From Promethearchaeota archaeon (GTDB lineage Archaea > Asgardarchaeota > Lokiarchaeia > Sigyniarchaeales > SOKP01): 64,000 bases of DNA. The stretch covers positions 1-64,000 of the forward strand of contig JAHPZI010000017.1 in assembly GCA_019058295.1 (NCBI GenBank), read 5' to 3'. The notes under the pieces were generated by a model that saw only the letters and a list, made by a program, of their open reading frames with translations, was not told the origin of the DNA and did no database searches. Of this stretch, positions 1 to 64,000 are shown in pieces; the stretch's first letter is position 1, and every line of letters begins with the position of its first letter. The position numbers were made by a program, and so were the translations under genes.

Positions 1-3000
1 GAGAAACCAGTCTACTATTATGTGAATGAATCTGGATTAATGCCTATCAATTTCATTAATGCAGGACAGATTATGTTATATTATTGTAATCATTCAGAAA
101 TAATCGATGTAGATACATCATACGGTTCTACTGGAATTTATTTGGCTTATGATTATAATATTACAATTAGCTACTCAAATTTAACTTACAATAATTTTGA
201 TGGATTTAACATATACAGAAGCGATAATATATCAGTACATAATTGTAGGATAATTGAAAACGGCAATACTGGTATGACATTAAGGGAGTCTGATGATTGC
301 AACATTTCGTTAAATTACTATGAAAGTAATGATATTGGACTTTCTTTATCTTCCGGTTCTTTTAATAATACAATTAAAAATAATACAATGATACGAACGG
401 GAGTTTTAATTCAAATTATTGGATCATACCCCATGCCAAATTATCTCGTCGACACCTCAAATACAGTAAACGGAAAACCTATATATCATTATAGGGATAA
501 AAATTATCTAACTTCGGCAAATTATTCAGATTCAGGACAAATAATTTTGGAAAATTGTAACAATTCTGTAATAACTGATCTCAATATATCAAACGGATCT
601 TATGGAATTCTTGTTTATTATTCGAATAACATCACTATCTCTAATAACAATATATCTTCTCATAAGGAAATGGGTATTTATATTCGTGAATCAAATAACG
701 TCACAATATCATATACCAATGTTGAAAAGTGCGATACCGGACTAAGGTTTTATAAAGGAGAGGACAATACTATATCGAATAATACTTTTCTCGATAATGA
801 GGGGGATGGTCTATATATATCGCAGTGCTATAATAGTTCGCTATTTAACAACACAATTAAAAATAATGGTAATTATGGTCTATATTTATACTCTAGTGAG
901 GATACAAATATCTCAAAATCAATTATATCTAATAATAGTGAAGCCGGAATATATCTTCGTTATACTTCTGAAAATATCATTGATCATATAACTATAACGG
1001 AAAATAGGGATGGCATGTTTTTATCTTCGGCATATGATTGCATCATAAAAATGAATACCATATTAAATAATTCGAGAGACGGGATAAACATACAAGGAGG
1101 AGATGATAGTACAATCACGATGAATGATATAATAAACAATTCAAGATACGGTATTTATATCTCTGATGAATACGCAGAAGTTAATCTCATTTACAATAAT
1201 ACCTTTATTGCTAATGGTGTTGAAAATGCGTACGATTCTTATGCACTTAATCCGTGGGATAATGGTAACCTCGGAAACTATTGGGATGATTATACAGGGG
1301 TTGATGCAGATGATGATGGGGAAGGAGATACTCCTTATAATATTCCTGGGGGCGTTCGTCAAGATAATCATCCTATTTACTGGGATCCACCTGTCTTTAC
1401 TTTGACTTCACCAGTAAATTATACTGTTTACAGTAAGAGTGCCCCACGCATTCAAGCCATTGTGTGGGAAGGTATCGTCGATACTCGATGGTATACTTTA
1501 GGGAGCAATCCGAAAAAATATAACATTACATGCATTACTTGTGGCACGTATTACATTAATCAGACAGCATGGGATACTTTTGGTAATGGAACTGTCTTGA
1601 TTCATTTCTTTGTAAACGATTCGAGAGGGTATATTGCTCAAGAAGATGTAATTGTAAGAAAAGACATTATTCCTCCTAATGTTACTATTTTCAATCCAAT
1701 TGAAAATAAATTATATAATATTACTGCTCCAGATTTTAAGATTACCATTACAGGACTGGGGGTCAGTAAATCATGGTATCGCCTCTGGAATGGAACTCAC
1801 TGGTCGATAAATTACACAATCGGAGGATCAGGCTCTCAGAGGTCGGGACAAATCGATCAAAATGTATGGAATAATTGTCCAAATGGTACGGTTACAATTG
1901 AATTCTATGTAAATGACACCGCAGATAATATTGGAATGAATTCAACTATTATTAGAAAAGATATCTTAGCTCCCATAATTACTATTAATGATCCGACTCC
2001 GAATGAATTATTTTCCTCAACCGCCCCAGGTTTGGCAGATTGCAATGTAATTTTTAGTGATGTGAGCGGCATTGCTGCTCGATGGTATATGCTCATAAAT
2101 GGAACGGATAACGCGGACTATACTAATAATTACACTTGGAATGGCGAGGTGGATCAGTTCGTTTGGGACTTCATGGAAAACGGAACTGTTATAATCCGAA
2201 TTTTCGCCAATGATTCAGTAGGCAACATTGGAATGGAAGAAGTTATCGTACGAAAGGATATTATATTCCCCAATATCGTTATTAATGATCCTTCTTTAAA
2301 TGATATTTTTGGGAACAACACAATGAATTTTACAATTTCAGTATCAGGAAAAGACTTAGATACCATTTGGTATATGCTAATAAACGGAACAAACAGTCTC
2401 GATTGTACAAATAACTTCACATATTCCGATACAATCATTACTGGTATTTATGAAGATCCTATTAATTTTAACCTCTGGAATCAATTTGAAAATGGGACGG
2501 TCATTATTCGATTCTTCTTGAATAGAACAAACGGATTAATGGCGTTTGATGAAGTGATTGTAGGGAAAGATATCATCATTCCAGAGATTACGATAACTGA
2601 TCCCGATTATTATGAATTGTTTAATGCAACAGCTCCTTCATACAATTTAATTCTTACTGACAACAATTTAGACGATATATGGTATCGTTTATGGAATGGC
2701 ACTCATTGGTCAATAAATTATACAATCGGGGGATCAGGCTCTCTAAGGTCAGGACAGATTAACCAAGACGCTTGGAACGATTGTCCCAATGGTACCATAA
2801 TTATCGAATTCTACGCAAACGACACCGCAAATAATATTGGATTTAATTCAACAATCATTAGAAAAGATATTATAGGTCCTCAAATCACTATAAATAATCC
2901 AGTTCCGAATACACTCTTTTCAATAGACGCACCTGATAATACAGAATGTAATGTCTTATTTGAAGATGGGAGTAATGTTGCCGCCCGATGGTATATGCTC

Positions 3001-3957
3001 ATAAATGGAACAGATAGTGATCACTACACAGATAATTATACCTGGAATGATGAAGTTGATCAAAATGTTTGGAATCAAATGGGTAATGGAACGGTCATTA
3101 TTCGAATTTTTGCCAACGATTCGGTTGGCAATATCGGGATGGCAGAAGTAATCGTGCGGAAGGACATTATATTCCCAAATATCGCTATTAATGATCCAAT
3201 ATCGAATGATCTTTTCGGTATGAATACTTTCAATTTTACAATTACAGTTTCGGGAAAAAATCTCGATACTATTTGGTATATGCTCATAAATAGTACAAAC
3301 ATTAGTGATTATACTAACAATTTCACATACTCTACGGTCGTTACTTCTGGTTCAATTGAAGATACAATAAATTATAATTTATGGAATCAATTTGAAAACG
3401 GAACAGTTATTATTCGAATCTTCTTAAATAGAACAATCGGATTGATGGTCTTTGATGATATTATTGTTAGAAAGGATATTATCGCTCCTGAAATTATAAT
3501 AATCGAACCTATCGTGAATCAGTCTGTCTATAGCACACCACCAGATTTTACCATAACTATTATTGAAGCAAATAACGATACAATGTGGTATAGATTATAC
3601 AATGGAACTGATTATACCGAGAATCGTACATTTATTTCAAATGGTAGAATAAATGATACAGACTGGGATGCCATGTGGATTTTTATTGATTTTGGAGATA
3701 TGATTTGGATTTTCTTTTACTGTAATGATACCGTAGGAAATTTTGGCTTCGCTAACGTTACTGTAATTAAGTCTGATGTGTCTTATGCTCCAGTAATACC
3801 CCCTGTAAGTGGAGATGACGATGACGACGGGAAAAAGGCTAAGGAAGAACCTGATATTGTTGTACCTATATTAATAGCGATAGGAGTCATTGGTGGGATA
3901 GCAACAGTGGCAATAATCGTTATTATGAAAAAGAGAAAACCGTATTATAAATATTAA
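1..3957 (+). CDS. Large cell-surface glycoprotein: NosD/right-handed beta-helix repeats, tandem Ig-like repeats and a C-terminal anchor (5' truncated by window edge)
   Basis: Frame is open from base 1 (EKPVYYYVNE...). Contains GIYL..S..N.I..N beta-helix repeats, the GNYWDDY.G.D motif, ~100-aa repeats ending RKDII.P, many N-x-S/T sequons, and a DDDDD-TM-KKRK tail. Confidence 0.85.
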   Translation, partial: EKPVYYYVNESGLMPINFINAGQIMLYYCNHSEIIDVDTSYGSTGIYLAYDYNITISYSNLTYNNFDGFNIYRSDNISVHNCRIIENGNTGMTLRESDDCNISLNYYESNDIGLSLSSGSFNNTIKNNTMIRTGVLIQIIGSYPMPNYLVDTSNTVNGKPIYHYRDKNYLTSANYSDSGQIILENCNNSVITDLNISNGSYGILVYYSNNITISNNNISSHKEMGIYIRESNNVTISYTNVEKCDTGLRFYKGEDNTISNNTFLDNEGDGLYISQCYNSSLFNNTIKNNGNYGLYLYSSEDTNISKSIISNNSEAGIYLRYTSENIIDHITITENRDGMFLSSAYDCIIKMNTILNNSRDGINIQGGDDSTITMNDIINNSRYGIYISDEYAEVNLIYNNTFIANGVENAYDSYALNPWDNGNLGNYWDDYTGVDADDDGEGDTPYNIPGGVRQDNHPIYWDPPVFTLTSPVNYTVYSKSAPRIQAIVWEGIVDTRWYTLGSNPKKYNITCITCGTYYINQTAWDTFGNGTVLIHFFVNDSRGYIAQEDVIVRKDIIPPNVTIFNPIENKLYNITAPDFKITITGLGVSKSWYRLWNGTHWSINYTIGGSGSQRSGQIDQNVWNNCPNGTVTIEFYVNDTADNIGMNSTIIRKDILAPIITINDPTPNELFSSTAPGLADCNVIFSDVSGIAARWYMLINGTDNADYTNNYTWNGEVDQFVWDFMENGTVIIRIFANDSVGNIGMEEVIVRKDIIFPNIVINDPSLNDIFGNNTMNFTISVSGKDLDTIWYMLINGTNSLDCTNNFTYSDTIITGIYEDPINFNLWNQFENGTVIIRFFLNRTNGLMAFDEVIVGKDIIIPEITITDPDYYELFNATAPSYNLILTDNNLDDIWYRLWNGTHWSINYTIGGSGSLRSGQINQDAWNDCPNGTIIIEFYANDTANNIGFNSTIIRKDIIGPQITINNPVPNTLFSIDAPDNTECNVLFEDGSNVAARWYMLINGTDSDHYTDNYTWNDEVDQNVWNQMGNGTVIIRIFANDSVGNIGMAEVIVRKDIIFPNIAINDPISNDLFGMNTFNFTITVSGKNLDTIWYMLINSTNISDYTNNFTYSTVVTSGSIEDTINYNLWNQFENGTVIIRIFLNRTIGLMVFDDIIVRKDIIAPEIIIIEPIVNQSVYSTPPDFTITIIEANNDTMWYRLYNGTDYTENRTFISNGRINDTDWDAMWIFIDFGDMIWIFFYCNDTVGNFGFANVTVIKSDVSYAPVIPPVSGDDDDDGKKAKEEPDIVVPILIAIGVIGGIATVAIIVIMKKRKPYYKY
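1774..3480 (+). repeat. Intragenic tandem duplication of a ~906-nt (302-aa, three-domain) unit
   Basis: WYRLWNGTHWSINYTIGGSGS codons start at 1774 and 2680. AARWYMLINGTD and NLWNQFENGTVIIR each occur twice at a similar offset. Confidence 0.85.
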
Positions 3958-3975
3958 TTATAAGACACTAAAGCT

Positions 3976-4329
3976 TTAATTCATGACTTTTTTTAAGATG
4001 ATTATATATTCATATTTATAATATTTCTTTTTGAAATCTTTATATCGTTTTAGAATTGCTCTTTCTAAGGTAAATTCGTAGCTCTCAGCAATCTTGACAC
4101 ATTTTTCTTTCATAAGTCCATCCTTCCCAACCACCAGAACAAGTCTCGAATTATTTTTTAGCACTCTATATAATTCTGCCAGAACATTTCTTATATTTCA
4201 CCAATAGATATCAATAGTAACTTGTGCTTTTTCATATCTATTGCCAATCTGAAGCCCCATCGCCCGTTTTATATCACTCTCCGAGAAATGTTTTTGCAAA
4301 ATTTGTGTAAAATTCCAGGAAAATCTCAT
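3976..4329 (-). pseudogene. Fragment resembling the C-terminal part of a SAM-dependent (DNA/RNA) methyltransferase, with an in-frame TGA
   Basis: ATG at 4329 reads ...IDIYW-TGA(4198-4200)-NIRNVLAELYRVLKNNSRLVLVVG... The E..RVLK...LVVG motif is present but no N-terminal SAM-binding motif. Confidence 0.55.
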
Positions 4330-4472
4330 ATTTAATCAATTTCATTAATTTTTTATGGTTGTATCTAAAATTTCTTCAGGTGAATGAAAGATTTTATACA
4401 CTCTAAATTAATAAAAAACTAATTAATTGTTTATTATCTTAAGAAGATATAAGAAAAAGAAAAAAGATTATA

Positions 4473-5570
4473 ATGTATCAATATTATGTTTCCTCTGAAG
4501 TTCTAACGGTTGCTGCACTCGTATTTTTATTCTTGATTCTATTAATACCGGTTATCGGCGCGGGGGTAGCTGTCGTACTGTTTGCTCTTCTTATTGTTTA
4601 TCCTAGTGCCTTCAGAATTTTCAGCCCTACATTGACTTTATTTTATATTGGTTTTCTTATAATCTTAATCGCGTGCGTGACAATATATTTTATATTAGCA
4701 ATAAGATATAGACCTCTGTTCTACATTCAGATGATATGCTACATTTTTCCCTTGATTCTTTTATCAGCGATAACGTGGGATACATATGTAAAAACGCCAT
4801 CAGTTGCCGACATGCTTTCAGTTTTATTTATAGTTTTCTTGATAATTCTCATAATCATTATATTTTCCATTCCGGTTTTCGGAGTTATTGCATCTATTAC
4901 TATGTTTGTTGTGCTATTGATATCAGGAGAATCAATTGTTAATCCCAATAACATTCCTTTTTTAACATATGGGTTAATAATATTTGTTATATGTGCCCTT
5001 ATTTACATTGTATTTACTATAAGGGTAAAAACAAATATACTTGCACTAGTTCAAGCTGCCTGCTACTGTCTTCCCGCGTTTGTTTTAATTATGTGGCTTG
5101 CAGGTCTGGAATCTGCTGTGGTATTTATCGTAGCGATAACATTGTTTGGTTTAGGAGTATCAATAACAAGGATAGTGCAACGGAAACATCCTCGTACCAA
5201 AAGGAAACCACGCAATCCGATGAGTGTAGCCCTTAAGATAACCAAAAAGAGATTAGGAGATAGTAAATTGAAACTGACCAAGAAGGGCCCCAAATTATCG
5301 CTTCAAATCAGAACTTCCGATAAAAATACCAGAAGAATTATTACAATTTCGAAACTTATAGCAAGAAGGGTTTACCCTATTTTTTCGACAAGGTTATCAG
5401 GGTATTTCGATGAGGATCTTGATATAACATTAAAGTCGCTAGGTCGAAAGATTATTTCATTTCACGAACAAAGGGAAGAGTTAAAAAAAGAAAAATACTT
5501 TTACAAGTACGCAAAAAGACGCGCAAATGAAATTAAGTTCACTAAGGATTCAGATTCAAAAATATCTTAA
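4473..5570 (+). CDS. Multi-pass membrane protein with basic cytoplasmic C-terminal domain
   Basis: 365-aa ORF with ~8 hydrophobic segments in an internally duplicated arrangement (Q..CY..P twice). Confidence 0.75.
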   Translation: MYQYYVSSEVLTVAALVFLFLILLIPVIGAGVAVVLFALLIVYPSAFRIFSPTLTLFYIGFLIILIACVTIYFILAIRYRPLFYIQMICYIFPLILLSAITWDTYVKTPSVADMLSVLFIVFLIILIIIIFSIPVFGVIASITMFVVLLISGESIVNPNNIPFLTYGLIIFVICALIYIVFTIRVKTNILALVQAACYCLPAFVLIMWLAGLESAVVFIVAITLFGLGVSITRIVQRKHPRTKRKPRNPMSVALKITKKRLGDSKLKLTKKGPKLSLQIRTSDKNTRRIITISKLIARRVYPIFSTRLSGYFDEDLDITLKSLGRKIISFHEQREELKKEKYFYKYAKRRANEIKFTKDSDSKIS

Positions 5571-5717
5571 TCAAAGAATTAAAAGATAAATAAAAGAAAA
5601 AAAAATTTCTATTTGGAATCGATGCATTGAGATTTTTGAGCATTAATATTAGTGTTTATGTTCCTGTTTAACCAGTTTATTTAGTAAAAAAGTACATACT
5701 CTATTAAATTTTTATCG

Positions 5718-6788
5718 CTAAATAGAGTCAAAACGTTTTGTTTTAGGGAATTCTAAAATAAAATCTTTTCCAAAAGCTATTGCTGGTGTCAGGGTGCCAT
5801 TCAATCTTAATTTAAATTGTTTTTCAACACATTTAATACCAGAAATCGCAGTAAATTGATAAGGCTCTATTGTTTCAAGCCAAGCTTGAGCTTCAGAACC
5901 TTTATCATTTCTAACTCTTGCCCAAACATATGATCGTCCTTTTTGACGAGCGGATTCATCAGGACCTTTTACATTTTTCTCAATCGACTGTTGAACTATT
6001 TTCTTAAAATTCTTTTTTGAAGTTGACTTATTTCTTAAAGAATCCTTTTTTGAAAACTCTGTCGATTTTAATAAATTAACTAATTGTTTTGGAAAAGGTA
6101 TATAGGTAGTAATGTTAGGAATTTTTGTAGTACGATAAGCGGTTGATAAGTCACCCCATACAACAGGTTTTACCTCGCGCTCTTTATCAACAAAACGAAT
6201 TTTTTTAAGTACTATATTGGGATGTTTTTGTATGAGTTGCCCATCCCTCCTTATTAATAAGCTCGTGTCCATATATTCAATCATAGTTTTTAAAGTTCCA
6301 GGGCTAGCACCACCCAATTCTGTAATTCCTAATTCTAAATGAGTAGGATTTTTTATTTTTTCACTTACATATTTAGCCATACAATCAGTAGGGACTACAT
6401 CAAAACCTACACCCGACAGGATTAAAATCCCTTGCTCTGTAGCTTTTTTATTTAATTTAAAATTTTGCTCAAATATTGGGACCTCCCCTGTAATATCCAT
6501 ATAATGAGTCCCGGTTTTTAAACAAGCATTAACAACTTGAGAACTTGTATATTTGAATGGACCAGCTGCTAGCAAGATTAAGTCAAAATCTCGAATATTC
6601 TCAATAATATTTTTCTCATCTTGTAAATTAAATATTAGATGATCTAATTTTAATTGCTCTGCAATGGGTAAAAGTTTTTCTGTAGAACGCCCTGTTAATA
6701 CAGGATTATAACCCTTTCTAACAGCCTCTTCGGCTAATAATTTTCCAGTATAGCCATATGCACCATAAATTAACCATTTGTTATTCAA
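5718..6788 (-). CDS. Saccharopine dehydrogenase-like NAD(P)-dependent oxidoreductase
   Basis: IYGAYGYTG, AGPF, HYMDITGE and GFDVVPTD motifs. Confidence 0.9.
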   Translation of the reverse strand: MNNKWLIYGAYGYTGKLLAEEAVRKGYNPVLTGRSTEKLLPIAEQLKLDHLIFNLQDEKNIIENIRDFDLILLAAGPFKYTSSQVVNACLKTGTHYMDITGEVPIFEQNFKLNKKATEQGILILSGVGFDVVPTDCMAKYVSEKIKNPTHLELGITELGGASPGTLKTMIEYMDTSLLIRRDGQLIQKHPNIVLKKIRFVDKEREVKPVVWGDLSTAYRTTKIPNITTYIPFPKQLVNLLKSTEFSKKDSLRNKSTSKKNFKKIVQQSIEKNVKGPDESARQKGRSYVWARVRNDKGSEAQAWLETIEPYQFTAISGIKCVEKQFKLRLNGTLTPAIAFGKDFILEFPKTKRFDSI

Positions 6789-6866
6789 ATTTTAACTCAC
6801 CTTAATATAAAATAATAATTATAAACCACTTTTATGCTTACTGAAAAATTATAAAAGAGATTTACT

Positions 6867-8369
6867 TTAGTGATGGTGTTCCTGCTTAATATTAACGGGC
6901 TTTAAAGCGCCAATTGCCCAACCAGTTATTTCGTTGAGTGAAGGATGTATAATCATTGAATTGTATATTGGCATAAATGAACCACCTTCTGGACATGCTC
7001 GGGCTTCTTTTGGAATAAGACTTAAATTCATTCCGTCGCCCATTTTACATGTAAAACCGGAATTCATTAGATATACAAAGGGCTGTACTAAAACTGCTGC
7101 ATTAGGACCAATAACATGAGCACCTAGAATACGATATGTCTTATCAATAACTAATTTAACAAAACCATCCTCAGTATCATTTTTTTCATAGCCCATGGCA
7201 TATCCTTTTGCGACTTCTGAGTAGTGATGAATTGCGACGTAAATCTCGTAACCCTTTTCAATTGCTTCTGCTTCAGTTAGTCCAACATGCCCTATTTGAG
7301 GCCAAGTAAAAATTGCCCAAGGAACTGAAGAATATTCTACAGTCTCTTTATCCTGCTCAAAAATATTGGTTCTAACTACTTTACTCTCATAATTCGCTTT
7401 ATGGCGAAATTGATAAAGTCCATTAGCATCTCCTATACACCAAATGTTTTCCTTTGAAGTCTCGAGATATTCATTAGTAATAATCCAACCAGCTTTATTA
7501 GTTTCTACCCCAGTTTTTTCTACTTTTAAGATATCTGCATTTGATTTACGCCCAGTAGCTACGAGAATCTCTTCAGCTTTGAGATCTCTTTTTTCCCCTG
7601 TCTGTGTATTTTCAACAGTAACAACTTTTAATTTACCCCTTGATTCGGCTTTTATAGCTTTATGATTTACAAGCACAGTCATATATTTCTTTAAATTATT
7701 TTCTAAAAATTTACTTATTTCTGGTTCTTCAGTAGTTACCAGTCGTGGTAGCATCTCAACTATGGTTACTTCTGTTCCAAATGCTGAAAAAATATGGGCA
7801 AATTCTGCCGCAATTACCCCACCACCAATTATTATTAGACTTTTCCAAGGTTTTTTAGGGAATTTTTCACCGAAGAAGGATTCACTTGTAACATACTCAG
7901 CTTCCTCAATGCCCGCAATAGGTGGGATGAATGAGCGAGCTCCCGTAGCAATAAGAAAGCGTTTTCCTTTAAATGTTCCAAGATTAGAACCATCTTTACC
8001 ATGTACTGTCATTTCATATTCTCCGGTAAATTCACCTGTACCTTGATAAACCTTTAGATTTGGAACTTCTAGTAATCCTTTTTCCATCATTTTACTCTCA
8101 TCAATTTGATGCCACATTCTTTCTGCAATAAGATCCCAATTAATATCTTCAACTTTAAAAGTCAGTCCAACTTTTTTACCATGTTGCGCTTCTCGGATTA
8201 AATCCGCTGGATGTACCAATATTTTAGAAGGGATACATCCGCGTGTTAAACAAGTTCCTCCCATCTTACTCTCTTCAACAAGCGCACATTTCAGTCCTAG
8301 ATTAATCCCAACATTTATAACATTTAATCCAGCACCACTACCAATCACAACTAAATCATATTCTTCCAT
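6867..8369 (-). CDS. Pyridine nucleotide-disulfide oxidoreductase (dihydrolipoamide dehydrogenase/mycothione reductase-like)
   Basis: GSGAG, GGTCLTRGCIPSK, GGGVIAAE and C-terminal HPSLNE motifs. Start moved to the ATG at 8369. Confidence 0.9.
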   Translation of the reverse strand: MEEYDLVVIGSGAGLNVINVGINLGLKCALVEESKMGGTCLTRGCIPSKILVHPADLIREAQHGKKVGLTFKVEDINWDLIAERMWHQIDESKMMEKGLLEVPNLKVYQGTGEFTGEYEMTVHGKDGSNLGTFKGKRFLIATGARSFIPPIAGIEEAEYVTSESFFGEKFPKKPWKSLIIIGGGVIAAEFAHIFSAFGTEVTIVEMLPRLVTTEEPEISKFLENNLKKYMTVLVNHKAIKAESRGKLKVVTVENTQTGEKRDLKAEEILVATGRKSNADILKVEKTGVETNKAGWIITNEYLETSKENIWCIGDANGLYQFRHKANYESKVVRTNIFEQDKETVEYSSVPWAIFTWPQIGHVGLTEAEAIEKGYEIYVAIHHYSEVAKGYAMGYEKNDTEDGFVKLVIDKTYRILGAHVIGPNAAVLVQPFVYLMNSGFTCKMGDGMNLSLIPKEARACPEGGSFMPIYNSMIIHPSLNEITGWAIGALKPVNIKQEHHH

Positions 8370-8399
8370 ATTAACAACCCATCTCAAGAAAAAATTTTT

Positions 8400-8816
8400 T
8401 CATCTTAAATTAAATTCATCGAGCCTTTTGGTTACTAAAGCTTCTAATTCAGGGATGTCTTTTACCGAATTCATTTCCTTCTGGGAAATAAATACTTTTA
8501 ATTCTTTACCGTCATCTAGATAAGCACTTGGAAATTTCGCATCTTTTACATTATATTGTTCATAAAATTCGTCTTTATGAAGAAATTCAAACTTAAATTT
8601 ATCTCTTTTCATTTGTTCAACTGGAACTTCAAGATCATTAACAAAATTTTTCCATTCTTTCTTCTGACCGAAAAATCCATAAGTTACAGCACAGAGATTG
8701 CATTCATACGTAGATTTTTTAAAAGTTTTTTTCAATGAATCTTTCAATCCTGCCCAAGCACCACCTGAATCTGCATTAAATACAAATATTAATTTATTTT
8801 CAGCTTCTTCACTCAT
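8400..8816 (-). CDS. Conserved hypothetical protein with CxxC (possible thioredoxin-like fold)
   Basis: LIFVFNADSG...YECNLCAVTYG motif; co-oriented with its neighbours. Confidence 0.7.
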   Translation of the reverse strand: MSEEAENKLIFVFNADSGGAWAGLKDSLKKTFKKSTYECNLCAVTYGFFGQKKEWKNFVNDLEVPVEQMKRDKFKFEFLHKDEFYEQYNVKDAKFPSAYLDDGKELKVFISQKEMNSVKDIPELEALVTKRLDEFNLR

Positions 8817-8857
8817 TTTTTTTATCCTCTTATTATCAATTTATTTAATCTTAATAT

Positions 8858-9247
8858 TTATTCTATATATAATTCTCTTATTTTTTCCATTCGATTCCTA
8901 TTTGCGTTCCAATCATAACCCCCTATTCTGGATTGACTTCTAAAGTGTATCAATTTCTCTTTTTCATCTATATAAAATTCAACATCATCTTTAAATCTAA
9001 ATAAAGCAGTGGTAAATTGTACTCTTAAATAATTGTCATTTTCTTCTAATATTTTAGTACGCTTTAATGTATTTATGATGGATATTATTTTACTCATTGC
9101 CTCCTTTACAGATGTTGTTAATTTAATTGGTGATATATAATGTTTTTCATCATCTTCAGAAACTTGAGTTGAAACACAAATTGGTTTTTTCGGACATGGA
9201 TAGAACTTTCCATCAACAATTCCAGTTCTTCTTGGTTCCTTTGGCAT
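8858..9247 (-). CDS. DUF1499 family protein
   Basis: CPKKPICVSTQ, FRFKDDVEF and RSQSRIG..D...NR.R motifs; GGAGG SD. Confidence 0.85.
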   Translation of the reverse strand: MPKEPRRTGIVDGKFYPCPKKPICVSTQVSEDDEKHYISPIKLTTSVKEAMSKIISIINTLKRTKILEENDNYLRVQFTTALFRFKDDVEFYIDEKEKLIHFRSQSRIGGYDWNANRNRMEKIRELYIE

Positions 9248-9265
9248 TTTTTAACCTCCTAATTT

Positions 9266-10561
9266 TTAAATATCTAAAATTTCTTTAACCATTTCTTCTA
9301 CTGAGGCTTCTTTAAAATAAGAAACATTTCCCGTTTCCTGAAATATTTTTATCTGTTCTTTATGTTTTTTTTCAAATTCATTTATAAAGTAAGCCAAACG
9401 CTCTTTTAATATTTTATCTGCTGATTTAGAGAGGAAAAGTGCGACTTTGATTTTTTCACCATAACCCGCCTGTATAAAAAATCCTTTATAATTTATTTCT
9501 CGCATAGTGTCGGCACCTCCACCCAACTCCGATACGAATTGATCCATAGCAACTAAAAATCCCGAAATTAAATCATGATCTAAAGCTTCTATTTCGTTTG
9601 CGTAAGAAAAAATTGATATACCTGAAGTTTTATCAATAATTATTAAATTTCTAAAAATATCCCGATATTTATGTTTCTCTCCAGGAATTCTGAGACCTTC
9701 ACCGACCTCCTCTTCAGAGAATATTTCATACATATGAAATCTTTTTGGATTATAAGATTCATTTTCTTTAAATTCATATTTTGAAAATTTTATAACCTGG
9801 GACGGTGCTCGAACAGGTTCACGTGGTAATTTCTGAAGATAATTCTCACTTAAAGATTGATTGTAGTTTTTAGATTTTTTACCCTTAGTTATGCCATAAA
9901 TTTTTTTATGACGTGGATCTACAACATAAAACCAAACATTGAACTTTTCCATATCCGAAACTATACGATCAAATCCAATTTTATATACACCTGCAGGTGT
10001 AGTAACGAATACACTCCACATAGCGATTTCTGAGGATTTCTGGATTAATTCTAAAGTATTTTCATAATTATCTAAATCCATCTCCGCACCCGTACGTATT
10101 ATTACTGATTCAGTTCTCAAGCGAGGCGTTTTTTTTGTTAAATATAAATCTAATGAATACTCTGTTATTTTTGAAGTATTAAAAACTGAAATTTTAAAAT
10201 CAGCACAATAATCAGCAAAAATATTTACTAGCTCTTGTTTAGCAATGTAATCAAATTCGGGTAAATGTTTCTTTATATTTTCATCCTTTAATAACAAATC
10301 ACCCATTACATCGATTGGACTTGAATATTTCTCTTGAATACTTTTAACATTTTTAAAAACATTATGAAAGTGAACTACTATTTCTTTTATATAACCGGTT
10401 TTAGTCTTTGTATTTTCATTAATAGCTATATTGTTTTTTTTAACAAATTCGTTTAGATCTTCAAATGATGTACGCATGATTAGACAATTTAAACAAAATA
10501 ATCCTATCTTACTTTTATAGTCTTTATAGATCTTATTTATTATATCGTCCGCTGTGCTCAT
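9266..10561 (-). CDS. Asgard-type protein with C-terminal longin/roadblock-like domain
   Basis: C-terminal IIIDKTSGISIFSY...DLISGFLVAMDQFVSEL...EINYKG pattern; AAGGTGA SD. Confidence 0.7.
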   Translation of the reverse strand: MSTADDIINKIYKDYKSKIGLFCLNCLIMRTSFEDLNEFVKKNNIAINENTKTKTGYIKEIVVHFHNVFKNVKSIQEKYSSPIDVMGDLLLKDENIKKHLPEFDYIAKQELVNIFADYCADFKISVFNTSKITEYSLDLYLTKKTPRLRTESVIIRTGAEMDLDNYENTLELIQKSSEIAMWSVFVTTPAGVYKIGFDRIVSDMEKFNVWFYVVDPRHKKIYGITKGKKSKNYNQSLSENYLQKLPREPVRAPSQVIKFSKYEFKENESYNPKRFHMYEIFSEEEVGEGLRIPGEKHKYRDIFRNLIIIDKTSGISIFSYANEIEALDHDLISGFLVAMDQFVSELGGGADTMREINYKGFFIQAGYGEKIKVALFLSKSADKILKERLAYFINEFEKKHKEQIKIFQETGNVSYFKEASVEEMVKEILDI

Positions 10562-10740
10562 ATTAACGGAATCACCTTAAATATTAAAAAGAGAGTTTAG
10601 TTAAAAAACCATCTTCTTATATTTAATTCATAAATCATTCAATTTATTTTAAATTTTGACTTATATTTAAAAAATAGGTTTTAAAATTATAAATTTTAAA
10701 AGCAATAATTATTATGTCCAATAGTAACACAGCTTTAATC

Positions 10741-11391
10741 TTATTCTGATTTGGAAACATTACTCTTTGTTTTAAAAATAAGGTAAGCATCTCTGAATCT
10801 TAAGATAGCTGTGATAAAAATTAAAATAGCAAAAAGCCATAAAAGGATAAAACGTAATGGAATTATTAGTGTAATTATCATTAAAAATATGTAGGTTTCA
10901 AAACGTTCCATTAACCCCCTTCTATAATATATCACTTTTTGCGTTTCTTCTAATTCCTCGGCTTTAATAGCCCCTCCAACAACTAAGAACATTGTTATAC
11001 ATAATATTATTGCGCCAAGAGAGAAGATACCAGGCCACATTAGAAGTTCAGGATTAGTTGAGATAAGAGCGATAATTATAAACACCTCAACAGTTCGATC
11101 ACAAAAAATATCAAGGATTCCTCCAAATAATGTCTGTCCTTCCAGCCTCGCTAAAATCCCATCTAGAACATCAAAAAAAAAAGATAACGTCATAAGAATC
11201 GCAGCAATGATAATTAATTCAAAAGTATATTGAATTTTAGCACTTAAAAATATAAAAAAGGCACTTGAAAGACCTAAAACTAACCCTATGAGTGTAAGTT
11301 TATTGGCAGAAATTCTCCCAAAAAAGATCTTCTTTACAAATTTCTCAATTAATATTTTAATTTTTGTCTTTGAGAGCCAATAATCAAACAT
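10741..11391 (-). CDS. CDP-alcohol phosphatidyltransferase family protein
   Basis: D..DG..AR......GG..D...DR motif (DVLDGILAR...GGILDIFCDR). Confidence 0.9.
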   Translation of the reverse strand: MFDYWLSKTKIKILIEKFVKKIFFGRISANKLTLIGLVLGLSSAFFIFLSAKIQYTFELIIIAAILMTLSFFFDVLDGILARLEGQTLFGGILDIFCDRTVEVFIIIALISTNPELLMWPGIFSLGAIILCITMFLVVGGAIKAEELEETQKVIYYRRGLMERFETYIFLMIITLIIPLRFILLWLFAILIFITAILRFRDAYLIFKTKSNVSKSE

Positions 11392-11437
11392 TATACAATT
11401 AATTAAAGATATTGTTCTATTTGTATAATCAATAGTT

Positions 11438-12367
11438 TCAATATTCGATATTAAATTTTTTTAAATAATCGAATGCAGAATACGCAGCGATAACTCCTTC
11501 AGAAACTCCAGTAATAGCTTGTTTAAAGGGTGCATCTGCTACATCTCCAGCTGCATATATTCCAGGAATATTTGTCTCAGATTTTCGATTTATTATTATT
11601 TCCTTTTTCTGATTTAGTTTAACTCCTATATCCTTTACAATCTCGGATGCTGGATTAGACCCGATCTCAATAAACACGCCATCAACTTTAAATTCGTGAC
11701 CATTATCAAAAATGACAGACTTTACGTTCCCATCTCCTTTAATACTGGTTATATTAGTCTTGTAGATAATTTCAATATTATCTGTTTCATAAACACGTTT
11801 CTTATTTATTGGTTCAGCTCTAATTTCCTCACCTCTATAGATGATATATACCTTTTTAGCATGTTGTGATAAAAATAAAGCCTCTTTCGCAGCTGAATCA
11901 CTCCCACCAATTACAGCAACGACTTTATCTTTATAAAATGGTCCATCACAGGTTGCACAGTACGAAACTCCCCTTCCTGCGAATTCTTCTTCGCCAGGAA
12001 TTCCTAGTTTTCTTCGTTCTGAACCTGTAGCTATACAGATTGTGCGAGTTTTGAATCTCTGAAAAAAAGTATACAAAATGAAGTGATCTTTAGCTTTCTC
12101 AATATTCTTAATTTCATCTGAAATGTAAGGGATACTTAGAGAATCCATATGATCTCGAAACATTTCTACAAATTCAGTACCACTTACGGAGGTAATACCT
12201 GGATAGTTTTCTACAATATGAGTTGTTGCAATCAAGCCCCCATATGTTTTTCCAATTACTAATATATCCAATCCAAATCTAGCAGCATAGATTGCACAAC
12301 CTATTGCTGTTGGACCACCCCCTAATATAATAAAATCCCATATCTTATCAGGATCTAAATCAGTCAT
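11438..12367 (-). CDS. trxB: Thioredoxin reductase
   Basis: GGGPTA, GVSYCATCDG, GGSDSA and GIYAAGD motifs. Confidence 0.93.
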   Translation of the reverse strand: MTDLDPDKIWDFIILGGGPTAIGCAIYAARFGLDILVIGKTYGGLIATTHIVENYPGITSVSGTEFVEMFRDHMDSLSIPYISDEIKNIEKAKDHFILYTFFQRFKTRTICIATGSERRKLGIPGEEEFAGRGVSYCATCDGPFYKDKVVAVIGGSDSAAKEALFLSQHAKKVYIIYRGEEIRAEPINKKRVYETDNIEIIYKTNITSIKGDGNVKSVIFDNGHEFKVDGVFIEIGSNPASEIVKDIGVKLNQKKEIIINRKSETNIPGIYAAGDVADAPFKQAITGVSEGVIAAYSAFDYLKKFNIEY

Positions 12368-12368
12368 T

Positions 12369-13052
12369 TCAATATTGAACACGAATATTTCCCCCCATTA
12401 AAGCTTTTAAAATTTCATTTGGTCCAACCATTCCTGAAATTGCTGGTTTTTCGTTAATTACAGTATATGGTACTCCAGCTGCATCATAATATTGACCAAT
12501 ATCTTGATTAGCCATTATATCAACGATTACTGTTCTAATTTTTCCATTTCCTGCTAGAGCAAATAAATTCGCAACGGAAACAACCTGAGGGCAATATGGA
12601 CACATGTTTGTTATCATAACTTTTATCGTAGAAGGTGGGATTCTATCAATATTTTGTTTTATTGTTGCTTCATAATAATTACCTGCTCCTGCAAAAGCAA
12701 AAACTGTTTGAATGAATGGTTGGATTTCCCCAGCTTGCGGGGAAGCGAGATATCGTATCATCTCTCTTCCATTATCATCTAAAAAAAGAATAGTTGGCAC
12801 ACGAGAAATATCATATCTTTTTGCAAGTTCTAAATCATCATCTATGCATAATTCTTCAATCTTCAGCATACCATTTGAGTTCTCTTCATAAACTCTTAAT
12901 AGGGACATAAATTGTCCACAATCCATACACTCTCTTATCTGACTTCCTGTTGGTTGCCTTGTTTTACATGTAAATACTTTTAATTTTACGGCTTTTTTTA
13001 ATTTAGCCATTTCCCGTTTTATTATTTCTTTATATCGATCTTGAGACGAAAT
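12369..13052 (-). CDS. Protein disulfide oxidoreductase (two thioredoxin domains, PDO/AhpF-N type); probable ATT start
   Basis: CMDC and CPYC motifs. The GAGGTG SD lies 6 nt before the ATT at 13052, which aligns with the Met of the adjacent paralog. Confidence 0.85.
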   Translation of the reverse strand: MSSQDRYKEIIKREMAKLKKAVKLKVFTCKTRQPTGSQIRECMDCGQFMSLLRVYEENSNGMLKIEELCIDDDLELAKRYDISRVPTILFLDDNGREMIRYLASPQAGEIQPFIQTVFAFAGAGNYYEATIKQNIDRIPPSTIKVMITNMCPYCPQVVSVANLFALAGNGKIRTVIVDIMANQDIGQYYDAAGVPYTVINEKPAISGMVGPNEILKALMGGNIRVQY

Positions 13053-13073
13053 TTCAAACACCTCTTACATTAT

Positions 13074-13763
13074 TTACGCATACATGCCTCCTAAATCTAC
13101 TTTTCCCCTCGTAATTTTATCTAATAAATCTTGAGGAGAAAAAACACCAAAAATATGTTGGTCTTCATTAATCATAACATGGGGCACGCCCTGAATTTGA
13201 TACTTCATTGCAAGGTCTTGATTTACATCAATATCGATTATTTCGGTCTTTACTTTCCCTCTAGATAATATTGCGAATAAACCAGAAACTGGTACGACAC
13301 TTGGACAGTAAGGACAAGTTAAGGTTATAAAAAGTTTTAATGTTGATTTTTGCATATTCTTTAAATTCGTTATGATTGCATCATCATAAAAACTTCTCAC
13401 ACCTGAGAAATATATTAGATTCTGAATAAATGGAGCTGTTTCAGCACCGAGCGGATTTCCCAAATATCTAATAACCTCTTTTTCGTCTTGATCAATGAAA
13501 AGAATCGTTGGTATTCTTTTAACATTATATTTTTTTGCATCATCTATATCAATATCTATAGATTTCTCTTCTATCATCAATTTACCATTTGAGAACTCCG
13601 AAAGGTGCTCTAATAGGCTCATAGTACCATCACAAGACATGCACCTTCTCACTTTCTTTCCATTTTGTTCCTTAACATCAGTGAAAACTATTATATAGAT
13701 CTCATTTTTTAGCTTTGCCATCTCATTTTTTAAAATATCTTCATGTTGCTTAATATATGACAT
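13074..13763 (-). CDS. Protein disulfide oxidoreductase paralog
   Basis: CMSC and CPYC motifs. The ATG at 13763 follows an AAGGTG SD; the longer ORF-track N-terminus is AT-rich intergenic sequence. Confidence 0.88.
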   Translation of the reverse strand: MSYIKQHEDILKNEMAKLKNEIYIIVFTDVKEQNGKKVRRCMSCDGTMSLLEHLSEFSNGKLMIEEKSIDIDIDDAKKYNVKRIPTILFIDQDEKEVIRYLGNPLGAETAPFIQNLIYFSGVRSFYDDAIITNLKNMQKSTLKLFITLTCPYCPSVVPVSGLFAILSRGKVKTEIIDIDVNQDLAMKYQIQGVPHVMINEDQHIFGVFSPQDLLDKITRGKVDLGGMYA

Positions 13764-13897
13764 AATTAGATAAGCACCTTTTTTACTTCTACTAGTATTA
13801 TTTAAATTAATGTTTAAAATATTTTTATTGTTTAAATTATAAAAAAAAATTGATTTTTTATTATTTTCATATACTAATCTCTTTTTTATACATAATT

Positions 13898-14680
13898 TCA
13901 AAATCTCAAATGTTTTCTATCGCCCTGTTCAGGGTTTGTCGAATACTTATTAAAGAGAATTCTAAGTCGCTTTTGATCCATTCCTAATCTCCATAGCATA
14001 TATATTAAAAACCATGAAAAGATTGTTTTAAAATATCCATATTTTTCGAAGCGTCTGGTTAATGTCAATACTGCTGGTTTAATATAAACAAGATTCTTCT
14101 TTTGATATTTCTTTAATCTTTTAATAAAATCTAAATCTTCACAAATCCATAATGCAGAGAACCCGTTTAGCTGTTCATAAATGCTTTTTCGCACAAAGAT
14201 TGCATTATCACCCGGAAACGATTTAAGTAATCTAATAGACCAATTATCAAATCCATTCCAAAAATAATTAATAGTCTTAAGGAATTTAGAGAGTTTAAGA
14301 TCAGGGGACCATAACCATTTTTTTTCAAAACCACCCCCCACAATTTTAGAGGAGCGCATTTCATAATAAATCTTCAGCAATCCCCCCTCTGGTAATAGTG
14401 TGTCAGCATGTAAAAATAATAAAATATCACCTTTTGAAGCATTTGCTCCAGCGTTCAATTGTTTATATCTTCCTCTTGGACCAATAATTACCTTATCTGC
14501 AATATTTTTAGCAATTTCAACAGTTCGATCATTTGAACCTCCATCGCTTACAATAATCTCAAATGGAATTGATAGTTTTAATTTCGTTTGAGCAGCTTTT
14601 TTTACTGCTATAATTGATTTTTCAATATTTTCTTCTTCATTTAAAGTAATTATTATTACACTAATTAGCATTATCATCAA
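13898..14680 (-). CDS. GT2 glycosyltransferase (TIGR04283-like, rSAM/selenodomain-associated transferase 2)
   Basis: DGGSND, QLNAGA, LLFLHADT, GDNAIF, EDLDF and RRF motifs. Confidence 0.85.
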   Translation of the reverse strand: MMIMLISVIIITLNEEENIEKSIIAVKKAAQTKLKLSIPFEIIVSDGGSNDRTVEIAKNIADKVIIGPRGRYKQLNAGANASKGDILLFLHADTLLPEGGLLKIYYEMRSSKIVGGGFEKKWLWSPDLKLSKFLKTINYFWNGFDNWSIRLLKSFPGDNAIFVRKSIYEQLNGFSALWICEDLDFIKRLKKYQKKNLVYIKPAVLTLTRRFEKYGYFKTIFSWFLIYMLWRLGMDQKRLRILFNKYSTNPEQGDRKHLRF

Positions 14681-14682
14681 TT

Positions 14683-15471
14683 TTATTTTAATTTGCCAAT
14701 TTTACGCTTTCTTGTTTGACCATCAAATTTAATGATAGAAAGACCTAAATCATCAATAATTTGAGCAGTATAATAAGGATAATGAAATCCAAAATTTATT
14801 TCAGAAGCAGAAATTGCTTCAATATATAATATTAGGGAAACTAAGTCTTCTTCTATATCTATATCTCCATAAGGAGGTAGTAATTTTAATTTGAATTTTT
14901 TCTTCTTACAAAATTTTATAAATTGGGATAATTCAATCCCCCCTCTAAATAATTGATATTCAGAAAACCAATTGGAATCAAACTCATTTGTTAATCCAAC
15001 AAGATATATACCACCGCCACTAGAAGGGCCCAAAACCAATAAATTATCCTTATCCTTTGTTATTAATTCTTTTAAAGTATTATTTATTATCAAAGGATCT
15101 AAATAAGGTAAATCCGCACCAAGTACAATTAAATAATTTAAATTTAGTTTAAATGCCTCTTTTACAATTGAACCAAACCTTTGGTCAAAATTTGATCCTA
15201 CTTGTTTCAAATACTCAATTTTCTTATTTAAGAATCCATCTTTTCGAACAGATTCGACTATTCTTCTTATAATATCAAATGCTTCTTCTGGATGATATCC
15301 TATTAGAATTTTATCAACATGACTCTTCGAAGTTAGTGAAATTGTATCTTTTAACATAGCATCAGCTATTAGGGCCACGTCTTTTTCACTCAAAGAGGAT
15401 CCCTGCGTTAAGCGTGTTTTTACTAAACCAGGTATTGGTGCTTTTGAAAAGATGATTACTGCAGATTCCAT
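14683..15471 (-). CDS. DUF2064/TIGR04282-like (CofC-related) nucleotidyl/glycosyltransferase
   Basis: K.P.PG.VKTRL, GADLP, LGPS.GGG.YL.G and DID..EDL motifs. Confidence 0.85.
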   Translation of the reverse strand: MESAVIIFSKAPIPGLVKTRLTQGSSLSEKDVALIADAMLKDTISLTSKSHVDKILIGYHPEEAFDIIRRIVESVRKDGFLNKKIEYLKQVGSNFDQRFGSIVKEAFKLNLNYLIVLGADLPYLDPLIINNTLKELITKDKDNLLVLGPSSGGGIYLVGLTNEFDSNWFSEYQLFRGGIELSQFIKFCKKKKFKLKLLPPYGDIDIEEDLVSLILYIEAISASEINFGFHYPYYTAQIIDDLGLSIIKFDGQTRKRKIGKLK

Positions 15472-15519
15472 ATATTAAATTTAACCTTACAAGAAATAAA
15501 AAGATAAATAAAAAAAATT

Positions 15520-16326
15520 TTAGGGCTTTTTAGCAATCCATAAACCTCTACTTACCCAATTTTCATGTGCTGCTTTTTTCCAAGCTAGTACACCTTTTTC
15601 AGCTTCATTGTATAAATCTTCCCCAAAACCTGCTATTATATCTTGTTTCGCCCCTTGGAGGATTTCACCATATTTATCCATATGATTTGCAAAATCTTCA
15701 CCTAGATCTTCCTTTTCTTCAAGTTTCATTCCCACTCCTTCTATTAATTTACTATATCCATCAAGCGTTTGCAAATCCGGGAAGACCATAAACTCCATAA
15801 GATAATCCGCATCAGATTCAGGAGCATCTATAGGCCCCCATATCCAATCTGTAAACCCCAATAAACCACCAGACTTTAGGACACGGTAAATTTCTTCAAT
15901 CAATCGAGATTTATCCCGGATATAACACCAAGCATCTTGACCCCATACTACATCGAATGTTTCAGAATGTGCAGGAATATCTAGACCTGAACCTAATCTA
16001 TATTCTATTTTATTCGCATATGGTTTACCTTCCGTCCTTTTTTTAGCTTCCTCTAACATTTCTGGAGTTATATCCAGACCAACTACTTTAGTTCCATATA
16101 TCTCAGCTATTTGTCTTGCTGGACCACCTAAAGCGGAACAAATATCAAGAAGATAAGTATTATCTCCCCCAGTATCAAGACCTACTTTTTTTGCTAATAC
16201 ATCAGTCTGTTCCGGACCGCCAACATGGATCTGTTCACCCATTAATAACTCCCAAAGTTTTCCTCCTGGTCCAGCATATACTTCACTTACATCATTTACA
16301 CTAAAATCGTATTTTTTATGGAGCAT
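15520..16326 (-). CDS. Class I SAM-dependent methyltransferase
   Basis: IHVGG, LDICSALGGPAR, FDVVWGQD and E.YRVLK.GG motifs. Confidence 0.88.
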   Translation of the reverse strand: MLHKKYDFSVNDVSEVYAGPGGKLWELLMGEQIHVGGPEQTDVLAKKVGLDTGGDNTYLLDICSALGGPARQIAEIYGTKVVGLDITPEMLEEAKKRTEGKPYANKIEYRLGSGLDIPAHSETFDVVWGQDAWCYIRDKSRLIEEIYRVLKSGGLLGFTDWIWGPIDAPESDADYLMEFMVFPDLQTLDGYSKLIEGVGMKLEEKEDLGEDFANHMDKYGEILQGAKQDIIAGFGEDLYNEAEKGVLAWKKAAHENWVSRGLWIAKKP

Positions 16327-16427
16327 AATAACACTCTTTATTAAATAATTTTAGATTAAAATTTTTTATAGAAAAATATGATCAAATAATTCCTAAACCT
16401 TTCATTTATAAATTATAATTTATAGTT

Positions 16428-17510
16428 TTAGTCTTTAATTTTATTTTGATTAAAATGATAACATTTTGGGTCTGCGGCTAACATATCTCCTTCATAATAA
16501 TAAGCACTACTTCGGCAACCAAAGCAAAAAGAGTTATTAGCACAATTACTACAGTTTCCAGGTAGTTTAGATGGATCTCTAAAATCTAGAAATAATAATC
16601 GATTTTTTTTCTTTTCTATGAGGTTTTCAAGTTTCTCATCATTAACGTTTCCAAATTCTTCGGTTCTAATTACTGAACAAGGGGTCAACCAACCTTTTGA
16701 CGTTATACATACAACGGTCCCGCAATAAAACTTTGAAACATCCATTGCTCCACATGAGGGATCATCAGGATAATTTATAAGATCGCGATGAGCAAAGGCA
16801 TCCTCAATCTGGGCAATTGTGGGTTCCCATGATTTATTAGCATTCTGATGAATAACTGGATTAAATAGAGTCAAGCAGGTTTTTATATTGAATTTCTCTT
16901 GCATATATGAGATCATACCTTTAGCATCTCCATCTGCTAGAGGAGAAGTATAGGTGATACAATTCACCATCGATTCTGGATCTTTCCCAGCAGAAATTGT
17001 GTTCTTAATGCCTTTAAGAATTTGTTCAATGTTATCAGGATTACCATCACATCCCACACCTCCATGTAATTGACTGTATAACTCAGGATCAAGAGTATCT
17101 AAATGGGTAGATAAAAAACCATTTTTAGTTACCTCAACTACTTTTTTGGCAATCTCGGGATTGGCCAATGGAATTCCACTTGTCCAAATATTATTAATTA
17201 ATCCCAATTCCAATGCATATTGACAAAGTTCATACCAATCTTTTCTAACTAGAGGGTCTCCACCTAACCAGTCAATCATTCTTACTTCAATTTTCGCTGC
17301 TGAATCCAATAATTCTTTTATTTTCTCAGAACTCATACCTTTAGGAGAATCTGGTTTGCTACCGACATAACAATAATTGCATAACTGGGGGCATCTCAAT
17401 GTCGATTCAATTTGCAGGATAAATATTTTCCCTTCATTAAAATATTGCTCTTGAAGTTCAATTTCAGAGGTCATACCAGCATGCGCTAATGGTAGATCTT
17501 CCTTTTTCAT
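16428..17510 (-). CDS. Radical SAM protein with SPASM domain
   Basis: CPQLCNYC and GGDP motifs, plus C-terminal C...G.LTPC and CSNC.....C.GCR...Y.......DP.C. Confidence 0.9.
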   Translation of the reverse strand: MKKEDLPLAHAGMTSEIELQEQYFNEGKIFILQIESTLRCPQLCNYCYVGSKPDSPKGMSSEKIKELLDSAAKIEVRMIDWLGGDPLVRKDWYELCQYALELGLINNIWTSGIPLANPEIAKKVVEVTKNGFLSTHLDTLDPELYSQLHGGVGCDGNPDNIEQILKGIKNTISAGKDPESMVNCITYTSPLADGDAKGMISYMQEKFNIKTCLTLFNPVIHQNANKSWEPTIAQIEDAFAHRDLINYPDDPSCGAMDVSKFYCGTVVCITSKGWLTPCSVIRTEEFGNVNDEKLENLIEKKKNRLLFLDFRDPSKLPGNCSNCANNSFCFGCRSSAYYYEGDMLAADPKCYHFNQNKIKD

Positions 17511-17589
17511 ATATTAAGCACTTATTCTATCTATTTACTTTTATGAAATTGAGTTAACATTATAAATTTTAAGTTTATAAAAAAAAATT

Positions 17590-18348
17590 TTAACCATAGA
17601 TTGTTTTAACCCAGTCCGTTCCAACAGTAATACCTTGTATAAACAAAGCTACTAAAGCAGCAACCATAACAACAAAGACTATATAAAAACTATATTTAGG
17701 CCAAGGATTTTCCTTAATATTATAACCCATTTTATATTGTTCCCAGATCATTACAATACATAAAACAAATAGTCCTATATCAAAAGCCCATGTTGCCAAT
17801 TCTAAGCTCTCAGGAGGTAAATTCATTAAATATCCTGCTCTTGGACCGTATCCATATAATTGTGCTTCTATGGGTAATCTCACTAGGAAAAACATAAGAC
17901 CCATATGCGCTATAAGAATCCAAGCGATGATTAGTGTATGCATATTTACCCAATTCATACCTCTCTTACTCAATTTATCTTCTAGGAAGAGCCCTTCTTT
18001 GTTTTTTTCAATTAATACAACAAGAACCCATATAATAAATATTATTGAGCAGATTAATGTTAAGAAAACTGTATTAAATGAGCCGCCTCCAATTATTGGA
18101 AGCATCATAGCTTGAATCATAGCTATAGTTCTTGAAACAGGGCTTTTATGATACCATGCTAATCCCACGTTCATAATAATTATAGCATAAGCGATGTTGT
18201 GTGTCCAACGAGGATCTTTTATAGCATATTCAATAAATACCAACCACCAAATAAGATATGCAAGACCCATGATAAGTAACCCCATTCCTGGACCTACCAT
18301 CCATTTATTTTGTTTAGTAGCAACTTGTTTTGATTTATATTCATTCAT
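17590..18348 (-). CDS. Multi-pass membrane protein
   Basis: ~7 hydrophobic segments, with several His residues in or near the TM helices. Confidence 0.75.
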   Translation of the reverse strand: MNEYKSKQVATKQNKWMVGPGMGLLIMGLAYLIWWLVFIEYAIKDPRWTHNIAYAIIIMNVGLAWYHKSPVSRTIAMIQAMMLPIIGGGSFNTVFLTLICSIIFIIWVLVVLIEKNKEGLFLEDKLSKRGMNWVNMHTLIIAWILIAHMGLMFFLVRLPIEAQLYGYGPRAGYLMNLPPESLELATWAFDIGLFVLCIVMIWEQYKMGYNIKENPWPKYSFYIVFVVMVAALVALFIQGITVGTDWVKTIYG

Positions 18349-18555
18349 TTTAAATTCACACTCTGTGGATTAGATTAATACTTCAATAATTTGCTTGCTT
18401 ATATTTAAAATTTATAATTATAATATAAAGGAAGGAAGATTAAAATTGTATCTCATTCTGTAAAGAATCCTTCGAGATTAGATTTTTTTTCTATTTTTTT
18501 AGAATATATAGTGTAAAATATAAGTTATGAAAAACTCATCAGTTATATCTATAAA

Positions 18556-20058
18556 TTAATCATACTTACATTCTTTTACTAATTTTCCTCTTTCAGTGAG
18601 ATTCATTACAACGACTTTTGGTCTACTCATTGCTTCAATAGAATATTTTATACCTTGAGTTCCTAGTCCAGAAGATTTTGTTCCTAAAAAAGGAAAATGA
18701 TCAGGCCCTCTTGAACTTTTTCCATTAATTTGTACTGATCCTACTTCTAATTCTTGAGCGATGTTAAATGCTAGATCAATATTTTCGGTAAAAATCATTC
18801 CTTGTAAGCCATATTTTGATTGATTTGAGATCCGTATGGCTTCTTCGGCACTATAAACACGTATGAAAGGGAGTACAGGTCCGAAAGGTTCTTCCCAAGC
18901 AACACGCATATCAGTTGTTACATGATCTAAAACTGTAGGCCACATAATATTTCCCTCACGTTTGTTTCCACATTTTAGGGTTGCTCCTTTTTCTAAGGCA
19001 TCATCAATTAGTCCTTGGACATAATCACATTGTTTTGAGCTAATAAGAGGTCCAATTGTATTACTTTCGGCAGGATCACCAACGGTTAATTTAAGTGTTG
19101 CTTCTGTTACATCTTCAACAAGCTTATCAGCGATATTTGGCATAGGTAATACTCTTTTGACAGCTGTACAGCGTTGACCGCTAAATGAAAAGGCTCCAGA
19201 TATAATTGCATTTACTACAAGATCTAAATTCGCATCATTAAGAACTATAGCAGCATCTTTTCCGCCCAATTCTAATAATAATGGCTTCATTCCAGCTATT
19301 TTTGCCAGATGTTTTCCTGTCTCTGATGAGCCTGTAAAACTTATCATGTCTATCTTTGGATGAGCCGTTAAATAATCTCCAATTTCAGAACCTCGTCCAG
19401 TTATTATATTAAAGACACCAGGGGGGATACCAACCTTTTCTAAAATGACACCGAAATGTAATGGTGTAAGAGCTCCTTGAGTTGGAGGTTTCATTACTAC
19501 TGTATTTCCTGCTATTAAAGCCGGAGCAATTTTTGAGCCGGTTAAATTAAAGGGATAGTTAAAAGGACCTATACACAATACAACGCCCAAGGGAACTCTA
19601 TAGGTCATAGAGATTGTTTCTCTTGTAAATCCTTTAAAAATATCCCCCATTATTGTTTCACCTGAAATTTGAGAGGCGAAATCAGCTGTAGCATTAAAAA
19701 TATCAGCAGTTCTTGTAATCTCAGAAATCGCACTTTTAATGGGTTTACCGATTTCTTTCATTAATAAAGATCCTAAAGGTTTAGACCATTTTATCATCAA
19801 ATTAGCTGCCTTACGTAAAAATTCTGCTCGATCTCTAATAGGAATTTCATTCCAACACTCACTATTACTTCTAGCGCATTCGATTATTCGATCTGCTTCT
19901 TCTTTTGTACAAGCTTGAATATTACCTACTAAATCATTATTATATGGATTTCTAATTGGAATAATCTTACCAGATTCTGAATTCTTCCATTTTCCATCAA
20001 TAAAATATTTATAGTCTAAACCGTCTTTCATTATCGAAAATTCTTTAATCTCATTCAT
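18556..20058 (-). CDS. gapN: NADP-dependent non-phosphorylating glyceraldehyde-3-phosphate dehydrogenase (ALDH family)
   Basis: PFNYP, KPPTQG, LELGGKD, SGQRCTA, WEEPFGP and RGPDHFPF motifs. Confidence 0.88.
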   Translation of the reverse strand: MNEIKEFSIMKDGLDYKYFIDGKWKNSESGKIIPIRNPYNNDLVGNIQACTKEEADRIIECARSNSECWNEIPIRDRAEFLRKAANLMIKWSKPLGSLLMKEIGKPIKSAISEITRTADIFNATADFASQISGETIMGDIFKGFTRETISMTYRVPLGVVLCIGPFNYPFNLTGSKIAPALIAGNTVVMKPPTQGALTPLHFGVILEKVGIPPGVFNIITGRGSEIGDYLTAHPKIDMISFTGSSETGKHLAKIAGMKPLLLELGGKDAAIVLNDANLDLVVNAIISGAFSFSGQRCTAVKRVLPMPNIADKLVEDVTEATLKLTVGDPAESNTIGPLISSKQCDYVQGLIDDALEKGATLKCGNKREGNIMWPTVLDHVTTDMRVAWEEPFGPVLPFIRVYSAEEAIRISNQSKYGLQGMIFTENIDLAFNIAQELEVGSVQINGKSSRGPDHFPFLGTKSSGLGTQGIKYSIEAMSRPKVVVMNLTERGKLVKECKYD

Positions 20059-20177
20059 AAAAACCGACCTTAATAAACGTATTTATTATTTCAACAGACA
20101 TCTCTCTAAATATAAATTATCTTTATAAATTATAACTGAGAAAAATTTTTCTCTGATGTGATATTTTCTAAATTAGT

Positions 20178-21278
20178 ATGAGTCAGACTAAAGAACGAAA
20201 TTTTTTAATTGGGATTTTTGGTAATAATTTTGAACAATGTAACCTCATAGGGCAGGCTTTCGGTGCACCAGGTACAAGATCAGATATTCAATTTTATAAT
20301 CGTTTAGATGCGAATTTAGGTCAAGTTTTTTGTGCACTGACACCCGTAGAGTATCCGGATAAAATAAAACCCCTCATACAAGTTTTAACGATTACCAATA
20401 TTTATGTGTTGGTAATTGATTTAGATATAGGGTTAAACGCGGCTGTGGGAGAAATACTAGTTGGAATGGACATTTTCCATCAAATCTTTAATAAAAAATC
20501 CATAGTAGTAATAGCAAACATCAATTCTAAAACGGAATGGAAATTAAAACAGACAAAGAAACAACTGAATGATATCTTGAAAACTACTTCAATAGGAAGT
20601 CTTGAACTATTCGAAATTCGAGAGAAATCTGACTTTGATCTTCTTAAAAGTATGATCATTGAGATGGAAGATACTGTTTTAAGTGAGGAAAGCAACGAGA
20701 ATAATTCTTATACACAAGTTCTTATTGATCATTCCTTTCCAGTAAAAGGAATTGGAACGGTAATACTAGGCGTAGTAAAAAAAGGGAAACTAAATACAAG
20801 CCAAATGCTTGAACTTGTTGGATATGAAGGAATTGGAAAGAAAGTAATCATTAGGAATATCCAAAAGCATGATCGAAATTTTAAAAGCGCTTTTGAAGGA
20901 GATAGAGTTGGCTTAGCTTTGAAAGGGAATATCTCTCCAGGAGATATCAGCAGAGATAATATGCTAGTCACACCAGGAATTTTTAAACAAGAAAAAAAAA
21001 TTGAAGCACATGTTTTTATTAATCCATTCTATAAACCAAAAGGAGGAATCATTAAACCTGGAGGGACAATTCAATACCATGCACTTGTCAACTTAAAATC
21101 CTCTCCTATGAAATTCATGGAAGGTGATGAGTTAAAACCAGATAAAAACGGGAAAATTAAAATATCATTTAATAAATCTTTTCTTCATGATGGTTCTGGA
21201 TTAAAAGGTATTATAACTGAATTAAACAAATTTGAAAATAAATTAAGAATCGTTGGTTGGTTCACTCAGATATTATGA
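20178..21278 (+). CDS. Archaeal SelB-like/EF-Tu-domain protein with degenerate G domain
   Basis: IDHSFPVKGIGTVILG and GDRVGLALKG (EF-Tu domain II). No canonical GHxDxGK P-loop. Confidence 0.8.
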   Translation: MSQTKERNFLIGIFGNNFEQCNLIGQAFGAPGTRSDIQFYNRLDANLGQVFCALTPVEYPDKIKPLIQVLTITNIYVLVIDLDIGLNAAVGEILVGMDIFHQIFNKKSIVVIANINSKTEWKLKQTKKQLNDILKTTSIGSLELFEIREKSDFDLLKSMIIEMEDTVLSEESNENNSYTQVLIDHSFPVKGIGTVILGVVKKGKLNTSQMLELVGYEGIGKKVIIRNIQKHDRNFKSAFEGDRVGLALKGNISPGDISRDNMLVTPGIFKQEKKIEAHVFINPFYKPKGGIIKPGGTIQYHALVNLKSSPMKFMEGDELKPDKNGKIKISFNKSFLHDGSGLKGIITELNKFENKLRIVGWFTQIL

Positions 21279-21434
21279 CATATTTTTTGTATAATTCAAT
21301 TTTCTTCCAGAAATAATAATCTTCCTTTCACTGGTGGAAAGATTATGTGGTTCTTTAAATTCAAAATCTTGAGTTTTATTTCTAATAAAGATTTCTTTCA
21401 CATTATTAATTAGAGCTGTTTTAGTAAATTCTCT
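21273..21434 (-). pseudogene. Degenerate duplicate of the aconitase 3' end
   Basis: Translates KTALINNVKEIFIRNKTQDFEFKEPHNLSTSERKIIISGRKLNYTK, versus aconitase KTALINNDKEINVKNRTQDYEFNVTHDLTEREREIIIAGGKLNYTK. Confidence 0.85.
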
Positions 21435-21446
21435 TTAGTTTTTATA

Positions 21447-22115
21447 TTAATTATTGTTTTTATAGAGAAATTTTAAATCTGGTTTTTCGAGAGTGTAATG
21501 ATGAACCCATATAAAGGTGTGGCTAAACAATGCAATCAATAATCCCGTCACTGAACCAAACAATAAAGGGGGGATCCAAAACATTAAGAATCCAAATATA
21601 TACAATGCATTACCCATATATTTATAAATACCTTGCTTTACAATGGGCATATCTCTATATTTTTGAGAAAAATGATCACCTCCCGCTGCTCTGGCAAGAC
21701 CGAAATACCTTAATACAGAGTAGAATGTATAAAACATAGGGATAGAAATAATCAACACAATAACTAATCTTACTATAAAAGGAATAGCTAAGGTCCCAGC
21801 ATTAGATAAGCTTAATGCAAGTAAAAAAATAACTCTTAAAAAGAGGAAAATGTAAAAACCAATTACATGCAGAGGGAATCCAAGTTTTCCAAATGTTTTT
21901 GTGATTAATGAATAATGCATTTCAAGTCTCCAACTCAATAATATGTATGTATGATGCATAATTATAATGATAATTAAGGAGACTGCCCAAAATATTGTTG
22001 GTATTCCCCAGAACTCACCCTGCTGAAAATTCTCTAAAGGTAGGATGAAGAAAAATATAATTGAAAAGATTATTAAAAAAAGTAATGTCCATTGTTGATA
22101 TTTCAAGATTTTCAA
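21447..22115 (-). CDS. Membrane phospholipid methyltransferase (PEMT/ICMT-like)
   Basis: Hydrophobic protein with FG..RA.G.DHF, GIYKY..N.LY..G and C-terminal H...EKP motifs. Confidence 0.8.
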   Translation of the reverse strand: MKILKYQQWTLLFLIIFSIIFFFILPLENFQQGEFWGIPTIFWAVSLIIIIIMHHTYILLSWRLEMHYSLITKTFGKLGFPLHVIGFYIFLFLRVIFLLALSLSNAGTLAIPFIVRLVIVLIISIPMFYTFYSVLRYFGLARAAGGDHFSQKYRDMPIVKQGIYKYMGNALYIFGFLMFWIPPLLFGSVTGLLIALFSHTFIWVHHYTLEKPDLKFLYKNNN

Positions 22116-22151
22116 TTCTATGAGGTTCCTTAATTATTATATTTTGTATGT

Positions 22152-24098
22152 TCAAGGTTTAGCTAATCTTATTTGCTTGGTATAATTAAGTTTTCCACCA
22201 GCAATAATGATCTCTCTTTCTCGTTCTGTAAGATCATGTGTCACATTAAATTCATAATCTTGAGTTCTATTCTTTACATTTATTTCTTTATCATTATTAA
22301 TGAGAGCAGTCTTAATTTCTTTAAACTCTAAAATATCATTATCTAATAATCTATCATAATCATTTTTATTTACGAATTTTAATGGAATTATCCCAAAATT
22401 TATCAAATTATCTCGATGAATCCGAGCAAATGATTTATTAATAATAGCTTTAATGCCTAAATACATTGGTGCCATTGCTGCGTGTTCTCGACTCGAACCT
22501 TGTCCATAATTTTCTCCACCAATGATAACACCTCCTCCTTCATCTTTAACATCAAGGGATCGCGTTGGAAATGTGGAATCAATTTGATTAAATACAAATT
22601 CACTGATTTTTGGTAAATTCGACCTAAATGGCAGAATTTTTACCCCTGCAGGTAAAATATGATCTGTTGTAATATTATCGTTGACTTTAATAAGGACTTT
22701 AGTAATGAGATTTTCAGATAACGGTTGAATTTCCGATAATGGTATTATATTTGGTCCTCTTGTTATCTCAACTGATTTTGGATCTTCAGCGGGTTCAATT
22801 ATCATGGAATCGTCAATCTTTAAGGCAGGTGGCATTTCAATATTAGGATAATTTCCAAGTTTCCGTGGATCAGTAATCTCTCCATATAGCGCAGCAGCTA
22901 CAGCAGACTCTGGACTAACAAGATATACATTAGCACTTTCAGTTCCGCTCCTCCCAGGAAAATTTCTGTTGAAAGTTCTGATACTAACAGCATCAGTATT
23001 AGGGGCAAATCCCATTCCAATACATGGTCCACAAGCAGATTCAAAAATCCTCGCTCCAGCTGAAATGATATCAGATAAAGCACCACTATTATCTAAATGA
23101 TATAAAACTTGTTTAGATCCTGGAGATATTCCTAAACTAACCTCTTTATGAATCCTTTTTTCTTTTAATAAAGCTGCAACTGTTAACATATCTTTTAGAG
23201 AACTGTTTGTACATGATCCAATAGCTACTTGATCAACCTTTATTCCCTCAACTTCAGAGATAGGTACCACATTACCAGGAGAATGTGGTTTTGCTACTAA
23301 AGGAATTAAATCAGACAAATTAATTTCAATGATTTCATCATAATCGTTTTCTGTTCCCTCTGGAATTTCAACAAAATGCTCATCTCTCTGTTGAAGATGA
23401 AGGAAATCTTTAGTTCTCTCATCAGAAGGAAATATTGATGTTGTTGCTCCTGTTTCCGCTCCCATATTAGTGATAGTTGCTCGTTCTGGCACTGATAAGG
23501 TTTTTACTCCAGGACCAAAATATTCTAAAATTTTCCCAACTCCTCCTTTTACATCTATCCTTCTTAATAATTCTAAAATTACATCCTTAGCAGAAATAAA
23601 TTGAGGTAAACTTCCAGTTAATCTTATTCCAATTATCTTTGGTGTTTTTAAATAAAATAATCCTCCACCCATAGCCACAGCAACGTCTAAACCACCAGCA
23701 CCAATTGCGATCATTCCCATAGCTCCTGCTGTCGGAGTATGTGAATCGGAGCCTATTAATGTTTTTCCAGGTCTAGCAAATCTCTCAAGAAAAACTTGAT
23801 GGCAAATACCATTACCAGGTTTTGAAAATTTTATTCCATATTTTGCTGCTACAGAAGCTAAATAACGATGATCATCAGCATTTCTAGAGTCAGTCTGAAG
23901 TGTATTATGATCCACAAAAGAGATGGATAATTCTGTTTTAACTTTCTCTAAATCCAAAGCTTCAAATTGAAGATAGGCCATCGTACCAGTTGCATCTTGA
24001 GTAAGAGTATTATCTATTTTAATGCCAATTTCTTCTCCAATTTTAAACTCTCCTTCAATTAAATGGTCTATTAAAATCCTTTTTGCGATAGATGTCAT
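22152..24098 (-). CDS. acn: Aconitate hydratase
   Basis: QDATG, DSHT, IGSCTN, CGPCIG, TTDHI and GQGSSREHA motifs. Confidence 0.93.
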   Translation of the reverse strand: MTSIAKRILIDHLIEGEFKIGEEIGIKIDNTLTQDATGTMAYLQFEALDLEKVKTELSISFVDHNTLQTDSRNADDHRYLASVAAKYGIKFSKPGNGICHQVFLERFARPGKTLIGSDSHTPTAGAMGMIAIGAGGLDVAVAMGGGLFYLKTPKIIGIRLTGSLPQFISAKDVILELLRRIDVKGGVGKILEYFGPGVKTLSVPERATITNMGAETGATTSIFPSDERTKDFLHLQQRDEHFVEIPEGTENDYDEIIEINLSDLIPLVAKPHSPGNVVPISEVEGIKVDQVAIGSCTNSSLKDMLTVAALLKEKRIHKEVSLGISPGSKQVLYHLDNSGALSDIISAGARIFESACGPCIGMGFAPNTDAVSIRTFNRNFPGRSGTESANVYLVSPESAVAAALYGEITDPRKLGNYPNIEMPPALKIDDSMIIEPAEDPKSVEITRGPNIIPLSEIQPLSENLITKVLIKVNDNITTDHILPAGVKILPFRSNLPKISEFVFNQIDSTFPTRSLDVKDEGGGVIIGGENYGQGSSREHAAMAPMYLGIKAIINKSFARIHRDNLINFGIIPLKFVNKNDYDRLLDNDILEFKEIKTALINNDKEINVKNRTQDYEFNVTHDLTEREREIIIAGGKLNYTKQIRLAKP

Positions 24099-24113
24099 TT
24101 TTTCATCCCAACA

Positions 24114-25502
24114 TTAAACCATTTTTTTTGGGTCTAATAACTCATCAAGATCCCCTTCAATTTCTATACCCATCTCTAAAATTACTTCTTTTATAGTTTT
24201 ATTCTCTTTATATGCTTTCTGAGCGACTTCTGATGCTTTATCATATCCTATAATAGGATTTAGATTTGTTACAATCATTAACATTCGATCTAATTGAGAT
24301 TTAATATTATCCTTATTTACCTCTAATCCTTTTAAACAATTCTCTGTAAATGATCTTACACCATTACTTAGAATATTTATTGAATCAAGTATGCTATATA
24401 TCATTATCGGCTTACAAACATTAAGATCTAAAATGCTTCCATGACTTTCTGCTAATGAAACGACTGAATCATTACCTAATACTTGTAGGCTTACTTGAAT
24501 TAACATTTCACATTGAGTAGGATTTACTTTACCTGGCATAATAGAAGAACCAGGCTCATTAGAAGGCAATTTCAATTCTCCTAATCCTGCCCTTGGACCA
24601 CTTCCCATCCAACGAATATCATTAGACATTTTTAAAAGATTGAGAGCAATAAGACGGAGAATTCCACTCACGTCAACAAGGATCATATGGGATGAAATAT
24701 TTTCTGCTTTATTTTCACTTGGTTCAATGGAAAATCCAAAATATTCTTTTAAATTTGAGCATACTAATCTTGCCAAATCTTTATGAGCGTTTAATCCTGT
24801 TCCAACAGCAGTACCTCCAATAGGTATTTTTGCTAAATGATGGAAACTGCTTTCTAATTTCTCAATAATAAACTGATTATGATCTCTATACACTTTAAAT
24901 TCTAAAGATAAAGGAATTGGAACTGCATCTTGCAAATGAGTTCTACTAACTTTGATAATATCATTAAATTGGTCTATTTTCTTTTCTAAAATATTATTAA
25001 GCTCACGCAATATTGGCAATAATTCTTCTTTTATACTTTTATAAGTTGCTAAATACATTGCAGAAGGAATAACATCATTAGACGATTGACCCATATTTAC
25101 ATGATCATTTGGATGTACAGGTTCTTTTTTGCCTTTAGGATATCCTAAAATTTCATTGGCTCTATTCGCCAAAACCTCATTCATGTTCATATTAGTTTGA
25201 GTTCCAGAACCAGTCTGAAAAACATCAATAGGAAATTGATTTAAGAACTTATCTTCTGTAATAATTTCTTCTACCGCTTTTAATAATGCATTAGCTATTT
25301 TTTCATCTAATAATCCTAGTTCTAAATTAGCTTTAATACAAACCTGTTTAACAACAGCAAGCGCTTTAATGAAAACATCAGGCAGCCTTTTTCCACTTAC
25401 TTTAAAATTGTTAATAGCTCGTTGAGTATTAATCCCCCAATATGCCTCTTTAGGTACATTTAATTCTCCTAACAAATCCTTTTCCTTACGATATTCTTTC
25501 AT
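24114..25502 (-). CDS. fumC: Fumarate hydratase class II
   Basis: QTGSGT, HPNDHVN, RTHLQDA and GSSIMPGKVNP motifs. Confidence 0.93.
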   Translation of the reverse strand: MKEYRKEKDLLGELNVPKEAYWGINTQRAINNFKVSGKRLPDVFIKALAVVKQVCIKANLELGLLDEKIANALLKAVEEIITEDKFLNQFPIDVFQTGSGTQTNMNMNEVLANRANEILGYPKGKKEPVHPNDHVNMGQSSNDVIPSAMYLATYKSIKEELLPILRELNNILEKKIDQFNDIIKVSRTHLQDAVPIPLSLEFKVYRDHNQFIIEKLESSFHHLAKIPIGGTAVGTGLNAHKDLARLVCSNLKEYFGFSIEPSENKAENISSHMILVDVSGILRLIALNLLKMSNDIRWMGSGPRAGLGELKLPSNEPGSSIMPGKVNPTQCEMLIQVSLQVLGNDSVVSLAESHGSILDLNVCKPIMIYSILDSINILSNGVRSFTENCLKGLEVNKDNIKSQLDRMLMIVTNLNPIIGYDKASEVAQKAYKENKTIKEVILEMGIEIEGDLDELLDPKKMV

Positions 25503-25567
25503 GATAATCACTTGCTTTTATTGATATTTATTCCATTTTTCATCTATTACCCGAATTTTTAAAATTA

Positions 25568-25996
25568 TCATTTAATATCTATTTTTTCTCCACAAAATTT
25601 GCAAAAATTCATTTTTTTTTCCAATTTGACGCCACAATTAGGACAAATAATTCTCTTTAATTCAACTTCTCTCTGTGGAACATCTTTTTTTTTCCCCTCT
25701 TGATGTATTTTTTCTATTCTCTTTAGTCTCTCTTTTTCTTTTGTTCTCTCGTCTGAATATTTATTTACTATAAATGTTATTATTATTAATACAAAACCGA
25801 TACCAATTAGAGTATAACCTAGTGTCATCCATATAATTGAATCAGTCATTTTATTAGAAGTACCGGAACTATCTTCAGAGTTCCCCCAATTATTTAGCGA
25901 TTTTTGAAATTCGAGAGATCCATAAATTGTAAAAGAAATACCTAAAATCAATAGAACTAATGTCCCAATCAACATTATTAGTGCTAGTTTTTTCAT
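25568..25996 (-). CDS. Membrane protein with C-terminal zinc ribbon
   Basis: Two TM segments followed by CPNCG...FCKFCG. Confidence 0.8.
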   Translation of the reverse strand: MKKLALIMLIGTLVLLILGISFTIYGSLEFQKSLNNWGNSEDSSGTSNKMTDSIIWMTLGYTLIGIGFVLIIITFIVNKYSDERTKEKERLKRIEKIHQEGKKKDVPQREVELKRIICPNCGVKLEKKMNFCKFCGEKIDIK

Positions 25997-26128
25997 AATG
26001 TTAAATCTCTTTTAATTTGTTCTTATCTTTCTTTTTTTAATTGATTTTGGTTTTTAAAAATTAATAATCAGAAATAAGATTAAAAAAATAAAATAAATTA
26101 AATATTCAAAAAAATAAGTAAATATTTA

Positions 26129-26587
26129 TTAAGAATTGAAGGCTCTTCCACAACCTTCACAAAAATTGGCATCAAGCGACGCTTTTCTACCACAATTAGA
26201 ACAAAATTTACCCTCCTCTGTTGAAGTCTGAGTTTGAATAGAAATGTTTAAAGGAGGTTGTTCTAGTTGTCTTACAGCTTTATTAAAACATTTAATTATC
26301 TCAGGTCTTAAAAATTTAAACATTCGGGGATGACCGGTATAAATTATATCTAAGACATTATCCATTTCTCGAAATCCTAGACTTAATTCCGCTCTACCCC
26401 AACTGAAATTAGATGACAAATTTTCACGAGGGCCAACCTCTACTATAGCAAATTTACCAACTCTATATGCATCGGTGACAAGTATTTCGTTATTCTCCAA
26501 AACTACTACAAAGCTCTCGAATAATGCTTCTAAATCCTTTGGATAGTCTTTTACAGTATGTGCTATTATTTCCTTTTTTTTTCCCAT
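26129..26587 (-). CDS. Zinc-ribbon domain protein
   Basis: C-terminal FCSNCG...FCEGCG. Confidence 0.8.
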   Translation of the reverse strand: MGKKKEIIAHTVKDYPKDLEALFESFVVVLENNEILVTDAYRVGKFAIVEVGPRENLSSNFSWGRAELSLGFREMDNVLDIIYTGHPRMFKFLRPEIIKCFNKAVRQLEQPPLNISIQTQTSTEEGKFCSNCGRKASLDANFCEGCGRAFNS

Positions 26588-26737
26588 TTGAAATCACTTA
26601 TTTATATTTTTAAACAAATTTTCTTTTAATGAAATTTAGAAAAAAACCACTTTATAATGGATAATTTAATTGAATTGAATATTTATTTAAAAGATTCTTA
26701 TTATCTAATCTGAATAATAGATTAATAAAAGTGAACT

Positions 26738-27931
26738 TTATTTTTGGTATTTCTTCCATTTTATGTCTAATTTGGGATCTTGGATGGTATCCATTAAATA
26801 ATCAGCGAAGTCTTTTCCAGTATCTCCATTAGGTCTACCTGTTAAAATTACTTTCTTCTCATAAATTCCACAAATATCAAGAGCCATTTCTAATTTCTTA
26901 GCTTTTTCTTGGAACCCTATATGATTTAACATCATAACTACTGCTCTTATTAAACTTGAGGGATCTGCATAAATTGCTCTTCCTTCTTCAACCATTCGAG
27001 GGGCTGATCCATGAATTGCTTCAAACATTGCATAATGCTTTCCAATATTAGCACTACCAGCAGTTCCAACACCTCCTTGCATTTGGGCTGCCTCATCTGT
27101 AATTATATCTCCATATAAATTTGGAGCAACAATTACTTTAAATTGACTCTGACGAGTGGGATCAATTAATTTAGCAGTCATGATATCAATATACCAATCG
27201 TCCCAATCCACTTCATGATAATCTTTAGAAATATCTTCAGCAATGGATAAAAATTTTCCATCTGTCGTTTTTATAACATTTGCTTTAGTAACAACAGTCA
27301 CTTTATTAATATTGTTTTTCTTAGCATAATCAAATGCTAATCGAATTATACGTTCAGCCCCTTGAGTAGTAATAACTTTAAAATCTATTGCTAAATCATT
27401 ATCTATATTAATACCTTTTGAGCCAAGTACATAAGCACCCTCAGTATTTTCTCGAAAAAACATCCAATCTATATTTTTTTCCAGAACCTTTACAGGACGG
27501 ACATTTGCAAAAAGATCTAATTCTCGGCGCATCGAAACATTTGCACTTTCTATGTTTGGCCATTTATCTCCCTTTCGAGGTGTTGTTGTAGGACCTTTTA
27601 GTAAAACATGGCATTGTTTTATTTCTCCAAGCACGTCATCAGGGATTGCTTTCATAACTTTTGCTCTATTTTCAATTGTTAAACCTTCAATTTCTCTTAT
27701 TTCAACCTGATTATTTTTTATCTCATTATTTAAAATAAATTCAAGAATATTTTTAGCATGTTTAGAAATTATTGGTCCTATTCCATCTCCACCAATAATC
27801 CCGATGATTATAGGGCTAAGACTAGAGTAATCTATCCAATCGCCTTCTTTTTTGAGTCTCTCAATTCTATCTAATTGTTCTGTGATAAGATTTTCGAAAT
27901 GCTTTCTTGCTTTTTCAATCTTTTCGCTCAT
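26738..27931 (-). CDS. icd: Isocitrate dehydrogenase (isocitrate/isopropylmalate dehydrogenase family)
   Basis: GDGIGP, KGPTTTP, RENTEG.Y, NLYGDI and EAIHGSAP motifs; lies near aconitase and fumC. Confidence 0.85.
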   Translation of the reverse strand: MSEKIEKARKHFENLITEQLDRIERLKKEGDWIDYSSLSPIIIGIIGGDGIGPIISKHAKNILEFILNNEIKNNQVEIREIEGLTIENRAKVMKAIPDDVLGEIKQCHVLLKGPTTTPRKGDKWPNIESANVSMRRELDLFANVRPVKVLEKNIDWMFFRENTEGAYVLGSKGINIDNDLAIDFKVITTQGAERIIRLAFDYAKKNNINKVTVVTKANVIKTTDGKFLSIAEDISKDYHEVDWDDWYIDIMTAKLIDPTRQSQFKVIVAPNLYGDIITDEAAQMQGGVGTAGSANIGKHYAMFEAIHGSAPRMVEEGRAIYADPSSLIRAVVMMLNHIGFQEKAKKLEMALDICGIYEKKVILTGRPNGDTGKDFADYLMDTIQDPKLDIKWKKYQK

Positions 27932-28078
27932 TTCAATGAAAACCTTCCTAAAAATTTTTCCTTAATTACTTCAATCTAGATTAATTTATGTTTCAATAAG
28001 TTTTTTATTATATTGAGATAAAAAAATAAGATAAGCTTATTATAATGTATTAAAAATATGTAATTAAATGTATTTTAT

Positions 28079-28750
28079 TTATGCGTTTGAATTTTTACTT
28101 TTTCTATAGACTGGACATGATTCAATACAGACATTACACCAAATCTCAGAAAATTCAGAAATTCGTTTTAAATTCTTTTGATTATAACTCAAACATCTGT
28201 CTCTATTGTATTCTCCATCGGAAAAAGCATTTGCAGGACATGCTTCCAAACAAATCTTACAATCAACACAATAAGAACTTTCATTTATAGGATTTCCAGT
28301 TACTAAAGGAGCGTTAGTTGCAAGCGCTCTTAAACGTACTTGTGAACCAAATTCTTCAGTTAATAATAAATTATTTCTTCCAATCGGTCCTATACCAGCT
28401 ATTGCAGCGGCTTCTTTTAAATAAAGACCAGGATTATAGGAGATTACTTCTGACTCAAATCCTTGTTTGGAGAGAAATTCCTTTATCTGATACCCTCGAT
28501 CTTCTAAGATCGAATCTGCATATTGAAAACTTTTACCCGTCCTTGGATTTTGACTATATACATCCAAGAGTTGATCAAAAAGGTGATAACCTATTACGAT
28601 TATCGTTTTGACATCTTTTAAGAAATGTTCAGGTTTATTTCTTTTATTATATCTTTCAAAATACTCAGGATTAGCAAAGCCTATTATATCAATACCGATT
28701 TTTTTGGAAAATTTTACCAATTTATTAGTAAGGTTAATATCTCTTTCCAT
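28079..28750 (-). CDS. Epoxyqueuosine reductase-like 4Fe-4S protein
   Basis: AGIG.IGRNNL....FGS.VRL, CVDCKICLEACP and C..C...CP motifs. Confidence 0.82.
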   Translation of the reverse strand: MERDINLTNKLVKFSKKIGIDIIGFANPEYFERYNKRNKPEHFLKDVKTIIVIGYHLFDQLLDVYSQNPRTGKSFQYADSILEDRGYQIKEFLSKQGFESEVISYNPGLYLKEAAAIAGIGPIGRNNLLLTEEFGSQVRLRALATNAPLVTGNPINESSYCVDCKICLEACPANAFSDGEYNRDRCLSYNQKNLKRISEFSEIWCNVCIESCPVYRKSKNSNA

Positions 28751-28781
28751 ATTTAATACAGAATTTAAAGAATAAAATAAT

Positions 28782-29081
28782 TTACGTTTCTTTCATTTCT
28801 TTATAAATAATACTTTCTGTTTTAATGGTCCCATCAAATTTAACGTGTTTTACGATTACAGATTCTCCTATAATCTGAACGTTTTTATCAATGAAATTAT
28901 GAAGTATTGGATCATTTTGCCATAATAATCCTGTTTTTCTAATTGGTAATTCTTTTTGACCAAATTCATTTGGTTTATATAATTTTAAATAATATTCAGG
29001 TCCTTCAGATAAGGTACCTACTCTTTCTATTTTCATTTTCAATATACCATTAAATTCTTTCAAATAAATGACCTCCTTCAT
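28782..29081 (-). CDS. Hypothetical protein
   Basis: 99-aa ORF co-oriented with its neighbours. Confidence 0.65.
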   Translation of the reverse strand: MKEVIYLKEFNGILKMKIERVGTLSEGPEYYLKLYKPNEFGQKELPIRKTGLLWQNDPILHNFIDKNVQIIGESVIVKHVKFDGTIKTESIIYKEMKET

Positions 29082-29150
29082 TTATTGCGATGTAAAAAAC
29101 ATCGGTTTCTTAATTAAACCTTATTCCTTTATTAAATAGATTTAAAAATA

Positions 29151-30134
29151 TTATAGTAATAATTCAAAAATATCTTTTGGTTTCGGGTGAATCTTACATA
29201 ATTTGGTATATCTTCTTAGAATCCACCAACAACTTACGCAATATGAGGTGCAATAATCACTATTTGCGGCTTGATGGTCCTGCATTCTTTTACGCGCAAT
29301 CTTATCAATAACATCAGTCCGCCCCATCCAACCGATACCGCCACCGCAACACCAATAAGGTATATCTTTGATGTCATAACCTGAATTTCTTAGAACTTCA
29401 TTCACATGATATTCTACATCTTCTCTATCACGATATTTTAAATGACATAAATGTTGGACACTAACCGTTCCTGATTTTTTTTCTGCTGAAGGTTTCAAAT
29501 AATCTGCGATAAAGTTCACTTCAAAGTCATCACCCATCTCTGGCTTTATATAATTACTAAAAAGTACATAACATGCAGGACAAAGACAGATAATTGTCTT
29601 AAAATCTTTTAAAACTTCTTTATTTTCTTTAATACATTGTTCAAATTCATTTTTTAGACCACACGCAAGTAAATGCCATCCACAGCAGATTTCAGTCTCT
29701 AAAATTGTAAAATCAACCTTTTGTTTAAGTAAATATTGAAGGGCATGTTCAGTGTATCTGGGAATTCTAATAGTTGAGAGACACCCCATAAAGAAGAGTG
29801 TATCTGAAGTTTTAGGGATTCCCTCTGGTATTTTAATACGCATCTGATTTGTACGATAGGGTGATCTATACTTCTTATAATTTTCAATAATCTCATCAAG
29901 TCCTTTGAATGTATTCCCATCTTCTAAGAATTTTTGCTTTAGTCTAAATCTATCCCAATCTGTTTCACATTCGCCACATTGAACGCAATTATAAAGTTTA
30001 AAGAAATCTTCTTGGTTAAATTTGATTTTTTCAATATTTTGAACCATCTTTCTTACGTCATCATCTGGAATAAAATTATCTGGATCCACTTCTTCAGTTG
30101 GAAAGTTCTTTCTTCCTTTTATTCTCTCTTTCAT
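29151..30134 (-). CDS. Fe-S oxidoreductase with two CCG domains (HdrD/GlpC-like)
   Basis: CVQCGEC, FMGC, EICCG, CPAC and WCCGGG motifs. Confidence 0.85.
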   Translation of the reverse strand: MKERIKGRKNFPTEEVDPDNFIPDDDVRKMVQNIEKIKFNQEDFFKLYNCVQCGECETDWDRFRLKQKFLEDGNTFKGLDEIIENYKKYRSPYRTNQMRIKIPEGIPKTSDTLFFMGCLSTIRIPRYTEHALQYLLKQKVDFTILETEICCGWHLLACGLKNEFEQCIKENKEVLKDFKTIICLCPACYVLFSNYIKPEMGDDFEVNFIADYLKPSAEKKSGTVSVQHLCHLKYRDREDVEYHVNEVLRNSGYDIKDIPYWCCGGGIGWMGRTDVIDKIARKRMQDHQAANSDYCTSYCVSCWWILRRYTKLCKIHPKPKDIFELLL

Positions 30135-30292
30135 TTAAAAAACCTAAAATAAAGAAATTGATATTTTCACTTAAATATATGTTCTAATTTTTATAAAAAT
30201 AAAGCTTTTAAGCAATTAAAAAACAATTTATTATTAATTGATTTAAAAAATCAATTTTTCCTATTGAATTATCATATTTAGGTGAACCATCT

Positions 30293-31396
30293 TTGCTGGA
30301 GGATTTACTAATAATTACGGAAGGAGGTCAACTACTATATAGCTGGCATTCTGAAAAAAGAAAAGAAAAAGATGATGATTTAATTAGTGGATTCTTATCT
30401 GCTCTAAATAGTTTCGCCAGTATTGAGAGGGGTGAAGATATAAAATCACTGAAATTAAAAGAGACTAATATCATATTTGAAAAAAATGATAATTATTACA
30501 CAAAATTAACATTTGTAGTAACTACTAAGAACGAGGAATTAATTGAATTATTACATTCAGCAATTCACAATATCATGGATAATTTTATAAAAATGTATGA
30601 GAATGTGCTGGAAAGAGAATTTGATGGAGAGATTACGAGATTTAGAAAGTTTGATGCATATGTTGAAGAAATTATCAACTCTCATGGTTTAGATGTGTTA
30701 GATACATCAATAAAAAAAGTTGAGGAAGGCGGAGCCTTAAAATCTATCATTTTTCTCGAACCAAAAGGAGGTAACATTCTCTATATTCACGCTAAACAGT
30801 ATGTGAATAAAAAAGATATAAGTTTTCTAATTCCTTTAATTGTAAACTCTGCGCAATTATTATATCAAACTAATCTTAACGAGAAAGTAAGATGGATTTT
30901 ATTAAATACAGTTAGAAATGAAAATTTGTTAGTAGAACCTCGAGGGAAAATTTTAATCATCAGACAATATCAATTACCGGAAAATTTCGAAGAGGACTTT
31001 TTAGCATTAGATTTTTTTAAAAGTAAAGATAAATACGTTAAAAAGCCAAATAAATTAGTCAAAGTATTTGAAAATTTGGAATGGAATCCTAAAATAAAAC
31101 AGATCTTTTTGGTTGATTTAATGGGTAAAGTAATATATTCTAAAAGATTTGATCCTTCTTATGATTGTAGTGAATATATTCCCGAAACAATCAGTTTTTT
31201 AATTTCTTCCAAAAAAGCAAGCGAACAAATATATAGTAGAGTATTATTTAATTCCACCATTGGAGGAGAAAAAATAGCGACTATATGTGTAAATTTTAAT
31301 AATTTTGCTTTAACTATGATTGGAAATATAAAAGATCTAAGCGATTTTACAGTGATTCAAACTTTATGTTTAAATATATATAGGCAACTTAAGTAA
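30293..31396 (+). CDS. Multi-longin/roadblock-domain protein (Asgard eukaryotic-signature type)
   Basis: LLIITEGGQLLYS...DLISGFLSALNSFA, plus two further related modules (IIFLEPKGGNILY, IFLVDLMGKVIYS); GGTGA SD. Confidence 0.72.
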   Translation: MLEDLLIITEGGQLLYSWHSEKRKEKDDDLISGFLSALNSFASIERGEDIKSLKLKETNIIFEKNDNYYTKLTFVVTTKNEELIELLHSAIHNIMDNFIKMYENVLEREFDGEITRFRKFDAYVEEIINSHGLDVLDTSIKKVEEGGALKSIIFLEPKGGNILYIHAKQYVNKKDISFLIPLIVNSAQLLYQTNLNEKVRWILLNTVRNENLLVEPRGKILIIRQYQLPENFEEDFLALDFFKSKDKYVKKPNKLVKVFENLEWNPKIKQIFLVDLMGKVIYSKRFDPSYDCSEYIPETISFLISSKKASEQIYSRVLFNSTIGGEKIATICVNFNNFALTMIGNIKDLSDFTVIQTLCLNIYRQLK

Positions 31397-31514
31397 TATA
31401 TAATATTCCCAAATTCCTCTTTTAATTTATAAATATAACATTAATATTTTATGAGATTATATTTATAAGAAATAGCTTTCCATTATATAATAATTATAAA
31501 AGTGATAATTTAAT

Positions 31515-32588
31515 ATGCTGTTTTTAGAAGTCCCTCCTGAAATGATATTTTTAAATCATTTGATGTTATATTTGTCCACTATTGGTTTTGGACTAGCTAT
31601 AACAAATGCTCTAATAATGATATCCCAAATAAAAGATTTAAACGAATTAACCATTTTAGAAAAGAAAGCACATAAAACAAATGGCTGGTTTGCTGTTGGA
31701 ATTTTTTATATACTGTCTGCGTTATGCATTTATTTTGCAGTTTTGCCAAGATTAAATTCAGAAAGGTCCGGGGAATTTTTTATCCCGACTATCTATTGGC
31801 ATACATTTATTGGAGGTATTATAGCATTTACATTACTTACTATAAAATTTTATATCGCTAGATATAAAAAAGATTTTATCTATGAACATGGAAAAATCGT
31901 AGGTCCAATGGGATTCGATGCCTGGGCTATAGCTTATTTCACCTCTAATATTGATTTTTATTTTTATGTAAATCCTACTGCTCATCTCCCGACTCCATTC
32001 TTAATGCCTAATTATTTGGTCTCCTTAATGATTTCAATTTTTATAGGAGTGTGTTTGTTTGCTTCAATAAAAGCCATAAAATTTAAAACATATGGAACAG
32101 CAGAAAAAGGACAAAGCTTACATGGCGTTGCGATGATTTTGCATGGAATTACTTTTGGATATGAAGGAAGCGCTAAGGAATTAGTTGGAACTCCTGTATT
32201 ATATAAATATGTTTTTCCTAAAACTTATGAATTTTTAGAAAGATATGCTAATAGAATCGGATTTGATCTGGATGAGTTGAAAAAAGTTAATTTAAATGAA
32301 GCAATGGAAATAGCGATGAAAAAATTTGCTGAAATTGGGATGGCAGAGAAAATTAAAATAGAATGGATCTCAGATAAAGAATTTACCGTAGAATCAATAA
32401 ATTGTTCAACATCAGTTGTCCGTTCATTTATGGAACCAGATGAATTAACTAATTCGATTTGTCCTTGGGGAATATTAGCGGCAACAATCGCAAACGCGAT
32501 AACAGGAAAACATATTGAAATCGCTCCAAGTGAATTTAATAAAATAGGTGCAAAAAGCACTTTAAAAATAGTAGAAAAAGAAGAATAA
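31515..32588 (+). CDS. Membrane protein (cytochrome b-like TM domain) fused to a V4R-like domain
   Basis: ~5 TM helices with His at helix starts (AHKTNG, WHTFIG). C-terminal FAEIG.A...F.V.S.NC...ICPWG. Confidence 0.65.
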   Translation: MLFLEVPPEMIFLNHLMLYLSTIGFGLAITNALIMISQIKDLNELTILEKKAHKTNGWFAVGIFYILSALCIYFAVLPRLNSERSGEFFIPTIYWHTFIGGIIAFTLLTIKFYIARYKKDFIYEHGKIVGPMGFDAWAIAYFTSNIDFYFYVNPTAHLPTPFLMPNYLVSLMISIFIGVCLFASIKAIKFKTYGTAEKGQSLHGVAMILHGITFGYEGSAKELVGTPVLYKYVFPKTYEFLERYANRIGFDLDELKKVNLNEAMEIAMKKFAEIGMAEKIKIEWISDKEFTVESINCSTSVVRSFMEPDELTNSICPWGILAATIANAITGKHIEIAPSEFNKIGAKSTLKIVEKEE

Positions 32589-32594
32589 ATCCTT

Positions 32595-32750
32595 TTACTC
32601 CTTTTTTAGTTTTAAATTATCTCTTTGAAGTCCTACTTCTTTAGAACCGGGAAGTGCAGTACCACAATGATCTCTTTTGGCTTCATTAGCTTTAAAAGCA
32701 TTATCAAGCTCTTTTTCTAGTTCCTCATCTGTTATTTCTTTATCAGTCAT
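32595..32750 (-). CDS. Small protein of 51 aa with an acidic N-terminus (not in ORF track)
   Basis: ATG at 32750: MTDKEITDEELEKELDNAFKANEAKRDHCGTALPGSKEVGLQRDNLKLKKE; directly downstream of the FTR gene. Confidence 0.6.
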   Translation of the reverse strand: MTDKEITDEELEKELDNAFKANEAKRDHCGTALPGSKEVGLQRDNLKLKKE

Positions 32751-32798
32751 AATTAACAATGAGAATGTAAAGTATTAAAAAATTAAGATTATAAAATA

Positions 32799-33170
32799 TT
32801 AGTCTTTTTGTTGACTAAAATAATCTAATACTCCCTTATCCTTATCTTCGGGTCTTCTCTCAGGAACTAAGACATACATTACCCCACTGTCATAAAAATT
32901 TGGATGCAAATACAAGTTACAATAACAAGCTTTAAACTCTTTTACATCAAGCGGAGCATAGTCACAGGGACATATTAAATCTCTATCAAGGTCTCTGTTT
33001 CCTGACGCAAGACGACAAGGACAAGATTGATAACCATACTCTTTTTTATTAGATACTAATCCATCAATTAAATCATTGAATATTTCCTCGTCCTTATTCA
33101 AAATCCAGTTATTTTTTTCACAAACCATCTTACAATATTCAATCATCCCTTCTTTTGTTTCCATATTCAT
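32799..33170 (-). CDS. Ferredoxin:thioredoxin reductase catalytic subunit
   Basis: CPCR...D..CPC...CYC motif. Confidence 0.9.
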   Translation of the reverse strand: MNMETKEGMIEYCKMVCEKNNWILNKDEEIFNDLIDGLVSNKKEYGYQSCPCRLASGNRDLDRDLICPCDYAPLDVKEFKACYCNLYLHPNFYDSGVMYVLVPERRPEDKDKGVLDYFSQQKD

Positions 33171-33171
33171 T

Positions 33172-33489
33172 TTAATCAGCTCCAGATTTTAGCATTTTAT
33201 CATATTTTTCCGGATTATATCCCACTATAGCCTTACCATCACAAATGAGAAATGGATAGGATATTCTTTCCTTATATTTTGCCTTAAGAAAATCTAAAAT
33301 TTTCCTCTTATGAGCATATTGAATCTTATCCACATCAATATAACTATATTCTATATCTTTTGAATCTAGGTAACGCTTACACCTTTTACACCATTGACAA
33401 GTTGACAACGTGAAAATTTGGATATCTTGTGACTTATTCGCGCCTTCTACTTTCGTATTTAAGCTTGCAATTAATTCTTCATCCGACAT
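33172..33489 (-). CDS. Glutaredoxin/NrdH-like protein
   Basis: LSTCQWC and SYP..I...IVGY motifs; adjacent to FTR. Confidence 0.88.
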   Translation of the reverse strand: MSDEELIASLNTKVEGANKSQDIQIFTLSTCQWCKRCKRYLDSKDIEYSYIDVDKIQYAHKRKILDFLKAKYKERISYPFLICDGKAIVGYNPEKYDKMLKSGAD

Positions 33490-33577
33490 CTGCTTTTATC
33501 CTTTTTTTTGAGATTTCTTAATTTTAATTAATACAATTATTTATTATTCTTTATATTTTTGAGATTTTCCTTCTATT

Positions 33578-34051
33578 TCATTCTGATTTTTCATTAATGC
33601 TTTCATAATTTTTTTTTAGGTTATCACGCCAGTTAACATCTATACATTCAAAAGCTTGCTCAGTTAATTCTCTTATATCAGCATGACAAGAGTTAAGTAA
33701 AATGCCTAAATGCTCTAGCGCTCTTTTATCACCAATTTTCATCAAACTTTCAATGATAATAAATAATCTATTTTTATTTTGCTTTTTTTCTGGGAGTTCT
33801 AATTCTTGCTTTAAAAATTCAATGATTGACATTGTAGCTTTTGGATGACTTATCTTACCCATCGCTTCAATAATTCGATTAATGACAACAGTATCTTTTT
33901 CAGAGTTAAGTGCTTTTATTAATAAGTTAGTAGCTCGAGCATCTTTTAAATTTCCAAGTTTACTTGCCGCTGCTGCTCTTTGCTCCCATGATTCACCGTG
34001 AAATAAATTCTTTATTGCTTTATTGAAATGTTCATTTTGATTTTCGGACAT
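33578..34051 (-). CDS. HEAT-repeat (PBS lyase-like) protein
   Basis: RAAAASKLG...A...LI.AL and IEAMGKI repeats. Confidence 0.8.
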   Translation of the reverse strand: MSENQNEHFNKAIKNLFHGESWEQRAAAASKLGNLKDARATNLLIKALNSEKDTVVINRIIEAMGKISHPKATMSIIEFLKQELELPEKKQNKNRLFIIIESLMKIGDKRALEHLGILLNSCHADIRELTEQAFECIDVNWRDNLKKNYESINEKSE

Positions 34052-34275
34052 ATCAATCAATAGAAGAGGTCTAAGAAATTATAATTTGTTGGTTATATTT
34101 TATAGATTTTATCTAGGAAATAAAAGCATTTTGAAAGGATATCGACATTATTTTTAATATTTTAGTTAGTATAACATTAATAATTTTAAGGAATAAATTT
34201 AAGTTAATTAACTAAAGATTTGGTAAAATAAATTAAAAATATACAATAAAAAGATTTAGATTTGATACTGATATA

Positions 34276-35322
34276 ATGCCAGATAATTTACCTGAATTCC
34301 CCCTAACTAAACTGCTTTGTATTTCCTATTTTGATGAGATTATTGGCCCAAATTTATTTTATTGTAATGAAGTGTTGACTGAAGCTGTTGATTTTCCAGA
34401 TCTTGGAAAGGTTTTAGAATTCCAAAGTGAGATTGGAACATTTATTTTTGCTTTTCGAAAGTATCAAACTTTAAACCATATCTTCTATATTGATTCCAAA
34501 TTTGCTCGAGGAGGGCAATTTGTGCTCATGATTTCATATATCTTTAGAGCGGCCTATTTTAAAAACGAAATCGTTGATGTTTTTAAATATTTGGAAAGTA
34601 AAAAATCTGTACTTGAAGAGTATGCTTCAGAATTAAAAAAATTAAGAGAATTACCGTCGCTTTTAAAAAAGATCAAGGGAAAAACATCAATAGGAAATCC
34701 TTTAGAACTAAGCTCTAATGATTTTAGAAAGGAATTTCTTCAATTATTTAAAAAATATTTTAATAAATTATCACCAACCTTTCAAATTCAAATCCCACAT
34801 TCTTCAAAAAAGATTTTCATATTTGGAAAAAGATATGCTGGAAAGACTACATTTCTCAAAAATATTGAGGCAATTCAGTTTTATAATCAAACCAATCCTG
34901 ATTTGCCAACACTAATTTATGAATTAGTGATAGATAATATTGAAATCATGACGTACGATAGTATAGAAAGAGATTTTGAATGTGAAACATGTTTAAATTT
35001 TGGAGATTGTTTACATCAAGCTCAGGCTTTTATCCTAATGATTAATATAGCAGAAAAAAATTCTATTGCCGAATTAAAAGAAATGTTCCAAAAAATTGTT
35101 AATAGATGCGAAGAAATAGGGAATGTTAAAACACCCATTTTGATTATTGGAAACAAAATTAACAATAAAGAAGTTATAAATTCAGAAGATATTAATACAA
35201 CTTTCAATCTGAAAGAATTACAGGATTGTGGAATGAAACTTAAATATTTTCCAATAAATATTGCAAAAGAAAAAAAAAAAATTATAAAAGCTTTACGCTG
35301 GTTAATCCACCATATGATTTAA
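34276..35322 (+). CDS. Longin/uDENN-like domain fused to a small (Arf/Rag-like) GTPase domain
   Basis: N-terminal LCISYFDEIIGP. C-terminal IFIFGKRYAGKTT (G1) and ILIIGNKI (G4). Confidence 0.78.
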   Translation: MPDNLPEFPLTKLLCISYFDEIIGPNLFYCNEVLTEAVDFPDLGKVLEFQSEIGTFIFAFRKYQTLNHIFYIDSKFARGGQFVLMISYIFRAAYFKNEIVDVFKYLESKKSVLEEYASELKKLRELPSLLKKIKGKTSIGNPLELSSNDFRKEFLQLFKKYFNKLSPTFQIQIPHSSKKIFIFGKRYAGKTTFLKNIEAIQFYNQTNPDLPTLIYELVIDNIEIMTYDSIERDFECETCLNFGDCLHQAQAFILMINIAEKNSIAELKEMFQKIVNRCEEIGNVKTPILIIGNKINNKEVINSEDINTTFNLKELQDCGMKLKYFPINIAKEKKKIIKALRWLIHHMI

Positions 35323-35422
35323 GATTTGGAGTGCATAATTTTTGAAATATTATTTAATGCTCTTATTTAAATTATAATATATTAGATCAAACTTATTTAT
35401 TACATTTTAATTTATATTTAAT

Positions 35423-35734
35423 ATGTCAGATATTCAATTACCTATTGTGATTACTAAAGAAGGATGCCCACATTGCCATGAATTTAAGGATTGGATGAAG
35501 GAAAACGAGCTTCCTTATGTCGAGAAAGACATTGACGATGAGGAATTTGTACAACAATTATTACAGGACTCTAATTTTGTAGGAATGTTTTGTGATAAAG
35601 AAGGATGTGTTGTGAATACACCAGTTATAATGTGGAAAGGAAAATATTGGTTTAAAGAATTATGGGGTATTTCTGGCCTACGGAAGAAAGAAGCTCAAAA
35701 GATATTTAAAGATTTATTCAAAGTGAAGGCATAA
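35423..35734 (+). CDS. Glutaredoxin-like protein
   Basis: GCPHC and NTP motifs. Confidence 0.82.
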   Translation: MSDIQLPIVITKEGCPHCHEFKDWMKENELPYVEKDIDDEEFVQQLLQDSNFVGMFCDKEGCVVNTPVIMWKGKYWFKELWGISGLRKKEAQKIFKDLFKVKA

Positions 35735-35752
35735 TTATCTTCTTTTTTTTAT

Positions 35753-36352
35753 TTATTCTTTAAATTCCGCTAACCTTTTAATAACTTTTCTAATGCTTTT
35801 CAAACCCTCCTCGTCCTGTTCTACGCCTTTTTTACCTAGGTCCTTGGTCCATAATGAGGCACCTAAATTAGCTCCAAATGCTCCTCCTGAAACGCAAATC
35901 ACATGATTTTGTTGATAAAAATCTAAAATTGATCTTATTGCGATTTCTTGTCCACCACTTCGATCCCCACCAACTGCTAAAGCTACTCCAATTTTGTTTT
36001 TGAATACATTTGGATTTTTGGCAATTAACGCACGACAGCGATCCATGATCGTTTTTAGTTGCCCCGATAAATTCCCTTGAAAAACAGGAGTTCCTAATAA
36101 GAGAAATTTTGCTATTTCTAACTTAGGGTAGAGTTCCGCTAAATTATCAACATGCATACATCCTTTTTTCTCACGAATGCAATAATCGCAATGGACGCAG
36201 AATTTTATGGTCTTTCCTCTAACTGTCCAAAATTCAGTTTCAAATCCAAATTTCTTTGCGGCATAATCCAATGCATATTCAACAGCAAACTCAGTCCCTT
36301 GATTTCGCGGACTTCCACATATACCTAATAGTAGGTTTTTATTTTGAGCCAT
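35753..36352 (-). CDS. Iron-sulfur flavoprotein (Isf/flavodoxin family)
   Basis: GSPR, CVHCDYC......C, GTPVF and GGDRSGGQE motifs. Confidence 0.9.
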   Translation of the reverse strand: MAQNKNLLLGICGSPRNQGTEFAVEYALDYAAKKFGFETEFWTVRGKTIKFCVHCDYCIREKKGCMHVDNLAELYPKLEIAKFLLLGTPVFQGNLSGQLKTIMDRCRALIAKNPNVFKNKIGVALAVGGDRSGGQEIAIRSILDFYQQNHVICVSGGAFGANLGASLWTKDLGKKGVEQDEEGLKSIRKVIKRLAEFKE

Positions 36353-36425
36353 AATATTACTTAATAGTATTATTTTATAAAATTATCCCTAAAAATTTTA
36401 AACGATTAATCTCTATTAAGTAGCA

Positions 36426-37079
36426 ATGGTTTCAGAAAAATCAAGCTTAGCCCGTGTTAAAGTAAAGTTCCCAGATCAGATTTGGATAAGTGAAATCTTT
36501 AAAAAATTCAATGATATTCAAATGGAAATCATTAATTTCCTTCCATATGATCTTGAAAAATCTATTGGAAACGCAATAATCGAGATTATGCATTATCAAA
36601 TTAAATCTATTGTAGAAGTAATCAAGAACCATCCCTCAGTGTTTGAGTTTAGTATATTAGAACAGGAAGAGAACAAAATTAGGTTTAATGTTAAAACAAA
36701 AGATCCTTATTTGTTGTATGGAGTAATAAAATATGGAGTTTTAGTAAATTTCCCGGTTAAGGTCAAGGAGGGTTATGCTTATTGGAGGCTAATTTCAACG
36801 AGGAAAAGAATCGATGATTTATTAACTCTTTTTGAAAATAAAGGAATTGATTTTGAATTATTAAGAATTGGTAATTCTCCTTATGAAATTGATGATCATA
36901 GTTCTAAATTAAGTTTTGAGGAAGATAAAATTTTAGAAAAAGCAATTAGTTCAGGATTTTTTGAAGTTCCTCGAAAAATCTCCTTAGAAGAATTAGCTAA
37001 TGAATTGGGAAAATCTAAATCTGCTTTATCAGTTATGCTGAGAAAAATTATTAAAAAAAAGGTTGTCTTAAAAATTTAA
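36426..37079 (+). CDS. Bacterio-opsin activator-like (HTH_10) transcriptional regulator
   Basis: C-terminal A...GFFEVPRKISLEELA.ELG.SKS.....LRK motif. Confidence 0.85.
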   Translation: MVSEKSSLARVKVKFPDQIWISEIFKKFNDIQMEIINFLPYDLEKSIGNAIIEIMHYQIKSIVEVIKNHPSVFEFSILEQEENKIRFNVKTKDPYLLYGVIKYGVLVNFPVKVKEGYAYWRLISTRKRIDDLLTLFENKGIDFELLRIGNSPYEIDDHSSKLSFEEDKILEKAISSGFFEVPRKISLEELANELGKSKSALSVMLRKIIKKKVVLKI

Positions 37080-37857
37080 ATTTTCCTATTTTGAATAATT
37101 GAACCATCTCTGCCAATGATGGTCTCCTCAACTGAAATTTGGCGATCAATCGTTTGTAGAATTGGATCTAAGAATATTTTAATTTTTTGACAGCAAGGAA
37201 CTTCCATTAACACCAGTTTGATGCTTTCTATTGGATTTAATTTTAAAATTTGCTCCAATTTTTCCAACTCGACTTCTCCAAGACCTAACATCGGACAAAC
37301 TGTTACCAATGGCTTTCCTCTAAGGATTTTTCTGTGAAAATCACCATAAGCAAATGGCGAACAGTCTGAGGCGATTACTAATTCTTTATTATTGAAATAT
37401 GGAGCGGTAGGATTAACTAATGTTAATTTTGTTGGCCATTGTCGTAATGCGGATGGAATTTCCCCTGTAAGTTCAGAATCTTCCCATATTTCCTCAAATA
37501 CTATTGGTTGAGATGATGGACAATTACATTGATGGGTGTGTGTAGATTTCTCCTTTTCCTTCAGTTTTTCTAAGTGGTTTTCTACAGCCTCCTCATCGAA
37601 TGCTACCGCTTCTCTTTCTATGATCCTTAAAGCACCTTCAGGACATTCTCCAATACACGCACCAAGCCCATCACAAAATACATCATTCACAACTTTAGCT
37701 TTTCCATCAATAATTTCGAGGGCGCCTTTTATGCTACATAAGAGATAACTTATGTTTCTGCACAGGCGACCACACAATTACCACAGCCAGTACACAAATC
37801 ATCATCAATTTTAATTATCTTTCTATTCACTAATTTTCCTTTTTCAGTTAAAGTCAT
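37076..37857 (-). CDS. 2[4Fe-4S] ferredoxin-domain protein (hcp-associated FrdX-like), split by a 29-nt intron: exon 1 37857-37758, exon 2 37728-37076, 250 aa
   Basis: GAGGT SD and ATG at 37857 give MTLTEKGKLVNRKIIKIDDDLCTGCGNCVVACA. Removing 37729-37757 continues in frame as EGALEIIDGKAKVVNDVFCDGLGACIGECP...LRQWP...DC...CP...EVPCC. Confidence 0.88.
37729..37757 (-). other. Putative archaeal bulge-helix-bulge (BHB) mRNA intron, 29 nt
   Basis: Intron sequence AAACAUAAGUUAUCUCUUAUGUAGCAUAA. Exon helix CGCCU/AGGCG, central 4-bp helix GUGC/GCAU, bulges AGA and AAA, intron hairpin ACAUAAG/CUUAUGU. Contains an in-frame TAA and its length is not a multiple of 3. Confidence 0.82.
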
Positions 37858-37920
37858 TTTTTTTTACCTCTTTTAGTTCTTATTTAAAGGATAATTAAAA
37901 CTTGATATAATTTTAATCTC

Positions 37921-37930
37921 GAACATGTTC
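37921..37930. promoter_or_regulatory. Palindromic operator candidate GAACATGTTC
   Basis: Perfect 10-bp palindrome 64 nt upstream of the ferredoxin ATG; identical copy at 42326-42335. Confidence 0.55.
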
Positions 37931-38033
37931 TTGTTTTCTATTTCCCTTAAAATTTGGATTATTAAGACTTCGGCATGATATCTAATGTGTTAAGGTTAAA
38001 AAATGAAAAAAAAAAATTAATTGTTTTTTATTC

Positions 38034-38060
38034 TTACTACTCTTCCTACCTAGATTTGGG
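38034..38060. repeat. 27-bp direct repeat, copy 1
   Basis: TTACTACTCTTCCTACCTAGATTTGGG; 25/27 identical to 39144-39170. Confidence 0.8.
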
Positions 38061-39062
38061 TTTCGCAATAATTCCTTTCTTAATTAAAACGATTATTACA
38101 GCAACGCCAGCGCCAATACTAACAAGAACAACAACAATAATAATTAATCCTATTTCAAAACCAGCCTCATCATCATCATCATCGTCATCATCGGGGGTTG
38201 GCAGTGGTGTGGATGTAGCTTCTTTTAATTTGAATAAAATTGCCTTTTCTTTAACACCATTAGTAAAATCAAGAAGATCAATAGAGACATTGTTATAATT
38301 TATCAAATCACCGTTATCTAACCCACTTACAGGATATGTTCTCATAAAAGAGAAGCCATTGACTGATGTAGTATTTTTGTATTGAAATTTAATGTTTCCA
38401 TTTTCATAGAAAATGGCTTGGAATGTTTGGTTCTTATAAGAACCAAATTCTTGAATCCAATAATATTCTATTATTAACTTTCTATTAGGAGCAGTATCCT
38501 TAACTTCATAATACACACCACCATCCGAATCACCTGGATCTAGATCACATCCAAATAGAAAAATACTACCATTAAACATTCCCATATTAGGAGCATTGCA
38601 ATCCTGTGGAATATATGCAAGTTGAACTCCTTCAAATGAATCCCATTCATAATCTGTCGGATCTCCATGATAGGAAAATGTCATCCATCCATTTGTACAC
38701 ACATTAAGATATTCATATACTCGTCCGAAATATTTAAAGTTCCATGCTCCGATTTCTGTGAGATTTAATCTTTGAGAACCATCATCATCATTGGGAAGTC
38801 CACTAGTATCAACAAAGTTTGTCAATCTAGTTCCCGTTTCATTAATTTCAATCCAATTATAGCTCGCATTAATAGTCATAGTATAATTAAAACCAGGATT
38901 CCAGCCAGATGTCTTTAATGTAGCAGTTGAATTTTCATCAATTATTTTATTTTTTGTATTTGCATTATTTTCAATTATAGTTGGAAATACTGGTAAAATC
39001 AAAATTAAAAACAATATAGCAAATAACCGTTCTTTTTTTTTTGTCAAATTTTTATCTACCAA
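38046..39062 (-). CDS. Secreted/surface protein (nidogen-like region) with poly-Asp/TM/basic C-terminal anchor
   Basis: Signal-like N-terminus, F.YFG..Y..LNVCTNGW.TF, FQAIFYENG.I.FQY, and a PTPDDDDDDDD-TM-KK tail. Confidence 0.8.
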   Translation of the reverse strand: MVDKNLTKKKERLFAILFLILILPVFPTIIENNANTKNKIIDENSTATLKTSGWNPGFNYTMTINASYNWIEINETGTRLTNFVDTSGLPNDDDGSQRLNLTEIGAWNFKYFGRVYEYLNVCTNGWMTFSYHGDPTDYEWDSFEGVQLAYIPQDCNAPNMGMFNGSIFLFGCDLDPGDSDGGVYYEVKDTAPNRKLIIEYYWIQEFGSYKNQTFQAIFYENGNIKFQYKNTTSVNGFSFMRTYPVSGLDNGDLINYNNVSIDLLDFTNGVKEKAILFKLKEATSTPLPTPDDDDDDDDEAGFEIGLIIIVVVLVSIGAGVAVIIVLIKKGIIAKPKSR

Positions 39063-39143
39063 ATTTTATTGATAATTAAAGTTTTGACAAAAAAGTATTT
39101 AAAGGTTTTCAAAAAAAAAAAAAAATTGATAATTTTAATATTT

Positions 39144-39170
39144 TTACTACTCTTCCTACCTATATTTAGG
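39144..39170. repeat. 27-bp direct repeat, copy 2 (overlaps the SOR stop codon and 3' UTR)
   Basis: TTACTACTCTTCCTACCTATATTTAGG. Confidence 0.8.
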
Positions 39171-39540
39171 AGGACTTCCATAATCCATGGAGATTGCAAT
39201 ACTCCCGTGCCCAAAGTCCTTCCGTATCATCAACTACGAAGGTTGCTTTGGGTTCATCCCCTGGCTTTAAATTTACCTTTTCATAGAAATTATTACCTAT
39301 TAAGTTAATCCATTGAATCGAGTGTTCTTTAGTCATGGGATGAGGGGACCCCATAGAAATACCAACATCAACAGTTACGTTATTTCCATCAATTGTAATT
39401 TTTGGAACATGTTTCTCACCTTTCCAATCTGCTGTTTGTGGTTCTAATAACTCCATTTCTTGTTTACAACACTCTATATAGTCAGCTGTAGCGAAAAGGA
39501 CCGTCCCGCATTTATTACATTTATAAACTTCTTTTACCAT
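39166..39540 (-). CDS. dfx: Desulfoferrodoxin/superoxide reductase
   Basis: CNKC...CC, EKHVP, HPM...H.I.WI and CNLHG motifs. Confidence 0.92.
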   Translation of the reverse strand: MVKEVYKCNKCGTVLFATADYIECCKQEMELLEPQTADWKGEKHVPKITIDGNNVTVDVGISMGSPHPMTKEHSIQWINLIGNNFYEKVNLKPGDEPKATFVVDDTEGLWAREYCNLHGLWKSS

Positions 39541-39652
39541 ATTGACACCTCTTTATATTATTAATCCTCACTTTTCTTTTTAACGTGTTAAGATTAAGAA
39601 ATTAAATAAAAAAAAAAGATTTTATTTTTAAAAACATATTTGGTGCTGGTAA

Positions 39653-39823
39653 TCACAATTTAATTAAAGCAGCCCCAATAATTCCTACAATGACGCCAAC
39701 AATTATTAGTACCCAGCCAATCATTATCATATCAGCAGAACCAGCAATAATCAAGACAGCACCAATGACGCCTAGTATAGCTGCAACCATATCAATTATG
39801 ATTCCAACTTGTTTAGTTTCCAT
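39653..39823 (-). CDS. Small two-TM membrane protein, 56 aa (not in ORF track)
   Basis: GTGAGGT SD and ATG at 39823: METKQVGIIIDMVAAILGVIGAVLIIAGSADMIMIGWVLIIVGVIVGIIGAALIKL. Confidence 0.75.
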   Translation of the reverse strand: METKQVGIIIDMVAAILGVIGAVLIIAGSADMIMIGWVLIIVGVIVGIIGAALIKL

Positions 39824-39959
39824 TTTTAATACCTCACATTTTATATTAATAAAAGAAAATTTGTTGTATGAATAATTTCAACTTTTAAATATTTAAAACT
39901 TACCAGTATTAAAAGGTAAATTAAGGAAAAAAAAATCAAATTGAAGAAAAAAATTATAT

Positions 39960-40277
39960 TTATTCAGATCTAATCATTATTAGCATCATTTTATACTTTT
40001 CAATTGCTTTTAGAGCGTGTGGCTCATTTGCGGGCATGATAAGCATTTGATCTTTTTTCAGATGGTAAGGTTTGCCACTAATTGTAATTTCTGCTTCACC
40101 ATCAAAGATATAAACAAGAGCATCAAAAGGTGTCGTATGTTCGCTTAATCCTTGATCTTTATCGAAAGCAAAAAGGGTAACAGTACCTACCTTCTTATCG
40201 ATTAAAGTTTTACTCACAACTGAGTTATCTTGATAATCAATCAAACTATTCAGATTTTTAATAGAAGCTACTTCCAT
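39960..40277 (-). CDS. Cupin domain protein
   Basis: TLFAFD.DQGLSEH..PFDA...GEA...MPAN.PHAL motif. Confidence 0.88.
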   Translation of the reverse strand: MEVASIKNLNSLIDYQDNSVVSKTLIDKKVGTVTLFAFDKDQGLSEHTTPFDALVYIFDGEAEITISGKPYHLKKDQMLIMPANEPHALKAIEKYKMMLIMIRSE

Positions 40278-40311
40278 TTCTTTTCCCTCAATACATAAGT
40301 AAAATTATAAA

Positions 40312-42216
40312 TCATAATCCCAACTTCTTACGATTTGCTTCAATGTGTTCTAACATTGCATCAACAGCTTGAATCGTATCGGTTTCAACATGTAGGATTC
40401 CGCCAGTAACATCTTTACAGTCAACAGTTAATAATTTGACTAAATCTGGTCCTCCTGTAACCGTAGGAACAGGATTCACATAGGTGTAAAGTCCAAACGC
40501 AAGTGCAAATATCGCATCGATAGTTGCTTTTTGTTCCATATACTCCGGCGCGACAGCAACAACAGGTAAATCAGGGATTGGAACACCTCCAAGGGCATCT
40601 GAAACAGCGGCAACAAGATCTGCTACCCGTCCAGTATCCGTACATGTTCCATAACTTAGGACTGGAGGTGTACCCAATTTTTCACAAAGAGCCTTGAGAC
40701 CTGGGCCTGCTAAATCTTTTGCTTCCGGAGAACATAATCCTGCAACCTGTACTCCTCCATTTCCACATCCCATAGAAAGCACCAAGACATCTCTTTTAAT
40801 TAATTCTTTAGCTACAGCAACAGTATGTACATCTTGACCCTTATCTCTAAGACTTGTACAAGAAACAAGTCCCGCAACACCTCTTATAGTACCATCTTTT
40901 ATTGCATCAAGAAGAGGTGTTAAGGATCCTCCTAAAGCTTCAACAATACTTTCTGTAGAAAAGCCAACCACAGCCTCATTCATATCTAATCCTATTACAG
41001 GATCTATGCTTTCATGGCGTTCCTTAAAATTATCAATTGCCATTTGAAGCAATGTTGCTGCTTGTTCTTCTGCTTTTTCAGGGATATAATCAAGTCTTTC
41101 ATCAATTCCTTCAAAGGCAACTACTTCTGATACGGGAATTAATTTGAACTTGTATTTTTCAGCATAAAGTGGATCGATTGGCATTGAACAATTCATGTCG
41201 CATACAAATGCATCAATACACCCACTTGCGAGAACTGCTTCTTGCATTATCCAATTTCCCGTAAAACCATAGAAAACATCGTCCATCTCCCATCTTTGAA
41301 TCATTTCCTGTCCAGTTTCAATATTAGCGATAATTCGAAGGCCTTTAGCACCAACTGTTTTCGCTTTCTCTTGCCATTCAGGCTTTCTTGCCAATTGAAC
41401 CATTGCAAATCCAAGGAACGGTTCATGTCCATTGGGTAAAATATTAACATAATCAGGATCTAATACACCAAGATTTACCCGCATTTTATGAGGCCTTGGA
41501 ACATTAAAAAGAATATCTTGAATAAATTCATTGACAATTTGACTTTGATATGCCATAGCAATTCCTAATCGCATTGCTTTTAAGGCTAAGCTTGCATAAT
41601 ATCCATCTACATTCGTCAAACATGAACTTGTAGAGAACATCATTTCACCATAAAGACCGCCAGGATAAATTCCAATTTTTTTCCATACATCTTGTCTTTC
41701 TTTAGGTGCTAAAGCTTCAACAACCTTGCTGGGCTCATCAAACGGTCTATTGAAATCTTCCTTAACGGCATTATATAATCTTAAAGCAATTTCATTATCC
41801 GAACCAGAAGTATCTAAACCTAATCGATTTGCAAAACTTTTTAATTTTTGCGGTTCACTAATTTTAAACGGAGTTTTTCCTTCAATTGTCGCTTTTAACG
41901 TTTTTAGTGTAGTTTCTGTGTGATAATGATATGTGGAAGTACCCATTACATTTCTTAGAAGCATCATCCGCATAGCCATACCATCCGCTGTGATTCCACA
42001 GACCCCTCGTTTATCAATAGTTACATCTGCTCGACAAGGTCCATTAGAGCATAAATCACATCTAGCACCCTTTAAGCAGAATGGACATCTTTTATCGGGA
42101 ACACCACCAAATCCTTGAGCTTCAAACCGATCCCAGATATTAATCATGCCATCTTTTTTTATACGTTCATAGACTTTTTGTACCGATTTATGATATGAAA
42201 TTCTTTCTCCTTCCAT
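40312..42216 (-). CDS. cooS: CO dehydrogenase catalytic subunit-like protein (CooS/HCP family, non-canonical C-cluster)
   Basis: CPFC...CDLCSNGPC...VCG, NGHEP, DMNC, SCT, MGC, GTCTD and EQKA motifs. IETG replaces the usual CCTG. Confidence 0.85.
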   Translation of the reverse strand: MEGERISYHKSVQKVYERIKKDGMINIWDRFEAQGFGGVPDKRCPFCLKGARCDLCSNGPCRADVTIDKRGVCGITADGMAMRMMLLRNVMGTSTYHYHTETTLKTLKATIEGKTPFKISEPQKLKSFANRLGLDTSGSDNEIALRLYNAVKEDFNRPFDEPSKVVEALAPKERQDVWKKIGIYPGGLYGEMMFSTSSCLTNVDGYYASLALKAMRLGIAMAYQSQIVNEFIQDILFNVPRPHKMRVNLGVLDPDYVNILPNGHEPFLGFAMVQLARKPEWQEKAKTVGAKGLRIIANIETGQEMIQRWEMDDVFYGFTGNWIMQEAVLASGCIDAFVCDMNCSMPIDPLYAEKYKFKLIPVSEVVAFEGIDERLDYIPEKAEEQAATLLQMAIDNFKERHESIDPVIGLDMNEAVVGFSTESIVEALGGSLTPLLDAIKDGTIRGVAGLVSCTSLRDKGQDVHTVAVAKELIKRDVLVLSMGCGNGGVQVAGLCSPEAKDLAGPGLKALCEKLGTPPVLSYGTCTDTGRVADLVAAVSDALGGVPIPDLPVVAVAPEYMEQKATIDAIFALAFGLYTYVNPVPTVTGGPDLVKLLTVDCKDVTGGILHVETDTIQAVDAMLEHIEANRKKLGL

Positions 42217-42325
42217 TTTTTTTCAAACCTTTATTTGTTTTAATTCTTTAGGAAAACTAAGTTTATAAATATAGTTCTTATAAACCAAATAACAAATAAT
42301 TTATATCTAATTTAAAATCTCTTTC

Positions 42326-42335
42326 GAACATGTTC
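42326..42335. promoter_or_regulatory. Palindromic operator candidate GAACATGTTC in the cooS/NROR divergent promoter
   Basis: Context TTCGAACATGTTCAAA; same core as 37921-37930. Confidence 0.55.
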
Positions 42336-42387
42336 AAATTTAGAACTTATAATAAAAACTTTAAAATATTAAAAAAACCATTAAAAA

Positions 42388-43743
42388 ATGATGAAAGTAG
42401 TAATTATAGGAAATGGAGTAGCAGGAATCTTTGCGGCTCAAAATATTCGCATGCTTGATAAAGAGGCGGAGCTCGAGATATATTCTCTTGAAAACTATCC
42501 CTATTATACTCGAATTAAACTTCCAGAATTGATTTCTGAGCAAGTAACTATTGAGGATCTAATTGTATTTAAACAAGAATGGTATAACACGAAGAATATA
42601 AAGGTCACTTTAGGTAAGAAAATAAATAGAATTCATCTTGAACATAAGCATGTATTCTTTGAGGGAGAGAGTGAGCCGATTAAGTATGATAAATTAATTA
42701 TCGCTACAGGTAGCATGCCAAATATTCCTCCGATCAAGAATGCAAATGAGATGGTTGGTAAAGGAGTCTTTACATTAAGAAATATTGATAATGCTTTAGA
42801 AATAAAAGAATACATAGATAAGAATAAGGTTTTAAAAGCAATCATTATAGGAGGCGGTTTATTAGGTCTTGAACTTGCTAAACAGATAAAAAATTGTGGA
42901 TTAGACACTACTGTTGTGGAGTTTTTTCCGAGGCTATTACCAAGACAACTGGATGTTGATTGCGGAGGAATGCTAGAAAAAGTTATTGAGGATATGGGAA
43001 TAAAGGTTGTTCTTAGCGCCACTACAGAAGAGATTCTTGGAGAGGAGAAAGTAAAAGGAATTAAATTGAAAGATGGGCGTGAATTTGAGGCAGAAATAGT
43101 GTTAATTCAAGCTGGAATTAGAGCAACCATAGACTTAGCAAGACATACAGGCTTGGAAACTAATCGAGGAATTATAGTAAATAAATATTTAGAGACAAGT
43201 GTGGAGGATGTTTATGCTATTGGCGACTGCATTGAATTTAATAATCAAACTTGGGGTATTATTCCCGCATGTATAGAACAATCTAAAATCATTGCCGCCT
43301 CAGTGATTGGTAAGAAAACTGTAGAATATCAAGCTACTGTACCAAAAAATACACTTAAGATAGTTGGAATCGATTTAACTTCTGTTGGGGTGTTCGATCC
43401 CGAAGATATTGATCAAATAGGAGCAGGATGGCGAATTCTGAAAGCTGTGGATAAGAAAGGGAATTGTTATAAAAAAATTGTCCTTAAAGATAATAAACTT
43501 AAAGGAGCAATCTTATTTGGCGAAAAAAAGGCCATCCCATATGTTAACAAGAATATGGAATCCGAGATTCAAGAAGATGAGCTACGCAAGGCTGTTGGCA
43601 TATATAAATGGATATGTGAAGAATGCGGATATGTCTATGATGAGGCAAAACAAGAATTATTATATAAAGACTTGCCCGAGGATTGGAAATGTAAATGTGG
43701 GAATTATAAAGATAATTTTCAAAGGCAACCCCCTGAAGAATAA
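42388..43743 (+). CDS. NAD(P)H:rubredoxin oxidoreductase (NirB-N-like) with C-terminal rubredoxin-like domain
   Basis: GNGVAG, ATGS, GGGLLGLE and YAIGD motifs; C-terminal WICEECGYVYD...LPEDWKCKCG. Confidence 0.88.
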   Translation: MMKVVIIGNGVAGIFAAQNIRMLDKEAELEIYSLENYPYYTRIKLPELISEQVTIEDLIVFKQEWYNTKNIKVTLGKKINRIHLEHKHVFFEGESEPIKYDKLIIATGSMPNIPPIKNANEMVGKGVFTLRNIDNALEIKEYIDKNKVLKAIIIGGGLLGLELAKQIKNCGLDTTVVEFFPRLLPRQLDVDCGGMLEKVIEDMGIKVVLSATTEEILGEEKVKGIKLKDGREFEAEIVLIQAGIRATIDLARHTGLETNRGIIVNKYLETSVEDVYAIGDCIEFNNQTWGIIPACIEQSKIIAASVIGKKTVEYQATVPKNTLKIVGIDLTSVGVFDPEDIDQIGAGWRILKAVDKKGNCYKKIVLKDNKLKGAILFGEKKAIPYVNKNMESEIQEDELRKAVGIYKWICEECGYVYDEAKQELLYKDLPEDWKCKCGNYKDNFQRQPPEE

Positions 43744-43760
43744 AATGGAGGTAAGGAATA

Positions 43761-43904
43761 ATTCCAAAATATAGATGTAAACGTTGCAATTATTTATACA
43801 TTGATGATGAGCAAAAACAATGTTTTGAAGATTTAGATGAGAAAGAATGGTGCTGTCCTCGATGTAAATGCAGCAAGAACATGTTTGTAAAACTGAATAA
43901 TTAA
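43761..43904 (+). CDS. Rubredoxin-like protein, 47 aa, non-canonical (ATT or ATA) start
   Basis: GGAGGT SD, then ATT CCA AAA TAT: PKYRCKRCNYLYIDDEQKQCFEDLDEKEWCCPRCKCSKNMF. An in-frame TAA at 43752 excludes an upstream ATG. Confidence 0.78.
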   Translation: MPKYRCKRCNYLYIDDEQKQCFEDLDEKEWCCPRCKCSKNMFVKLNN

Positions 43905-43996
43905 TAACTGATAAGAAGATTTTATAAATTATAGACCTAAATTTTTTAATATTCTTGTTATTAAAATCCATATAATTAAAATTTAAGGTGCAAAAT

Positions 43997-44134
43997 ATGG
44001 CAAAATGGGAATGTACCGCTTGTGGATATATATACGATGAGGAAGCAGAAGGAACTAAATTTGAAGATTTACCTGACGATTGGACTTGCCCGGTCTGCGG
44101 TGTAGGAAAGGATATGTTTGAAAAAATATCATAA
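43997..44134 (+). CDS. Rubredoxin, 45 aa (not in ORF track)
   Basis: AAGGTG SD; [45 protein letters not shown]. Confidence 0.95.
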
Positions 44135-44184
44135 TTAATAATATATACTCTCTTCTTTCTTTTTTTTATTTTTATAATAGTCCA

Positions 44185-44622
44185 TCAATACTTAAGATCA
44201 ACATTTACTTCAATTCCCTCTCTAACGGCAGCGGTGACTGTACAATAATTTTCAAACATCTTCTTACACTGGTCTGCTCTTTTTCGCACAGCAGGATCAT
44301 CAATTTTAGAAACGATCTCTACATTTACTTTTTTAACTCTTAAAAAACCTTTATCGTTCCTTCCTATTATCACTTCGGCATCTGCTTTTAAATCATCAAT
44401 TGAAAAATTTCTTTTTTTTAGACAGAAAATAAAACTTGCACTTAAACATCCTAAAAGAGCCATACCGAGAAGTTTAGAAGGGTTTGGACCCCACATTTCT
44501 ACTTCTTCTTGATTTGTTTCATCGATATAGCAGTCTTTTACTGCCATTTGACCCATTTCACATTTGAAAATCATATCTTTTTCCAATTTTAGACCTACTT
44601 TAGTTTTTACTTCTTCAGCCAT
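44185..44622 (-). CDS. OsmC/Ohr family protein
   Basis: GPNP..LL..AL.GC and C...FE.YCTV motifs. Confidence 0.85.
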   Translation of the reverse strand: MAEEVKTKVGLKLEKDMIFKCEMGQMAVKDCYIDETNQEEVEMWGPNPSKLLGMALLGCLSASFIFCLKKRNFSIDDLKADAEVIIGRNDKGFLRVKKVNVEIVSKIDDPAVRKRADQCKKMFENYCTVTAAVREGIEVNVDLKY

Positions 44623-44806
44623 TATTATCTACCTCTATTGATAAATGGTTAAATAAATTATAATTTCTCTTTATCGAAAAATAATTTTTTATTATTATTT
44701 TACTTAAGAATTTATAATTCATATAAATTAAATTTAAATCCATTTTTAATATACAATTTTTAATATACAATAATTAAAAAGAATCCTATATAAATAGTGA
44801 TGAATA

Positions 44807-46048
44807 ATGCAAGCAGTAAAAATAAATGATGGCATTTATTGGATTGGAGCGAATATACATACTGAAGACTTATTTGAAGGAATTTGGCCAATTCCAAAAG
44901 GAGTAGCACTTAATTCCTATATTGTGAAAGGAGATAAAATTGCGATCATCGAATTAGTTCGTGAATGGGGGGGAGCCTCCCACATTCTTCTTGAGAATAT
45001 GAAATCAATTCCAATAGATGTGAAAGATATTGATTATATCATTTTAAATCATCTCGAACCTGATCACACAGGATTTACATATACGCTTCATCAACTAGCT
45101 CCCAAAGCTGAAATTATCGCTACTCCAAAGGGAGTCGAATTAGTTGATGGATTTTATGAAATTAAAAATAATGTTAAAGCAGTAAAAACAGGAGATACGC
45201 TCGACCTTGGACAGGGGAAGGAATTCATGTTTGCTGAAATTCCAAATGTACATTGGCCTGAAACAATGGTTACTTATGAAAAAAGTACTAAAACGCTTTT
45301 CTCAAGTGATGCTTTTGGTGCCTATGGAGTCCATAAGGGAAGTATATTTGATGATGAAACACCAGATGCTCATAAGCCATATTGGGAAGAAGAAATGCTG
45401 AGATATTATGCTAATATTGTTGCTATGTTTTCTACGAGTGTTTTGAAGGCTATTGATTCTTTGAAAGATATTGAAATAAAAACCATAGCTCCTTCCCATG
45501 GTCTGGTGTGGAGAGGAAAACCCGAGGTTGTAGTCAAGAAATATATACGTTATGCGAACTATAATCAAGATTATGCGGAGCCTGAAATATGTATTGTGTG
45601 GGGAAGTATGTACGGTAATACTGAAGCAATGTTGAGCAGTATAATAAGAGGCATTAAATCCGAAAATGTACCTGTTAAAATTTATAGAGTTCCGAATGAT
45701 GATCCTTCTTTTATCCTGGCGGATGTATATAAATCTGCAGGATTAATTATAGGAACACCAACTTATGAGTATGAGATGTTTCCTCCGATGAAGTATTTAT
45801 TGGATCTATTAAAGAAAAAACGAATGCGGTTTAAGAAAGTTTTGTTTTTTGGATCCTATGGATGGAGCGGAGGTGCTCAAAAAGATTTTGATGAGTTATC
45901 AACAAACATGAAATGGGATATTCTTGAGCCCGTTGTTTTTCGGGGATATCCTACAAGTGAGATACAAAAAAAAGGTGAAGATCTCGCAGCTGAACTTGCT
46001 CGACAAGTTAAAGAAATACCTTCAAAAATTAAGGATGAGGATTATTAA
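44807..46048 (+). CDS. fprA: Flavodiiron protein (O2/NO reductase)
   Basis: HLEPDH, HWPE, SDAFG, PSHG, SMYGNT and GSYGWSG motifs. Confidence 0.93.
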   Translation: MQAVKINDGIYWIGANIHTEDLFEGIWPIPKGVALNSYIVKGDKIAIIELVREWGGASHILLENMKSIPIDVKDIDYIILNHLEPDHTGFTYTLHQLAPKAEIIATPKGVELVDGFYEIKNNVKAVKTGDTLDLGQGKEFMFAEIPNVHWPETMVTYEKSTKTLFSSDAFGAYGVHKGSIFDDETPDAHKPYWEEEMLRYYANIVAMFSTSVLKAIDSLKDIEIKTIAPSHGLVWRGKPEVVVKKYIRYANYNQDYAEPEICIVWGSMYGNTEAMLSSIIRGIKSENVPVKIYRVPNDDPSFILADVYKSAGLIIGTPTYEYEMFPPMKYLLDLLKKKRMRFKKVLFFGSYGWSGGAQKDFDELSTNMKWDILEPVVFRGYPTSEIQKKGEDLAAELARQVKEIPSKIKDEDY

Positions 46049-46064
46049 ATCAGGAGGGTTGTAA

Positions 46065-47249
46065 ATGGAATTTAATTTAACCGAAGAGCAAAAAGCATTA
46101 CAAAAAAAGGCAAGGGAATTCGCTATAAATGAAGTTTTACCTGTTGCTAGTAAATATGACGAAAGTGAGGAATTTCCAATCGATGTCATTAGAAAGGCCT
46201 ATGATGCGAATTTATTGAATTTAGCAATTCCTAAGAAATATGGTGGTCTAGGACTTGGCTTACTGGATGCCTGCATCGTTGTTGAAGAAATCTCTTCTGC
46301 TTGTCCAGGTATTGCAACTTCGATATTTGATAATAATTTAGGGGCAGAACCAATTATTATTGGTGGCAATGAGGAACAAAAAAAGAGAATTTTAGGGGAC
46401 CTCATAAATAATTTTAAATTAATTGCGTTTGCTACTTCTGAGCCAACTATGGGATCTGATGTAGCTGGAATGAAATGCCTTGCTAAGGAAGATGGAGATG
46501 ATTTCATTTTAAATGGAACAAAATTCTGGATTACAAATGGAGGTCACGCAGATTATATCACTGTTTTTGCTACGGTTGATCCAGAGCAAAAACATAGAGG
46601 AATAGCTGCCTTTATCGTCCCGACTGATACTGAAGGTGTTAAATTGGGAAAACATATCCCTAAGTTAGGACAAAGATCTTCAAATACTGTATCTGTAGTT
46701 TTAAAAGATGTAAAAATTAAAAAGGAAAATGTTTTGGCAAAACCAGGGAGAGGGTTTGTATTGGCTATGCAGACTTTTGCTCATACTCGGCCAGCAATCG
46801 GAGCATTCGCAGTAGGGTGTGCTCGTTCAGCAATGGAATATTCAATTGATTACGCAAAAAAACGGGAAGTTTTCGGAAGACCCATTGAAAAATATCAAGC
46901 AATTCAATTCAAAATAGCCGAAATGTATAAAGATATTGAAGCTGCCCGATTATTGACACATAAAGCAGCTTGGGAGGCTGACCAAGGAATGGATAATAAT
47001 TTAAGTTCAGCAATCGCAAAAGCATTTGCTTCTGATGTGGCAATGAAAGTTACTACTGAAGCAATACAAATTTTTGGAGGGTATGGATATCTTAGAACCT
47101 ACCCTGTGGAAAAACTGTTTAGAGACGCAAAACTCTATCAGATTTATGAGGGAACCTCCGAGATCCAGAGAATTGTAATTTCCAGATTCGTTATGAAACA
47201 ATATGAGCATGCAATGCCTAAATTAGGCAAGGTCAGAAAAATAGATTAA
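46065..47249 (+). CDS. Acyl-CoA dehydrogenase
   Basis: SEP..GSD, NGTKFWITNG, IQIFGGYG and IYEGTSEIQR motifs. Confidence 0.93.
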   Translation: MEFNLTEEQKALQKKAREFAINEVLPVASKYDESEEFPIDVIRKAYDANLLNLAIPKKYGGLGLGLLDACIVVEEISSACPGIATSIFDNNLGAEPIIIGGNEEQKKRILGDLINNFKLIAFATSEPTMGSDVAGMKCLAKEDGDDFILNGTKFWITNGGHADYITVFATVDPEQKHRGIAAFIVPTDTEGVKLGKHIPKLGQRSSNTVSVVLKDVKIKKENVLAKPGRGFVLAMQTFAHTRPAIGAFAVGCARSAMEYSIDYAKKREVFGRPIEKYQAIQFKIAEMYKDIEAARLLTHKAAWEADQGMDNNLSSAIAKAFASDVAMKVTTEAIQIFGGYGYLRTYPVEKLFRDAKLYQIYEGTSEIQRIVISRFVMKQYEHAMPKLGKVRKID

Positions 47250-47256
47250 AATTTAT

Positions 47257-47703
47257 TTATTTTTTTCTTTTTTTTATTCTATAATAATATTTTTCGCAGA
47301 AAGCACTACAAAAAATAACAGAATTTTCATTTAACCAAATATCCTTTAGTTCATTTATTTTTAAATAATTATAACTTATGGCAAATTGATATATATCCAT
47401 AAGTTTATGACAATTTTTACAATACCTTATTGTATTTTGAAGTTCAACATTATTTAGCTCATCTCTTTTTAAATGTTTGAAGCATTCACAGCAATGGAAT
47501 TCTAAAATAGGATTTTGCCACAGGTCCAGAATCTGTTCGGGTGAAAATTCCAAATTATCTGAAAGAAAATCATATATATTTAAAGATTTTCCACAAGACC
47601 AACAAGTTCTTTTCTTAAATGCAGGTACTAATTCTTTAATGTATTCTCTTAAAATTTTTATCTTATTCCATAAATCTGAATTATTTAACTTTCGAAGAAG
47701 CAA
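47257..47703 (-). CDS. Cys-rich protein with two tandem zinc-finger-like repeats
   Basis: CWSC...W......FHCCEC and CKNC...W......FCSAFC; GAGGT SD with TTG start. Confidence 0.75.
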   Translation of the reverse strand: MLLRKLNNSDLWNKIKILREYIKELVPAFKKRTCWSCGKSLNIYDFLSDNLEFSPEQILDLWQNPILEFHCCECFKHLKRDELNNVELQNTIRYCKNCHKLMDIYQFAISYNYLKINELKDIWLNENSVIFCSAFCEKYYYRIKKRKK

Positions 47704-47864
47704 TTATAGAAGTACCTCAACTTGTCCTTATGAAAAAATGTTCTATTGGATTAAAGAATCCATCTTATTTATATGAATCCCTTAAGTTGGAATATTCCAG
47801 TATTTTTAAGAATAAAAACAAAGATTAATTCTTTCAAAGAAATTCCAAGATGTTTTGATCTTTG

Positions 47865-49223
47865 TTATAATATCACATAGATGTAAAACCAGAGATAGAT
47901 AATTCCTATTAAGATATGGAGCAATGCGAAAAGCCCTCCTATTTTTAGTAGCTTATTATAATTCAAATCATGAATGTGATTCTTTTTACTTAATTCAAGA
48001 GTCATCATATCTGCAGCAGAACCTTGGGGTAAAAAATTACCTCCTAAATTAATCCCTAAAATAAATGCTATTAATAATGGAGTGGCCGGAAAGCCTAATT
48101 CGGTTATCATAACGGTAATTATAGGGATGAATATAACAGTTATGGGAACATTATCCAAAAGACCTGATAAAAGAGAAGTTGCTATCAAAATAAAGAGACA
48201 CATTAAAAATAAATCATTTATGGAGAAACTTATTATAATTTTCTCTAATAACCTAATAGTGCCATTTAATTCCATGCAAAACACTAATATAAATAAACAT
48301 ATAAAGAAAAACACTAACTTATAATCAATTTTGGTAAAATAATAAGAAATTGAAGGGCGTTTTTTACCAGAAGTATCTTTTCGCGGATTGATTAGAACAA
48401 ACATCAAAGCTCCAAGTATTCCAACAAATAAGATATTTGGAATGATAAATAATAGAATGATGAAAATGAATAAGGCGATCATATTTTTATTGTAGACTCC
48501 TTTATCAATGTGATCTTCCATAATAGTTAGTTCATGAGTCTGAATATGAGTTTGTTCCAATGGTTCTTCATTGATTGTACAATGTGGTAGCCAAATTCGT
48601 TTTAATGATTTTCTTAGGACGAAATAATCTAATAACAATAATGTCACTAAGGTCGAAATTACAAAATAAAGCCCTAAACTTAAAACAAACCAAGTAGCTG
48701 TCAAGTCAAATTCCGCGCTAATTAATATATTTTGTGAAGAACCAAAAGGAGTGAGTGTCGCTGCGAGATTGATGCAAATAGTTGTACCCAAGAGAAAAGG
48801 TGTGGGATTAATATGCATTTTATTGCACGTATGAATAATCATCGGAATGAAGATTATGGCCACAGAAATATCTTCAATGAATGCTGCACATAGCGTTGAT
48901 ATTAAACACATTACCCAGAAGAATTTTCGCGTGTTTGTATGAAACTTATTCGTGATTCTAAGGGCTAATTCTTCAAAAATTCTTTTGTCCTCTAAAATTT
49001 CAACTATCGTAAAGATTGCAATCAGGAAAAAGACAACTTCCCATTCAATGGCTAAAATCAAACCTTCAACCGTAATTTCTTTTGGTAAGAAAATAAATGT
49101 CGCAACAACAGCAATGAACATGGCTAACATGCTATAGGTCAAGAAATCAGTCCTTTCACGAAACAAGGCGATAATGACCATTGAAAAGCAAGCGATCACG
49201 ATGAGCTGGAGAACTAATGTCAT
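47865..49223 (-). CDS. ArsB/NhaD/SLC13-family ion transporter permease
   Basis: ~12 TM segments; AFIED, TPFGSSQN, LDNVP and NLGGN..P.GS motifs. Confidence 0.85.
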   Translation of the reverse strand: MTLVLQLIVIACFSMVIIALFRERTDFLTYSMLAMFIAVVATFIFLPKEITVEGLILAIEWEVVFFLIAIFTIVEILEDKRIFEELALRITNKFHTNTRKFFWVMCLISTLCAAFIEDISVAIIFIPMIIHTCNKMHINPTPFLLGTTICINLAATLTPFGSSQNILISAEFDLTATWFVLSLGLYFVISTLVTLLLLDYFVLRKSLKRIWLPHCTINEEPLEQTHIQTHELTIMEDHIDKGVYNKNMIALFIFIILLFIIPNILFVGILGALMFVLINPRKDTSGKKRPSISYYFTKIDYKLVFFFICLFILVFCMELNGTIRLLEKIIISFSINDLFLMCLFILIATSLLSGLLDNVPITVIFIPIITVMITELGFPATPLLIAFILGINLGGNFLPQGSAADMMTLELSKKNHIHDLNYNKLLKIGGLFALLHILIGIIYLWFYIYVIL

Positions 49224-49326
49224 ATTTTAACCTAATTCTAAATTATCATTATCATAAATAAAATTTTGAACTAAATTATATTGATAAAAAAAAAAAAGAT
49301 TAATTTTACTTAAATTTTTAAAAATC

Positions 49327-49716
49327 CTACGATGATTTCCATAAGCCATGTATATTACAATATTCTCGTGCCCAGATTTCTTCAGTTGAAGCTACAACAA
49401 AAGTAGCTTTTGGTTCGTCCCCTGGTTTTAAAAATTTTCTCTTATAGCAGTTATCCTTACAGTTTAATTCAATCCACATAATCCAATGTTCTTCTGTCAT
49501 TGGATGTGGTGTACCCATTGATATTCCAACATCAACAGTTACCTTATTTCCATCAATCGTAATTTTCGGTACATGTTTTTCTCCTTTCCAGTCAGCAGTT
49601 TGTTCCTCCATTAGTTGCATTTCTTGGCCACAACATATTTGTGTTGGAGCGCCAGGATTTAAGATTTCTAAAGTTTTTCCACATACATTACATTTCCATA
49701 TTTCTCTTTGTTGCAT
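49327..49716 (-). CDS. dfx: Desulfoferrodoxin/superoxide reductase (second paralog)
   Basis: CNVC...CC, EKHVP, HPM..EHWI and CNIHG motifs. Confidence 0.92.
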   Translation of the reverse strand: MQQREIWKCNVCGKTLEILNPGAPTQICCGQEMQLMEEQTADWKGEKHVPKITIDGNKVTVDVGISMGTPHPMTEEHWIMWIELNCKDNCYKRKFLKPGDEPKATFVVASTEEIWAREYCNIHGLWKSS

Positions 49717-49798
49717 TTTTTTTCACTTAAGTATGGTCTATTGCTTTCTATTACAGTAAATAGTTGGATTGATATTTAATGATTGTCTTTTTAAAATA

Positions 49799-50398
49799 TT
49801 AGAATTCTTCACATTTTAATCTAAAATTGGCCCTTGGATGATCACAAGAAGGACATCTCCAATCTTCAGGCAATTCATCCATCTCTACTTCATATCCGCA
49901 TTCCATGCATACCCAGACAACCTTTTTGCCACGTTTGAAGAAAGCATCATCTCCTACTAACTTTATTAGTTTTCCATACCTTTCTGCATGATGTTTTTCA
50001 GCCTTTATTATTGCTTTCACTCTAGCAGCAATCTTGGGATATCCCTCTTTCTCTGCTGTTTTTACAATATCTGGATAGAGAGTTTGCCATTCCATATCTT
50101 CTCCGGCTTTAGCAGATGTTAAATTTTCAAGGGTATTTCCTAAAGTCGTATGAAATTCTGCATCAGGTAATACTTTCATATCATCGAAGCTTTCTTCTTT
50201 TTTGAATTGCTGGAGCATCTTATAGAACCAATTTCCGTGCTGCAACTCCTGATTAGCAGTTTCCAGAAATACAGATGAGATTAGAACAGAACCTTCTTTT
50301 TTAGCGACTTTTGCCCAAAATGTATATCGATTTCTGGCTTGTGATTCTCCTACATATGCGGTAAATAACTTTTTTGGTGTCTCTTTCATACCATTCAC
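49799..50398 (-). CDS. rbr: Rubrerythrin
   Basis: GESQARNRY, E..H, EKHH and C-terminal CMECG...CPSCDHP motifs. Confidence 0.92.
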   Translation of the reverse strand: MNGMKETPKKLFTAYVGESQARNRYTFWAKVAKKEGSVLISSVFLETANQELQHGNWFYKMLQQFKKEESFDDMKVLPDAEFHTTLGNTLENLTSAKAGEDMEWQTLYPDIVKTAEKEGYPKIAARVKAIIKAEKHHAERYGKLIKLVGDDAFFKRGKKVVWVCMECGYEVEMDELPEDWRCPSCDHPRANFRLKCEEF

Positions 50399-50497
50399 TC
50401 TTTTCTATTATTTTTAATTTGAATGTATTATATTGATAAAAATGTAAATTAAAAATATAAAATTTATTTCTAAAAATTATTAGATCCTAAGATTGTT

Positions 50498-50518
50498 TGA
50501 ATTATAATTTATAATTCA
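50498..50518. promoter_or_regulatory. Perfect 10-1-10 inverted repeat between the divergent rubrerythrin genes
   Basis: TGAATTATAA-T-TTATAATTCA. Confidence 0.45.
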
Positions 50519-50570
50519 TAATACGCAAATTGAAATAATTACATAAATGAATATTTACTAAGGTGAAATT

Positions 50571-51074
50571 ATGGTTTCAGTAGAAGAAGGTTTAAATGAA
50601 GCATTTGCAGGTGAGAGCCAAGCAAATAGAAAATATTTAGCCTTTGCAGAAAAAGCAGATAAAGATGGATTTCCTCAAGTGGCGAAATTATTCCGGGCGG
50701 CTGCCGCAGCTGAGACTGTACACGCTCATAATCATTTACGGGCGTTAGGTGGTATTAAGTCTACATTGGAAAACTTAAAAGCCGCAGTTGAGGGAGAGCA
50801 TTATGAATTCACTTCTATGTATCCCGAATTTATTGAAGCTGCTAAAGCAGAAGGCAATAAGGCTGCTGAAAGAACTTTCAATTTCGCAAATGAAGTTGAA
50901 AAAATCCACCATAAACTATATGAAAATGCAGTAAAAACAGTAGAAAGTGGTAAAGATTTAGAAGCAGAAGAAATTCATATTTGTCCGGTCTGTGGTTACA
51001 CGCATTCAGGGGAATTACCAGACAAATGCCCCGTATGCGGAGCTTTAAAGAAAGTATTTAAAAAGATCGAATAG
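50571..51074 (+). CDS. rbr: Rubrerythrin
   Basis: AFAGESQANRKY, AETVHA, EKIH and CPVCG...CPVCG motifs. Confidence 0.93.
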   Translation: MVSVEEGLNEAFAGESQANRKYLAFAEKADKDGFPQVAKLFRAAAAAETVHAHNHLRALGGIKSTLENLKAAVEGEHYEFTSMYPEFIEAAKAEGNKAAERTFNFANEVEKIHHKLYENAVKTVESGKDLEAEEIHICPVCGYTHSGELPDKCPVCGALKKVFKKIE

Positions 51075-51091
51075 ATCTTCTTTTTTTTTTA

Positions 51092-53479
51092 TTAAGAGGG
51101 ATTATTCAGGTTTCTCTTATTTGTAGGATAACCTTTTTTATGCCAATTTAACATTCCACCAGATAGATTTCGAAGATCTTTAAATCCAGCTTGGGCTAAT
51201 AACCTCGCTGCCATCATAGAACGAGCTCCACTATGACAAATTAGCACAATCTCATCATTTTTATAATCATCAACCCTATTAAGATTTGACATAAGGTCTC
51301 CTAATGGAATTAACTCCGTTTCTACAATATGACCCCCCACACCATTATATTCTTCAGGTGTTCGGACATCTATTAAAACCGCTGGTTTATCTTCCGAATT
51401 AAGTCTTTGATATAATTCCTCTACTGTAATATCTGAAATGGGAGGTGCCTCTAGAGGTCTTAATTCTTTTCTTGTTTTTTTCTTGGCTTTAATAGGAGCG
51501 CTAATCTCATCAACAGAGAGCTCTCCTTTTTGAAGGGTTGCGACTATTTTTCCTTCTTCTTTACCTAAATATAATAATTCGACCGCCTCATTAAGCTTAG
51601 CATAAGCTTCTACACTTGATTTAAAACCCGGATCCGTAGCATAAATCTTTAATTTTTTGTTTTCAGGAAGAGTTTCTAAAGATTTTATTAAAGCGTTTAA
51701 AGGACCAGGGCAGGATAATCCACATGCATCTGTAATTACATAATTATCATCTTCAATAGATTTTTCCTTTACAAATTCCTCCATTATTTCACTTGGAGCA
51801 CCGCAGGCAGCCACAATTTCTTCTGTAGTAGCAGACGCAATTTCGTAAGTTTTAAATCCTCCTGTTAAATCAAATACTTCTTTATACCCGTGTTGTAATA
51901 ATATTCGAGTAGCTAGATAGCTCCTATACCCCACTTCACAAAATGTTATTATAGGCTTTCCGTTTGGAATCTCATTTAATCGGTTTCTTAGTTCTTCTAA
52001 GGGGATATTTATAGCTCCTTCAATAGTCCTTGCTTTAAATTCTTCAGGAGTTCTCACATCTAATATGATATTATCTTTTCCTTTAAGCTTATCTATATCG
52101 TGCCAGTGCCAAATAGGCATATCATTTTTCAAGTAATTGGCTGCAATGAAACCTGCCATATTTACCGGATCTTTCGCAGAACCATAAGGTGGAGCATAAG
52201 TTAATTCTAATTCTTCTAAATCAAATACGGTACCTCCCATTTTAATGATTGTGGAAATAACGTCAATTCTTTTTTCACTTCCAGAACCGCCTACAATCTG
52301 AGCTCCTAAAACTTTTCCTGAAGGTACTTCAAATAATAATTTAAATGCCATTGGAACTGCTCCAGGATAATACCCTGCGTGATTATTCGGATGTAAATAT
52401 ATTTTTTCATAATTTAAATCCGTATTTTTTAATTGTTTTTCCGTTAGACCAACTGTAGCTACGGTGATATCAAAAACCTTTACAACTGAAGCCCCCAAAA
52501 TTCCATTATATTGAGACTTTCTTCCTGCTATATTATCTGCTGCAATCCTTCCTTGTTTATTAGCTGGACCCGCTAATGCCATTGATATTGGCTTTTTAGT
52601 TTGATAATGTAATACTTGAACAGCATCACCAACCGCATAAATATTTGGATCTGAGGTTAGCATGCTCCCATTAACAATGATATATCCTCGTTCCCCTAAT
52701 TCAAGACCTGCCTCTCTTGCCAAAGTATTTTCTGGTCGAATTCCTACTGACATTATTATTAAATTTGTATCGATCGTACGTCCATTTTTAGTCTTTACAA
52801 TTATGATTCCATCTGAATCTCGCTCAAAAGAATCCACAGGGTCCTCCAACACTAAACAAACTCCATTCAAGATTAATTCTTGATGGATAAATTGAGCCAT
52901 CTCCCTATCTAAAGGCGGCATTACTTGATCGAGCATCTCTACGATTTTTACCTTAATACCTTTTTTAACTAAGTTCTCAACCATCTCCAATCCAATAAAA
53001 CCTCCTCCTATTACAACTGCTTTTTTAATTTGAGAATTATCAACAAATTTTCGAATTTTAACGGCATCTGGAATTGTCCATAATTGATAATATGGTACTT
53101 CTTCAAGACCAGGAAAAGGAGGAAGGATCGGAATTGAACCTGTAGCTAAAATAAGATAATTATATTCTAAATCATAGGCATCATGATTCTCTAAATTTCT
53201 CACTTCAACAGTTTTATTCTCTCGATCTATTGAAATTACTTCGTTATTTACTCTAACATCTATATTAAATCTATCTAAAAATGTCTGAGGAGTAACTAAT
53301 TCTAAGGAACCTTGATCTTTTATCACATTGCCCACATAATATGGTAGTCCACAATTAGCAAAAGATACATATGGACCACGATCAAGCATAATTATTTCGA
53401 TATCTTCTTTAAGGCGTCTTAATCGAGCAGCAGCGGATGCTCCACCAGCAACACCACCAATAATTACTACTCTTTCCAT
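51092..53479 (-). CDS. CoA-disulfide/persulfide reductase fused to rhodanese, TusA-like and second rhodanese domains
   Basis: SFANCGLPY and YAPP motifs; DVRTPEE...FCEVGYRS; DACGLSCPGP; DVRTPEE...ICHSGARS. Confidence 0.9.
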   Translation of the reverse strand: MERVVIIGGVAGGASAAARLRRLKEDIEIIMLDRGPYVSFANCGLPYYVGNVIKDQGSLELVTPQTFLDRFNIDVRVNNEVISIDRENKTVEVRNLENHDAYDLEYNYLILATGSIPILPPFPGLEEVPYYQLWTIPDAVKIRKFVDNSQIKKAVVIGGGFIGLEMVENLVKKGIKVKIVEMLDQVMPPLDREMAQFIHQELILNGVCLVLEDPVDSFERDSDGIIIVKTKNGRTIDTNLIIMSVGIRPENTLAREAGLELGERGYIIVNGSMLTSDPNIYAVGDAVQVLHYQTKKPISMALAGPANKQGRIAADNIAGRKSQYNGILGASVVKVFDITVATVGLTEKQLKNTDLNYEKIYLHPNNHAGYYPGAVPMAFKLLFEVPSGKVLGAQIVGGSGSEKRIDVISTIIKMGGTVFDLEELELTYAPPYGSAKDPVNMAGFIAANYLKNDMPIWHWHDIDKLKGKDNIILDVRTPEEFKARTIEGAINIPLEELRNRLNEIPNGKPIITFCEVGYRSYLATRILLQHGYKEVFDLTGGFKTYEIASATTEEIVAACGAPSEIMEEFVKEKSIEDDNYVITDACGLSCPGPLNALIKSLETLPENKKLKIYATDPGFKSSVEAYAKLNEAVELLYLGKEEGKIVATLQKGELSVDEISAPIKAKKKTRKELRPLEAPPISDITVEELYQRLNSEDKPAVLIDVRTPEEYNGVGGHIVETELIPLGDLMSNLNRVDDYKNDEIVLICHSGARSMMAARLLAQAGFKDLRNLSGGMLNWHKKGYPTNKRNLNNPS

Positions 53480-53605
53480 ATTAAATAACCATAAAAATAG
53501 GATTATATTAAAATATAATTATTATAATTAATTAATGAAGAAAAAAAAAAATCTTTTTAATTCACTTCTAATCAAGAATTATTGGTATTTCTACTAATAA
53601 TTAAA

Positions 53606-54409
53606 TTACCCTCTATAATCTAAATGGATAACAGCGTCAACGAACAATTCATAGTTTTCATCTTCATCAAAATCATGTATAACTACTTTTTCAACTTCAT
53701 CAAGTTCTCCTTTAACTTCTAATAATTCAGATTGGAACAAAATTTTTACATCCGACTTTTTCAATTCTTTCGCTAATTCTTCTCTTCCAGGAACCCCTTT
53801 AGAAGAAGTGACAACAATTACTCTCCCTGTATATTCAGTTAATTTCATTGCTAGAGCTAAAGAAGCATCTCCAGAATCTACAATTAAAATTCTTTTATCT
53901 CTTAATTCCTCTAGATTATCAGGTCTATTTTTATAAACTCCTTTACCTAGAAATTCATCAAATCCAAGAATAACACTAATCTCTATTTGGCAAGTTGTTG
54001 GAACATTAACTTCAGGTTCTGTACCTTCACGATAATTACGAATTGCTGCTTGTAAAGCGTCAGCAGCTAAATTTGAACAATGCATTTTAATCGGAGGTAA
54101 TCCTTCAAGCTCCTCAGCCACATCCTGTCTAGTTATCTTATAGGCTTCATCAAGTGTCTTCCCCTTTGCCATCTCTGTAATCATTGATGATGTAGCAACC
54201 GCAGAACCACATCCAAATGTTTTGAACTTAATATCATCTATGATCTCTTCTCCATCTTGATTCTTTCCAACTTTTATATACATAAACATAAGATCTCCGC
54301 AAACAGGATTTCCAACTTTTCCAAATCCATCAGCATCTTCAATTTCTCCCATATTTCTAGGATTCCTAAAATGATCCAGAACTTTTTCAGAATAACTTGT
54401 TGATTTCAT
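53606..54409 (-). CDS. iscU: IscU/NifU Fe-S scaffold with a C-terminal thioredoxin-reductase-like Rossmann domain
   Basis: GNPVCGD, FGCGSA and KMHCSNL motifs. The ~130-aa extension resembles the TrxB NADPH domain. Confidence 0.88.
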   Translation of the reverse strand: MKSTSYSEKVLDHFRNPRNMGEIEDADGFGKVGNPVCGDLMFMYIKVGKNQDGEEIIDDIKFKTFGCGSAVATSSMITEMAKGKTLDEAYKITRQDVAEELEGLPPIKMHCSNLAADALQAAIRNYREGTEPEVNVPTTCQIEISVILGFDEFLGKGVYKNRPDNLEELRDKRILIVDSGDASLALAMKLTEYTGRVIVVTSSKGVPGREELAKELKKSDVKILFQSELLEVKGELDEVEKVVIHDFDEDENYELFVDAVIHLDYRG

Positions 54410-55603
54410 TTAATTATTCACCTCATTATATTTTTTTAATAAATCTGGAGGTGTCAGAGGAGATAATATTCTCAACCTTTTAATGACATCTGGTAATACA
54501 TCTATAGCTTTATCAATATCAGATTCTTTTGTAAATCTCCCTAACGTAAATAATAAGCTCCCATGGGCTTCTTCATGTAATAAACCCATTGCTATTAACG
54601 TATGGGATGCTTCTAAAGTTTTAGATGAGCAAGCAGACCCGGTTGCACCACCAACACCTTGATCTCTTAATGATAAAATTAAAGATTCACCTTCAATATA
54701 ATCAAACCTAAAATGAGCATTATTAGGCAGTCGTTTCTCAGGATGACCATTTAAGTGGGATTTTGGAATCGAATTAAGAACTCCATTTATTAATTTATCA
54801 CGCAGAATTTTTAAACGGGCTGATTCACTATGAATTTCTTTTTTCATTATTTCAGCTGCTTTTGCAAAGCCTACTATCCCAGGTATATTCTCAGAACCAG
54901 ATCTCATCCCTCTCTCCTGACCCCCTCCAATTAAGATTGGATTAACACGAACTCCCTCTTTCAAGTATAACGCTCCAATACCCCTCGGTCCATAAATATC
55001 GTTTGATGAGAAAGTAATTAAATCAATTGGTACTTTCTGAACATCTATAGGAATAACTGCTTCACTTGCCACCGCATCTGTATGAAATAAAATTTTTTTC
55101 TCAGTAGCGATTTTACTTATTTCCTCTATTGGTTGTAGTGACCCAACTTCATTGCTAGCTGTGGAAATAGAAATCAAAATCGTTTTATCAGTAATAAATC
55201 TTTCCAATTTATCGAGATTTATTATTCCATATTGATCTACAGGGACTCTGCTCACTTTAAATCCTTGTCGTTCTAAATACTTACCGAGGTTCAATATCGA
55301 AATGTGCTCAATCTCTGAAATTATTATGTGATCTCCTTTTCTTTTATTTCTCAAGGCTGAGCCAATTAAAGCTAAGTTATTAGATTCAGTAGCACCTGAA
55401 GTGAATAAGATATCTGAGGATTTAGGGGCGTTTATAAAATCTGCAACTTTTTTGCGTGCCTTTTCTAAAGTCTCAGTGGCAATATCTCCATCTCCATGAA
55501 GCGATGAAGGATTTGCGAATTTTTTATTAAAATAAGGCAACATCTCTTCAATCACTCTATCATCCACTGGTTTTGCTGCTTGGTAATCTAAATAAACACT
55601 CAT
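54410..55603 (-). CDS. iscS: Cysteine desulfurase-family protein (IscS-like; PLP-binding Lys replaced by Asp)
   Basis: NPSS.H, FTSGATES, HTDA and GSACSS motifs. SSNDIYGP replaces the usual S.HK.YGP. Confidence 0.88.
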   Translation of the reverse strand: MSVYLDYQAAKPVDDRVIEEMLPYFNKKFANPSSLHGDGDIATETLEKARKKVADFINAPKSSDILFTSGATESNNLALIGSALRNKRKGDHIIISEIEHISILNLGKYLERQGFKVSRVPVDQYGIINLDKLERFITDKTILISISTASNEVGSLQPIEEISKIATEKKILFHTDAVASEAVIPIDVQKVPIDLITFSSNDIYGPRGIGALYLKEGVRVNPILIGGGQERGMRSGSENIPGIVGFAKAAEIMKKEIHSESARLKILRDKLINGVLNSIPKSHLNGHPEKRLPNNAHFRFDYIEGESLILSLRDQGVGGATGSACSSKTLEASHTLIAMGLLHEEAHGSLLFTLGRFTKESDIDKAIDVLPDVIKRLRILSPLTPPDLLKKYNEVNN

Positions 55604-55679
55604 TTTATCATCCTTCTTTCATTATTTTAATAATCATTATATGAATTAATAAAAAAAATTTTTATTAGAAATTTATTAA

Positions 55680-56036
55680 TTAAAACCATTGAGTAGCGTC
55701 ATTCTCTAAAACTAAATCGTTTAGAGTAGCTGCTCCTACAATTTTTACACCTGGAATTAAATCAACTTTCTCCCAGCCCAACATTCTTTTTGAAGCCTCA
55801 CAAACTAAAATCTCTATGCCAGCTTCCATAGTTTTATCAATCATTTCTTTAACAGATGGAAAATCACCCAATTTTATTTTTTCGGCCTCCCCTGGTTTTA
55901 ATATTTTTAAACCTGTCCCTAAATAATAAACTGTTGCATCAATGTCCATAGCTTTTGCTGTCTGTGCCAACACTAGCGGAGAATATTGACGTTCAGGATC
56001 GTCAGTTGTTTGTACATACAATATACTTTTTCCCAT
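55680..56036 (-). CDS. DsrE/DsrF-like sulfur-relay protein
   Basis: PLVLAQTA.AMD, G.EI.VCEAS and GAATL motifs. Confidence 0.82.
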   Translation of the reverse strand: MGKSILYVQTTDDPERQYSPLVLAQTAKAMDIDATVYYLGTGLKILKPGEAEKIKLGDFPSVKEMIDKTMEAGIEILVCEASKRMLGWEKVDLIPGVKIVGAATLNDLVLENDATQWF

Positions 56037-56053
56037 TTTATATCACTCCTATT

Positions 56054-56317
56054 TTATTTTTTTTTCTTGAAAATGAATGTTAGAATATCGTCCTCCTTTC
56101 TAAAATCTAAAAGTTCTGTCTCAGTTCTTTTAGCCCATCTTTTCAAATCTTCTTCAGCAGCAGGATCGTCAGCAATAACTTTAAAACACTGACCAATTTC
56201 AAGCGTTTCAGATAGATTTCTTACTTCAAATAAAGGTTCTGGACAATATAATCCAGTTGTATCTAACTCCTTTTCAATTTCATTCTTTTCCTTATCACTC
56301 AATTTTTTCAACCTCAC
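56054..56317 (-). CDS. tusA: TusA-family sulfur carrier
   Basis: LDTTGLYCPEP and ADDPAA..D...W motifs. Confidence 0.88.
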   Translation of the reverse strand: MRLKKLSDKEKNEIEKELDTTGLYCPEPLFEVRNLSETLEIGQCFKVIADDPAAEEDLKRWAKRTETELLDFRKEDDILTFIFKKKK

Positions 56318-56559
56318 TTTTTATTATTACTACGAAAATTTCTTACTCTTTATTGATTTCGTATATTAGAAAGGATCTTTCTTGTTATATATACTGTCAC
56401 TATTCAGATCTTTTACTAAAAAAATAAATGTTGTTCTTATAATTTAGTTAAAATAAAGAATAATTGAAGAATTAGAATAAAGTAATTTTAAAAAGAGTTT
56501 TATAATTTATAAACTTCGAAAAAAATATGTTAAAAGACCTTGAAATTAAAATAGAGATT

Positions 56560-57396
56560 TTAAGTTAAATATTGTTTTAATAATTGAAATCTTTTTTCTC
56601 TTGATATTCTATTTCTTACAGGATTCCAATTTCCATACAATTCTTCATGAAAAGTGGGTTTTTTAATTCTATAAAATATACCAATTGGCAGTTTATCTTT
56701 TCTTTTGACATTTTTCATCGCCTCATCAAAAGATTTCGGTTCTTTTTCAAGTATTTCAGTATTCTCTCGATAGAATTGCCAAGTGTCATTATATGCAACA
56801 GTAGGTTGTAAAATTTCTATGAATGAAAAACCTTTATGCTCAATAGCTTTTACCATAATATCTGTGAGATGTGCTTGTTTTCCTGGAAATCCTCTAGCAA
56901 TGAATGTGGCACCTGCTTCTAGCATAATTGCTAGAGCATTTAAGGGTTCTTCAACACTTCCTTTGGGAGTAGAGGGACCTTTCCACCCTTTTTCTGAAAG
57001 AGGTGTATATTGACCTGTTGTTAAAGCATAAACACCATTATTATGCAAAATTAGAGTCATATCAAAGTTTCTTTTCGCGGCAAATATCGTGTGTGCAAGT
57101 CCTTCTCCCATCGCGTTTCCATCACCCGAAAATGTTATAACATTTAATTCGGGATTCGCAATTTTCATTCCTTGGATCGTTGCAATATCTCTCCCATGTA
57201 GTGAATATAGACCACTTATATTCAAATAATCAAAAATCTTAGCATGACATCCAATTCCCGCGGAAATTACAATATATTCTCTATTAATCCCTTTTTCCTC
57301 TAATTTTACAATCGCTTTTTTAAAAGCGTTTAAAATTCCGAAATTCCCACAACCAGGACACCATGTATTTTCAGCATATGTATCTAACGTGTTCAT
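56560..57396 (-). CDS. korB: 2-oxoacid:ferredoxin oxidoreductase beta subunit
   Basis: TWCPGCG, GIGC, LHGR, GDG and N.VYALT.GQ motifs. Confidence 0.9.
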   Translation of the reverse strand: MNTLDTYAENTWCPGCGNFGILNAFKKAIVKLEEKGINREYIVISAGIGCHAKIFDYLNISGLYSLHGRDIATIQGMKIANPELNVITFSGDGNAMGEGLAHTIFAAKRNFDMTLILHNNGVYALTTGQYTPLSEKGWKGPSTPKGSVEEPLNALAIMLEAGATFIARGFPGKQAHLTDIMVKAIEHKGFSFIEILQPTVAYNDTWQFYRENTEILEKEPKSFDEAMKNVKRKDKLPIGIFYRIKKPTFHEELYGNWNPVRNRISREKRFQLLKQYLT

Positions 57397-57397
57397 T

Positions 57398-59053
57398 TTA
57401 AATTACCTCCTTAATTTTTTTAGCTAATTCGATTGGATCAAATGGACGTCCATCATATTTGTTAATTAGATTTTTGCTCTTAATATTTGCTTTTTCTTTT
57501 AAAAGTGAAGTGAATTGTCCCATTTTGCTCAGTTCTATGGTTATCACGGGCTCATCTTTATATCTTTCCAATTCCCATACCGGGAAGGGTCTAAGATATA
57601 TTGGCTGTATTATAGTCGCTTCAATGTCTCCATAGTGAAGAGCTTCTAACACGCTCATTGTAGTTGAACCATACGTAAAAATTAAAGGTCCCCCGTTTCC
57701 ATATACATTTACCGTTTTTAGTTGCTTTAAAAAATCAATAATATGCATATCTTTTTTATACCTTTTATTATGCATTTTTGTTATTAGTTCGGGATTTTCA
57801 GTAGTTATCCCTAACTCATCATGTTCATAACTATTCCATTTAATTACGTTCTTTGAGGGTGGAAATAACAATGGGGAAATTCCATCTTCCGTATCTAGAT
57901 ATCTTTTGTAATTACCATTTTTATGATATTTTGGTTCTGCCCATTTTGTATTCTCCATGTTAATATCAACTGTCATACTACTCTCGGATAGATGTTTTTC
58001 AGTTAATAGAATCCCAGGAGTTTGAAATTTCCAAACAAGATCAAGCATTTCTGCTGATAGATAAAAAGCCTCTTTTACTGAACAGGGACAGGCTACAATT
58101 CTTAAAAATTCGCCATGTCCAACATTTAGAGCAAAATTTAAATCACCTTGCTCTGTATAGGTTGGTACACCAGTAGCAGGTCCAGGTCTCATAGATAAGA
58201 CGCATAATACAGGCGCTTCAGTCATCCCTGCCAACGAGAAACCTTCGCTCATGAGAGCAAACCCCCCTCCACTTGACCCCACCATAGCTTTAGCTCCAGC
58301 AAAAGCAGAGCCAATTGCCATATTAATCACAGCAATTTCATTCTCCGGATGTACTATAGCTAAACCAAATTTATCTGTTTGAGACGCAAGTGTGTGTAGA
58401 ATTGAGGAGGCTGGAGTCATAGGATACCCAAAATAGACATCTAAACCCCCAGCAATAGCTCCAAAAGCTATCGATTGATTTCCAGTTAGAATAGGTCTTT
58501 TTTTATCTCCATTTTCAATCTCAAATTTATTATTTAATTTAGGAAAAACATAATCATAAATAAAATTCGCAAACGAGATGTTATCTTCTACAAAATGAGG
58601 ATATTCTCTTTTAATAATTTCATTCAAATCATTTTTACTAATTCCTATCGAACACGCTAAAATAGCAACTGCTCCCACACCATATAAAAGATTTTTTGCA
58701 GGAAATTTTTTAGCTTCGCTATAAAAAGGAACACCAATTCCTTCAGCATTGTCAATTTCATCAGAATTATAAATAATGAGACCATTTTTATCGAGCTCAT
58801 CAGCATGCATCTCATAACTTCTCTTATCAGAATTAATAATTAAATCTGCTTTCATATAATGACTATATATATCACGTGTAGCAGTGCTTATAACCGAGAA
58901 ATTATGTCCTCCTCTTATTAAACTCATATAGTCATCCATCTGAAATACTTGTCTTCCTCTCTCAATAAAAATTTGAGAAGCAACAGAAGCAGCCTTTTTC
59001 ACACCCTCTCCAGCTTTACCTCCTACGATAAATGTAAAGATATTTTTTTTAAT
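57398..59053 (-). CDS. korA: 2-oxoacid:ferredoxin oxidoreductase alpha subunit (gamma-alpha fusion); probable ATT start at 59053
   Basis: The conserved N-terminal GG.AGEGV motif lies upstream of the ORF-track GTG. YPMTP, ENEIA, SGGGF.LM.E and RPGPATG motifs. GGTGA SD sits 6 nt before the ATT. Confidence 0.88.
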   Translation of the reverse strand: MKKNIFTFIVGGKAGEGVKKAASVASQIFIERGRQVFQMDDYMSLIRGGHNFSVISTATRDIYSHYMKADLIINSDKRSYEMHADELDKNGLIIYNSDEIDNAEGIGVPFYSEAKKFPAKNLLYGVGAVAILACSIGISKNDLNEIIKREYPHFVEDNISFANFIYDYVFPKLNNKFEIENGDKKRPILTGNQSIAFGAIAGGLDVYFGYPMTPASSILHTLASQTDKFGLAIVHPENEIAVINMAIGSAFAGAKAMVGSSGGGFALMSEGFSLAGMTEAPVLCVLSMRPGPATGVPTYTEQGDLNFALNVGHGEFLRIVACPCSVKEAFYLSAEMLDLVWKFQTPGILLTEKHLSESSMTVDINMENTKWAEPKYHKNGNYKRYLDTEDGISPLLFPPSKNVIKWNSYEHDELGITTENPELITKMHNKRYKKDMHIIDFLKQLKTVNVYGNGGPLIFTYGSTTMSVLEALHYGDIEATIIQPIYLRPFPVWELERYKDEPVITIELSKMGQFTSLLKEKANIKSKNLINKYDGRPFDPIELAKKIKEVI

Positions 59054-59466
59054 AAGGTTTCACCAAAACATTTTATTTTCTAACTTACTGAATAAGATTA
59101 ATATATATTTAATATGAGCGAATTTAAAATTGAACCTTATTAATTAAAGGAATTTTTAACCAGTAAAGCTAAAACTATAAAAAGAATAAGAAAATCTCTT
59201 TTCTTTAATTTTTTAGAATTTATAGATTCAACTAAGATAATAGATAATTTAGCAGAATTATATTTTAGTAAATTTAATTATAAGAAGATAATTCGCATTT
59301 TACTTATATCATTTTAAATAAAACACTAATTTTTCAATATTTTATGAAGGAGAAATTTAAGAATTTGAATTTACTCCTATAAATTAAGTAAAATTTGTAA
59401 AACTTGGGGTGTAATAATCGTGGAATATATTAAAGAAAATAAAAATTTAATAATTGAGGTGATATT

Positions 59467-59637
59467 ATTATTAAAAAAGCAGAACAAACTGTATCAAAGA
59501 AAGGGCACTTTATTGACTCTTATTGCTCAAATTTAAAAGAATGCATTCAAAGAAATGAATTTCTTAAAAAATTTCGGGAAGAATTAGTAAAAAAGAAGCA
59601 TGATAACCTTTTTAAAGTAAAACAAGATGCTTCATAA
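59467..59637 (+). CDS. Putative small protein, ATT start
   Basis: GAGGTGA SD, then ATT ATT AAA AAA GCA: IKKAEQTVSKKGHFIDSYCSNLKECIQRNEFLKKFREEL... A competing short GTG ORF begins at 59420 in another frame. Confidence 0.4.
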   Translation: MIKKAEQTVSKKGHFIDSYCSNLKECIQRNEFLKKFREELVKKKHDNLFKVKQDAS

Positions 59638-59677
59638 TTCCCGAAATAATCTACTTTTGAAAATCATTGAGATTTGA

Positions 59678-59935
59678 TTAGGGTTTAAGTGATTTTCTTA
59701 GATCAATTCCAGAAATATCATCTTTTAAAACAGTATATTTTTTTAGAAATATAGCTATAGCATGTAAATAATCCCAATCTAAATCGATAAACTGTTCACA
59801 GACCGAACAATAATAATTTACAGTACTATTAAATTTAATTAGTTTAGGATGAAGTCTTCTAAAACAATAAGGACAAAGTTTAGGCTTTGAATCGTGAGCT
59901 TCAATTATTTTTTTAACTTTTTCCAATTCTGACAT
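59678..59935 (-). CDS. Small zinc-finger protein
   Basis: CPYC...YYCSVC motif. Confidence 0.7.
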   Translation of the reverse strand: MSELEKVKKIIEAHDSKPKLCPYCFRRLHPKLIKFNSTVNYYCSVCEQFIDLDWDYLHAIAIFLKKYTVLKDDISGIDLRKSLKP

Positions 59936-60067
59936 ATTTCAATCACTACTTTATTAAAAAGATGTAAAACTAATAAACTATTAAGTACAAGATTTTTAAT
60001 GATTCAATTTATTTTTTAATAAACTATTTTAGATTTTTAATTAGGATTTAATTTAATCGTGTTTATT

Positions 60068-60805
60068 ATGTCTAAAAGTAAAAAAAATGCGATCCCTATA
60101 GGAAACGCAATTGAAAGCGAAAAGATTTCAAAAACTTATATCTCAGGAGAAATCGAAGTTCAAGCCTTAAAAAATTTGAATTTTGTCGTAAAAAATGGAG
60201 AAAGGTTGGTAATTTTAGGACCCTCAGGGTCAGGTAAAACAACTCTATTAAACTTACTTGGAGGCATAACGAGTCCTGATGAAAAAGAGGGCTCTTTGAG
60301 TATTTTTGGAGATTTAATTCAAAATTATAATCAAAAGCAATTAACTAATTATCGAAGAGAACGTGTTGGTTTTATATTCCAATTTTTTAATTTATTCCCC
60401 TCACTCAATGCTCTGGATAATGTTATAATAGGTATAGATCTTCTCAAAAAAAAGTTAAAAAGTAATTTAGATACCCTAGAAATTGCGACTGATTATTTAG
60501 AGAAGGTTGGATTAGGAGAGAGATTGTTTCACTATCCTTCTCAGCTTAGTGGAGGAGAACAACAAAGAGTTGCAATTGCAAGAGCGTTAGCAAAAATACC
60601 TTTTGTAGGGAGGAATTTTCTTCTATTATGTGATGAACCTACGGGAAATTTAGATACAGAGACAAGCGATAAAATTTTAGATTTAATGATTGAATTAAAT
60701 AAAAATGAAGGCATTACTTGCTTAATAGTAACACATAATTTGTACATTGCCGAAAAATTCTCAACTAAAATTCTCAAATTAAAAGATGGAATTATACAAC
60801 AATAA
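60068..60805 (+). CDS. ABC transporter ATP-binding protein (LolD/MacB type)
   Basis: GPSGSGKTT, LSGGEQQRVAIARAL, DEPTGNLD and VTH motifs. Confidence 0.93.
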   Translation: MSKSKKNAIPIGNAIESEKISKTYISGEIEVQALKNLNFVVKNGERLVILGPSGSGKTTLLNLLGGITSPDEKEGSLSIFGDLIQNYNQKQLTNYRRERVGFIFQFFNLFPSLNALDNVIIGIDLLKKKLKSNLDTLEIATDYLEKVGLGERLFHYPSQLSGGEQQRVAIARALAKIPFVGRNFLLLCDEPTGNLDTETSDKILDLMIELNKNEGITCLIVTHNLYIAEKFSTKILKLKDGIIQQ

Positions 60806-60820
60806 AAATTAAATGATAAA

Positions 60821-63313
60821 ATGAATATAATCCTTAAAAAAGCAATTAAAGATTTTAGGAACCTCGGCTGGCGGAGTTATCTCATTATATTCACTATAAT
60901 ACTATCGCTAGGAGGAGGTTTAGGTTTACATTATGCGATACAAGCAGCAACTCCCATGTTGGATTTATATTATGATGATGCTAACCATGCTGATTACACC
61001 TATCAATTATCTGATAATACATGGATTACTCAAGCTCAACTAGACGGTTTAGAATATCTTGATAAGGTTGAAGATTATACTGGACGCCTCTTTTGGACAA
61101 CATCAATGACCTTGCCGGGTCAAGATGAGAAAAAGTATGTATTACTCATAGGTTTAGATTCGAATATTGACGAGCCAGAAGTTTATAGATACAATATTGA
61201 AAAAGGGGAAAACTTTGATAAAAATGAAAACACTACCGCAGTAATAGATAGTGTATTCGCAGAGAAAAATGGAATTGATGTTGGGAATGAAATTGAAGTA
61301 GATGGGCTTAACAATGCTGAATTAAGAATCCTCGGCATATGTAATGCCCCAGAATTTATATCATCGACATCGAATCCCGAATACCTTTTTCCGATTGAAG
61401 GAAGTATGTGTGTTATTTTTCTAGCGAAAAATACTCTTAAAAATTATATTATTGAATCTTTTATTGCTTTAAATAATACATCTCCTCAGGATTACACAGA
61501 CCTTATAAATTATTTCAAGATAGTAGATTATAATAACATCGCTGTCACTTTTAAAGACGATGTGTCAAAGGGAAATGATGAGGTAAAAGAATATCTTAAT
61601 GTTATTTGTGGGCTTAATATTGAAAAAGCTGAAAAATTTGAGGATTCATATGCATACTCATTAATGCAATCGGATGTTAAAGACACAGGCGAAATCATGA
61701 CGATTTTGCTAGTTTTCATGGCATTATTGGGGGGAATTATTGTGTATGTCATATTTAATAGATACGTAAATAGCCAAAAACAACAAATTGGAGTACTATT
61801 GGGTTTAGGATATACACGAAAAGATATTCTGAAATATTTCTTATTTAATGTTTTCGTAATTTCTGTTATATCAATTCCAATTGGAATCATAGTGGGGTTT
61901 GCGTTGGGGTATTTAATGATGAGCGTAATGCTTGCCGAAATGGCGAACCTAACCGTATTTGATTTTCCCTTCATTTTTCTACCAGAAGTGATGTACCTTG
62001 GTTTAGTGATTGGAGGGCTGCTCGTATTTTTTAGTACCTATTTTTCAATCAGGAAAATTAATAAGATGGTTGTGGCAGAATTGATTTATGAGCAGGAGGA
62101 GGTTACTAGGAAAATCAAAAAACCCAAAGAACGCAAAAAATCGCGGAATATAACTAATCGGTTAGTATTCCGCAATTTATTTAAGAATCCAAAAAGAATA
62201 ACCTTTACAGTCATCGCTATGACCTTTTCCCTACTCATTGTATCTTCAACAGAAAGTCTGCTTGATTCTATGTACTATAACATAGATAGAACATATGCTA
62301 CCCCAGAAAGTACAGTTGAACCCTCTGAAAGGTGGGATTTAAATGTCATTTTTCAAACAAGCGTAAATTTATCCATGCAATTTAATGTATTAGAGCAAAT
62401 TAAAAACATTAAGGGTGTTAATGATATTGAAGTTTACAGTAAAGGAGAAGTTTTAGCAAAAGCTAAAGGAGATAAAGAGGATCAAAATCTTAATTTGCAG
62501 GGAATTGATATTGCCCATAGTAAATTTCATAAATTTTCATGGTATGGTGATAAACAGGATAATTCCCCGCCTGAAGATGATGATGAAATCGTAATATCGT
62601 CTGTTCATGCTCATAAACTCGATAAAAAAGTTGGGGATAAATTAACCATAATAAATGCTGCTAATATGGAATTTAAATTTAAAATTGTTGGTATACATTC
62701 GGAATTAGTTGTCACTCCTTATATAACATTATCGGCAGGACAAAGAGTTCTTCATAATGGATTAAATTTAATTGATGGAATTTATATAATCATTGATGAT
62801 ACCGCAAATAGAAACGAAATTAGAAAAGAAATCTATGACCTTAATAACATCGAGGTAGTTTTTGACTCGGAAGAAATGAATAAGAAGGCATACGATTTTG
62901 TTGATAATTATGCTTCTGTCCTATACGTAATCATATTCTATACTCTCCTTGTGTCGTTTTTCATAGTATTCTATAATTCTGTTATGAATATTTATGATAA
63001 AAACTATGAGTATGGTATTTTAAGATCTTTAGGATATAAGAAAAAAAGCGTTTTTAAAATCATTCTTCTTGAGAATCTCTTACAAGGACTTCTCCCCATA
63101 CTGTTAGCGCTTTTATTTACATATCCATTAACTCTCATGATGGGAGATGTATATGCCGAAGATTTTGCTTTAGAGGTAATCGTGGGGTTACCTGCTATAT
63201 TAATGATAACTATTCCACCCTTAATTCTTTTCATTTTGGGTTCATTTATAGGAATAAGAACAGTTTATAAACAAAATTTATACGAACAAGTGCAAACTAG
63301 ATTTGTTGGCTAA
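60821..63313 (+). CDS. ABC transporter permease (double FtsX/MacB type)
   Basis: Two TM plus extracytoplasmic halves; IGVLLGLGY and YGILRSLGY motifs. Confidence 0.9.
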   Translation: MNIILKKAIKDFRNLGWRSYLIIFTIILSLGGGLGLHYAIQAATPMLDLYYDDANHADYTYQLSDNTWITQAQLDGLEYLDKVEDYTGRLFWTTSMTLPGQDEKKYVLLIGLDSNIDEPEVYRYNIEKGENFDKNENTTAVIDSVFAEKNGIDVGNEIEVDGLNNAELRILGICNAPEFISSTSNPEYLFPIEGSMCVIFLAKNTLKNYIIESFIALNNTSPQDYTDLINYFKIVDYNNIAVTFKDDVSKGNDEVKEYLNVICGLNIEKAEKFEDSYAYSLMQSDVKDTGEIMTILLVFMALLGGIIVYVIFNRYVNSQKQQIGVLLGLGYTRKDILKYFLFNVFVISVISIPIGIIVGFALGYLMMSVMLAEMANLTVFDFPFIFLPEVMYLGLVIGGLLVFFSTYFSIRKINKMVVAELIYEQEEVTRKIKKPKERKKSRNITNRLVFRNLFKNPKRITFTVIAMTFSLLIVSSTESLLDSMYYNIDRTYATPESTVEPSERWDLNVIFQTSVNLSMQFNVLEQIKNIKGVNDIEVYSKGEVLAKAKGDKEDQNLNLQGIDIAHSKFHKFSWYGDKQDNSPPEDDDEIVISSVHAHKLDKKVGDKLTIINAANMEFKFKIVGIHSELVVTPYITLSAGQRVLHNGLNLIDGIYIIIDDTANRNEIRKEIYDLNNIEVVFDSEEMNKKAYDFVDNYASVLYVIIFYTLLVSFFIVFYNSVMNIYDKNYEYGILRSLGYKKKSVFKIILLENLLQGLLPILLALLFTYPLTLMMGDVYAEDFALEVIVGLPAILMITIPPLILFILGSFIGIRTVYKQNLYEQVQTRFVG

Positions 63314-63403
63314 AATTAAAAAATTTTATTCTTAAACAATAATTTTTTGATTAATATAATCTTAAAGATACTTAACACTTCAATTGAAATTTAAAGTGAT
63401 CTT

Positions 63404-63592
63404 ATGACTCAAAAAACAAAAGAATTGATAGAGAAAGCAAAAACTATTTATGATAAAACATTGAAGACCATCCAAGGATATAAAGTTAGAGATACTGCAG
63501 TATTTGACTATGCTACTATGCGTATGATTCAAGCAATCTATTGGCAAAATAAAGCAATTATTAATTTACTTGAAGAAATTTCATTAAAATAA
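63404..63592 (+). CDS. Hypothetical protein
   Basis: 62-aa ORF with an AAGTGA SD-like site. Confidence 0.6.
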   Translation: MTQKTKELIEKAKTIYDKTLKTIQGYKVRDTAVFDYATMRMIQAIYWQNKAIINLLEEISLK

Positions 63593-63980
63593 GAATTTCA
63601 TCAAATTATTTGAGTAATTTTTAGAAAAATAAGTAATTTGTAAAATTCCTTAAAAGGTTAATTTTTTTATACCTGTTGGAATAGGTTTCAAGTTTATAAT
63701 TTATTTGAGAAATCTTTAAATATTAATTGAGAAATATAAACTTTGGAAAAAGGCTACCAAAAATTCTAAATTAACACCCTTACCTAATCGCCTTTCTTGA
63801 AATCGTTTTATTGGAATTTTTTAACCTTTTTTCATCTTTTTTATTTATTTTATATGCTTTTAAAATGTATTAATGAATATTCCTAAAATTCGAATGTAAA
63901 TAACTTTATATATCGACTTATCTGAATTTTATATATTAAATTTTGTAGGTTTTTAAAAAAAATATATAAAGTTATTAAAA

Positions 63981-64000
63981 ATGACTCAAAAAATAGATGA
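63981..64000 (+). CDS. Possible start of a CDS running off the window (MTQKID...)
   Basis: ATG at 63981 follows an AT-rich promoter-like tract; same MTQK start as the gene at 63404. Confidence 0.3.

What the first reader, a model, noticed from the sequence alone, without database searches (positions are those of the whole stretch)
37715..37775. Candidate BHB (tRNA-endonuclease-type) intron inside an Asgard-like protein-coding gene
Seen in sequence: the minus-strand mRNA reads GGUCGCCU GUGC AG^A A ACAUAAG UUAUCU CUUAUGU A GCAU AA^A AGGCGCCC. Exon-exon helix CGCCU/AGGCG (extended by GG/CC), a 4-bp central helix GUGC/GCAU, two 3-nt bulges (AGA, AAA) on opposite strands, and a 7-bp intron hairpin; one A.A mismatch makes it a slightly relaxed BHB/BHL. 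Cutting after the second nucleotide of each bulge removes exactly 29 nt (37729-37757) and yields GCC TGT GCA GAA GGC GCC = ACAEGA. This joins the first CxxCxxCxxxC motif to the rest of an otherwise intact 250-aa ferredoxin. Unspliced, the frame stops at once (GAA ACA TAA). Established: BHB motifs are cut by archaeal EndA and ligated by RtcB, and mRNA introns are known mainly from crenarchaeal cbf5. Inference: this lineage splices mRNA of a redox-stress gene, possibly as a regulatory switch analogous to RtcB-ligated XBP1 splicing in eukaryotes. I am not aware of this being described in Asgard archaea. Gene callers would give a wrong N-terminus, as the ORF track does.
Basis: partly seen in the sequence, partly recalled or inferred. 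Interest (0 to 1): 0.95.

Follow-up and report, generated by a model that had tools for sequence, protein, structure and literature searches.

The report
tRNA-type intron in Asgard ferredoxin gene
A 29-base insert shaped like the introns that archaea cut out of tRNAs splits an iron-sulfur protein gene of an Asgard (Loki-type) archaeon, and comparison with 18 other versions of the gene indicates it is cut out of the messenger RNA, which papers so far document inside only one archaeal protein gene (cbf5).

Summary
Minus-strand 37729-37757 is a 29-nt insert between the fourth Cys of a CxxCxxCxxxC motif and ...EGALEIIDGK.

It is not an artefact or a pseudogene:
- A contig from a second sample bridges it unchanged.
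- Eighteen further alleles, down to about 45% protein identity, carry a 29-nt insert at the same codon.
- 95% of proposed pairs hold, against 25-58% when slid, and three stem pairs change on both sides.
- Stem positions evolve at half the synonymous rate; the loop evolves neutrally.
- Exon synonymous sites that must pair are fixed only when the insert is present.

Ribosomal bypass and frameshifting fail: the Glu codon is split, landing codons do not match, and three lineages have stops in the read-through frame.

The genome encodes a two-subunit EndA. RtcB is missing from this 79%-complete assembly but is present in 7 of 8 congeners. uL11, uS11 and argG carry similar 30-nt inserts.

No RNA data exist, so splicing is inferred. 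The XBP1-like switch has no support. This scan has noted similar introns in other Asgard genomes.

The parts
37758..37857 (-). Exon 1: ATG to the first base of the split Glu codon. It encodes MTLTEKGKLVNRKIIKIDDDLCTGCGNCVVACA plus the G of GAA, and carries the first CxxCxxCxxxC motif.
   Evidence: The spliced N-terminus matches Fer4 dicluster models across the junction (Fer4_7 E = 4e-11, residues 22-66).
37729..37757 (-). The 29-nt intron, with an in-frame TAA at its third codon.
   Evidence: The same length and site occur in 18 other alleles. A DNA contig from a second sample bridges it with 0 differences.
37076..37728 (-). Exon 2: AA of the Glu codon, then GALEIIDGK... to the stop. It holds the second cluster motif CDGLGACIGECP and the C-terminal AF_0155-type domain (QWP...EVPCC).
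   Evidence: Homologues carry a precomputed PF27217 annotation.
37764..37768 (-). Outer helix h, 5' strand (CGCCU, in exon 1). It pairs with 37723-37727.
   Evidence: 89% of cells paired. Synonymous sites are fixed only in intron-bearing alleles.
37760..37763 (-). Central 4-bp helix H, 5' strand (GUGC, from the Cys and Ala codons).
   Evidence: paired in 17 of 17 alleles. The Cys codon third base is U in 17 of 17 intron-bearing alleles and 15 of 24 intron-less alleles.
37757..37759 (-). 5' bulge AG^A. The predicted 5' cut lies between 37758 and 37757. It is followed by an unpaired A (37756) that faces A 37735, which is the relaxed feature.
   Evidence: In alleles where only one cut pair restores CAEGA (L004, L008, L009), the cut must lie exactly here.
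37736..37755 (-). Intron hairpin: 7-bp stem (37749-37755 with 37736-37742) and 6-nt loop (37743-37748).
   Evidence: 96.6% of cells paired, with three pairs changed on both sides. The stem diverges at 0.22-0.25 and the loop at 0.50-0.53, against 0.47 at third codon positions.
37731..37734 (-). Central helix H, 3' strand (GCAU, in the intron). It is invariant in all alleles although non-coding.
   Evidence: It is also invariant in the 10 alleles found by protein homology alone.
37728..37730 (-). 3' bulge AA^A. The predicted 3' cut lies between 37729 and 37728.
   Evidence: The middle base varies (A, C or U) as expected for an unpaired base. A low-depth intron-less relative diverges from the window exactly at 37728 (table 7).
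37723..37727 (-). Outer helix h, 3' strand (AGGCG, in exon 2).
   Evidence: The Gly codon third base is C or U in 17 of 17 intron-bearing alleles, against 10 of 24 intron-less alleles (Fisher p = 1e-4; kin are not independent).

Best explanation
The 29 nt at 37729-37757(-) are an archaeal bulge-helix-bulge (tRNA-type) intron inside the coding sequence of a ferredoxin-domain/AF_0155-domain protein of a Promethearchaeota (Loki-type Asgard) archaeon. In the pre-mRNA, exon 1 pairs with exon 2 (CGCCU/AGGCG) and with the 3' end of the intron (GUGC/GCAU), and the rest of the intron forms a 7-bp hairpin. This presents two 3-nt bulges, 4 bp apart, to the two-subunit (alpha-beta)2 splicing endonuclease. 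The enzyme cuts after the second base of each bulge. An RtcB-type ligase then joins G to AA, restoring the Glu codon and the frame (ACAEGAL), and the intron is released, probably as a 29-nt circle. Unspliced mRNA yields only a 35-residue peptide because of a stop in the intron. Shown here: the sequence and fold, conservation of site, length and structure, selection on paired positions, and presence of EndA. Inferred: the cleavage and ligation themselves, and which enzymes perform them. The intron is old: it predates the split of two deep clades of the gene. It is now patchy because alleles with and without it replace each other by recombination, or it is lost.
For: 1. Geometry and stability: (z = -4.0).
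2. Exact restoration of a 250-aa protein collinear with intact homologues.
3. Real DNA: an independent sample's contig bridges the insert unchanged and no deletion joints were seen.
4. Nineteen distinct alleles from genomes and metagenomes carry a 29-nt insert at the same codon, in both deep clades of the gene at about 45% protein identity.
5. Structure counts: 95.2% of cells paired, against 25-58% when slid. Three stem pairs change on both sides (C-G/U-A 8:8, A-U/G-C 9:7, U-A/G-U). 0 of 500 shuffles reach the observed covariation score.
6. Rates: stem 0.22-0.25, loop 0.50-0.53, third codon positions 0.47. The stem is slower than synonymous sites in 43 of 45 pairs of alleles ascertained by protein alone. 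The window's intron is 29/29 identical to that of L154, whose exons differ at 35% of third positions.
7. Exon synonymous sites that pair are fixed only when the intron is present.
8. The BHB cut rule predicts the one junction that gives CAEGA in alleles where the Glu codon is split as G|AA or G|AG.
9. Machinery: there are two separate EndA-family genes of about 200 aa. One has the Tyr/His/Lys-type positions and best matches PDB chains 3p1z_B and 3ajv_B (the depositors name them only tRNA-splicing endonuclease; from my memory, untested here, these are catalytic subunits of a crenarchaeal heterotetrameric EndA). The other lacks the His. Published work assigns Asgard archaea the broad-specificity (alpha-beta)2 type with the L1 loop (PMC5829648). 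RtcB is present in 7 of 8 congeners. tRNA introns of 13-54 nt occur in the same genome.
10. The same genome has 30-nt inserts with in-frame stops inside conserved motifs of uL11, uS11 and argG. In uL11 and argG a canonical BHB with the same cut rule restores GPxxGP and SGGLDTS, with codons split by the insert.
Against: There is no RNA evidence of any kind: no listed run is RNA, and no spliced-cDNA-like partner was found in protein clusters. The motif is not strict: one A.A (N.A in other alleles) mismatch sits between the central helix and the hairpin, so the 5' bulge is formally a 4x1 internal loop. RtcB was not found in this assembly (79% complete). The two main compensatory changes separate the same two clades, so they may represent few evolutionary events. 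The outer-helix pair 12:53 is unpaired in 9 of 17 alleles. A homology-free scan of the genome showed no excess of BHB-bounded, ORF-fusing hairpins over slid controls, so the size of the intron class is not established here.
Confidence: 0.8

Rival explanations
1. Translational recoding. The ribosome either hops over the insert (programmed bypass, as in phage T4 gene 60 or the 'byps' of Magnusiomyces mitochondria), or shifts frame before the stop and reads through it, so no RNA cutting is needed.
For: The insert is short, forms a hairpin and has a stop just after the take-off region. In one clade a TGT (Cys) before the insert is matched by a TGT in the exon-2 frame inside it. The exon-2 frame is open through the insert in most alleles.
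Against: In the other clade the would-be landing codon is TAT, not TGT. In G172, L136 and L153 the exon-2 frame has stops inside the insert. Hopping from TGT would give C-SIK-GAL instead of the C-AE-GAL conserved in all intact homologues. In most alleles the Glu codon exists only as G + AA across the insert, which no hop can decode. Substitutions follow base pairing rather than codon position. In uL11 and argG, too, the conserved motif spacing is restored only by cutting within codons.
Confidence: 0.05
2. Inactivating insertion. The gene is a pseudogene, or it now makes only a truncated protein from an internal start (or two separate polypeptides), and the hairpin is incidental.
For: Unspliced, exon 1 ends after 35 codons. 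Gene callers find a 233-aa or shorter ORF. Many relatives live without the insert.
Against: The insert keeps its site, length and structure across alleles whose exons have diverged to about 45% protein identity. Both exons, including the four Cys of exon 1 and the GAL...DGKAKV stretch right after the insert, stay intact. Paired intron positions evolve at half the synonymous rate. Exon synonymous sites are constrained to pair. Where the exon-2 frame is closed by stops (G172, L136, L153), the residues between the insert and the next possible start are still conserved. Essential single-copy uL11 and uS11 carry the same kind of insert.
Confidence: 0.05
3. Sequencing or assembly artefact, for example a chimeric join or a collapsed repeat.
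For: None beyond the fact that the window is a metagenome-assembled genome.
Against: A contig from a different sample bridges 37688-37860 with 0 differences and 0 gaps. The same insert occurs in assemblies from JGI, ENA, NCBI and Logan made by different groups.
Confidence: 0.01
4. The intron is real and spliced, and in addition acts as a regulated switch. Splicing efficiency (EndA/RtcB activity, or ribosome occupancy of the BHB) would gate production of the full Fe-S protein under redox stress, by analogy with IRE1/RtcB splicing of XBP1/HAC1.
For: The gene sits among oxidative-stress genes: an FMN reductase, desulfoferrodoxin, and a conserved convergent HTH_10 regulator. There is an early in-frame stop in every allele. 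The whole intron, loop included, is identical in two alleles with 35% third-position divergence.
Against: Most orthologues, including the closest ones, lack the intron. Presence or absence swaps by recombination between near-identical genomes. Housekeeping genes carry similar introns. No condition-dependent data exist.
Confidence: 0.1

Closest known systems
cbf5 pre-mRNA intron of Crenarchaeota (Desulfurococcales, Sulfolobales; Watanabe 2002; Yokobori 2009, PMC2738675)
   Same: It is a short BHB-type intron inside a coding sequence, in a lineage with the broad-specificity two-subunit EndA. It is inherited vertically with lineage-specific losses, and gene callers mis-predict the gene.
   Different: This case is in a different phylum (Asgard, Promethearchaeota) and a different gene (a ferredoxin-domain redox protein rather than an RNA-modification enzyme). 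Splicing of cbf5 has been shown experimentally, whereas here it is inferred. Here at least three other genes of the same genome (uL11, uS11, argG) carry similar inserts, so it is not a single-gene oddity.
BHB intron in the 5' UTR of Haloferax volcanii HVO_1309 mRNA (PMC7714728)
   Same: It is an mRNA substrate of the archaeal splicing endonuclease outside tRNA and rRNA.
   Different: It lies in the untranslated leader, so it does not interrupt a reading frame. It is in a euryarchaeon with the alpha'2 enzyme, which needs strict BHB motifs.
Archaeal pre-tRNA introns at position 37/38 (hBHBh' motif)
   Same: The strand order is the same: outer helix, 4-bp helix formed by the 5' exon and the intron's 3' end, 5' bulge, intron hairpin, 3' bulge. 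The cut is after the second bulge base on both strands. The size falls within the 13-54 nt range of this genome's tRNA introns.
   Different: The host RNA is a translated mRNA. The exon strands of the helices are built from codons and constrain synonymous sites. There is one extra mismatched pair next to the 5' bulge.
IRE1/RtcB splicing of XBP1 (metazoa) and HAC1 (yeast) mRNA
   Same: It is non-spliceosomal removal of a short frame-changing intron (26 nt in XBP1) from an mRNA, with ligation by RtcB in metazoa.
   Different: The endonuclease is IRE1, which recognises two stem-loops rather than a BHB, and the event is stress-regulated. Nothing here shows regulation.
Programmed translational bypass (T4 gene 60; 'byps' in Magnusiomyces mitochondria)
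   Same: These are short structured inserts with a stop codon that interrupt otherwise intact genes and are absent from relatives.
   Different: Bypass needs matched take-off and landing codons and cannot rebuild a codon split by the insert. Both requirements were tested here and neither was met.

Membership tests
Archaeal BHB (splicing-endonuclease) intron | Two 3-nt bulges on opposite strands separated by a 4-bp helix | tested here: met
   The MFE fold and the alignment give a 4-bp helix GUGC/GCAU flanked by AGA and AAA. One N.A mismatch lies next to the 5' bulge, so this is a relaxed rather than a strict motif.
Archaeal BHB (splicing-endonuclease) intron | Flanking helices h (outer) and h' (inner) | tested here: met
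   The outer helix has 5 bp (89% of cells paired over 17 alleles). The inner hairpin has 7 bp (96.6% paired, with 3 pairs changed on both sides).
Archaeal BHB (splicing-endonuclease) intron | Cutting after the second base of each bulge and joining the exons gives the functional product | tested here: met
   Removal of exactly 29 nt restores CAEGAL and a 250-aa frame collinear with intact homologues. The cut pair is unique in alleles L004, L008 and L009.
Archaeal BHB (splicing-endonuclease) intron | A cognate endonuclease able to accept relaxed motifs is encoded by the organism | tested here: met
   There are two EndA-family genes: a catalytic-type one on C1 and a second, His-lacking one on C26. 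The published Asgard type is (alpha-beta)2 with the L1 loop (PMC5829648). The L1 loop itself was not checked here.
Archaeal BHB (splicing-endonuclease) intron | An RtcB-type 3'-phosphate ligase is encoded by the organism | tested here: inconclusive
   RtcB was not found in this 79%-complete assembly. It is present in 7 of 8 congeneric genomes.
Archaeal BHB (splicing-endonuclease) intron | Spliced RNA, a circular intron, or in vitro cleavage is observed | not testable with these tools
   No RNA run holds the locus. No cDNA-like partner was found in protein clusters.
Ferredoxin-domain plus AF_0155-domain protein (Fer4 dicluster + PF27217) | An N-terminal 4Fe-4S dicluster domain with two Cys motifs | tested here: met
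   This holds only after removal of the insert: Fer4_7 E = 4e-11 over residues 22-66, and Fer4_10 and Fer4_6 are above their cut-offs. The intact homologue P0003 gives the same hits.
Ferredoxin-domain plus AF_0155-domain protein (Fer4 dicluster + PF27217) | A C-terminal AF_0155-type domain (QWP...EVPCC) | tested here: inconclusive
   PF27217 is listed as a precomputed annotation for nearly all homologues, and the invariant motifs are present. My own Pfam scan did not return that model.
Programmed translational bypass element | Matched take-off and landing codons that give the conserved protein | tested here: not met
   The TGT/TGT match exists in one clade only. The other clade has TAT, three lineages have stops in the landing frame, and the product would differ from the conserved C-AE-GAL.

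The most novel reading that the evidence does not exclude
In this Loki-type Asgard lineage, tRNA-type splicing of messenger RNA is a constitutive and essential layer of gene expression rather than a curiosity. Single-copy ribosomal protein genes (uL11, uS11), argG and this ferredoxin gene all need it. In two sister species the RtcB ligase gene itself carries a 29-nt BHB intron, which would make the ligase depend on its own activity (an autoregulatory loop). The mini-introns persist for long periods, move between alleles by recombination, and some share sequence (uL11 and uS11, 22 of 30 bases), hinting that they can spread to new genes.
Probability: 0.45. Interest if true: 0.9.

Novelty: new member of a known kind. 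Interest (0 to 1): 0.7.

Why it matters
Introns in archaeal protein-coding genes are treated as a near-singular exception (cbf5). A conserved, structurally constrained BHB intron in a redox gene of an Asgard archaeon, alongside similar inserts in ribosomal protein genes of the same genome, would mean that the closest known archaeal relatives of eukaryotes routinely cut and re-join mRNAs with the tRNA-splicing enzymes. That bears on how interrupted genes and RtcB-based mRNA splicing (XBP1-type) arose.

It also has a practical consequence. Gene callers truncate or split such genes: several public entries for this family start at a false TTG inside the Fe-S motif, and public records of this family, truncated calls among them, are named 'ATP-binding protein'. 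Asgard proteomes and metabolic reconstructions therefore contain systematic errors. The locus offers a clean test substrate: a 29-nt intron, a unique junction, and natural intron-less alleles as controls.

Tried and rejected
1. RNA evidence: no RNA holder is listed for the locus, so expression and splicing could not be examined.
2. A search for a spliced-cDNA-like partner. Among retrieved homologues the best intact partner of any intron-bearing allele is 90-92% identical. The one full-length member (P0135) of a cluster of truncated calls turned out to be a recombinant intron-less allele, not a cDNA.
3. Homology-free genome scans for BHB-bounded inserts that fuse open frames. The first gave 678 groups and the second 336, dominated by chance fusions of neighbouring ORFs. 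A third, with slid-register controls, gave 36 hits in register against 32-46 out of register. It recovers the ferredoxin intron but misses uL11 (longer loop) and argG (interrupted outer helix). It therefore says nothing about the size of the class.
4. The search for related loci on species genomes was swamped by bacterial relatives of the family and gave only two Asgard loci. The phylum-wide genome-search runs replaced it.
5. Sequence relatives of the ferredoxin intron elsewhere in the genome: none above the reversed-query control.
6. RtcB in the window's own genome: not found with PF01139. I treat this as incompleteness, not absence.
7. L152 (P0073), a truncated gene call that I suspected of hiding a variant intron, is intact.
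8. I considered group I/II introns, mobile-element remnants and DNA-level excision. I rejected them on size (29 nt), the lack of target duplications or terminal repeats, and the absence of any deletion joints in DNA contigs.
Full report
**Observation.**
- Folded without constraints, the 61 nt adopt the proposed structure: an exon-exon helix CGCCU/AGGCG, a 4-bp helix GUGC/GCAU, a 3' bulge AAA, a 5' bulge AGA followed by one A.A mismatch, and a 7-bp hairpin with a 6-nt loop.
- The energy is -19.9 kcal/mol, against -10.8 +/- 2.3 for shuffles (z = -4.0).
- Deleting 37729-37757 (29 nt) joins a 100-nt first exon to a 653-nt second exon. The product is a 250-aa protein reading ...CTGCGNCVVACAEGALEIIDGK....
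- Unspliced, the frame ends at GAA ACA TAA after 35 codons. The ORF list instead offers a 233-aa frame from a TTG inside the Fe-S motif.

**What the gene is.**
- The spliced N-terminus matches 4Fe-4S dicluster models across the junction (Fer4_7 E = 4e-11).
- Exon 2 finds more than 4,000 homologues. The closest are from Promethearchaeota/Lokiarchaeota MAGs and are typically 250-265 aa, with Fer4 domains plus the AF_0155-type domain PF27217.
- The nearest relatives (94, 90, 88 and 84% identity) read C(A/S)CAEGAL(E/A)I(I/V)DGK with no insert.
- The family is widespread in anaerobic bacteria and archaea.
- In the window the gene sits between a convergent HTH_10 regulator, an FMN reductase and a desulfoferrodoxin. 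The HTH_10 neighbour is conserved in the orthologous loci.

**The insert is real DNA and is conserved.**
- A contig from a second sample of the same study bridges 37688-37860 with no difference and no gap, and no deletion joints were seen.
- Several database homologues have odd N-termini of the form ...RLC(R/S)xIxxxL(C/Y)SIKGAL..., which is the out-of-frame reading of an insert.
- Their DNA, nine species-representative genomes of one family, nine of twelve metagenome contigs found with a pattern that left the stem free, and two further truncated gene calls give 19 distinct alleles. All have exactly 29 nt at the same codon.
- They fall in both deep clades of the gene tree, which share only about 45% protein identity.
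- Every allele has a stop inside the insert in the exon-1 frame.

**Structure is what is conserved.** On a gap-free alignment of 17 alleles:
- 95.2% of cells of the proposed 16 pairs are standard pairs, against 25-58% when the 3' partners are slid by 1-3 columns.
- Three hairpin pairs change on both sides (C-G/U-A 8:8, A-U/G-C 9:7, U-A/G-U), and 0 of 500 shuffles reach the observed covariation score. The two frequent double changes separate the same two clades, so they may be few events.
- The central helix never varies. Its exon strand is fixed by the Cys and Ala codons, but its intron strand GCAU is non-coding and still invariant.

**Rates agree with this.**
- Over all allele pairs, third codon positions of the flanking exons differ at 0.47 and the 6-nt loop at 0.50.
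- The 13 stem positions not fixed by my search pattern differ at 0.25.
- Among the ten alleles found by protein homology alone, the stem figure is 0.22, and it is lower than the synonymous figure in 43 of 45 pairs.
- The window's intron is identical, 29 of 29, to that of L154, whose exons differ at 35% of third positions.

**The exons feel the structure.**
- The Gly codon's third base, which pairs with G in the outer helix, is C or U in 17 of 17 intron-bearing alleles but only 10 of 24 intron-less ones.
- The Cys codon's third base, which pairs in the central helix, is U in 17 of 17 against 15 of 24. The sequences are related, so the Fisher values overstate the case.

**Rivals.**
- *Assembly artefact* is excluded and by the many independent assemblies.
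- *Pseudogene or truncated product* does not fit. Both exons stay intact across deep divergence. In three lineages (G172, L136, L153) the exon-2 frame is closed by stops inside the insert, yet the residues just after it are conserved.
- *Ribosomal hopping* needs matched take-off and landing codons. A TGT/TGT pair exists in one clade only and the other has TAT. The product would read C-SIK-GAL rather than the universal C-AE-GAL. In most alleles the Glu codon exists only as G + AA or AG across the insert.
- *A frameshift read-through* would insert about ten variable residues into the cluster-binding motif, and it is impossible where stops occur.
- The BHB cut rule, by contrast, predicts the one junction that restores CAEGA in alleles where the boundaries are unambiguous.

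**Machinery.**
- The genome has two EndA-family genes of about 200 aa. One has the catalytic Tyr/His/Lys-type positions and best matches PDB chains 3p1z_B and 3ajv_B, which the depositors call tRNA-splicing endonuclease. From memory, untested here, these are catalytic subunits of a crenarchaeal heterotetramer. The other gene lacks the His.
- This fits the published assignment of the broad-specificity (alpha-beta)2 type with the L1 loop to Asgard archaea (PMC5829648). That enzyme type accepts relaxed motifs.
- RtcB was not found in this 79%-complete assembly, but it is in 7 of 8 congeners.
- ARAGORN finds 10 intron-containing tRNA genes, with introns of 13-54 nt and several of 28-31 nt.

**Not a lone case in this genome.** Following leads from earlier notes of this scan, I searched the genome with HMMs.
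- uL11, uS11 and ArgG each match with one in-frame stop inside the match.
- Each holds a 30-nt insert inside a conserved motif. Removing it restores GPPIGPVVGPTG, SSPYAAMQCGFR and YSGGLDTS, and each folds into an exon-exon helix plus an intron hairpin.
- In uL11 and argG a canonical BHB with the second-base cut rule gives the right junction, with codons split by the insert. For uS11 I could not draw a strict BHB in register.
- uL11 and uS11 are essential and single-copy here, so these inserts must be removed somehow.
- In two congeneric genomes the RtcB gene itself carries a 29-nt insert between GVGY and DINCG, with a 9-bp hairpin, a 4-bp UUGG/CCAA helix and bulges AUA and AAA.

**History.**
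- Intron-bearing and intron-less alleles are interleaved in both clades of the tree. At least 9 changes are needed, and at least 5 are forced by well-supported branches.
- One pair shows how this can happen. L153 (intron) and L155 (no intron) are about 99% identical over the 3' ~750 nt of the gene and beyond, but about 15% diverged over the 5' ~200 nt that include the intron site. That is a recombination mosaic.
- The simplest reading is an old intron whose presence or absence is reshuffled by allele replacement and loss. Independent gain at one site is not excluded.

**What is not shown.**
- No RNA data exist for this locus, so cleavage, ligation and the enzymes responsible are inferred.
- The proposed XBP1-like regulatory role has no support. 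Most orthologues, including the closest, lack the intron, and housekeeping genes have the same kind of insert.
- My homology-free scans could not size the class.

**Comparison with the literature.**
- Full-text searches found BHB processing of archaeal mRNA only for crenarchaeal cbf5, which lies inside the coding sequence and has lineage-specific losses (PMC2738675), and for the 5' UTR of Haloferax HVO_1309 (PMC7714728).
- A 2026 review of non-canonical splicing mentions archaea and BHB motifs only for tRNA splicing.
- I therefore file this as a new member of a known kind: the same mechanism as cbf5, in a new phylum and a new gene, and apparently one of several in its genome.
- Earlier notes of this scan report similar mini-introns in other Asgard genomes. 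They are unchecked leads and were not used as evidence.

Noticed in passing
L125 (G171:C3:15700-16300) and L126 (G173:C13:33170-33770): The RtcB ligase gene of two congeneric genomes is split after about residue 47 by a 29-nt insert between GVGY and DINCG. It folds as a near-canonical BHB: central helix UUGG/CCAA, bulges AUA and AAA, and a 9-bp hairpin. The two copies differ by pair-preserving changes. The ligase mRNA would need ligase activity to mature.
   Followed up: partly
G000 C30:126577-126777(-), C1:158644-159027(-), C2:54774-55298(-) (loci L147, L148, L150): uL11, uS11 and argG each carry a 30-nt insert with an in-frame stop inside a conserved motif. Removal restores the motif. uL11 and argG fit a strict BHB; uS11 does not fit in register.
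   Followed up: partly
G000 C30 (uL11 insert) versus C1 (uS11 insert): The two 30-nt inserts are identical at 22 of 30 positions without gaps. Only 4 other places in 6.4 million genome positions match the uL11 insert that well, so they may be related copies. No larger sequence family was found.
   Followed up: partly
L153 versus L155: An intron-bearing and an intron-less allele are about 99% identical over the 3' three quarters of the gene and downstream, but about 15% diverged around the intron site and upstream. This recombination mosaic swaps intron presence.
   Followed up: yes
window 36426-37079 (+): An HTH_10 regulator gene converges on the ferredoxin-family gene, with their 3' ends overlapping by 4 nt. 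It is the conserved neighbour in the orthologous loci L001, L004, L006, L008, L009, L011, L152 and L154, which suggests a regulator-target pair.
   Followed up: no
window 35753-36352 (-), 39166-39540 (-): An FMN reductase and a desulfoferrodoxin flank the locus. Relatives have rubredoxin-type oxidoreductase, glutaredoxin or hybrid-cluster protein genes nearby, giving an oxidative/nitrosative-stress neighbourhood.
   Followed up: no
window 40312-42216 (-): A 634-aa ORF lies close by and was not examined. Earlier notes on other genomes mention a CooS/HCP-like enzyme next to this ferredoxin type.
   Followed up: no
Public protein sets (P0006, P0008, P0031, P0049, P0071, P0088, P0091, P0092 and cluster members): Intron-bearing alleles are deposited as N-terminally wrong or truncated proteins, and some are named 'ATP-binding protein'. 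One cluster of 15 members is almost entirely such truncated calls.
   Followed up: partly
window 37694-37728, run X4 (tables 7 and 8): A low-depth relative from another study matches up to 37728 and then continues with ...AACTGTGCCG, an intron-less allele reading CAEGA. Similarity therefore breaks exactly at the predicted 3' splice site.
   Followed up: no
G000, ARAGORN output: One 'tRNA-Stop (tta)' call with a 2114-nt intron, and two calls with odd anticodon positions, look like false positives or disrupted tRNA genes.
   Followed up: no
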